Position numbers and translations under genes: made by a program
Virus record (IMG/VR): IMGVR_UViG_3300030085_001831
Span: 1-32,455 of that record
From: a virus
Taxonomy: Duplodnaviria; Caudoviricetes
Strand: one strand, 5' to 3'
DNA length: 32,455 nucleotides
Part shown: positions 1 to 32,455 of the stretch, piece after piece
Numbering within the stretch: the first letter of the stretch is position 1
How the letters are laid out: each line of letters starts with the position of its first letter
Notes under the pieces: generated by a model
Told to the model about the DNA's origin: nothing
Database searches by the model: none
Seen by the model: only the letters and a program-made list of their open reading frames with translations

Positions 1-84
1 GCCCAGAGACTGCACAAACAAGGTAACAACATCACTGCTTATTGTTTGCCGAAATTGGTAGATGACAAGGTAAGGGTGTACTGA
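1..84 (+). CDS. Hypothetical protein, 3' end only (AQRLHKQGNNITAYCLPKLVDDKVRVY*)
   Basis: Frame 1 is open from the window start to TGA at 82-84, which overlaps the next ATG (TGATG). Confidence 0.7.
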   Translation, partial: AQRLHKQGNNITAYCLPKLVDDKVRVY

Positions 85-515
85 TGCTTGCGGAACTTGC
101 AGCAGCCAACGCAGCTTTTGCAGTTATCAAGCAAGCTGTATCCAATGGAAAAGAAATTGCTGCCGCAGGTAATGCTATTGCTGAGTTCGTTGGGGCGAAA
201 GAAAAACTACAGCAAAAAGCGCAAAGAAAAGGTGGCGGTTCTGATCTGGAGGAGTTTATGGCTCTGGAGAAAATCAAAGAGCAAGAAGAACAACTCAAGC
301 AGATTATGATTTATGCTGGCAGGCCGGGGCTATGGCATGATTGGCAGAAGTTTCAGGCCAAAGCTAGGATTGCCAGACGAGAAGCAGAGCAGGAACGCAA
401 GAAGAGGCGCAAACATCACTTTGAGGTAGCGGCAATTACGTTCATGTTGATTGTTGTGGCCTGTGTCTTGGCTGCTATTGTTCTTCTGATCTTACACCAT
501 CAAGGGAGATTGTGA
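84..515 (+). CDS. Hypothetical phage protein with coiled coil and C-terminal transmembrane helix
   Basis: 143 aa; coupled start; hydrophobic C-terminus VAAITFMLIVVACVLAAIVLLIL. Confidence 0.85.
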   Translation: MLAELAAANAAFAVIKQAVSNGKEIAAAGNAIAEFVGAKEKLQQKAQRKGGGSDLEEFMALEKIKEQEEQLKQIMIYAGRPGLWHDWQKFQAKARIARREAEQERKKRRKHHFEVAAITFMLIVVACVLAAIVLLILHHQGRL

Positions 516-718
516 TGGAAGTGACTATGGAACGATTCTTGGCTTGGAAGATACTGCCAAGGCTTATGATGTTTATCATGACGTTCATGTATATCAGGGT
601 AATCGAATGGGGAATGAGCCTAGAAGATTTGTCTACGCAGCAAAGCGCAATGATCAGTGTGGTCAGCGGCGCTATGACTGGCGCTTTTGCAGTGTGGCTT
701 GGGAGTGAGAAGAAATGA
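512..718 (+). CDS. Small two-TM membrane protein, holin/antiholin-like
   Basis: 68 aa; two hydrophobic segments; charged tail SEKK; GTGA/ATGA overlaps at both ends. Confidence 0.7.
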   Translation: MMEVTMERFLAWKILPRLMMFIMTFMYIRVIEWGMSLEDLSTQQSAMISVVSGAMTGAFAVWLGSEKK

Positions 719-1098
719 TCCAAGCACTGATCCCTGCCATTACCGAGCTTGCTGGAGGCTGGCTGAAAGGCAAAGCTGAGCAGAAAGCAGCAGAGGCCAA
801 AGCCAAGGTAGCCAAGGCTGAAGCAGAGGCAGAAGTGATGAAAGTGGCTGCTACCCATGAGGCTGGGTGGGAGAAGATAATGGCACAGGGGACTGTGCAT
901 AGCCTCAAGGATGAATGGCTGGTGCTGCTATTCTCCATACCGCTGATACTTGCGTTCTGCGGTGAGTGGGGCAGAGGCATAGTTGCAGATGGCTTTGCGG
1001 CCCTTAGCACAATGCCGGAGTGGTATCAGTATAGTTTAGGGGTCATTGTAGCCAGTAGTTTTGCCGTAAGGTCAGCTACAAAATTTTTCAAGAAATAA
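715..1098 (+). CDS. Putative holin (3TM/GTA-holin-like)
   Basis: Amphipathic N-terminus, Ala/Lys/Glu coil, SLKDEWLVLLFSIPLILAF...MPEWYQYSLGVIVASSFAVRS and a basic tail, a pattern typical of this family. Confidence 0.65.
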   Translation: MIQALIPAITELAGGWLKGKAEQKAAEAKAKVAKAEAEAEVMKVAATHEAGWEKIMAQGTVHSLKDEWLVLLFSIPLILAFCGEWGRGIVADGFAALSTMPEWYQYSLGVIVASSFAVRSATKFFKK

Positions 1099-1330
1099 GG
1101 CTATAATTGAACAGCTGTGAAATCGTTTGAGTCTCAACTCTACGAACGGTCCCGACAGGTTCACCTACATTCACATTATCCGCAAAAGCGTCATCTGGTA
1201 GTGAGTCTGATACTGCTTGCCATGCTGCTTTTTGTGAGTCGACGTATTCTCGGTCTTTTTTGAGGCCTTCTACAGAGTTGTAGTGGTACTCACGATTGTA
1301 GCAATAACGACGCTCTTTCAGACTTGGCAT
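1088..1330 (-). CDS. Hypothetical protein
   Basis: 80 aa; ATG coupled to the upstream TAA; last gene of the leftward arm. Confidence 0.7.
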   Translation of the reverse strand: MPSLKERRYCYNREYHYNSVEGLKKDREYVDSQKAAWQAVSDSLPDDAFADNVNVGEPVGTVRRVETQTISQLFNYSLIS

Positions 1331-1560
1331 TATGGATTCTCCGGTTTTTCTTGCCCATTATCAGGCATCCAATGGGTTACGTCACCAGTCAGGAAGCCAT
1401 AGTCACAAGAAAACATATGCATGCCTTTCCATTCTTTGCCGTCTTCATCTACATAAAATCCGTCAAAGGTTCCGCGATGGGTTCCGACTATATGAAAGTG
1501 ATACCAAACTTTTTGGCCTATTTCCGGCAAACAATCATCAACAGAAATCCAATGACTCAT
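1330..1560 (-). CDS. DUF551-like protein
   Basis: Signature ends WISVDDCLPE and VTHWMP; AGGAGG RBS. Confidence 0.85.
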   Translation of the reverse strand: MSHWISVDDCLPEIGQKVWYHFHIVGTHRGTFDGFYVDEDGKEWKGMHMFSCDYGFLTGDVTHWMPDNGQEKPENP

Positions 1561-1647
1561 TGGAGCCTCCTTTTTGCTTGATGCATTTGAGAGTGTTTGT
1601 TACCGTTCTTGCATGACTGCCCGACCGGCGGTTGTATGGGAAGGGAA

Positions 1648-1677
1648 GGGGGCAGACCGCACGGATCTGTCCCTTTC
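1648..1677. terminator. GC-rich hairpin, possible terminator
   Basis: ggggcagacc-gcacg-gatctgtccc followed by tttct on +; intergenic. Confidence 0.4.
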
Positions 1678-1875
1678 TTATGTCTTGATTACTTCCAAGG
1701 CCTCATACTTTATCTCAGACCTGTTGCCTGACTGGTAGCACTGGAAGCATGAGAATGTTCCTGCGGCGTCAATGATGAAGGCGCTGTATGCAACCTCCAC
1801 CATCGATCCACAGTGCTGACAGCGACTAAGCCGCCTCTGCCGCTTTGATTCTTGTTTTCTCTTTCTTGAAGGCAT
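1678..1875 (-). CDS. Small zinc-ribbon protein (MPSRKRK...CQHC...CFQC)
   Basis: Two CxxC pairs; start at ATG 1875 is my choice and overlaps the Sak 3' end. Confidence 0.6.
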   Translation of the reverse strand: MPSRKRKQESKRQRRLSRCQHCGSMVEVAYSAFIIDAAGTFSCFQCYQSGNRSEIKYEALEVIKT

Positions 1876-2428
1876 TGGTGACAGCAGACTTGCGTTGCTT
1901 GTTGAAGGTTCCGATTGCTTGTGCATTAACCTTCCAGAGAGTATCGATGTCGTCAACGGTTTTGGCATTAGCAAAGTCCTGAATGATCTTGGCCTTCAGC
2001 TCATCCTGCTCACCAGCGTCATCTTCATTCTCAGACAATGGCAGATCCTCACCGGCATAGACATTGATGCCGAGGCCGTGGAATGCGATTGCCTTCACCA
2101 GACAACGCTGCAGAGCCTTGTTGACCTGACCGCCATCGGGGTGAACAACTGATTGGTTCTTGTGATCCATGACATAGTGGATCTCGGTGTGAGCAATCTC
2201 ATCGATGGTGACAGTGACCATGACATAAGTATGGCCCTTTGTGTCACGCATGAACGGCAACGGATTGTTCTGGTTGTCACGGAAGATATGCTTCTCGAAA
2301 GTGGCATGCGGATACTGCTGCTTGACGTAGGCCCATGCCCAAGTCCAAGACAGATAGTCAAACTTGCCTTTCTTCTTGACCTCTTCGGACACATCAAAAG
2401 ACGACAGGTTCTGCCATACACTAGGCAT
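1826..2428 (-). CDS. sak: Sak/Rad52-like single-strand annealing protein (DUF1071-like)
   Basis: KKGKFDYLSWTWAW and VNKALQRCLVKAIAFHGLGINVYAGEDLP motifs; start coupled by TAATG with GGAGG RBS. Confidence 0.9.
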   Translation of the reverse strand: MPSVWQNLSSFDVSEEVKKKGKFDYLSWTWAWAYVKQQYPHATFEKHIFRDNQNNPLPFMRDTKGHTYVMVTVTIDEIAHTEIHYVMDHKNQSVVHPDGGQVNKALQRCLVKAIAFHGLGINVYAGEDLPLSENEDDAGEQDELKAKIIQDFANAKTVDDIDTLWKVNAQAIGTFNKQRKSAVTNAFKKEKTRIKAAEAA

Positions 2429-2640
2429 TAGATAACCCTCCATACACGGTATTCGTTTGAACTATGGCGACGAGTAGCGATCTTCATGCCACGGCGAGAA
2501 GCGGCATTCCTGATTGTCGCAATCTTACCAGCAGCGACCACAAAGCTATCGCCTACTTCCAGCTTATCCATCCAGTCCCACTTACCAGTTCTAGTGGTGG
2601 GTATAGGAAAGCCCTTCTCGATTTTAGGGTGATTAGCCAT
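2428..2640 (-). CDS. Small putative DNA-binding protein (IEKGFPIP...LEVGDSF type)
   Basis: 70 aa; basic; AAGGAGG RBS; motif common in small phage proteins. Confidence 0.75.
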   Translation of the reverse strand: MANHPKIEKGFPIPTTRTGKWDWMDKLEVGDSFVVAAGKIATIRNAASRRGMKIATRRHSSNEYRVWRVI

Positions 2641-3499
2641 CGTTATCCTCCTTTGGCTCAATGAGGCGACACGAGATAGTGCCGCTGCGTGATCGGGTCA
2701 CAGAGATCTTGTAACCCTTCATGTTGCCTGAACACGGATAGTCCATGCGTCTGCATCCTTCAGGCATCTTGGCTTTGATGAGTTGTTTGGCTGCGTCAGA
2801 CACAAGCTCGGATGACTTGGCAACAGAGATGTCGGCTGCATACATGTTGAGTTCAGCCTCACTGTTTTCTGTAAAGTCATCCATGTCACGCATGTCCTTG
2901 ATGACATACATGTCAGAGTGATCTGCTGGCGGCATTGCCATAGGCGCAGCCTCAACACCATTCTTGTACATGTTCCAGAAGTTGACACAGTTGTCGATAT
3001 ACATGCTGGCCCAGGACTGATCGAGAGTAAGCATACGCCACTCCATGCGGCAGCGAACACCGAACAGCGCTACGAGATAGCACCTGTCAGTACCGCTAAC
3101 GAGCATGTGATGCTGGCACTGAGGAGCATAGAAGTCAGCAAGCTCGTCCATGTCCTTGAATCCGAAGTGCGCCTTGATCTCCAGAGGAGCGTTGTCGCCA
3201 ACAACACGCCCATCAAAGGTAGAATGCAGAGGCACACCGTTACGGATAATAGTCTTGCCACCTCCACGGAAGTTGACCTGTCGCTTTTCAGCCTCGGCCC
3301 ACTTGTCGATGATGTATGGCTCCAAGTATGTTCCGGTATCCATAAGGAGCTGCGTCTGCTTTGAGAACTTAGCACGTTCTTCTCCCGCTTTCTGGCGCAT
3401 CAGAGTCATCCACTCTGCAATGTCGCCGCCAGCAATAATCTTGGCATCGGATGAGCCAATGTAAGTTGCACGTTCTTTCAGTTGAGCGTCAGTCAGCAT
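2633..3499 (-). CDS. YqaJ/lambda-exonuclease family protein
   Basis: IGSSDA, GTYLEP, STFDG, LEIK and YAPQCQHHM motifs; AGGAGG RBS before ATG 3499. Confidence 0.92.
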   Translation of the reverse strand: MLTDAQLKERATYIGSSDAKIIAGGDIAEWMTLMRQKAGEERAKFSKQTQLLMDTGTYLEPYIIDKWAEAEKRQVNFRGGGKTIIRNGVPLHSTFDGRVVGDNAPLEIKAHFGFKDMDELADFYAPQCQHHMLVSGTDRCYLVALFGVRCRMEWRMLTLDQSWASMYIDNCVNFWNMYKNGVEAAPMAMPPADHSDMYVIKDMRDMDDFTENSEAELNMYAADISVAKSSELVSDAAKQLIKAKMPEGCRRMDYPCSGNMKGYKISVTRSRSGTISCRLIEPKEDNDG

Positions 3500-3659
3500 C
3501 GTGTTCCTCCTGATATTCACGCCAGTTATCAACAAGCACTAGTTCCAGCCCATGCTCACATCCAATCTCTGTGGCTTGTGCATCAGCCTCTTCTCTTGTT
3601 GGTGCGTAAACCTCGAAGTAGTGATAGGTGTCGTACACCCATAGCTTATCCTTTCTCAT
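3489..3659 (-). CDS. Hypothetical 56-aa acidic protein (MRKDKLWVYDTYHYFEV...), not in the ORF track
   Basis: Translated by hand; ATGA overlap with the upstream stop; fills the gap exactly. Confidence 0.7.
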   Translation of the reverse strand: MRKDKLWVYDTYHYFEVYAPTREEADAQATEIGCEHGLELVLVDNWREYQEEHDAD

Positions 3660-4189
3660 ACCGGACACCTCGAATCCATCTCATCCATCTTTTCATTGTG
3701 GCATTCACACTCGCCAGCTTTGACGGTTGCGTAGTCACAATCATGTTCGCAGTCCACACGATCACCTGACGAGTTCTTGCCGCCAGATGCGTATGGATTG
3801 TCGAAGTCATCAAAGAAAAATGGACGATAGTCTTCTGGGTTTGTGCGGCTGTAGAAGTAAAGCTCTGCCTTACCGACAGGCTTGATTGATTCTTTCAGAA
3901 CTTCAAGCGGTGTCTTGAAGTCTACAGTCTCTCCCTCTTCGTCTGTGCCACAGAAGAGAGCATTGTTTGCAAGAGGATGGGGATAGTTCTTGTGAATCCA
4001 GAACCAGTTGGGCTGATACAGGCCCTCGTCATCGATGTAAGCACAGTCTCCATTCTCGTAGAGGCGAACAACATCGAACGTACGGCAACCAATGGCAGGA
4101 GAGATATCCTCCCATGTGTTGAACTTGAATTCATTGAACAGAAGATTGATGCCGTCATCAGCGGCGGTAAGCAGGAAGGCCTTCATCAC
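3656..4189 (-). CDS. DUF3846-like protein
   Basis: ISPAIGC..FDVVRL...AYIDDEGL pattern; AAGGAG RBS; Cys/His-rich C-terminal tail. Confidence 0.8.
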   Translation of the reverse strand: MMKAFLLTAADDGINLLFNEFKFNTWEDISPAIGCRTFDVVRLYENGDCAYIDDEGLYQPNWFWIHKNYPHPLANNALFCGTDEEGETVDFKTPLEVLKESIKPVGKAELYFYSRTNPEDYRPFFFDDFDNPYASGGKNSSGDRVDCEHDCDYATVKAGECECHNEKMDEMDSRCPV

Positions 4190-4251
4190 GGTACTCCTTG
4201 AATGTCAATACACACTACCATATAGTTGGCTTGTTATCGAGGGCTAATGCT

Positions 4252-4482
4252 ATGTGCGAACAGCAGTTTACCTCTGATTTAATCAAGCAATTTCAACGCC
4301 GTAGATACGATCTTGGCATAACTCAGGTCGCTCTGGATTCCATGCTCGGAGTTTCCCCTGGTGTCGTAGCCAAGTGGGAAATCGGAAACAGGAAGCCAAC
4401 ATTGTTCAATGCGTACTGCTGGGCTGAAGCCCTTGGTTGCAACATAAAATTAGAGGTGCGAGATGATGATCTGCGGGATTGA
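4252..4482 (+). CDS. XRE/Cro-family helix-turn-helix regulator
   Basis: RRRYDLGITQVALDSMLGVSPGVVAKWEIGNRKPTL; ATG 4252 follows GAGGG. Confidence 0.9.
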   Translation: MCEQQFTSDLIKQFQRRRYDLGITQVALDSMLGVSPGVVAKWEIGNRKPTLFNAYCWAEALGCNIKLEVRDDDLRD

Positions 4483-5014
4483 CCCCGGTGTTACCGGAGG
4501 CATTGCGTTTTACAATGGGCTGGAGTTGTACGCCCATCGTGTTCCCACATCCAAACTAGCCAACAAGAAAATTTTGGATATGGAAGGTATTTGCAAACTG
4601 CTGGTGCAATACGAACCTGACATGGTTTTTATTGAACAGCAGCAAGCCATGCCGAGGCAGGGTGTAGCCAGCACCTTCAAGACTGGCTTTGGCTACGGAG
4701 TTTACATCGGCATATTGCACGCACTTGGCTATAGCTACACAGTCGTCATCCCACGGAAATGGAAGTCAGATCTGGGCGTGCCTAGCGATAAGGATATGGC
4801 CCGGCAACGAGCAACTGATCTCATGCCAATGGGAGAGAGCAGCTGGTCTCGCAAATGCGAAGACGGTGTTGCCGAGGCATCGTTGATTGCCTATTGGGGC
4901 TTGTACTGCGGCCAGTCACCCAGCGGATCGAAGACAGGATTCTTGTCCAAGAACTTTACCAAAGCCTCAATGCGAGCTTTCTTTGGTCCTGATGACACCT
5001 TGCCGAAGCAGTAA
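4463..5014 (+). CDS. RuvC-like Holliday junction resolvase
   Basis: GIDPG, VFIEQQ, STFKTGFGYG, PRKWK and DGVAEASLIA RNase H-fold motifs. Confidence 0.88.
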   Translation: MMICGIDPGVTGGIAFYNGLELYAHRVPTSKLANKKILDMEGICKLLVQYEPDMVFIEQQQAMPRQGVASTFKTGFGYGVYIGILHALGYSYTVVIPRKWKSDLGVPSDKDMARQRATDLMPMGESSWSRKCEDGVAEASLIAYWGLYCGQSPSGSKTGFLSKNFTKASMRAFFGPDDTLPKQ

Positions 5015-6516
5015 TCCTCAAGCATCTCGATCTGATTGATCTTGTACTTGTTCAGCCATTTGGCGTCTGGTTTGAACCATCCACGTTCACCTGACGCCCT
5101 GCTGAGAGAAGCAAAGTCTGGGATGATTTCCTTGATCGTGTCAGAGTAGAAGTCATACTTGCCCAGACCCGTGAGGCAACACGCAACAAATAACTTATCA
5201 AGCTCCAAATCTGGGAGATCAACGCAGTACTTGAGCGGTGTAGTGCCGTCAGCATCGAAAGCGTCTCTAGCAGCGTCAATGTGAGACTGTATACACGCCT
5301 CATGAAGCGGATGTACATAATCATCTGGGTACTCCTCACTGGGGAACAGCGTCTGGTGATCTGCATAGACATGACCGACGCGGTTGGTGTGGTTGTAAGT
5401 ATATCCGAGGGATCGATGACAAAGCAGAGCCTTCATGATCTTGACGTAGCCAAGCTCATTCTCGAAGATGCTGTCTTTCATGAAGTGTGCGTAGTAACCA
5501 GCAAGCAACGCTTCTTGAGGCTTTGACATTGTAAGAGGCGTTACTTCACCCTCTTCCTCTGCCTCGACCTCCTGTGCTTCCTGCTGCTCCTTGGTCTCAC
5601 GCATCACAAGTTCTTGGATGGTGACAGCAAAACGAGAGCTATTGTACTGGATGCACAGTATTTTGTCGGCAATGCCATATGTCTCATGATTTTCATCATA
5701 GACAGCGGTGAAGCCACGGCACTCAGGGTCATCCCAATAGAATGAGTCACGCAGTAGGATGGCGTCTGCGTATCCTTTTGCACGATACTCTTCAACCATG
5801 TTGAGCAATGCACCCTGCTGAAGAGCCTCAAACTCCTCAACATTGGTGATATATTCCTCATCACTGAAGAGATCTGACTCTATGTTCAGCTTGTCACGAT
5901 TCTTGTCTACATCAAACAAAGCGTGCTTGACCTCAATCTTCTTCAGAGTCATGAAATGTTTGATTGAGGCGATGTGGTAGTTGACGTTCTCTTCCAGATA
6001 CTTGTCCTGCGCTGCATGATCGCCAAGCGTCAGAGCCTCTGCCACGCCGATGTTGAAGTCATAAGCACGGAACATCTGCTTGGCTTTGTCAGACAGCTCA
6101 GCGAGGCCCACACGCTGTTTAACCCACTTGTCAGTTTGACCAAAGCGAGCAGCGACTGACACAAAGTCTTCACTGCCGTCTGCAACAAGCGCCATGATGA
6201 CATCACACTCGTCAAGCGGGTGCATGTTCTCACGCATCATGTTGGCATGGAGGCCAACCTCACGATCATCAGAGTCAAGAACCACACAGTTTACGAGCGT
6301 GTCTTTGTCCTTGTGTATCTGGCGCAATGCTTCGAGGCGACGGCCGCCATCGATGACGTTGTAGCCCTTGCCGTTCTTGACGACGACAAGATTATGAAGC
6401 AGGCCCTTGGCCCTGATTGAGGCGACAAGCTGCCAGTGACCTTCTTTACTGGCTTTTACTTGCCTCACATTGTAGGGACTCTGCTTGAGTTCCTTCAGCG
6501 GTATCTGCTGTTGCAT
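4891..6516 (-). CDS. Long ParB/Spo0J N-terminal-domain protein (plasmid type)
   Basis: SPYNVR, SIRAKGLLHNL, IDGGRRLEAL, ANMMRENMHPLDE, HTH VAARFGQTDKWVKQRVGLAELS; about 350-aa C-terminal extension. Confidence 0.9.
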   Translation of the reverse strand: MQQQIPLKELKQSPYNVRQVKASKEGHWQLVASIRAKGLLHNLVVVKNGKGYNVIDGGRRLEALRQIHKDKDTLVNCVVLDSDDREVGLHANMMRENMHPLDECDVIMALVADGSEDFVSVAARFGQTDKWVKQRVGLAELSDKAKQMFRAYDFNIGVAEALTLGDHAAQDKYLEENVNYHIASIKHFMTLKKIEVKHALFDVDKNRDKLNIESDLFSDEEYITNVEEFEALQQGALLNMVEEYRAKGYADAILLRDSFYWDDPECRGFTAVYDENHETYGIADKILCIQYNSSRFAVTIQELVMRETKEQQEAQEVEAEEEGEVTPLTMSKPQEALLAGYYAHFMKDSIFENELGYVKIMKALLCHRSLGYTYNHTNRVGHVYADHQTLFPSEEYPDDYVHPLHEACIQSHIDAARDAFDADGTTPLKYCVDLPDLELDKLFVACCLTGLGKYDFYSDTIKEIIPDFASLSRASGERGWFKPDAKWLNKYKINQIEMLEDYCFGKVSSGPKKARIEALVKFLDKNPVFDPLGDWPQYKPQ

Positions 6517-6754
6517 CGGTTTTTTCCTCCGTTTGCATGATTACAAAATAGTTCTTCCACTCTCCTGCCTTTGGCTTGAAGCGGCACATGGGGAATGAGT
6601 AGCGCTCTTCCTTGGGTTTGAAAGTGATTACTTGGTGAACGATAGTTTCGTAACCCAGCTTGGGGCAGTAGTCCCAGAACTGAAGCGAGACCATATCGTT
6701 CTCCACCTTCCATGTGATTCGGTGGCAGTCGATTGAGATTGATGAGCTGTGCAA
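6446..6754 (-). CDS. Hypothetical protein
   Basis: TTG start with GGAGG RBS; overlaps the ParB 5' end. Confidence 0.6.
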   Translation of the reverse strand: MHSSSISIDCHRITWKVENDMVSLQFWDYCPKLGYETIVHQVITFKPKEERYSFPMCRFKPKAGEWKNYFVIMQTEEKTDATADTAEGTQAESLQCEASKSQ

Positions 6755-6755
6755 C

Positions 6756-6974
6756 TCAGTCCTCCATGATTTTGTCTGTCAAATACTTGCTGGCGAAGGC
6801 GACACCAATCCATAACGGTGCGCCCAGAACGCTCACCAGCAGGGTCGGATTGATCCCCATACCGACGAGTAAGGTCAGGACAAGAAACGACAAGGCTAGG
6901 TGAACAGTGACGAACCAGCCAATCCAGCGGGTCTTGTCGTTCAGGAAATTGAGTCGTCGTAGTGTATTGAGCAT
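6756..6974 (-). CDS. Small two-TM membrane protein
   Basis: 72 aa; two hydrophobic helices; GGAGG RBS. Confidence 0.8.
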   Translation of the reverse strand: MLNTLRRLNFLNDKTRWIGWFVTVHLALSFLVLTLLVGMGINPTLLVSVLGAPLWIGVAFASKYLTDKIMED

Positions 6975-7150
6975 GCGTTGTTCCTCCCGATGTAGAATTC
7001 TTTCTGGTCATCATCCATCTCCGATTCCAGCAAAAGGTCAGAGCCTCCGCATGTCGTGCAGAAGCCGCCGTTGTGATTATCGTAGTGTTTGAGATCTTCA
7101 TAAGATAAGTGCCATGTCTCACAGTCACGGCAGATGTAAACATCATTCAT
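6941..7150 (-). CDS. Small zinc-finger protein (CRDC...CTTC)
   Basis: ATG 7150 overlaps the upstream TGA (ATGA); two CxxC pairs. Confidence 0.75.
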   Translation of the reverse strand: MNDVYICRDCETWHLSYEDLKHYDNHNGGFCTTCGGSDLLLESEMDDDQKEFYIGRNNACSIHYDDSIS

Positions 7151-7344
7151 GGTTCCAGTATCCCTTCTCGAATCATGTCTGAGATCCTGTCCTCTACCCA
7201 AGGTTCCTTGAGGCGTTGGTACAGGCCGGTGTCGTGGATGTACTGCCAAGCGTCAACAAACTCCTGATCGGATCGAGGCGTCTCTATGCCTTTGGCAATC
7301 ATAACCGCCACATTGGGGGTCATATCACTTGTGAATGGTTTCAT
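7147..7344 (-). CDS. Hypothetical phage protein (AWQYIHDTGL motif)
   Basis: 65 aa; GAGGAG RBS. Confidence 0.8.
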   Translation of the reverse strand: MKPFTSDMTPNVAVMIAKGIETPRSDQEFVDAWQYIHDTGLYQRLKEPWVEDRISDMIREGILEP

Positions 7345-7494
7345 TGGCTTCTCCTCTGAGGCGGATCACTATGCTTACCTATCCACAGGGTAGCCATGGC
7401 CCCTGCTTCAAACCAACCTTACGTCTCGCTGAGTGGCTTTCCCACCGATGCGGTCGGCATCCACCCCTCAGCACAGCAATCACTCCGCACTTTC

Positions 7495-7534
7495 AAAAAG
7501 GGTGAGAGAGGCGGGGAGGAAATCCGCCCCTCTC
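7495..7534 (-). terminator. Probable intrinsic terminator after ssb
   Basis: Minus strand gagaggggcgg...ccgcctctc stem followed by tcaccc-TTTTT. Confidence 0.55.
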
Positions 7535-7543
7535 CATTTCAGA

Positions 7544-7960
7544 TTAGAATGGGATGTCGGTGTCGTCCACCTTCCCGCCAGCCGGGGCGTTACCACCCTC
7601 TGACTGGCTCCCACGGGAACCGAGGCGGAACGTCGAGCCAGCACCAGCCAGCTTGACCTTGAAGGAACGCTGAGTCTGGCCGTCCTTCTCGTACTCCTCG
7701 ATGATGGGTTGACCCTGAACGAACACGGTGCTGCCCTTCTTGAGGTACGGCTCGATGACGTTGGTGACGAGGCCTTTGCCATTGCCACCATCCCACGCTT
7801 CGCAGCGATACCAGTGGGTCTTTTCGACCTTCTCACCGGCCTTGTTGGTGTAGTTCTCGTTGACTGCGACAGAGAAGTTGGCAACCTTTGTGCCGTTCAC
7901 GTCACGGATCTCTGGGTCTGCACCAATGTTACCGGATACAGTGATCTGAGCGAAATTCAT
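7544..7960 (-). CDS. ssb: Single-stranded DNA-binding protein
   Basis: OB-fold motifs GNIGADPE, VANFSVAVN, THWYRCEAW, LKKGSTVFVQG; Gly-rich linker; acidic tail DDTDIPF. Confidence 0.97.
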   Translation of the reverse strand: MNFAQITVSGNIGADPEIRDVNGTKVANFSVAVNENYTNKAGEKVEKTHWYRCEAWDGGNGKGLVTNVIEPYLKKGSTVFVQGQPIIEEYEKDGQTQRSFKVKLAGAGSTFRLGSRGSQSEGGNAPAGGKVDDTDIPF

Positions 7961-7995
7961 GTCTGATTCTCCTTACGTTGGACATGATTGAAATG

Positions 7996-8093
7996 AGGCA
8001 GTTTACACGAGTCATGCCCAGGACTCCCAACAGGCGAGGGACTGTTGACTCCCACAGACAGTGAGTTGCAGGGAACATTGTTTCCCACTGCCT
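7996..8093 (-). promoter_or_regulatory. Structured ssb 5' leader (multi-hairpin or H-type pseudoknot)
   Basis: AGGCAGT/ACTGCCT outer stem closes four hairpins; GAGTC-ctgggcat-GACTC-gtgtaaac-TGCCT can pseudoknot. Confidence 0.55.
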
Positions 8094-8101
8094 GATCCAA
8101 A

Positions 8102-8386
8102 TCATCTTGGCTTAACTTCTTGCCACCGGAAGCGGAGCCCAGAACGGACAGGCCTCTTGTAACCTACTGCTTTCTTTGACAAAAGTAATGTCAGAGAAAT
8201 TAGGCACCCCCCTATCACTGCTGCCATCATGCCAGCAAAAGTGCCAGCAAACATGACGACAAGCAGCAATGTTGAGATGATGTCGATAGGAACGTCAAGC
8301 CAAAGAACTTTTTTGAAGTCAAACTTGGCTAGAAGAAACAGAATAGCGAGACCGGCAAACACACCGGCAATAACAAAGAACAACAT
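8102..8386 (-). CDS. Hypothetical membrane protein
   Basis: 94 aa; about three hydrophobic helices; basic tail; GAGGAG RBS. Confidence 0.85.
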   Translation of the reverse strand: MLFFVIAGVFAGLAILFLLAKFDFKKVLWLDVPIDIISTLLLVVMFAGTFAGMMAAVIGGCLISLTLLLSKKAVGYKRPVRSGLRFRWQEVKPR

Positions 8387-8436
8387 GTGATCCTCCTCTG
8401 AGGCGAAGAAATCGGTGGTGAGGTTGACAAGGTGAT

Positions 8437-8465
8437 GGGAGACCTGACGCGATGCCAGATCTCCC
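8437..8465 (-). other. 12-bp RNA hairpin after the 205-aa gene, no U-tract
   Basis: gggagatctggc-atcgc-gtcaggtctccc is fully paired with two G-U pairs only on the - strand. Confidence 0.6.
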
Positions 8466-8473
8466 TCCCGGTG

Positions 8474-9091
8474 TTACTCAAGGTGCATGCTGTCTGCACC
8501 ATGATCCTGATCGACTGGTGCCTCGACCAACCCTGTCTCCCGGGCAAATGTCCAGAAGTCATCCTTGTTGGCTTGGTACGTCTCCATAGTGAGCTGACCC
8601 TTCCTGGCCCTCATCCGCTGAACCTTGGGCAGATCCTTGAGCCGAGTATAAGCGCCGAAGCTGATGCCGCTGACGTCGATGGCGTGCTGCCTGACAGGGC
8701 CGCGAGCTACCTTGAACGCCTCGTTGATTGTCCACCACTGGACACGAAGGCGCTCAAGCTGCTCGTCGTACTGCTCGATGGTGTTCTGCGTGATCTCGAT
8801 ACCGACATCGTTGCGGATGGCCTTGGCACGCTCACGCTTGACCTGAACGGCACGGTTAGCGACGTTGTCGAGCATCTTCTCGAACATGCGGGGCAGCTGG
8901 TCGCCGAGCTTGGCCTGTATGATGACGTCGTTGCCGTCGTCGAACATGTCGATGACAGCCTTGAGACGGCTGGCAAGCTCACGACACCACCGTGCATGGT
9001 AGTCGTCGTCGGGCAGCTGATCTTTCTGCAGTGCCTTGGCGATGCGGTCAAGATTCTCAGGTGTCAGGTCGTCCATTGTCATCTCAGTCAT
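8474..9091 (-). CDS. Hypothetical helical protein, probably highly expressed
   Basis: 205 aa; GAGGAG RBS; strong C/G-ending codon bias like ssb. Confidence 0.88.
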   Translation of the reverse strand: MTEMTMDDLTPENLDRIAKALQKDQLPDDDYHARWCRELASRLKAVIDMFDDGNDVIIQAKLGDQLPRMFEKMLDNVANRAVQVKRERAKAIRNDVGIEITQNTIEQYDEQLERLRVQWWTINEAFKVARGPVRQHAIDVSGISFGAYTRLKDLPKVQRMRARKGQLTMETYQANKDDFWTFARETGLVEAPVDQDHGADSMHLE

Positions 9092-9103
9092 GTGATTCTC
9101 CTC

Positions 9104-9433
9104 TCAGTCAAACAGGTAGTTACGATAGCCTTTAACCCAGAACAAACTGGAACTGGCTTCTATCAAAACCTCGCAACCCTCTTGTGTCAGCTTGTCTGCC
9201 CAGCGATGCTCCTTGAACATCTTCTGCGAGTCAGCAGGGCAACCAAGGTTGTGCATGACGTTTAGTGCAGCAGTGATGCGTCGGATGTGCTTACGCAGCT
9301 CAGACTCCCAATCGCTCCACTCCCCACGGTGACAGGTCATCTCCTCACCAAGGTTGATGAGCAACTGCTCGTGGATACGGATAAGATCGGCAGGGCTGAT
9401 CTCCCAGATGGTGTTCGGTATCTTCGTAATCAT
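9104..9433 (-). CDS. Hypothetical protein
   Basis: 109 aa; GAGGTG RBS. Confidence 0.8.
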   Translation of the reverse strand: MITKIPNTIWEISPADLIRIHEQLLINLGEEMTCHRGEWSDWESELRKHIRRITAALNVMHNLGCPADSQKMFKEHRWADKLTQEGCEVLIEASSSLFWVKGYRNYLFD

Positions 9434-9452
9434 GATTCACCTCTACGTTTGC

Positions 9453-9476
9453 GGGGTGGGCAACCTCACCCACCCC
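9453..9476 (-). other. GC-rich hairpin between early genes
   Basis: ggggtgggt-gaggtt-gcccacccc. Confidence 0.6.
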
Positions 9477-9490
9477 ATGTTGGCTTTGTG

Positions 9491-9688
9491 TCAGTCAAAG
9501 ATGTTGATATCAGAGTCGCTCATCTGCTCTGCAAGATCAGCAGCACGTTGCAGATCGCCTGACTCCAGTGCCAGACGAACCTCATCTGCTGCCCAGACAT
9601 CAGGCAGATCTGTGAACGAATGATGTGCGATGACGGTATCAGCAATGACCTCGGACTCATCGACCGGACGGAACTTGTATGGTTGCAT
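9491..9688 (-). CDS. Hypothetical acidic protein; first gene of the leftward arm
   Basis: 65 aa; AAGGAG RBS; D/E-rich. Confidence 0.82.
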   Translation of the reverse strand: MQPYKFRPVDESEVIADTVIAHHSFTDLPDVWAADEVRLALESGDLQRAADLAEQMSDSDINIFD

Positions 9689-9713
9689 GGTCTTTCTCCT
9701 TTACGTTTGACCA

Positions 9714-10254
9714 GTTCGCTACACACTCACAACGATTGGTAGCCTTGACCCCGCCGGACCACAGCAGGCTCGCAGCAGTCAAGCCCCTTGCCCGCAAGGG
9801 TGAATATTGTTTGGCCGGTATAGAACGAGATGATTGAGAAACATGAGCCGCGCTACTGCACGGCGACACCATACGGATCACACAAGATATGAGCCAAAGA
9901 ATATTCAGGGCTTTACTGATCGAGACTGAATGGGGTCATCATTTCATGATAGGCTAACAAATCGTTGTGTGTGTGTTTCAAGACAGAGAGTCGCCCTGTG
10001 GAGTTCGCTGATGTCCCCATCAGGACATCAGTGAAACACAGCGACGAACGGTAACGTGATGACTCGCATGTGAGTGTGTTAGCGGAACCCAGAATCTCAG
10101 CGGAAGGGCGGTGCGAGCCGACCTTTCACCTGAGATTATGATGGTGTCCGATTACTACGAATCATGCTGTTGATACGAGAACGAAAAGAAACGACACAGT
10201 AAGAACGTGATGTAGGTCAGGCTCCGCAGATGAGCTTTAGCTCAACCTGTGGAG
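9714..10254 (+). other. Large structured non-coding element (ssDNA promoter/origin or ncRNA)
   Basis: Nested inverted repeats 9721-9815 with 9893-9976; hairpins at 9990-10045, 10093-10137 and 10222-10254 with G-T pairs on the + strand; no credible ORF. Confidence 0.75.
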
Positions 10255-10260
10255 GAACAA

Positions 10261-10273
10261 TAACAATGGCTTA
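10261..10273 (+). promoter_or_regulatory. Possible IHF site
   Basis: TAACAAtggcTTA is one mismatch from WATCAANNNNTTR, just upstream of the terS promoter. Confidence 0.3.
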
Positions 10274-10284
10274 CAACAAGTGAC

Positions 10285-10315
10285 TTGACAGGGTTTTGAG
10301 AGGACTGTGTATACT
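10285..10315 (+). promoter_or_regulatory. Sigma70-type promoter for terS
   Basis: TTGACA-N19-TATACT, 26 nt before the ATG; the spacer is longer than optimal. Confidence 0.6.
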
Positions 10316-10341
10316 CGCTCGTAGCGCAACAGGACACGAAC

Positions 10342-10776
10342 ATGACCAAGGCAGACGAAAGCCAACAAGAGCGATACAAAGGTGGTGTGGTTCCGATGGA
10401 AGACATCGAGAAACATGCTCCCGAAGTGCGGACGGCACAGCCGCAAATTACTGATGCACAAGCGGAGTTGGTGCATGTAATCTTGCATGATGGTTGCAAC
10501 CCAACAGAAGCAGCAGAGAGGTTGGGCAGGAACAAGGCTTGGGCGTACAATACGCTACGAAAACAGCATGTTATCGAATACAGACAACAGTTGGCTATGC
10601 TGACTTTGGGATGGGACGCCACACAAGCGATGGCAACAATGAGAGAACTGCTGACAAGCAAGTCACAATACGTCAGGCTGGAAGCTGCAAGGGATCTGAT
10701 GGATCGTGCTGGATTCAGACAGGACGCGGTGAGAACACCTAGCACTGCGGTGCAGATTAACTTCAATGTTGACTAG
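10342..10776 (+). CDS. terS: Terminase small subunit (putative)
   Basis: N-terminal HTH (NPTEAAERLG), SQYVRLEAARDLMDRAG, C-terminal strand VQINFNVD; first late gene. Confidence 0.8.
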   Translation: MTKADESQQERYKGGVVPMEDIEKHAPEVRTAQPQITDAQAELVHVILHDGCNPTEAAERLGRNKAWAYNTLRKQHVIEYRQQLAMLTLGWDATQAMATMRELLTSKSQYVRLEAARDLMDRAGFRQDAVRTPSTAVQINFNVD

Positions 10777-10913
10777 GGGTCCCAACGCTAATGTAGGTCT
10801 CTGTGTAAACCGCCTTAGAAAACTGCGACGGACCACATAGACGGTATTTCACACGCACAACGGATCAATCTAGAGCAACCCCCCAAAAAATATTTTAACC
10901 CAAGGAGGCGATT

Positions 10914-11600
10914 ATGGGTGAGAAAAGTCCAAGCGAAGGCGGCGGCAACGAAAGAGCAAGATCAGCTCGACTGAAGAAAGAGCGTGAAGCTGCTGAAGCC
11001 GCAAGAAGGGCTGCCGCAAAACAGCCGATGAAGGTCTCAACAACAAATCGAACAGACAGACAGCAAATGGCTACTGCTGACAGGATGCCCGGTGGCTATG
11101 GCGGCATGACAAGATCAAAAGCGGCAATGGGCACGAGAGCATCTGCCATTGAAGAGCTTACTGCACGAAGGGATGATACCCGCAATCCAATTAGCCGAAT
11201 GAACCTTGATAATCAGATTAGGGAACTAAAAGCTGGCGGTACTCCTGTTCAGACAACCTTTAGCCGTACAGGTGCCAGAGCCGGTGAGGTTTTGACTGTT
11301 GGGGTTGTTGGCAGGGGTGGAAGATTCTCTGGCCGTCAGGGATTTGATCCCGGTTCCGGTAATGTCAGGCTGAATCCCAATACCGGCGCATATGAATCTA
11401 GATATGGAATGGGGGGAACTAGCGGTTCTGGTGGCGATAGTGAAAGAGCAACAACATCAGCTACTGCCCCATCTACTCCAGTAAAGTCTATAACTGGAGC
11501 CACACAACCTCCGACTGGCCTTGGATCTGAAGATGCTGCACGAAGAGCATTTCTTCAATCCGGTTCAGGTGGAGTTATCCGACGTAAATACGGTTTGTAA
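10914..11600 (+). CDS. Hypothetical low-complexity G/R/S/T-rich protein
   Basis: 228 aa; AAGGAGG RBS; stop coupled to terL. Confidence 0.8.
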   Translation: MGEKSPSEGGGNERARSARLKKEREAAEAARRAAAKQPMKVSTTNRTDRQQMATADRMPGGYGGMTRSKAAMGTRASAIEELTARRDDTRNPISRMNLDNQIRELKAGGTPVQTTFSRTGARAGEVLTVGVVGRGGRFSGRQGFDPGSGNVRLNPNTGAYESRYGMGGTSGSGGDSERATTSATAPSTPVKSITGATQPPTGLGSEDAARRAFLQSGSGGVIRRKYGL

Positions 11601-13141
11601 TGCAACTTGATTACAAACCACCCGGCCCCATAGCAAAAGCCTTTATGAAGGACGAGGCTTTTGTTCGGGGGATCAGGGGTCCTGTGGGATCTGGCAAGTC
11701 TGTCACTTGTTGCATGGAGATAATGCGCCGTGCAGTTAACCAGAAGCCAAATGAAGGTGGTATAAGGCGCTCAAGGTGGGCCGTTATCAGAAATACCAAT
11801 CCCCAGCTAAAAACCACCACGATCAAGACTTGGCGTGACTGGTTCTCAGACGAGATTGGCAAGTTTGTGTGGTCGCCTCCGTATACACATCTTGTCAATT
11901 TCTCTCTGGGGGATAAGACTACTGTTGAGCTTGAAGTCATCTTCTTGGCTTTGGATAAGCAGGAGGATGTTAAGAAGCTGCTGTCATTGGAACTTACAGG
12001 AGTATGGATCAATGAAGCACGAGAGATCCCTAAATCGATTGTGGACGCCTGCACCATGCGCGTGGGCCGCTTTCCCTCTATGCGTGATGGTGGGCCTTCT
12101 TGGTTTGGCGTTATCATGGACACAAACGCACCAGACGAGACGCACTGGTGGGGGATCATGTCAGGAGAAGTCCCAGCACCTGAATATATGGCAGAAGAAG
12201 AGAAGATCCTTCTAATCAAGCCAGATGACTGGATGTTTTTTTCCCAGCCAAGTGCCATGAAGGAGATCAAGAACCAATCCGGCGGTATTGAGGGCTATGA
12301 GCTAAACAACAAGAGGGAAAACAAAGAAAACCTCCAGCCCAACTATTATGACAAGATTATCCTTGGTAAGGCCCCGTCCTGGGTTAAGGTTTATGTACTA
12401 AATCAGTATCAGGCCCTAATGGACGGCAAGGCCGTCTATCAGTCATTCAGAAAGGAAGCCCATGTTGCCCAATCACCCATTGAGCCGATCGATGGCAGGG
12501 AGGTTATCGTTGGCATTGACTTTGGCCGCACGCCGTCGGCAATCTTTACGCAACAACTCCACTCGGGCAAGTGGACAGTATTCCACGAGGTTATCGGGCA
12601 GGACATGGGGGCAGGAAGGTTTGCGGATGTCCTCAAAAGAGAAATCACTCGACACGGATGGGACAAGCACGACTTCAAGTTCATAGGCGACCCTGCTGGC
12701 AACCAGATGGCCCAGACATCAGAGCAGACGCCGTTTATGATTTTAAGGGCGGCCGGCATTCAGGCTTATCCTGCGCCAAGCAACGACACACAGATACGCA
12801 TCGAAGCTGTCGATGGTGTCCTAAACAGGATGGTGGATGGCTATCCGTCAGTTGCAATCAGCCCGAATTGCACTGTGCTAATCTCTGGTTTTGAGGGTGG
12901 CTATCAATATAAGCGCCAGTATCACATGGGTAACGAGCGGTTTGAGGAAAGACCGTCGAAGAACAGGTTCTCTCATATTCACGATGCTCTCCAATATGCG
13001 TTCTTAGGGGGTGGTGAAGGTCGAAAGGTAGTGTTCGGTGGGAGTAAGCGGCCTTCCCATACAACCGTTGCGAGGGTTGGAAACCCTTTGGAGAGACAAA
13101 GAGAGCGTAATGGCTTCAAATCTAGGCGTCTCAGGGCATGA
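11600..13141 (+). CDS. terL: Terminase large subunit
   Basis: Walker A GPVGSGKS, Walker B VWINEA, coupling motif DTNAP, nuclease motifs GIDFG and HIHDALQY. Confidence 0.97.
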   Translation: MQLDYKPPGPIAKAFMKDEAFVRGIRGPVGSGKSVTCCMEIMRRAVNQKPNEGGIRRSRWAVIRNTNPQLKTTTIKTWRDWFSDEIGKFVWSPPYTHLVNFSLGDKTTVELEVIFLALDKQEDVKKLLSLELTGVWINEAREIPKSIVDACTMRVGRFPSMRDGGPSWFGVIMDTNAPDETHWWGIMSGEVPAPEYMAEEEKILLIKPDDWMFFSQPSAMKEIKNQSGGIEGYELNNKRENKENLQPNYYDKIILGKAPSWVKVYVLNQYQALMDGKAVYQSFRKEAHVAQSPIEPIDGREVIVGIDFGRTPSAIFTQQLHSGKWTVFHEVIGQDMGAGRFADVLKREITRHGWDKHDFKFIGDPAGNQMAQTSEQTPFMILRAAGIQAYPAPSNDTQIRIEAVDGVLNRMVDGYPSVAISPNCTVLISGFEGGYQYKRQYHMGNERFEERPSKNRFSHIHDALQYAFLGGGEGRKVVFGGSKRPSHTTVARVGNPLERQRERNGFKSRRLRA

Positions 13142-13575
13142 AATGGATAATCTGCTTTAAAAAGGCTAATAATATTGGCACTTGGAGGTTATTTACGGCT
13201 CATAGACCCGATTTTGGGCATGTATTTGCCGTCAGATACGATCCTGATCTTGATTTATGGGTTAGGTTTGAGTGTGCCAGCCAAAGATTCAATTTTGACT
13301 TGCTTTCGGAAGAGGCTGCTGACTATTTGGTTTATGATATGGTCGAAAACTGCCTCTGCGTTGAGGTAGAAGCTGTAGACAACTCTATTTATGCCCCTCG
13401 TTGGCTTTATTGCGTAAGTTTTGTAAAGCATATTATAGGTATCAGGAAACCTTGGGTTCTGACGCCTTATCAGCTGTATTGTGAATTGATTAAAAAAGAA
13501 CACCGTATCATCTTTACCAAATCACAAGGAGAAGACGATGGGATTCATGTCTGCCCCCAGCCCGCCGCCACCTGA
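13138..13575 (+). CDS. Hypothetical protein, possible permuted papain-like (NlpC/P60) enzyme
   Basis: FGHV ... YCVSFV ... TPYQLY, with His before Cys. Confidence 0.6.
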   Translation: MKWIICFKKANNIGTWRLFTAHRPDFGHVFAVRYDPDLDLWVRFECASQRFNFDLLSEEAADYLVYDMVENCLCVEVEAVDNSIYAPRWLYCVSFVKHIIGIRKPWVLTPYQLYCELIKKEHRIIFTKSQGEDDGIHVCPQPAAT

Positions 13576-13771
13576 TCCAGAGTTGGCAAAGCAGCGTAAG
13601 GCTGAAGAAGATCGACTTGCAAAACAAAAAGCTGAAGACGAGCGTCGTCAAGCGGAAATGGAACGTAAGCAGCGCCAGAATCTTATTGGTGCAAGATCGT
13701 TGCAGGATGAGGATATTGTTGGATTCACTGGATATCGCCGCAGAAGCCTCGGCAAATCCATAAGGAGTTAA
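13538..13771 (+). CDS. Small virion/tail-assembly protein upstream of portal
   Basis: MG...PSPPPPDP plus coil; position equivalent to T7 gp7.3-type genes. Confidence 0.75.
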   Translation: MGFMSAPSPPPPDPELAKQRKAEEDRLAKQKAEDERRQAEMERKQRQNLIGARSLQDEDIVGFTGYRRRSLGKSIRS

Positions 13772-13772
13772 T

Positions 13773-15350
13773 ATGTCACCCCATGTAGATGACGGCAATC
13801 CGACCCCAGCATCGGCTGCATCAGGCAATAAGGAAGAGCTGAAGCGTGTAATGGATCGCTTCAAGAAGGCCAAAGGACGCTGGAACTCTTGGACCGATTT
13901 GTGGGAAGAGATCTATGATTACGTTCTTCCTCATCGTGAGAGTTTTTTTCAAGAAAGCCCAGCAGCTCGGCGTACCGAAAATATATATGATGAGACTGCT
14001 GTGGTTGGTCTGCCTAAGTTTGCTTCTCGTCTACAACTTGGTTTCTTTCCACCGAATGGTCGTGCATTCCGACTTCTACCCGGCCCCGAGTTTCCTAACG
14101 AACTCCGCAGTAAATCCCTAGAAGAAGAGCTTGATCGTATCACAGACCTTATCCATGAGGGTCTGCGGAACTCTAACTTCAATGCCGAGATGCACGAAGG
14201 CTTACAAGACCTTGGCCTTGGGACCATGAACCTCCTTGCTGAAGAGGGGCGGTTTATGGGTGATCTGCATTTTACGTCTGTACCTCCCACCAATCTTGCG
14301 CTTCTCCCCGGTAAGCAAGATACGGTGACAGACTGGTTCCGCTGGAACTACCAGACAGATCTGACCGAAGTAAAACATCGGTATCCCAAGGCTAAATTTA
14401 CAGACAAGATGCTCAAGGAGCAGAAGAAGAACCCAAATCGCAAAACACGCATTGTTGAAGCCACAATGTATGATGCGACTAATAGGTTTAAGGACGAGTA
14501 TACCTATTATCTGATCTCCGAGACCGATCAGGCAATTCTGATGAAAGAGAAGCTAAACGGTCGTGGTGCTACCCCTTGGATTACAACACGTTGGTCTAAG
14601 TCCGGTTTTGAGGTTTGGGGCCGTGGTCCTGTGCTGCAAGCAATGCCAGCAATCAAGACGTTGAATCTGACTGTGCAGCTTATCCTTGAGAACGCCGAAA
14701 TGGCTATCTCTGGCAGCTATGTCTATGATGATGATGGTGTTTTCAACCCTGACAATATTACCATTCAGCCGGGTACATTTATTCCAAGAAGCCCCGGTAG
14801 TGTAATCGATAGTCTTCAAAGCCCAGGACGGTTTGACGTAGCCCAATTAGTATTGGATGATATGCGCCGCAACGTCCGTAAGGCGCTCTTCATTGACGAA
14901 CTGGACACTCGTCCTAATGCGAGAACTCCACTTTCTGCTACAGAAGTCAGTGAACGTCTTGCAGACGTTGCACGAGATATGGGTGCCGTTGCTGGCAGGA
15001 TGCAGAAAGAATTTTTGCAGCCGCTGGTTGAGCGCATCGTCTATATCTATAAGAAGCAAGGCCTCTTAGACATACCAAAGGTGGACGGACGCGAACTGCG
15101 TATCGTTCCAGTTTCTCCCCTGCTACGAGCGCAGGACCAGCAAGACGTTGCTGATTTTGTCAGGTTTCAGCAAACTGTTGCCTCCACCTTTGGACCTGAG
15201 ATTACCCCTGTCCTGTACAATCAGGAAAAGGTAGTTCAATATCTTGCTCAGAAGTTTGGGATCATGGAGGAGCTTCTTGCAGATCCCAAGCAGGTGCAGG
15301 GCAATGTCGAAGTTCTGCAACAGTTGATGCAAACACAACAGGGGCAATAG
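13773..15350 (+). CDS. Portal (head-to-tail connector), T7 gp8/BPP-1 type
   Basis: WEEIYDYVLP, DLGLGT, RWSKSGFEVWGRGP, SATEVSER and EFLQPLVER motifs; 525 aa. Confidence 0.96.
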   Translation: MSPHVDDGNPTPASAASGNKEELKRVMDRFKKAKGRWNSWTDLWEEIYDYVLPHRESFFQESPAARRTENIYDETAVVGLPKFASRLQLGFFPPNGRAFRLLPGPEFPNELRSKSLEEELDRITDLIHEGLRNSNFNAEMHEGLQDLGLGTMNLLAEEGRFMGDLHFTSVPPTNLALLPGKQDTVTDWFRWNYQTDLTEVKHRYPKAKFTDKMLKEQKKNPNRKTRIVEATMYDATNRFKDEYTYYLISETDQAILMKEKLNGRGATPWITTRWSKSGFEVWGRGPVLQAMPAIKTLNLTVQLILENAEMAISGSYVYDDDGVFNPDNITIQPGTFIPRSPGSVIDSLQSPGRFDVAQLVLDDMRRNVRKALFIDELDTRPNARTPLSATEVSERLADVARDMGAVAGRMQKEFLQPLVERIVYIYKKQGLLDIPKVDGRELRIVPVSPLLRAQDQQDVADFVRFQQTVASTFGPEITPVLYNQEKVVQYLAQKFGIMEELLADPKQVQGNVEVLQQLMQTQQGQ

Positions 15351-15613
15351 TGAGTAAGCAACGTGGAACGATTTCGGTTGATGGTCGCGGATATACTAGT
15401 GACGTTGAAGCTGATCTTAATTCTAAGGCCTACGGTCTCTTTGGCTCTGGGATTGGCAGGGATTTTCTCCAGTATCTCGAAAGCATTACGACGCAAAGCA
15501 TACACCCTGCTGGAACAAATATCGAAGTATTAGCCCATGCTGAAGGCGCTAGATGGGTTGTTGCAATTATGAAGAAGCGTTGCGAGCTAGGAAGGAAACA
15601 GGGCGATGGCTAA
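15350..15613 (+). CDS. Bbp19-like small phage protein
   Basis: LFGSGIGRDFLQYL...LAHAEGARWVV directly after the portal. Confidence 0.75.
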   Translation: MSKQRGTISVDGRGYTSDVEADLNSKAYGLFGSGIGRDFLQYLESITTQSIHPAGTNIEVLAHAEGARWVVAIMKKRCELGRKQGDG

Positions 15614-15743
15614 ACCGGCAAATCCTAGTCTGTATGCAAGAGCAAAGGCCATTGTTAAAGCAAGGGTCAAGAAGTGGCCTAGCGCATATGCAAGCGGCCA
15701 GTTGGTTCAGCAGTACAAGCGCATGGGTGGCAAGTACAAATGA
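15606..15743 (+). CDS. 45-aa basic protein (MAKPANPSLYARAK...KWPSAYASGQLVQQYK), not in the ORF track
   Basis: Translated by hand; ATGA-coupled to the next gene. Confidence 0.8.
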   Translation: MAKPANPSLYARAKAIVKARVKKWPSAYASGQLVQQYKRMGGKYK

Positions 15744-15973
15744 GCCTGACCAAGTGGTTCAATGAGAAGTGGGTAGACATATCCACGAAGAAAGATGGAA
15801 AGCATCCTGCATGTGGCCGCAAGATGGGCGATGGCAGGAGGGGCTATCCAAAGTGTGTTCCTGCGTCCAAGGCTGCAAGGATGTCTTCTTCTGAGAAGAA
15901 AAGTGCAACTCGACGCAAAAGAGCAACTAATCCTTCAGGTGGCGGTAAAAAGCCAACATATGCGAGGACATAA
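15740..15973 (+). CDS. 77-aa basic protein (MSLTKWFNEKWVD...YPKCVP)
   Basis: Coupled at both ends; K/R-rich. Confidence 0.82.
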   Translation: MSLTKWFNEKWVDISTKKDGKHPACGRKMGDGRRGYPKCVPASKAARMSSSEKKSATRRKRATNPSGGGKKPTYART

Positions 15974-16137
15974 TGGCAGATAGAAAGAAGCAGCTTACTG
16001 ATAGGCAGAAAGCAACGATGAAAAAGCATCGTAAGCATCACACTAAGGCTCATATGGATTTTATGACCAAGAAGATGATGGGTGGCGCAACCTTTACCCA
16101 AGCGCATAAGATGGCTATGAAAAAAGTTGGTAACTAA
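15973..16137 (+). CDS. 54-aa K/H/M-rich basic protein (MADRKKQLTDRQK...), not in the ORF track
   Basis: Translated by hand; TAATG coupling at both ends. Confidence 0.8.
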   Translation: MADRKKQLTDRQKATMKKHRKHHTKAHMDFMTKKMMGGATFTQAHKMAMKKVGN

Positions 16138-16418
16138 TGGCCCCTAGAGCGAAAAAGACACCGGCATGGCAGCGCAAGGAAGGACAAAACCCAGAGGGCG
16201 GCCTCAACGAAGCTGGAAGGCGTTCGTTGCGAAGGCAGGGGAAAAACATCAAACGCCCAGTTTCGGCAAAAGAAGCAAAGAAAAGCCCAAAGAAAGCGGC
16301 AAGACGCAGGTCTTTCTGCGCTCGTATGAAGGGCATGAAAAAGAAGCTGACTTCAGCTAAGACCCGAAACGACCCTAATAGCCGTATCAACAAAGCACTA
16401 AGAAAGTGGGATTGCTAA
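16137..16418 (+). CDS. 93-aa basic protein (DUF6321-like)
   Basis: TPAWQRKEGQNPEGGLN...RRRSFCARM...LRKWDC. Confidence 0.82.
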   Translation: MAPRAKKTPAWQRKEGQNPEGGLNEAGRRSLRRQGKNIKRPVSAKEAKKSPKKAARRRSFCARMKGMKKKLTSAKTRNDPNSRINKALRKWDC

Positions 16419-17177
16419 ATGAGTGAGGAACTTCAGGAGACCGCAGAGGTCGAAGAACAGCCACAGGTTCAGGCAGATGTGCAGGAGCAACCTGAGGAAT
16501 CATTTACTGACAGGCCAGATTGGCTTCCAGAGAAATTCAAGACCCCAGAGGACATGGCGAAAAGCTATGGTGAGCTTGAGCGTGGATTCTATCAGCGTAA
16601 GGATGATCTGCGTGAGCAGATTATTGATGAGATCAATCAGGATGCGATGAAAGATGCTCCTGCCAGTCCCGCTGACTATGATGTCAACTTTCAAGCGCCA
16701 GAAGGCATGGAGTATACCGTTGACGATGATGATCCTCTTCTTGGCTGGTTTAAGGGCAAAGCTCATGAGTATGGCTTGTCCCAAGATGAGTTCGATGGAC
16801 TTATCAATGAATATGCACAGGCAGATCTTCAACGTGGGCCTGACTGGAATCAGGAATCAGAAGCCCTTGGTGAGTATGCAGAAGATCGACTAAACCGTGT
16901 AGACGGTTGGGCGAGGGGTAGCCTGACGCAAGAAGGCTATGAGGTCTTTGCCAACATTCCTGCATCTGCCGGCATGGTGCAACTTTTTGAAGAGCTGATG
17001 GAGCTGAATGGCCAGCCGCAGTTCAATATGGTTTCTGAAACAGAGTTTCAGGAAGTTCTTTCTCTGGACGAGCTTAGATCCATGCAAAATGATCCTAAGT
17101 ATTGGAAGGAGAAAGACCCTGCATATATCGCTAAGGTGCGTGCAGGGTTCGATCAGTATTCTCGGCGCAACCGTTAA
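16419..17177 (+). CDS. Capsid scaffolding/assembly protein
   Basis: Acidic; RPDWLPEKF near the N-terminus and DPKYW near the C-terminus; directly before the capsid gene. Confidence 0.9.
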   Translation: MSEELQETAEVEEQPQVQADVQEQPEESFTDRPDWLPEKFKTPEDMAKSYGELERGFYQRKDDLREQIIDEINQDAMKDAPASPADYDVNFQAPEGMEYTVDDDDPLLGWFKGKAHEYGLSQDEFDGLINEYAQADLQRGPDWNQESEALGEYAEDRLNRVDGWARGSLTQEGYEVFANIPASAGMVQLFEELMELNGQPQFNMVSETEFQEVLSLDELRSMQNDPKYWKEKDPAYIAKVRAGFDQYSRRNR

Positions 17178-17212
17178 TGTGAATTAACAAGCTGAGAATA
17201 TTGTGACATGTT
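17177..17212 (+). promoter_or_regulatory. Putative late promoter for the capsid gene
   Basis: ATGTGAATTAAC shared with 29123-29134; TTAACA-N17-CATGTT with a TGn extension. Confidence 0.5.
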
Positions 17213-17322
17213 GTTTGTACTAGAAGGCCCTAAAGCAATGGATAATCTTCGGACCCTGCGCTGACGGATAACCAGACTAGAATCGAACTTGTATCAACTC
17301 GACCAAACCCGAGGAGGGTATA

Positions 17323-18162
17323 ATGGCTACACCGTCCATTAGCACTTCCTTTATCGAGGAGTTTGAGTCTGGCGTCCACATGGCTTATCAGCGCATGGGG
17401 TCCAAGCTCAGGAACACCATTCGTACTGCGAATGGGGTCAAGAACAAGACCACGTTCCAAAAAATCGGTAAGGGCTTTGCTACCACCAAAGCGCGGCATG
17501 GTAATGTCGCACCTATGAATCTTGCTCACACAAATGTCAGCGTGACCCTTGAGGACTATTTTGCTGGCGAGTGGGTAGATGATCTCGACCAACTCCGTAT
17601 CAACCATGATGAGATGCTTGTCGCTCAACAGTCTGGTGCATATGCACTTGGCCGTAAGACCGACGATCTCATTCTGGCAGCTATGGATGCTACCACTTCG
17701 ACCCATAACGAAACCTCAAACGGCGTTACGCTTGCTTGGGCTTTCGGCCTTATGGAGCTTTTCGGCAACAACAATGTTCCTGACGATGGTCAGCGTTACG
17801 TTGCTGTTGGCTGGGAGCAGTGGTCACAGCTTCTTGATCTGGATGAGTTCTCTCGCACCAACTACGTTGGCGAAGGAGACCTTCCTTTCAATAACGCTAT
17901 GACCGCCAAAGAGTGGCTTGGCTTCATGTGGTTCCCATTCTCTGGTCTAAGCGAAACTAACGGTTCTGGTGCTGCTGGCACTACGCACCGTAAGTGCTTT
18001 GCTTGGCATCAGGGTTCTGTGGGCCATGCAATCGGCGCTGATGTTTCGTCCAACATGCAGTATCACAACGACAAGGATGCGTACTTTGTTCTGAACAAGA
18101 TGCAGATGAACGCTACCCTGATCGATGCTGAAGGTTGTTTCGAACTTGAGCTGAAGAAATAA
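17323..18162 (+). CDS. Major capsid protein (HK97 fold, BPP-1-like)
   Basis: Position after the scaffold; FIEEFESGV...GSKLRNT, AYALGRKTDDLI; GAGGAGG RBS; optimised codons. Confidence 0.92.
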   Translation: MATPSISTSFIEEFESGVHMAYQRMGSKLRNTIRTANGVKNKTTFQKIGKGFATTKARHGNVAPMNLAHTNVSVTLEDYFAGEWVDDLDQLRINHDEMLVAQQSGAYALGRKTDDLILAAMDATTSTHNETSNGVTLAWAFGLMELFGNNNVPDDGQRYVAVGWEQWSQLLDLDEFSRTNYVGEGDLPFNNAMTAKEWLGFMWFPFSGLSETNGSGAAGTTHRKCFAWHQGSVGHAIGADVSSNMQYHNDKDAYFVLNKMQMNATLIDAEGCFELELKK

Positions 18163-18174
18163 GGAGGAGTTGAG

Positions 18175-18435
18175 ATGGCTTATACAGACGCAAACTTCAC
18201 CTTGGTTAACTATTCAGGCAATGGCTTCCATATCTGGCACTATGTGTCTACTGGCGACAACCTGAACACCATTGATACCGCTGGCTACTTCAATGATAAG
18301 TCTAGCGAGATCAATGTTGGCGACGTTATCTTTGTCAACGCTTCAAACGGCTTTGGCATTGCAACCGTTGTTTCCAACTCTGGCGGTACCGTCGATACTG
18401 GCGATATCGTGAGCATGACAACGGATAGTCGTTGA
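18175..18435 (+). CDS. Probable capsid decoration/minor structural protein
   Basis: 86 aa; beta-rich; AAGGAGG RBS; follows the capsid gene. Confidence 0.7.
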   Translation: MAYTDANFTLVNYSGNGFHIWHYVSTGDNLNTIDTAGYFNDKSSEINVGDVIFVNASNGFGIATVVSNSGGTVDTGDIVSMTTDSR

Positions 18436-18566
18436 TGGCTAAGGCTCCAGCAAAAAAGAAGGCGGCAGCGAAAGCTGCCCCTTCCTCGTCTGCCAAGACT
18501 GTTAAACGCCGTAACGGCACAGTCACATTTGGCAAAAACACAACCATCGGCAAGGGAGTCCAGTAA
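18435..18566 (+). CDS. 43-aa histone-H1-like K/A-rich peptide (MAKAPAKKKAAAKAAP...)
   Basis: Translated by hand; TGATG/TAATG coupling. Confidence 0.75.
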   Translation: MAKAPAKKKAAAKAAPSSSAKTVKRRNGTVTFGKNTTIGKGVQ

Positions 18567-18772
18567 TGGACCCAGATGAAATTCGCAAAAAAGGCAACAA
18601 GATCGTTGGCTTTGAGCATCGATCTCGTTCTGGAAAAACCACTGAGCTTCTTGGCATTTACAACATGCCTGATCCAAATTCTCCAATGAATCGTCTGATT
18701 CGATATATGGGAAAATTAAAAAAATCAGGCACTACTCAGGGCAGAAATAATCCTCGTAAGGGAGCTAGGTAA
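18566..18772 (+). CDS. 68-aa basic hypothetical protein
   Basis: Coupled at both ends. Confidence 0.75.
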   Translation: MDPDEIRKKGNKIVGFEHRSRSGKTTELLGIYNMPDPNSPMNRLIRYMGKLKKSGTTQGRNNPRKGAR

Positions 18773-18825
18773 TGAAAAAGAAGCCAATCAAAAAGCCTAA
18801 GCCACGCAAAGGCGGGGGTTACTGA
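18772..18825 (+). CDS. 17-aa basic peptide MKKKPIKKPKPRKGGGY
   Basis: TAATG start, TGATG stop; GGAG upstream. Confidence 0.6.
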   Translation: MKKKPIKKPKPRKGGGY

Positions 18826-18956
18826 TGTACGGTAAGGGCAAAATCAAGAAAAAAGCCAGCAAAACTATGGGTAAGCCCACTCTCACTGCAAAACAAAAAA
18901 CCCTTCCTAAGGAGCTTCAGGAAAAGATCCTTGCCTCTAAACAACGGAGCGCATAA
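18825..18956 (+). CDS. 43-aa basic peptide (MYGKGKIKKK...LTAKQKTLPKELQEKI)
   Basis: Translated by hand; coupled at both ends. Confidence 0.7.
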   Translation: MYGKGKIKKKASKTMGKPTLTAKQKTLPKELQEKILASKQRSA

Positions 18957-19063
18957 TGCATGCAGGATTTAAGAACTGCCCAACATGCCCGACAAAAGCA
19001 AAGTGTCGTGCAGCAGGGAAATGCTTAAACAAAAAGAAGTCTCCAAGAAACATGGGTCGTTAG
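18956..19063 (+). CDS. 35-aa basic Cys4 peptide (CPTCPTKAKCRAAGKC)
   Basis: Translated by hand; GGAG RBS; TAATG coupling. Confidence 0.7.
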   Translation: MHAGFKNCPTCPTKAKCRAAGKCLNKKKSPRNMGR

Positions 19064-19066
19064 TAA

Positions 19067-19687
19067 ATGCCAACAACTCCATCTACCGATATTGAAGTAG
19101 CGCAGAAGGCAATGGTTCTGATCGGTTTGGAGCCATTGACCTCATTTACTGATGCTACTGATGAAGCTCTGGTAGCTAACACCATCTATGAGGATGTTGT
19201 TGCAGACTGTCTTAGTCAGCATAGCTGGAACTTTGCTACAGGTCAGAAGGTTCTTGCAAGACTTACTGATGTTCCTGCCGATCGTTGGGATGCTGCATAT
19301 GCTCTTCCTACAAATCCCCAGACGCTTCAGGTAATAACTGTAACCATTGATGATGTGCCGCAGCGGTATGACATCTATGAGCGCTATGTGTATATAAACG
19401 CACAGGCAGAAGATAATGTAGTCCTGAACTATGTGTTTCGGCCTGAAACGCAGTACTGGCCCCCTACATTTACAATGTGGGTTATCTTCCGTCTTGCGTC
19501 TGTATTGGCTTTGTCTGTGACACGCAAAGCAGATGTTGCAAGCTCGTATACTACGCTTGCTGACGCTCAGTTCCGTCGTGCAAAGGCAAGAGACAGCCAG
19601 CAAGTTACGACACAAGGCTTGCGATTAAGCAGATTCAATCGTGCCAGACTTGGTAGTGGAATCTTTCAAGAGATAGAAGGCACATAA
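19067..19687 (+). CDS. Tail tubular protein A / adaptor (T7 gp11-like)
   Basis: AMVLIGLEP, HSWNFA, AYALP and RLASVLA pattern; size and position. Confidence 0.9.
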   Translation: MPTTPSTDIEVAQKAMVLIGLEPLTSFTDATDEALVANTIYEDVVADCLSQHSWNFATGQKVLARLTDVPADRWDAAYALPTNPQTLQVITVTIDDVPQRYDIYERYVYINAQAEDNVVLNYVFRPETQYWPPTFTMWVIFRLASVLALSVTRKADVASSYTTLADAQFRRAKARDSQQVTTQGLRLSRFNRARLGSGIFQEIEGT

Positions 19688-19691
19688 TGAA

Positions 19692-21692
19692 ATGGCGCTG
19701 CTTAGACAGTTATATACAAACTTTACGTCGGGAGAGGTAACACCCCTTTTCTCGGCAAGAATTGATGCAGCCGCCTATAAGAATGGCGTAAAGGATCTTG
19801 AGAATTTCCGTATCCTTGCTCAAGGCGGCATCAAGCGTAGGCCCGGTTTAAGAAAACGCTATAATGTTGGCCTTGGCACCTCGTATGCTACTCAGCTTGT
19901 GCCTTACGTTTATGATGAAGATGAAGCGTATCTTATTCTTTTTGCCAGCACTGGCAGTCAAGCAGCTATTCAGGCTTACGATCCCACTAAAGAAACATTT
20001 GCAATAAACATGACTGGCTCTGCAGGAAACTGGACTGCTGCAGGTATAGTTGGAAATTTAAAATATGCTCAATCTGGGGACACAATGATTGTTGTTCACC
20101 CAGACATGCCAATGCTTGTTCTTACCAGAACATCTGCTACTGAGTTTGCTAGAAGTGACTTTACCTTTGATACCTCTGGTGGGTTTATTCATCAGCCTTA
20201 CTATAAATTTGCTGATCCGGCTGTAACTCTAACGCCGCAAAATAACAGCACATCGAATCAGACCATTACTGCAAGTGCCAGTATATTTTCCTCTGATTGG
20301 GTTGGCGAAGAGATAGAGTATACAGATTCAGCGGGAACGGTTCATCATATCGCTGTTGTTGCATATCTGTCAGGGACAACGATAACCGGCAAATTTGACA
20401 CCGCTCCCTCTAATACAAATGCTCGAACAACTTGGAAAGAGCAGGTTTTTTCCAGCCGTCATGGATATGCTAGAAGCGTTGCTTTTCATGACCAGCGTTT
20501 GGTATTTGGTGGCTCAAGGGATTTGCCCAATCACATTTTTATGTCCAAGGTGGGTGAGTTCTTTAACTTTGATGTAGGAACAGGGTTGGATGATGAGTCT
20601 ATCCAGATTCAGATTGCAGAAAACCAAGTATCCGAAATTAAAGCTGTTGAGTCATTTAGGCATCTGTCGATCTTTACATCAGAAGCAGAGCTTTATGTTC
20701 CAACATCGGAAAATAGGCCTCTGACGCCAAGTACTATTTCTGTGAAAAGGCAGACTTCATATGGAAGCTCTGGGGTGAATCCTGTCGATTTTGATGGCGC
20801 TCTTGTCTATCTGACAAAATCAAAGGGCGCTGTTCGAGAGTTTGTTTTTTCTGATTTAAGCCAAGCATATAACTCTGATGCTATCAGCCTTTTGTCTCAA
20901 GAGATGATTGGCACCATTGTTGATATGTCTGCTCAGCGTGAAGCACCAGATCAAGCTGAAGCCTATCTTTATACTGTAAACTCTGATGGTAACATGGCTG
21001 TCATGGTAAGCATTCGTAAAGAGCAGGTACAAGGATGGATGCAATATACGACTGATGGTACGTTCCAAAATGTTGCTACAGTCAATAGGCGTGTATTCGT
21101 TCTTGTTAGAAGGAATATGCCGTTAAGCAACGGGAATACCGAGTCCAGACTATTTATCGAGGAGTTTGATAACTCCTATCATCTTGATTGTGCTGAAAAG
21201 CAAACAAATGCCTCAGCCACTAAAAACTGGACCATTACAGCAGAGTCCGGTTTGCTAAATTATCCAGACATAAGGAATAGAGATGTCTCTGTTAAATCTG
21301 GTAATTTTGCTCTTGGTAGCTTTCCCGCAAATAATAGCGGTGAGATAACTCTCAATGATGCAGTTACGGAAGTCGAAATTGGCATTCCTTATACGCCTAC
21401 AATGACAACCCTTCCTCCTGAATTTACTCTTCAGGACGGCATTACTGTTGGTCAAAAGCGTCGTATTGTAAGGGCTGTTTTAGATCTTAATGAGTCCCTT
21501 AATGTAAAAACAAAGGGAACAAACATTCTTATTCGCCGTGTTACAGATGATCTTTCTCTACAGCCAACTCCCCTCACAACAAGAAAAGAGGTGTATTTGC
21601 TTGGATGGTCTTCTGAAGGTACGGTTACTGTGACTCAGGATCAGCCTTTGCCGCTGACTCTTAATGGGTTGCTGCTGGAGGTAGAAGTATAA
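19692..21692 (+). CDS. Tail tubular protein B / nozzle (T7 gp12-like)
   Basis: TNFTSGEVTP, GGIKRRPG, FHDQRLVFGG...FFNF, QPLPLTL. Confidence 0.92.
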   Translation: MALLRQLYTNFTSGEVTPLFSARIDAAAYKNGVKDLENFRILAQGGIKRRPGLRKRYNVGLGTSYATQLVPYVYDEDEAYLILFASTGSQAAIQAYDPTKETFAINMTGSAGNWTAAGIVGNLKYAQSGDTMIVVHPDMPMLVLTRTSATEFARSDFTFDTSGGFIHQPYYKFADPAVTLTPQNNSTSNQTITASASIFSSDWVGEEIEYTDSAGTVHHIAVVAYLSGTTITGKFDTAPSNTNARTTWKEQVFSSRHGYARSVAFHDQRLVFGGSRDLPNHIFMSKVGEFFNFDVGTGLDDESIQIQIAENQVSEIKAVESFRHLSIFTSEAELYVPTSENRPLTPSTISVKRQTSYGSSGVNPVDFDGALVYLTKSKGAVREFVFSDLSQAYNSDAISLLSQEMIGTIVDMSAQREAPDQAEAYLYTVNSDGNMAVMVSIRKEQVQGWMQYTTDGTFQNVATVNRRVFVLVRRNMPLSNGNTESRLFIEEFDNSYHLDCAEKQTNASATKNWTITAESGLLNYPDIRNRDVSVKSGNFALGSFPANNSGEITLNDAVTEVEIGIPYTPTMTTLPPEFTLQDGITVGQKRRIVRAVLDLNESLNVKTKGTNILIRRVTDDLSLQPTPLTTRKEVYLLGWSSEGTVTVTQDQPLPLTLNGLLLEVEV

Positions 21693-22120
21693 TGGGTATG
21701 GGACTCCAAGTAGCTGGCCTTATGCTTAGCCTGCAGGCTGCTCAGATGCAAAAACGAGCTTACGAAGCAGAAGCTCAAGCTCAAGAAGAGCAAGCTGAAA
21801 TGGCAAAGATTCAATCTGCCCAGCAAGAGATTGAGCGAAACAGACGTTTGCGTCAGCAACTTTCGTCTCTTGGTACAAGCATGTCTGCACAGGGCGTTGC
21901 AATTGGAACTAGCCCAAGTGTATTGGCATTGGCTGATGATGAAAAGAAGATAGCCAAAGAGGACATTGCATCTATCAGGCTAATGGGGATGTCAAATCGT
22001 CGTAGATATGAAGTTGGTGCGGCTGGTAGTCGAGCCGCTGGAACCGCTGCACAGCTTGGCGGGTTTGCCAAGACAGTTGGTGGCCTCTACAGCATTGATA
22101 AAGGTGTAGGTACTGGATAA
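21692..22120 (+). CDS. Internal virion (ejection) protein, T7 gp14-like
   Basis: A/Q/G-rich, hydrophobic ends; position after the nozzle gene. Confidence 0.78.
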   Translation: MGMGLQVAGLMLSLQAAQMQKRAYEAEAQAQEEQAEMAKIQSAQQEIERNRRLRQQLSSLGTSMSAQGVAIGTSPSVLALADDEKKIAKEDIASIRLMGMSNRRRYEVGAAGSRAAGTAAQLGGFAKTVGGLYSIDKGVGTG

Positions 22121-25100
22121 TGGCTTTTAAGAAAACAGGAGGACGCTCAGCCCTAGTTCAGCCCACTGGCTTGCCCAACTTTAGTGGGTTCAAGCAAGCC
22201 GCTGCATCCTACAACCAAATCGGTGAATTGGCTTATGGTATCGGCCTTGATGACCGTAAGCGCCAGTTTAACCAGTTAATCCGTCAGGCTGAGATCGATG
22301 GCAGAACTGCTGGCGTTGTCTATGATGAGAAGGGAGATCTTGTTCCTCTCACAAACTTTGACTATGCAAAAGCTAGTGAAACGTACGCAGAAGCTGACCA
22401 GAAGCAAATCCTTTCCACATATCGTAAAGCTGCTGTTCAGACATATGTAAACGCTGCTGCTAATGATATTAACAGCGCAGCTGCCCAAGCTCTTATCGAT
22501 AACCCAAATGATCCTGCTGCCATTCGCTCTAGCGCACAGGGTTATCTGCAAGGCATCGAGAATCTTGATGATGAGATCTATACGGCACTTGCGCCAAAGG
22601 TTGCTTCTGCGTTTACAAAAGTAGAGAACCAAGCTCTTGCTCAACAAAGATCTGACGAAATTAAATATGCAGTAGATCAGGGGACAAAAGCCTATAATCA
22701 AAATGCCATCGAGCTGGGCGTTCTGTATGCAAAGAGCGAGGGAACAAATAACCCGGCTCAAGCTAAAGCTCTGCAAGACAGGATTAACGAGATTCTGGGC
22801 GAGCAAGCTGACATTATCATGGGCCTTGAAGCCAATGAGGTTTCTTCAGTAACCATTGATGAGATGCAGGACGCACAGGCGACTGTGATTGCTGCAAAGG
22901 TTTCTCAGTCAGGTGTAGAGCGTGCTTACTACTCTGGCGGTGCAGCAGAAGCCTACAGGCTTATTAAGGATACTGTAGCCGAGGCTGAGTTAAATCCTGA
23001 AGTAGACTCTGCAACCCTTAGAGCTGTTATGACCCAGAGCGTTCAGACGCTTTCTGCGATTGAGACAGCGGAGAACCAAGCTCAGAAAGAGGTTCTTACT
23101 GGAATCTATAACGATCTTTACAAAAGGGTTGTTATCGATGGCCTAGACATTACTGCTGAGCTTGCTAATCCATCTTCACCTATTCATGGTCTGGAAGGAA
23201 CTCAACAAGCCGCACTGTTCAGTGTTGGAACTAGCCTTGCACAACAAACAGAGCAAAATGCCAAAAAACTGAGAGATGATCAGCTAAAAGGCTATCGAGC
23301 AGAGTACGATAATCATCTGTCCATCTTTGAGAACCCCACTCAGACGACTCCTGCAATGGCGATGCAGGCTATGCGTGATATCAAGCTGCTTCATGGTATG
23401 GGGCTTCTGGGCGATACTGGTGATAAGTTGCTTCTTGAAGCTGGGACTAAGTTTGATGAAGCGATGGTTGCTTTTGCAGCAGGCGATATTGAAAAGCAAG
23501 GCTCTGTAATCTCTATGGAGTTAAATCCCAATCTCAGTTCTTACACAAAGTCTCCAGCTTATTATCGCAATGAAATGTATATGTCTGGTCTTGAGTCAAA
23601 AAATATTATCGGTAAGGGCGGCTACTGGTCAGACAGGGAAGCGTTTATCAACGACGTAAATACATATGCTGGTCATTTTAAGAAGCGTGTAGATCTAGCT
23701 CGTGATGCTGGTGTTGCCGAGCGTAAGATTCTTAATACCATTATGCCGACCGCAGCAGAGTTGAAGGCTTTCTCTCAGGTAAAGGGTTTTGATAAGGTCC
23801 GCAATCTTCAGACAGGCGAAATAATTCCTATGGATCTCTTGTCTGAAGATGAGAATATCTTCATGGCAAGTGCAGATAATGTTGCTGCATTTGCCGTTCA
23901 ATCAAAAGGTTTACTGCATCCTGGTGCTTTTGATCTATTTGAGTCCGCTTCCAAGAATATTGAAAACGCAGATAGAGCTATTCGTGTCATGGGTCAAACC
24001 ATGGATGCGATCAGAAGTGCAAGAGATATCGATAGCAGTCAGGTAGAGGGCATCTTTTACAGCAATCTTTCAGAAGACACAGTTGCATTTCTTAGGATTG
24101 CAGGGAGGGTTGGGCCTGAACTTGCGGTAGATGCGTTTGCTGCTGACCGGAATATGAACCGCAATGCTTCTGGCCTTGTTGCCAATAGCAAATATGCAGA
24201 TCGGCCAGAGTCAGAAGCTCTGGAAAGCATATTTATGGATTCCTATAACGAAGCCATAGAAGCCAAGAGTTTCTTTAAGCTGTTACAGCCCTACATCACT
24301 GATGCTGATAATCAGATGCTGTACCAAATGGCTAATGATGCAGGCGTTAGGAATGTAGAGGGCATGATTCTGTCAGACCCCTATATCAAACAAGCTATGA
24401 AGAGCCTGTTTATTGGGAAGATGCTCAAATACCCGCAGTATGTTCCTGCGGAAGCTATGCGTGATACCATTCGTGAAATCGGCACAAGGGTTGGCCCACA
24501 AGTAAACGCATATACCGGCGGTCTCGAGTTTGTCACCAATCCCATTTTGCCAAATGCACAGGCCACTGTTGGGAATGCCGGCATTACACTAGGGATGGAT
24601 GACATCAACAGGGACATCAAAGATATGTTCCTTAGAACTCCCGCTATCATTGATCCTACCATTGCTGAGCAGATTGCAAGAGTTGATGAAGCTCCCATGA
24701 TCGGGGGTGGTTTATTTGGAGATCCATCAAGGCTCGGGAACCCTGTTTTATTTTATGTTCCAAATGAAAGCTATGGTGCAACACAATCATACACTGTCTT
24801 GCTGAAGACGACCGCTGGCAAGGTTATCCCTTTGCTTGAAGACTACAGCTATGACTTCAAGAGATCTCAAGCATATGAATCGTTTTTGGAGTCTGTAGAC
24901 ACTCTAAAGTCAGACAGGATGAAGAACTTCTTCTCTGCATACGGCTTGATGGATCAGAGCCTTCTGCAGTCTGGATTTGATTCGATTGAAAGAACAAGAA
25001 GCGACAGAAGTTTTGATGGTTTGTTTAATCTTTATAACAGCACATTCAGAGCTGATATCGGGCAGGATCCAATAACACCAGAAGAAAAAGATGAGTTCTT

Positions 25101-25140
25101 CTATATGCTTGATCGCATCACATCACTAGGTTGGCGTTAA
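22120..25140 (+). CDS. Internal virion protein, T7 gp15-like by position
   Basis: 1006 aa; helical, Ala-rich; synteny only. Confidence 0.75.
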   Translation: MAFKKTGGRSALVQPTGLPNFSGFKQAAASYNQIGELAYGIGLDDRKRQFNQLIRQAEIDGRTAGVVYDEKGDLVPLTNFDYAKASETYAEADQKQILSTYRKAAVQTYVNAAANDINSAAAQALIDNPNDPAAIRSSAQGYLQGIENLDDEIYTALAPKVASAFTKVENQALAQQRSDEIKYAVDQGTKAYNQNAIELGVLYAKSEGTNNPAQAKALQDRINEILGEQADIIMGLEANEVSSVTIDEMQDAQATVIAAKVSQSGVERAYYSGGAAEAYRLIKDTVAEAELNPEVDSATLRAVMTQSVQTLSAIETAENQAQKEVLTGIYNDLYKRVVIDGLDITAELANPSSPIHGLEGTQQAALFSVGTSLAQQTEQNAKKLRDDQLKGYRAEYDNHLSIFENPTQTTPAMAMQAMRDIKLLHGMGLLGDTGDKLLLEAGTKFDEAMVAFAAGDIEKQGSVISMELNPNLSSYTKSPAYYRNEMYMSGLESKNIIGKGGYWSDREAFINDVNTYAGHFKKRVDLARDAGVAERKILNTIMPTAAELKAFSQVKGFDKVRNLQTGEIIPMDLLSEDENIFMASADNVAAFAVQSKGLLHPGAFDLFESASKNIENADRAIRVMGQTMDAIRSARDIDSSQVEGIFYSNLSEDTVAFLRIAGRVGPELAVDAFAADRNMNRNASGLVANSKYADRPESEALESIFMDSYNEAIEAKSFFKLLQPYITDADNQMLYQMANDAGVRNVEGMILSDPYIKQAMKSLFIGKMLKYPQYVPAEAMRDTIREIGTRVGPQVNAYTGGLEFVTNPILPNAQATVGNAGITLGMDDINRDIKDMFLRTPAIIDPTIAEQIARVDEAPMIGGGLFGDPSRLGNPVLFYVPNESYGATQSYTVLLKTTAGKVIPLLEDYSYDFKRSQAYESFLESVDTLKSDRMKNFFSAYGLMDQSLLQSGFDSIERTRSDRSFDGLFNLYNSTFRADIGQDPITPEEKDEFFYMLDRITSLGWR

Positions 25141-28100
25141 TGAGCAATATTGATTGGAAGTTTATCTCTGACCGTGAGGGATCTCGTATTCTGTCAGGCT
25201 ATGTTCCTGATGCAAAGGGGTCTAAGTCTGGCGTTACCATCGCTACAGGCTTTGATCTTGGGGCAAGAAACCTTGCTGATCTCAAAGGATTGCCAAAGGC
25301 CATCATTGATAAGCTCAAGCCCTATCTTGGAATTAAAGGCGCACAGGCCCAAGAGGTGGCAAAGGATTTAAGTATTACTGATGCTGAAGCGCAGACAATC
25401 GATGAGTTTTCCAAAACAGAAGCTGTAGACAGACTGAAAGCAAAGTGGCAGGCAGCCACAGGTGAGTCTTTTGATGATCTGCCTAAGCACAAAGCTACTG
25501 TCGTTGCATCTGTTGCATTTCAGTATGGGGATCTTGAGAGCCAAACGCCTAACTTCTGGCGTCAGATAACCAAAGATGACTGGAATGCAGCAGAGAAGAA
25601 TCTGCGAAACTTTGGGGATAACTACAGTACAAGACGAAACCTTGAAGCAGATTACTTTATTAGCGGCTTGAGCGAGGAAGAACTCGCAGCAAAAAAAAAA
25701 TTTGAGCGAGAGTTAGCAAGGGATACTCAATACGGCATACAGGAAGCCATGATCTCTGGGGAAGAGGGTGGCCTTGGTTCTGCGCCTACTGGACCTCAAG
25801 AAGTAAGCCCAAGGGACATGTCCAATGAGCAGCTTGTTGATCTTGTTCAGTCTCAGATAGCTGACTCAAGAGCCGCTAGACTAGATCTTGATGAACAAGA
25901 CTTTGAGGTATCTGGCACCTCCCCTGCTGCCGATGATGTCGAGCTTCCTATAATCGAAGAGATATCAGATGAGTCTGCTGTCTTAGTTGACCCAGCTCCT
26001 ATTATTGCTGACTCCTCCACAACAAAAGCCAATGCGTCTTTGCCCACTCAAGAAGAGGTGACTAATAGCTACGGTATCGTTTTTGGAGATCAGAACCGTA
26101 AGTACGGGGAAAGAGTTCCATCTCAACTAACAGACCCAGAAGCATATGACTACTTCGTCTTCGATGAGTCTTTCTCAAATGTTTGGGGAACAGCATTCAA
26201 GCAAGGAAACTTTGCCCCCGCACTTGCAAAAATGCTGACAACAGAGAATTACAAAACAGTTGATGGTTATGATGCTCATCAAGATGCTGCTCTTGCAAAA
26301 AGAATGGGTGGTACAGATGGTCTTTGGCGCTTCAGGTTTTCCGGTAGCCCTGAAGAGTCGATGGCAATGGCTGATGAGATGGAAGAGGATGCACAGGACG
26401 CCCTTCTTCTTGCCAGCACATATTCTCAGAACGCCCAACTTATGGCTGGGCTTGCAACGCCTACTAGCTTAGCGCCTCTCGCTCCAATGAAGCTGCTGAA
26501 TGTTGCTAACAAGACAAGACGTTTTGTTGGCGGCACTGCTTACACATATGCTTTGATGGCACCGGAACAGATGCTGCTGGACAGCCAGAATACTCAAAGA
26601 GACGCAAGCCATAGCGCTGTCATGCTTACAGGACTTAGCCTTATAGGTGGGGGTTTGGCTTATAAGTTTGGCGGCAGGGGACTGTCCACCTCAACAGCGC
26701 TAACTCCTCCCAATCAAATATACCGTGCTGGTGGTGCTGGTGTTAGTCCTGAAAGAGCAAGGCAAGCTGCCTACGCTCAGATTGAGCAAGAGGGATTAGA
26801 AGCTACTGGCATAGGCATCGAAAAGCTGGGGTGGAACCCTGTGCTGCGTATGCTGCAAAGCCCGAATCCATATGTTCGCGGTCTTGCTGTAGGCATGGTC
26901 GATGTGGGCGGCATGATGCAGAAGAAGGTTCGTGGTCAACAGGAAGCCATGGATCAATCCGTAGAGACAACCTTTAGAACCACCTATCTCTCACGACTGC
27001 TCGATTCTGTCAGACACAGCGATGAAGCGTATCTTGCCTATAGGGGCAGATCCATCCCTCAGTCTGACTCTCGCCGTGCATTTGAGATGATGAAGATGAA
27101 TCTTGGCGATACGTTCCGTGGAACAACAGAGCTTACAGAAGTTCAGTTTCGCAACCGTGTTGGCATGGCAATGCGCCGTGGTGATGCTGACCAGATGAAT
27201 GACGCCGCAAGCTCCTATGTTACTCAGGCAGCTCGTGGTTATCGTGATGTCTTCAATTTTATCAGGGATCAAGCTCAGAGTGTCAGGCTGTTTGAAAAGC
27301 AGCTTGCAGCCGACATTGAAGCCGCAAGGATTGCTGGCAATCTTGATGAAGTGGCAAGGCTTGAGCAGCGCCTTACAAAGCTGCAAATGGAAGGCGTCAC
27401 TCCCAACACAGCGCCTTCCTATTTGCCCAGGATATATCGTGTAGACAAGATTATGGAGAATCCTGAGAGGTTCCTGTCGATAATTGAGAAATATGCAAGA
27501 ACGCAGCTTCGCATGGGTCAGAAAGAAGCCAAGCAGTTTGCCAATGACGTATTAGATACTGTTACTCACCAGCGCCCCTATCTGGATCTTGAGGGAGCAA
27601 CAGATGGTCTAGATTGGGTAAAACGTGCCAGTGGTGTTCAAGCAAGAACTCTTGAGATTGAAGATGAGCTGATCGAGGAGTTTCTTGAAAGTGATATCGA
27701 GACGTTGGTGCGTCACCATGTTAAGACGATGGGGATGGATATCGAAATTGCCAGACGCTATGGCGATGTAAATATGCAGTCTGTTCTTGACGATGTTGCC
27801 GAAGAGTACAAAACCCTTATGAAAGAAGCCCCCAATCCAGAAGCAAGGGCAGAACTTGCTAGGGCATTGGAGCGTGACATAAATGATATTAGGGGTTTGA
27901 GAGACAGGCTCCGTGGCACATACGGTGCATCGAAAGACCCCCATGCACTATCTAGCCGTGTTGTAAGAGTCATGAAGTCATTCAATGTTCTTTCTGGCAT
28001 GGGAAGCGCAATGGTTAGCTCTGTCCCTGACGTTGCTCGTATTGTCATGGTTGAGGGCCTGTCTAATGCTTATCGCAAGGGCTTTATGGCCCTGTTTGAT

Positions 28101-29123
28101 GAGCAAGCAGCAATCATTAGCAGGATGTCAAAGGAAGAGCTAAGCAAAGCCGCTGTCGGCGTAGATGCTACGCTTGGCCTTAGAGCGCATGCAATGTCTG
28201 ATGTTGGCGATCTGTTTGGATCTCGTTATGGGCTGGAGCGCGGCCTCAATAAAGCAACAGGCATGTTCTTCTTTTTCAATGGCCTTAACCTCTGGAACCA
28301 AGCCCTAAAGGAGATGGCTGGCAATGTGACCATGCTCCGCATGACTGAATCCATTATGAAGCCATGGAACAAGCTAAGCGCTGCTGATAAAGAAAAGCTG
28401 CTAAAGAACGGCATCGATCAGGCTGACTTCGGTCGAATGAAAGCTTTGATTAAAGAGCATGGCGAACAGATAAATGGTGAGTGGCTTCCAAATACAGATG
28501 CTTGGAATGATGCCACTATGCGTCTGAAGTTTAGAAACGCTCTAAACCAGAATGTAGAGAGGATTATCATTACGCCGGGTGCTGGTGATCGTGCATTGTG
28601 GACATCTACAGAGTTTGGATCACTGATGACACAGTTCAAGTCTTATGGTCAGGGCGCCATGGTTCGCATGGCTACTGCTGGCCTGCAAGAGAAAGACGGT
28701 GCTTTCTGGCAGGGCGCATTCCTGATTGTGGGGCTGGCAGCAATGATCAATGAGATTAAGAGAGTGCAGTACGGCATCGACAAGGAAGAGGACTTCGATC
28801 AGAAGCTAATCAATGCTGTAGACAGGTCTGGCATTCTTGGCTGGGCAATGGATGTAAACAATGCTGTTGAAAAGATTTCAGATCAGAAGATGGGAATGCG
28901 TCCATTCCTGACAGATCAGCCATCATATGTTATGCCAGAAGGCGCAAAAGCTGGGGCTGTATTTGGCCCAGCAGCCAGCAATGTAATGAATGTTGGCAGC
29001 ATTTTAGGTGATGTTGTGACTTTTAACGCAGACGCCCAAACCATGAGTGACCTTAGATTCTCCATGCCAACAGGCAACCTGTTCTATCTTGACCCAATTT
29101 ATGATGGAATCTTGGGTCAGTGA
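25140..29123 (+). CDS. Large internal virion protein (T7 gp16-like) with N-terminal pesticin-like muramidase domain
   Basis: ATG 25140 is coupled by TAATG; FISDREG...GYVP...SGVTIATGFDLG is the pesticin C-terminal lysozyme signature; C-terminal LMTQFKSY motif. Confidence 0.88.
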   Translation: MSNIDWKFISDREGSRILSGYVPDAKGSKSGVTIATGFDLGARNLADLKGLPKAIIDKLKPYLGIKGAQAQEVAKDLSITDAEAQTIDEFSKTEAVDRLKAKWQAATGESFDDLPKHKATVVASVAFQYGDLESQTPNFWRQITKDDWNAAEKNLRNFGDNYSTRRNLEADYFISGLSEEELAAKKKFERELARDTQYGIQEAMISGEEGGLGSAPTGPQEVSPRDMSNEQLVDLVQSQIADSRAARLDLDEQDFEVSGTSPAADDVELPIIEEISDESAVLVDPAPIIADSSTTKANASLPTQEEVTNSYGIVFGDQNRKYGERVPSQLTDPEAYDYFVFDESFSNVWGTAFKQGNFAPALAKMLTTENYKTVDGYDAHQDAALAKRMGGTDGLWRFRFSGSPEESMAMADEMEEDAQDALLLASTYSQNAQLMAGLATPTSLAPLAPMKLLNVANKTRRFVGGTAYTYALMAPEQMLLDSQNTQRDASHSAVMLTGLSLIGGGLAYKFGGRGLSTSTALTPPNQIYRAGGAGVSPERARQAAYAQIEQEGLEATGIGIEKLGWNPVLRMLQSPNPYVRGLAVGMVDVGGMMQKKVRGQQEAMDQSVETTFRTTYLSRLLDSVRHSDEAYLAYRGRSIPQSDSRRAFEMMKMNLGDTFRGTTELTEVQFRNRVGMAMRRGDADQMNDAASSYVTQAARGYRDVFNFIRDQAQSVRLFEKQLAADIEAARIAGNLDEVARLEQRLTKLQMEGVTPNTAPSYLPRIYRVDKIMENPERFLSIIEKYARTQLRMGQKEAKQFANDVLDTVTHQRPYLDLEGATDGLDWVKRASGVQARTLEIEDELIEEFLESDIETLVRHHVKTMGMDIEIARRYGDVNMQSVLDDVAEEYKTLMKEAPNPEARAELARALERDINDIRGLRDRLRGTYGASKDPHALSSRVVRVMKSFNVLSGMGSAMVSSVPDVARIVMVEGLSNAYRKGFMALFDEQAAIISRMSKEELSKAAVGVDATLGLRAHAMSDVGDLFGSRYGLERGLNKATGMFFFFNGLNLWNQALKEMAGNVTMLRMTESIMKPWNKLSAADKEKLLKNGIDQADFGRMKALIKEHGEQINGEWLPNTDAWNDATMRLKFRNALNQNVERIIITPGAGDRALWTSTEFGSLMTQFKSYGQGAMVRMATAGLQEKDGAFWQGAFLIVGLAAMINEIKRVQYGIDKEEDFDQKLINAVDRSGILGWAMDVNNAVEKISDQKMGMRPFLTDQPSYVMPEGAKAGAVFGPAASNVMNVGSILGDVVTFNADAQTMSDLRFSMPTGNLFYLDPIYDGILGQ

Positions 29124-29158
29124 TGTGAATTAACTAAAGCATGACAGGAAGGTATAAG
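29123..29158 (+). promoter_or_regulatory. Putative late promoter for the tail fibre gene
   Basis: ATGTGAATTAAC; TTAACT-N17-TATAAG, 5 nt before the ATG. Confidence 0.55.
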
Positions 29159-29163
29159 TAACT

Positions 29164-30867
29164 ATGGCTACGATTCAAATCGCTGATAATGATGCTCGTG
29201 TTCAGTACACCCAAGCGGTGACCGCTGACACGACCCAGCTTACCATTGACTTTCCTTTTTTCAGTCTTGATGACATCGAGGTTCGTGTTGTTGATGAAAA
29301 TGGGTTGTTGCATACACCATCTAGAGGAACAGGGGCTGATACATTTGCTGTTGTTGGCACCGCTGTAGATGATGGTTTTTCGGGCGGATATGTTACCCTT
29401 GGGGATACATACACAAGCTCTAGCACAAGTATTACTATCTTCAGAGATATAACGGCCGCCAGAACAACTGATTTTCCAACATCAGGCCCGTTTAATATCG
29501 CAGCTCTCAATACAGAGCTTGATAAAACTATGGCGCTCATTCAACAGAATGAGACTTCTGTTAATCGTGCATTGCGCCTTTCTGACGAAGACACATCTAC
29601 AAGCGCAACGCTTCCCACAGCAACAAATCGTTCAAACAAGTATCTTGGTTTTGACACTAACGGTAATCCCATTGCATCTGCTGGCACTGCTGACGGGACC
29701 CCAATCAATGCTGCAATGCAGGCATTTGTTCAGTCCTCAAATGTCACAGATGCAAGAGCTTTGCTGCTTGCTGGAAGCCAACTCACAATTCCAAGCGGTG
29801 GATTCGACACAACACTTCAATCCACAGGGGATATTCAAATAATCCCAGGCACCAATAATTATGTTGAAATACCTACTGATGGTCAAAGATACCTTACAGT
29901 TGGGGATATGCGTTTGAATGATAATGTTATCCGCACTCCTGCTGTTGGCACAGACATGCGTATTTCTAGTGGTGCTGATTTAATCTTTGGCGTTTCTGGC
30001 GCTGGTGGCACCGCACAAACAAGTGAAACGGCGGTTAACTTTTTTTCCTTTCATGGTGTAGGGGGAGATTATCCCTGCTCTATTGAACTTGTTGGAGGGA
30101 AAAGTGGTGGTTTTACAACTGTTGGGCAAATAGAGTTTGTTGATAGAGAAAATAATACTGGCTCGAAAACCTGTGCCTCTATCAAGGTAACTAATCCTAG
30201 CGGTGGCGCAAGTAATGCCACAGGTGGCAATATTGTATTTGGAACCCAGCCTACTGGTGGTGGTGGAGTAACAGATCATGTTACCATCAATAGCGATGGG
30301 CGACTCTCTGTAAACACTATTGAAAATGGAGAAATTTTCCTAGTTCAGAACACTCACAATGGAACGCTTGGTGCGCCAAGCGGCATGAGAATAGACTTTG
30401 CTTTAGACAATCCAGACAATAATTCCTCATTCTTTATCAAGGCTGAAGATTCCACCACCGCTAGATTTTATGTGTACTCTGATGGAGATGTTCAGAACCA
30501 CGATAACAGTTACAGCGGAATATCTGATAGCAAGCTGAAGCAACAGATTACTGATGCGTCTTCTCAATGGGATGACATCAAGGCGCTTCAGATCCGCAAG
30601 TTTAAATTTAATTCAGATGTTACTGATAAGGGCGATAGCGATAGCCTTTGGAGGCTTGGTGTTGTTGCTCAAGAAGTCGAATCTGCTGGAATGAATGGTT
30701 TGGTTTATTCATCTCCAGATGTTGATGATGACGGTAATGACCTTGGAACAGAAACAAAGGCTGTCAAATACAGCATCCTTTACATGAAGGCAGTAAAAGC
30801 CTTGCAAGAAGCAATCACCAAGATCGAGGCTCTAGAGGCTCGTGTAACAACTCTTGAGAATGCGTAG
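29164..30867 (+). CDS. Tail fibre with C-terminal peptidase S74 intramolecular chaperone
   Basis: T7-fibre-like N-terminus (FPFF...ITIFR...LNTELDK); SDSKLKQQI cleavage motif; terminal coiled coil. Confidence 0.9.
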   Translation: MATIQIADNDARVQYTQAVTADTTQLTIDFPFFSLDDIEVRVVDENGLLHTPSRGTGADTFAVVGTAVDDGFSGGYVTLGDTYTSSSTSITIFRDITAARTTDFPTSGPFNIAALNTELDKTMALIQQNETSVNRALRLSDEDTSTSATLPTATNRSNKYLGFDTNGNPIASAGTADGTPINAAMQAFVQSSNVTDARALLLAGSQLTIPSGGFDTTLQSTGDIQIIPGTNNYVEIPTDGQRYLTVGDMRLNDNVIRTPAVGTDMRISSGADLIFGVSGAGGTAQTSETAVNFFSFHGVGGDYPCSIELVGGKSGGFTTVGQIEFVDRENNTGSKTCASIKVTNPSGGASNATGGNIVFGTQPTGGGGVTDHVTINSDGRLSVNTIENGEIFLVQNTHNGTLGAPSGMRIDFALDNPDNNSSFFIKAEDSTTARFYVYSDGDVQNHDNSYSGISDSKLKQQITDASSQWDDIKALQIRKFKFNSDVTDKGDSDSLWRLGVVAQEVESAGMNGLVYSSPDVDDDGNDLGTETKAVKYSILYMKAVKALQEAITKIEALEARVTTLENA

Positions 30868-30876
30868 GAGTAAATC

Positions 30877-31194
30877 ATGACTGTAGCAGCAAGAGATTCT
30901 GTAAGAGAAGACCTGATTCAAGCCTTAGAGCTTGGAACAGTACAAACCATTAGCGTAGCAAGTAGCAGTGCGGCAACAAGCTCTGCAATGGCAAGTGGAT
31001 CAAGGGTTGTTCGTGTTGTTAGCACGACTGACTGTCATATCCTTTTTGCAGCAAGCCCCACAGCAACAACAAGCAGCACCTATCTCCCAGCTAATCAGGT
31101 TGAGTACTTCAAGGTGCCTGTCCCTGGCACATCAAAGCTGGCCGCTATCAGAGCCAACGCCGACGGAACCCTGTATGTAACCGAGATGGCCTAA
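30877..31194 (+). CDS. Small beta-rich structural protein (possible spike/fibre base)
   Basis: 105 aa; S/T/A/V-rich; AGGAG RBS; coupled to the next gene. Confidence 0.7.
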   Translation: MTVAARDSVREDLIQALELGTVQTISVASSSAATSSAMASGSRVVRVVSTTDCHILFAASPTATTSSTYLPANQVEYFKVPVPGTSKLAAIRANADGTLYVTEMA

Positions 31195-32455
31195 TGCTGA
31201 AAAACCCCGGACTACGCAAGAGCGTCGAGCAACCTGTCCTCGACCTGAACTTTGCCGCATCACAAATTGGCTCTAACGGTGCGCCTGATGGGCGTATGAA
31301 CGATTTCAATCGTGGCAGCAACGCGTGGTTCGTGGACTCTGATGGTCTGGTGAAGAAGTCGCCGCATAACTTGATACTGTCTAGTGAGACAATAGTTCAT
31401 GGCGCTTCTGGGTGGCTTGGAGCAGGGGCCAGTCTTGAGTCTAGCCCAGAATCTCCTGATGGAATTGATGGCTCTACAAAGGTTACTTGGAATGGGGTTG
31501 GCCAGCTTTACAATTTAGTTAGTGGCATTGTTGCGGGTCAGACATATCAGTTTAGCTACTATGTAAAGCTCGGTACAAAAATCAACAATCGCTATGCAGT
31601 TTATGACCATACAAATACTACTTTTATAATCACTTCTTCGATTACATCAGGTGTGTCTTCTTCTGAATGGACGCGAGTTAATTTTACAGTCACAGCGCCA
31701 TCAGGTTGCACACAGATACGTTTTTATCCTGATAGGGCTGAAAACAACAGCACTGAAACAGGAACGACCTTCATTACAGGCGTCCAAGTCAGCCAGCACA
31801 GCACCCTGCCTGTAGACAACCCCTATCTTAAAACCACTGGCAGCGCGGTGTATGCTGCACGGCTTGACCACGACCCGACTTGGTTTATGTCGGCGGCGCA
31901 AGAGCAGAACCTCCTGCAATACAGCGAGATGCTAGATGACAGCTATTGGAGCAAAACCCGCACCACTGTCACGGCAAACGCTTTAGAAGCGCCTGATGGA
32001 ACGGTTACCGCAGAGCTATTGTCAGAAGACACTAGCAGCAGCAATACTCACATTCTTAGACAAAGCACCCCTGCTGATGTTCCACAAACAGCAGGAAAAT
32101 CATATGTGTTTAGCGGTTATCTAAAAGCGGGTGGCCGTCATAGAGCAAGGATTAGATTCGAAAGTTCTGCTCATCAAGCACATGTCAATTTAATTGATGG
32201 CACAATCAATAACCTTGGTATGGATTCTGTTTCTTTGACCGACGAGGGAAATGGATGGTTCCGATTTGCTGGCGTACAAACAGCAGATGCAACAAACGAC
32301 CCTTTAATTCAAATAATGTTGATTGCAGATGACGGCTCGACCAACTACACAGGCGACGGCTCTAGCGGTGTTTATGTCTGGGGTTTGCAGCTAGAGGTCG
32401 GCACTAGCCCCAGCACCTACCACCGCACGGAGGGTGCGCCTTATTACGGCGAGGG
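31194..32455 (+). CDS. Spike/fibre protein with tandem carbohydrate-binding-like modules (3' truncated), not in the ORF track
   Basis: MLKNPGLRK...VLDLNFA; repeats NLILSSE / NLLQYSE...APDGT...VYVWGLQLEVGTSPSTY; frame appears open to the window end. Confidence 0.85.
   Translation, partial: MLKNPGLRKSVEQPVLDLNFAASQIGSNGAPDGRMNDFNRGSNAWFVDSDGLVKKSPHNLILSSETIVHGASGWLGAGASLESSPESPDGIDGSTKVTWNGVGQLYNLVSGIVAGQTYQFSYYVKLGTKINNRYAVYDHTNTTFIITSSITSGVSSSEWTRVNFTVTAPSGCTQIRFYPDRAENNSTETGTTFITGVQVSQHSTLPVDNPYLKTTGSAVYAARLDHDPTWFMSAAQEQNLLQYSEMLDDSYWSKTRTTVTANALEAPDGTVTAELLSEDTSSSNTHILRQSTPADVPQTAGKSYVFSGYLKAGGRHRARIRFESSAHQAHVNLIDGTINNLGMDSVSLTDEGNGWFRFAGVQTADATNDPLIQIMLIADDGSTNYTGDGSSGVYVWGLQLEVGTSPSTYHRTEGAPYYGE

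Follow-up and report, generated by a model that had tools for sequence, protein, structure and literature searches.

Promoters that act in single-stranded DNA (ssDNA) are known from conjugative plasmids because these plasmids enter cells as ssDNA, and for a tailed phage with a double-stranded DNA genome there is no textbook need for such a promoter. Work by Masai and Arai from 1997 is cited for the Frpo/ssi elements of class 1. The minus-strand origin of M13 and the sso sites of plasmids are likewise hairpin-rich signals in ssDNA, which are primed by host enzymes and belong to ssDNA or rolling-circle replicons. Here we analyse a 32,455-nt stretch of phage DNA (the window; IMG/VR record IMGVR_UViG_3300030085_001831), in which 256 bases (9721–9976) fold back on themselves on the + strand, from which the leftward early genes are transcribed.

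The class 1 ssDNA promoters comprise Frpo1/Frpo2 (ssp1a/b) of F and ssi1–3 of ColIb-P9/pESBL (PMC9849209, PMC12672017, PMC11541004). As described in the relevant sections of these reports, they resemble the phage locus in that the template strand forms a long hairpin with imperfect pairing and with the gene on the side of the 5' arm, in which the -35 duplex lies toward the apex, an A/T helix lies beyond it, and a degenerate -10 is found near the helix end. The F Frpo2 operon, as described there, also resembles the phage operon in carrying ssb and a ParB-like gene. Class 1 elements differ, however, in lying by oriT in a conjugative leading region, whereas the phage has neither a relaxase nor an oriT; moreover, the template of the -35 reads GTCC in class 1 and GTCAA in the phage element, which is present in one copy per genome. 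The class 2 (ssp2) and class 3 elements of F and pESBL are unrelated hairpins that, in the portions of the reports concerned with them, serve as ssDNA promoters near the first gene (PMC12672017, PMC13478746, 10.64898/2026.01.09.698686), and they differ from the phage element in being G+C-rich and in their plasmid context. A first-pass annotation of the window had ascribed to the fold-back the architecture of an Frpo/ssi site. The folded geometry is indeed shared, but no sequence homology accompanies it: local alignment of eight elements with F Frpo2, the one class 1 element aligned, gave z-scores of at most 0.9, alignment with F ssp2 gave nothing significant (z ≤1.2), and profiles of the phage family found nothing in the 48–68 kb region of F. 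By analogy, the element would work like Frpo and the plasmid promoters of classes 1–3 without being a member of any of them by sequence.

Other systems offer partial parallels. 6S RNA is rod-shaped, binds the holoenzyme through an open bubble and serves as a template that is read toward its own 5' end (PMC8876501, in the part that treats this geometry); unlike 6S RNA, the phage element has no Rfam 6S match and no conserved RNA promoter or terminator, and it carries variable branched inserts. The complementary-strand origin of G4 (annotated in NC_001420) is another hairpin-rich ssDNA signal and shares an 8-mer at its primer start with the phage element, although the context of this motif differs and the motif is optional in the phage element. 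Like the window, HTVC010P-type pelagiphages have divergent early and late arms and, in the genome descriptions of PMC8477408, no RNA or DNA polymerase; their G+C content and that of pelagiphage Hodr, at 29–36%, differ from the ~48% of the window phage. Hodr (OQ414635), the closest cultured phage by TerL (59% identity), carries at the same place a near-perfect inverted repeat of unrelated sequence, which matches no family profile. In this repeat of ~190 nt (L081, ~12190–12380), the ribosome-binding site and ATG that begin the first early gene are paired with an inverted copy of themselves. For tailed phages, we found no description of an ssDNA promoter of this kind in the open-licence PMC and bioRxiv literature, in agreement with what the annotation had supposed; the "Frpo" of PMC13532299 is, in the passage where it occurs, the name of a phage.

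Results

The window represents most of the genome of a marine podophage, about 2–4 kb of which is missing. At the head of the leftward early arm, on the - strand, is a gene for a 65-aa protein without family (9491–9700, including its ribosome-binding site), and the arm goes on to encode ssb (7544–7960), a 541-aa ParB-like protein (4891–6516), a RecE-like protein (2633–3535) and Sak (1826–2443), while the rightward arm carries terS, terL, portal, capsid, tail and internal virion protein genes. On the opposite strand within the early arm (4198–5014, +) lie an HTH repressor-like gene (4198–4482) and a Holliday-junction resolvase gene. The fold-back sits between the first early ATG at 9688 and a rightward duplex promoter at 10285–10315, with 32 nt separating the ATG from the stem, so that the closeness to the first early gene noted in the annotation holds.

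The ParB-like protein is conserved across the first clade and matches at least 5000 plasmids, most of them conjugative. It shares 29% identity with F YfjB/HerB in the N-terminal part only, over its first 237 residues. Membership of HerB is defined by coverage of all four HerB domains (10.64898/2026.07.07.736705); BLAST matches of the phage protein extend over about residues 5–221, short of the four domains, and no plasmid match covers 80%. Close behind the fold-back, the first clade also conserves an all-helical protein of 205 aa (8474–9091, -; pLDDT 77), which was considered as a candidate initiator; no match to a known family, the Atlas or the PDB supports that role. The 45 open reading frames of the window, many of which are small and without assignment, include no recognisable polymerase, primase, helicase or initiator, nor were these functions found in 35 further reading frames from five relatives that are 98–100% complete and one further locus; no Rep/HUH protein was found in the phage. 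In line with the annotation's description of a primase-less phage, no primase was recognised in the clade of the window, but a carrier of the element in a second clade encodes a lambda-O-like initiator. When GTDB genomes were searched for a host or prophage with a TerS profile, 0/56 candidates were confirmed, and of the 19 stretches returned by a motif scan none scored as an element. In a list of 23 sequencing runs, a small share fell to two RNA runs and to a third of doubtful kind; no RNA contig covered 9721–9945 and one covered 9946–10166 at low depth, these contigs carrying neither strand nor start information.

The six helices that had been proposed for the fold-back are all present on the + strand at their coordinates and with their pair counts: 9721–9737/9960–9976 (16/17 paired), 9740–9745/9951–9956 (6/6), 9746–9752/9932–9938 (7/7), 9769–9772/9921–9924 (4/4), 9776–9786/9908–9918 (10/11) and 9801–9815/9893–9907 (14/15). 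The sequence motifs were confirmed in the same way. TTTACT at 9912–9917 would be the non-template strand of the -35, with a C·T mismatch at -33 against its template strand, AGTCAA at 9777–9782; CATCAT at 9937–9942, after a 19-nt spacer, resembles a -10 and stands where the trunk ends, with ATGATA coming after it up to 9951 and able to pair weakly with the box (5 bp); and the A/T tract lies at 9896–9907. The helix to which this tract belongs (5' arm 9801–9815) lies distal to the -35 and may be UP-like, and such an A/T-rich helix occurs in the window and in both alignments. Beyond it is an exchangeable apical domain (9816–9892) with a small hairpin module at 9845–9867. At the other end, the (CA)n-rich 5' arm of the basal stem (9721–9745) pairs with 9951–9976, which has (GT)n at its end, and would form the downstream duplex of the predicted promoter. 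From this geometry, transcription is predicted to start near 9745 (9743–9747, -), so that the leader ahead of the first early ATG (9688) would be ~57 nt long.

Both strands were folded against shuffled controls, as had been suggested, and the stretch 9715–9982 was more stable than 200/200 dinucleotide shuffles in all four modes. As DNA, the + strand folds at -61 kcal/mol (z -8.1), and the z-scores for the - strand as DNA and for the + and - strands as RNA were -6.5, -5.6 and -5.4, respectively. The -10 had been placed exactly where pairing breaks. The trunk does end at CATCAT, but in the structure of minimum energy C9937 and A9938 are still paired, with 9747 and 9746. In an alternative register, which costs 0.2 kcal/mol (-60.5 versus -60.7 at the minimum), 9757–9760 at the edge of a C-rich template-arm loop facing the -10 (9746–9760) pair with 9934–9937 and can close a fork at -12, so that the trunk stops at C(-12) with a template spacer of 19 nt. 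Here ATCAT (9938–9942) and 9946–9950 make up a weak side hairpin of 5 bp (-1.6 kcal/mol), and the -10 would thus be free of the template arm but perhaps not single-stranded. Searches with the element returned nothing from Rfam at E≤5 other than one chance match, and no match by blastn against phages or plasmids.

We then turned to relatives found by a TerS search. From the best 80 of 120 relatives we obtained 58 non-redundant loci that extend 600 nt or more upstream, one of them being that of the window itself, and with the (GT)n tail as anchor a fold-back closed by this tail was found in 52/58. Inspection of the six misses revealed that two are cut at contig ends, two exceed the search span and two have, in the position of the element, a long fold-back of another kind. 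In the latter two (L025:2365–2646 and L028:2428–2709) this other fold-back is without GTCAA; its likeness to Frpo2 was considered and is not significant. Below 90% identity the 52 loci reduce to 35 elements of 232–370 nt, which are 48–81% identical to the window element and all of which (35/35) have 18–34 nt between the stem base and the first leftward ATG. A profile search of eight family genomes found a single locus in each, one match being weak, and near-identical phages were seen to retain the arms while the apex is swapped. Furthermore, a second clade carries the same element, with TerS at 34–42% and capsid at 47–48% identity and a different first gene; a complete genome of this clade that bears the element is the one that encodes the lambda-O-like initiator. 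One carrier, G010, is temperate, with integrase, excisionase and repressor genes (L231:707–4348; element in L214), and has the variant AGTCCA and a (GTT)n tail.

A motif built from the 3' arm alone gave a further view of the family. It matched 121 loci, and we removed 38 of these as duplicates and 11 because their flanks were short. A paired GTCAA partner was present in 17/21 loci near a family protein, some of which come from phages already included in the first set, versus 4/51 without such a protein. Since these four show both the (GT)n tail and the complete fold and are themselves family elements, 0/47 chance matches of the motif show the partner.

Covariation in related phages, another check that had been suggested, was found in sets of both 13 and 17 sequences. 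The p-values are nominal, since we compared mosaic relatives, took the structures from these same sequences and set the position windows with the data already in view. In the 13 sequences, 27/54 pairs had changed on both sides, compared with a mean of 13.6 in shuffles (0/500 as high); all nine pairs of the spacer helix showed such two-sided change, and 92% of positions were paired as against 28–52% in slid controls. In the 17 sequences, two-sided change was seen in 87 cells versus 39.9 in shuffles (0/500), while two of the five measures were weak: the count of pairs was 24 versus 20.0 (20/500), and no excess of additional pair types was seen (213/500). This set excludes 5/35 elements whose inserts were misplaced by MAFFT, and its pairs were counted on the window's own structure, RNAalifold having missed most of the trunk of the MAFFT alignment through shifted registers. 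Across the 17 sequences the four paired positions of GTCAA/TTKAC were without two-sided change, which their flanks did show.

The annotation had polymerase copying the + strand, and the mismatches tolerated in the stems single out the same strand as the folded one. Strand-neutral folds of the 35 elements contain 149 single mismatches, with 42 G·T versus nine A·C and 23 G·G versus one C·C, where shuffles gave eight G·T versus 15 A·C. Called element by element, the bias favoured the + strand 22 times and the - strand twice, with 11 ties, in counts that come from related sequences and are not independent; the window element alone carries no strand signal (zero G·T, one A·C). In addition, the + strand folds lower in 35/35 elements, by a mean of -7.3 kcal/mol as compared with -1.0 in shuffles. 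Taken together, these data imply that the folded strand is the template of the early genes rather than early mRNA. The mismatch test is blind to DNA versus RNA, and F was uninformative as a control; the hairpin loops, with no UUCG and two GNA triloops on the + strand, do not separate DNA from RNA by loop type.

To locate the -35, we used a fixed-position rule. Exact GTCAA lies 50–62 nt from the stem base in 29/35 elements, where 0.68 would be expected over this range, itself chosen after viewing, and is absent from the other 6/35. Its partner is TTTAC in 23 cases, TTGAC in five and TTGAT in one, and the mean pairing probability of GTCAA with its partner exceeds 0.5 in 24/29. It follows that the template side of the -35 is fixed and the C·T mismatch at -33, with T on the non-template strand, is tolerated in 23/29. 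Sigma region 4 makes base contacts to the template at -31 and -33, according to the contacts described in PMC2613000, and a fixed template GTCAA is consistent with such read-out.

The trunk ends 15–19 template nt beyond the -35 in a fork, that is, a paired pyrimidine followed by an A unpaired with the template arm (Y/A), in 18/29 elements, and such forks were found at 18/31 helix ends at 15–19 nt compared with 24/262 elsewhere. Their hexamers are CATCAT (nine), TAACCT (three), CACAAT (two) and TATCAT, TAAACT, TAGCCC and TAAAAC (one each), with T at -7 in 16/18, and the template base at the predicted +1 is a pyrimidine in 15/18. The Y/A fork and T-7 fit the binding of a fork junction at -12/-11 by holoenzyme through A-11 and T-7. 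At the thresholds used, 11/29 have no Y/A fork, the window's own being among them at the probability cut-off, and in 5/18 forks A-11 is mostly tied up in a side hairpin in which the -10 pairs with the inverted repeat that follows. Along the linear + strand the boxes are 16–20 nt apart in 10/18 forks and 26–79 nt apart in 8/18, where side arms are looped out; in the latter, the boxes therefore align only in the folded state. A matching duplex -10 for the leftward -35 had been reported missing, and across the family the duplex - strand has YA at 15–19 nt in just 3/29. Consensus leftward duplex promoters occur in 6/35 regions, scattered and none of them in the window, and no conserved one was found across the 35 regions.

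On the rightward side, a promoter-like duplex site precedes terS (10285–10315, +; TTGACA-N19-TATACT), and the loci of all 35 elements (35/35) have TTGACA-N19-TATA(A/C)T with the same 19-nt spacer, a regularity that makes the 19-nt spacing of the fold-back boxes typical of the phage group. The spacer before terS may reflect a requirement for an activator or a property of the host polymerase; its sequence is variable and non-palindromic, and the corresponding site of Hodr has 17 nt. In the window's class the + strand as duplex also reads TTTACT-N19-CATCAT, a possible rightward promoter to which the annotation did not point, and the 10/18 forks with boxes 16–20 nt apart are possibly rightward duplex promoters too. 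The distance from element to terS is 165–620 nt. In the window this hairpin-rich, variable spacer (9977–10270, +) appears as a patchwork of hairpin cassettes exchanged among relatives, and it too has a + folding bias (13 G·T and no A·C in 34 regions). The apical module at 9845–9867 is optional, occurring in 14/35 elements, and has an 8-mer in common with the annotated primer start of G4, while its flanks resemble one short motif of the F ssp2 region. As a G4-type primase site the module is a weak lead; its CTG lies inside the hairpin, unlike that of G4.

Discussion

Judged by its conservation, covariation and mismatches, the fold-back is a real, conserved and strand-specific element. We consider it probable that the folded + strand acts as an ssDNA promoter at which the host housekeeping RNA polymerase starts the leftward early operon. 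Polymerase would start near 9745 only while the + strand is unpaired from its complement, binding the fold as a pre-opened fork and then unwinding the basal stem, and the resulting transcript would cover ssb, the ParB-like gene, the RecE-like gene and Sak until restoration of the duplex switched the promoter off. The annotation had envisaged a combined promoter and origin. Covariation, strand, the folded boxes and the lack of a duplex -10 argue for the promoter part; the origin part is less supported, as an origin role would not be needed everywhere, given the lambda-O-like initiator of the second-clade carrier. Priming by the transcript is nonetheless plausible by analogy, and the transcript may prime the - strand as Frpo transcripts do.

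Where the ssDNA would come from is the least certain step. Our preferred guess is 5'-to-3' resection, or entry of one strand, at the right-hand virion end: if the end ejected first lies right of the element, 5'-to-3' resection or 3'-first import would leave the + strand. Contig ends fall within 200 nt upstream of terS in 7/68 cases versus 2.3 expected (p 0.0075), but they are staggered and explicable by mosaic breaks, and the large internal virion proteins suggest ordinary duplex ejection, against a single-strand stage. An unlikely, more specific scenario is an entry like conjugation, in which the first-ejected end would arrive as a single + strand or be resected, and the hairpin promoter would drive a "leading region" of ssb, ParB-like, annealase and exonuclease genes and prime the missing strand. 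A variant of it would use host competence-type import, as in gene transfer agents, for which ComEC/ComF are described as required for the movement of DNA from periplasm to cytoplasm in the relevant part of PMC12378983; this serves as precedent only.

Several other readings have to be weighed against that of a promoter. The element could be mainly a priming signal, an ssi- or sso-like origin at which polymerase or host primase primes the displaced + strand while the early genes use another promoter. This would suit a phage in which no polymerase, primase, helicase or initiator is found in the reading frames of the window or in those examined in relatives, the single copy of the element per genome, the 8-mer shared by the apical module and the annotated G4 primer start, and the priming by Frpo transcripts in vivo described in the section of 10.64898/2026.01.09.698686 that deals with it. 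Yet the constant 18–34 nt to a ribosome-binding site and ATG and the lack of any other conserved leftward promoter (6/35, scattered) both point to mRNA, one carrier has an O-like initiator, and the apical module is present in just 14/35 with its CTG in a hairpin, unlike G4, and we regard the reading as improbable. We are equally doubtful that the fold acts as a + strand RNA, whether as a 6S-like decoy that captures holoenzyme or within a longer non-coding RNA (~9714–10254). The + strand does fold well as RNA (z -5.6), GNRA loops number ten on + versus one on - (93 loops), the right-hand spacer shares the + bias, a YAnnnT hexamer stands 6–16 nt ahead of the stem in 18/35, and 6S RNA, as described in part in PMC8876501, shares the open-promoter geometry and templates short product RNAs. 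This hexamer, however, is accompanied by a -35 in 3/35 only, in the window no terminator with a U tail was found after the stem, Rfam gave no match at E≤5 except one by chance, and both the element, at 232–370 nt with branched inserts, and its right-hand part, at 165–620 nt, vary in length. Moreover, an RNA would not need a constant 18–34 nt to an ATG on the opposite strand, and conservation of the exact template bases of the -35 would suit base read-out in a DNA groove.

It is less likely still that the fold forms without a long ssDNA state, through supercoiling, SSB or a transient intermediate of replication or recombination, or that it is a replication roadblock that times early expression. 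The operon does encode SSB, a RecE-like exonuclease and Sak, and F ssp2 is, in the passages of 10.64898/2026.01.09.698686 devoted to it, both promoter and roadblock; against this, extrusion of a cruciform would be costly for imperfect arms that lie 250 nt from each other and favour one strand, and a roadblock has no need of -35/-10 geometry. Least credible to us is the view that the boxes (TTTACT-N19-CATCAT) act in duplex DNA as a normal rightward promoter and ATCAT-nnn-ATGAT as its palindromic operator, the fold serving packaging, recombination or some other use. The linear spacing of 16–20 nt in 10/18 forks, the 19-nt spacer that the clear promoter before terS likewise has (35/35) and the HTH repressor-like gene at 4198–4482 speak in its favour, but the spacing is 26–79 nt in 8/18, TTTAC as duplex loses the template C at -33, and the invariant GTCAA of the far arm and its pairing are left unexplained.

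If the fold-back does act as an ssDNA promoter, and is the only early promoter, infection must start with a stage in which DNA near the genome end is single-stranded, and this would bear on entry, circularisation and the start of replication in marine podophages without polymerases of their own. The element is small, and its natural variants provide compensatory pairs. The family as a whole offers many diverged candidates for ssDNA promoters, from which design rules might be drawn, such as a -35 read on the template strand and a pre-formed fork.

Follow-up and report, generated by a model that had tools for sequence, protein, structure and literature searches.

Phage N4, a dsDNA podophage, has an early promoter that is recognised as a template-strand hairpin; the N4 hairpins are short and perfect, and they are read by a virion RNA polymerase. 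The minus-strand origin of M13/f1 and the plasmid ssoA are ssDNA hairpins at which host polymerase makes a primer, and 6S RNA, a long rod with a promoter-like internal loop, mimics a promoter by its shape. Single-strand promoters have been documented for conjugative plasmids, whose DNA arrives as one strand; such elements (Frpo/ssi) fold, rebuild a -35 and a -10 box, and are silent as duplex (PMC9849209, PMC11541004, PMC12672017). In the literature covered, mainly open-access main texts, there was no report of an element like the one described here or of an ssDNA early promoter hairpin in a bacteriophage, and no paper on pelagiphage Hodr; catalogues of viral candidate RNAs could list parts of the element.

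The window, that is, the whole stretch of DNA analysed (32,455 nt), is the 32.5-kb genome of a marine podophage on one contig. Its closest cultured phage is Pelagibacter phage Hodr (TerL 59%). TerL had no match in the PDB, and a host search for the clade of the window found just two binned contigs in genomes. Leftward early genes and rightward genes (terS, terL, head-tail connector, capsid, tail and internal virion genes) flank a divergent gap at 9689-10341, which holds the structure. The genes around it are as follows.

9491..9688, - strand: first early ORF, 65 aa, at the head of the leftward operon; function unassigned
9696..9701, - strand: ribosome-binding site of the first early gene, from the sequence
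1826..7960, - strand: early genes downstream of the hairpin
7544-7960, - strand: ssb
4891-6516, - strand: ParB-like protein, 541 aa
2633-3535, - strand: lambda-exonuclease/YqaJ
1826-2443, - strand: Sak annealase
10285..10315, + strand: late promoter, TTGACA-19 nt-TATACT, before terS
10342..10776, + strand: terminase small subunit (terS), first late gene (PHROG 2538/7344)

In 63 loci, a family of the size of the first early ORF lay at distance 0. The window gave no recognisable polymerase, helicase or primase (38 ORFs scanned, 22 rescanned), and 47 of 49 early protein families had no informative Pfam match. The interval 8474-9091 had no match in the Atlas, and the single-sequence structure model of 9104-9433 was unusable (pLDDT 43). 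Elsewhere in the window, the internal virion protein at 25131-29123 starts with a pesticin-type lysozyme domain (PF16754), and a strong hairpin at 17154-17205, at the end of the scaffold gene and upstream of the capsid gene, gave a coarse z of -11.8 (17001-17200) and is not followed by a clear U tract. A long tail-type ORF from ~31194 runs off the window end (31194-32455 and 1-83), so the contig is probably incomplete or permuted there. The early operon of Hodr encodes ArdC, an ssDNA-binding antirestriction protein (PF08401 + PF18818, L081:13573-14457), which is annotated merely as hypothetical.

Relatives were collected with TerS. From 80 IMG/VR TerS loci we obtained 54 distinct complete gaps of 430-1,027 nt (close set), and a Hodr TerS query gave 59 further gaps (Hodr-like set); Hodr-type TerS alone was estimated to occur in ~1,400 IMG/VR stretches. 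The late promoter was present at 54/54 close loci as TTGACA-19 nt-TATA(A/C)T, with 11-12 of 12 consensus matches and a 19-nt spacer. Spacers of 19 nt favour supercoiled DNA, and this spacer between perfect or near-perfect boxes suggests dependence on supercoiling or on an activator. The spacer of the Hodr late promoter is 17 nt, against 19 in all 54 close relatives. For the leftward early genes, a consensus scan of the same 54 loci found no linear promoter: the best candidates matched 8-10 of 12 positions, which is the level of shuffles, and had no fixed place. In MEP301 and SI2 (TerL 37-40%) the stem is absent and a linear early promoter could be seen by eye. The latter, named Dunaliella viridis virus SI2 (L246, NC_023841), has a bacteriophage gene set and the same divergent layout.

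Folding of the interval 9700-10270 gave z values against shuffles of -9.05 (RNA parameters) and -9.44 (DNA parameters) on the + strand, and weaker values of -5.91 and -6.58 on the - strand. Single mismatches within helices were G.T rather than A.C on the + strand in the 54 relatives (37 vs 18; shuffled, 18 vs 21) and in the 59 Hodr-like loci (34 vs 18; shuffled, 8 vs 15). A cruder, alignment-based wobble count on the first set had shown no bias (250 vs 241) and was superseded by the in-helix count. Double compensatory changes occurred at 14 of 47 consensus pairs in 10 aligned stems. The structure between the early genes and terS is genuine, and the + strand is favoured; in this respect the wobble bias and the z values bear out the preliminary description, which had taken the + strand as the folded one. 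The structure is composed of the following parts.

9721..9976, + strand: giant imperfect stem (itself the conserved core), predicted ssDNA promoter, from folds; the 5' arm is the predicted template and the 3' arm the predicted non-template
9783..9911, + strand: apical stem domain, exchangeable among relatives
9990..10254, + strand: right-hand hairpin field, variable and mosaic (9990-10045, rod 10066-10167, 10222-10254)

The preliminary description had read these parts as a single ~540-nt multi-domain non-coding RNA, possibly a replication primer. All letters that it quoted stand where it had placed them. Its hairpins at 9990-10045, 10093-10137 and 10222-10254 were reproduced, as were the stems below the GCGA (10113-10116) and GCAA (9794-9797) loops, with ensemble pair probabilities mostly of 0.6-1.0 in both cases. 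A hairpin proposed at 10062-10075 is outcompeted by the rod 10066-10167 (p 0.02-0.21), and the multibranch closure between 9714-9721 and 10080-10088 had p <=0.01 under both RNA and DNA parameters; its two arms co-occur in just 5/54 relatives. Each module of that description shares 12-mers with just 2-6 of the 54 gaps.

A comparable long stem was found in each of 44 distinct relatives, with spans of 231-478 nt. The part to its right ranged from 80 to 558 nt. The gap sequence is mosaic even at 99% TerS identity, with right-hand hairpins swapped or lost among close relatives, and four further runs showed module swaps at 9716-9966 and 10053-10194. Since the structure is kept while the right-hand part varies, the stem is the conserved unit, not the 540-nt whole. 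The right-hand field was folded (z <= -2.9) in 12/12 sampled close relatives; in most of 9 Hodr-like loci its folding was weak or absent. In most of the 20 Hodr-like folds listed, a long stem lies beside the first early gene; z values on the + strand ranged from -4.6 to -13.9 (10 sampled), and strand preference was mixed. These stems, including that of Hodr (L081:12190-12370), often enclose the early ribosome-binding site, and the 3' arm then carries its mirror, which in Hodr is followed by a tiny ORF.

Two further details of the stem were observed. A small apical hairpin (9847-9864), whose loop contains a conserved ACTG, is retained by several otherwise different stem families, and it is possibly a site for a protein or primase. 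The 3' base of the stem (9965-9976) consists, in nearly all close relatives, of a (GT)n run that pairs by G.T wobbles; it may double as a recombination junction for the module swaps. Another gap, upstream of ssb (7955-8115), also folded on the + strand (coarse RNA z -5.2), although not significantly as DNA (z -1.65); at 7960-8100 the leader resembles that of the first early gene, and this gap varies among relatives.

Within the giant stem, a -35 helix forms between the two arms and a TAnnnT hexamer lies on the 3' arm, an arrangement that directs the unit towards the ribosome-binding site of the first early gene. The elements in the window are listed below.

9777..9782, - strand: -35 box, template side; the minus strand reads TTGACT
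9912..9917, + strand: -35 box, non-template side, TTTACT; pairs with 9777-9782 with one T.C mismatch (pair probabilities 0.84-1.0)
9950..9955, + strand: predicted -10 box TAGGCT, where the lower helix has its upper end; AAGGCT when read on the minus strand
9937..9942, + strand: CATCAT, the alternative candidate for the -10; on the 3' arm it follows the -35 by 19 nt
9939..9949, + strand: mini-hairpin looped out of the 3' arm (pair probabilities 0.76-0.91), with a counterpart in most relatives
about 9756-9766, 5' arm: template loop, ~11 nt
9733..9737, - strand: transcription start as predicted from the -10 position; the first early ATG follows 45-49 nt later

A -35 match of at least 5/6, located 76-100 nt before the early ATG, was present in 35/44 stems from 12 spacer families, where 15% was expected. 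Its partner on the 3' arm begins with TT in 31 of 32 paired cases and has T (17) or G (13) at position 3, where the T.C mismatch often falls; a third-position mismatch presumably spares the bases that are read by sigma region 4. For the -10 box, 80 gaps gave 67 distinct stems, 53 with a -35 in the search window and 14 without. TAnnnT was found on the 3' arm of 35/53 stems, with 13 different middles, compared with 16.5% at matched random places and 9/53 on the minus strand; it was missing in 18/53. The pattern held in more distant loci examined later. This assignment was revised post hoc: CATCAT, a conserved anchor in 26 stems that in the window is paired or within the mini-hairpin, was chosen first, and TAGGCT replaced it once distant loci indicated the hexamer after the mini-hairpin. 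In the window, the -12 T of TAGGCT is mostly unpaired and its -11 A lies in a base pair (p 0.96). A fork finder that used neither box placed A at -11 in just 17/38 stems and was clean for one stem family only.

On the linear sequence, the two boxes are separated by ~24-33 nt (in the window, 30 nt along the minus strand and 32 nt along the 3' arm), a non-functional spacing. When the stem folds, ~10 nt of each arm are looped out, which leaves ~19-21 steps in the window and ~17-21 in relatives, as counted by eye; the folded spacing of ~17-21 bp assumes that the loops stack out.

The hybrid promoter facing the early genes was compared with control readings, using one representative per cluster. 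In the close set it scored better than the apex-facing reading (17/24, p 0.002), the strand-swapped reading (18/24, p 0.003) and the linear minus strand (19/24, p 0.0001), and it did not exceed a fourth control (14/24, p 0.11); stem sequences are related rather than independent, so these p-values are optimistic. The 3' arm also has a TATCAT-type hexamer on its minus strand, and this probably raises the score of the fourth control. In the Hodr-like set the hybrid exceeded 3/5 controls (the other two, p 0.11 and 0.19), and the fixed-distance -35 test gave 11/49 against 12%. Hodr and its clade have a similar stem, and support for the boxes is weaker there.

That minus-strand hexamer, together with a TTGAC that is linear on the minus strand, could belong to an ordinary dsDNA leftward promoter with a good -35 and a non-consensus or activator-dependent -10; the fold would then have its effect in the leader RNA of the minus strand or serve as a binding site. 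The Hodr-like stems, which fold about equally on both strands and often enclose the ribosome-binding site, agree with such an arrangement. After the minus-strand -35, however, no conserved hexamer occurs at normal spacing, and in the close set the wobble bias and loop motifs favour the + strand; we give this explanation little credence.

Whether the folded strand is RNA or DNA was addressed from several sides. RNA and DNA energy parameters did not discriminate between them. Loops of the form c(G..A)g, which like cGAAg suit DNA, numbered 30 on the + strand (3-6 nt) against 4.5 in shuffles; cGAAg was the commonest triloop, and cUUCGg was absent on + among 141 tetraloops. GNRA loops, which suit RNA, were likewise enriched (15 vs 3.8), and a first loop test with a looser stem filter showed no triloop enrichment. 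The loop types lean to DNA and are not decisive. The pair of -35 and -10 boxes facing the early genes is kept across unrelated stem sequences, which indicates DNA. The element is probably DNA rather than RNA, and the alternative of ssDNA, which the preliminary description had itself raised, is a live one. Extrusion of a cruciform from the duplex was considered as well and found implausible (-363 vs -61 and -55 kcal/mol, a cost of ~250 kcal/mol).

A + strand non-coding RNA, either ornate in the manner of GOLLD/ROOL or a 6S-like mimic of an open promoter that binds host polymerase, would agree with the + strand fold, the G.U-type wobble bias, the covariation, the A-rich unpaired linkers and the GNRA enrichment. 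From four RNA runs, 27 contigs were placed on the window; among the 25 pieces listed, one lies within the structure (9946-10166) and another overlaps its final 60 nt. Such contigs carry no information on strand, level or ends, and they fall here in a mosaic region. Against such an RNA, no + strand promoter above shuffle level was found left of the stem in the 54 loci, so the RNA would have no visible start, and no U-tract terminator follows 10254. The closing helix is absent, the modules are mosaic, and the lack of cUUCGg on + also speaks against it. The sequence-exact -35 and -10 boxes are hard to account for in A-form RNA, and the early genes would be left without a promoter. We consider this explanation unlikely, and the single ~540-nt RNA of the preliminary description is unsupported, given the missing closing helix, the lack of a + strand promoter before the stem and the mosaic modules. 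The Rfam check that it had called for gave no match at the gathering threshold for the window or 11 relatives, and two chance hits in E-value mode. A ColE1 RNA II-type primer was not indicated either: a promoter of its own was not found, and there was no Rfam or plasmid similarity. The primer idea falls as part of one 540-nt RNA and persists in altered form, because Frpo-type promoters can make primer RNA too (PMC12672017).

Our preferred reading, held with moderate confidence and drawn from sequence comparison, is that the giant stem is a Frpo-like single-strand DNA promoter that is unrelated to Frpo in sequence. The + strand, when single-stranded and folded, would act as a promoter for the early genes, and the duplex would provide none. 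Host sigma70 polymerase would bind the folded + strand, start near 9733-9737 and copy leftward, so that a leader of 45-49 nt runs into the ribosome-binding site at 9696-9701. The product would be early mRNA for ssb, the ParB-like protein, the exonuclease and Sak, and perhaps a replication primer. Once the duplex was restored, the early promoter would be off and the late promoter with its 19-nt spacer would take over. The right-hand hairpins may be accessory folds that compact the exposed strand.

The same DNA anatomy would serve a single-strand origin only, of the M13 minus-origin or ssoA type, at which a short primer is made on the displaced + strand during replication while early mRNA comes from elsewhere. 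The lack of a recognised helicase, primase or polymerase in the window would fit, and so would the skew of TAGCG, which we take to be the core of ssoA CS-6 (24 on + vs 2 on -). That explanation leaves open why the unit ends tens of bases before the ribosome-binding site in every relative, and where the other early promoter is, and we regard it as improbable on its own. A single-strand origin and an ssDNA early promoter are compatible, not exclusive.

The ssDNA promoter that we favour has a difficulty of its own: by gene content (terminase, connector) these are dsDNA phages, and we know of no single-stranded stage for them. MEP301 has been described as a dsDNA phage (PMC8024684). A single strand would most likely arise at the injected genome end, through resection by a helicase-nuclease or exonuclease of the host. 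In the part right of the stem, A[AG]CGG occurred 93 times on + and 18 times on - (28.7 expected) and was found in 37/44 loci. In the window it stands at three places.

10047, 10081 and 10099, + strand: A[AG]CGG motifs

We take AGCGG to be the Chi sequence of Bacillus, and the orientation of A[AG]CGG fits a Chi site for an enzyme entering from the terS side. The motif was absent from the Hodr-like set. The skew is a candidate Chi-like or priming signal. In one study, Chi is read on the 3'-ended strand with ~20% efficiency per site, and the putative Chi of Caulobacter is a different 8-mer (PMC5443536).

Alternatively, the structure might mark the end of the genome for packaging, ejection or recombination (as a pac, injection-stop or decoy signal), and the boxes would then be there by coincidence. 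This hypervariable structure adjoins terS, and in many contigs a break falls within 200 nt of that gene, where termini and assembly breaks are not separable; in another study, marine phage reads with terminal repeats mostly had fixed ones, an observation that is not specific to this clade (PMC7111524). No depth doubling over the region was found in the four runs that showed the module swaps, which is weak evidence against such a signal and too weak to exclude a terminal repeat. With boxes conserved far above background, coincidence seems very improbable.

A broader scenario, which we put forward tentatively and consider rather doubtful, extends the ssDNA promoter to the timing of infection. 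A large lytic marine podophage clade that includes Hodr would time infection by the state of its DNA. One end would be made single-stranded deliberately, either by host AddAB resection via the clustered Chi-like A[AG]CGG sites or by one-strand delivery, and early transcription would have the folded + strand as its only promoter. The SSB, exonuclease and Sak made early would then restore the closed duplex, silencing that promoter and licensing the late promoter with the 19-nt spacer. A dsDNA tailed phage that depended on an ssDNA promoter for all early transcription must, if this is true, have a single-stranded stage; such a stage is currently absent from phage biology, and the phage may exploit host end-processing enzymes instead of blocking them. 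The clade concerned is large and has a cultured member in Hodr.

The known systems differ in how closely they resemble this locus. As in the ornate GOLLD and ROOL RNAs, the stretch is large, phage-encoded, non-coding and richly structured; unlike GOLLD, ROOL and OLE, it has no Rfam covariance match and no promoter or terminator to delimit an RNA, and its domains are freely swapped. GOLLD often lies near tRNA islands (PMC12286853), and no tRNA is nearby here. Unlike 6S RNA, the element lacks an Rfam match, its boxes are sequence-specific, and its polarity leads into a ribosome-binding site. The M13/f1 and ssoA origins are those of ssDNA or rolling-circle replicons, which have an HUH initiator; no such initiator was recognised here. 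With N4 the locus shares a template-strand hairpin as a putative early promoter, and it differs in its ~255-nt stem and sigma70-type boxes. No virion-encoded RNA polymerase was recognised by Pfam, PHROGs, NCBIfam or the Atlas (a comparison at sequence level), and the 1006-aa virion protein was closest to T7 gp15-like clusters.

The resemblance to Frpo/ssi goes further. In both, a long imperfect hairpin of the template strand lies upstream of the genes it serves or would serve, and both boxes are rebuilt by folding. When folded for comparison, the F plasmid hairpins that precede ssb and the DUF932 operon agreed with the stem in strand, orientation and scale, and, as in the F leading region, ssb and a ParB-family gene lie downstream; ArdC in the early operon of Hodr adds to this likeness of gene neighbourhood. 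Over 237 aa, the N-terminus of the ParB-like protein shares 29% identity with the ParB-family protein that follows ssb in the F leading region, which is possibly generic ParB similarity. The distance from stem base to ATG is ~33 nt here and ~105-125 nt in F. There was no sequence homology to Frpo classes 1-3 (blastn against 72,556 plasmids gave four chance matches, E 0.5), and blastn of the intergenic region against phages and plasmids found nothing. Unlike Frpo/ssi, the element belongs to a tailed phage, whose 38 scanned ORFs include neither a relaxase nor transfer genes; it appears to be the sole early promoter, and its spacer is shortened by looped-out segments. By this analogy, the element would be Frpo-like in its working, while by sequence and context it is not a member of Frpo.
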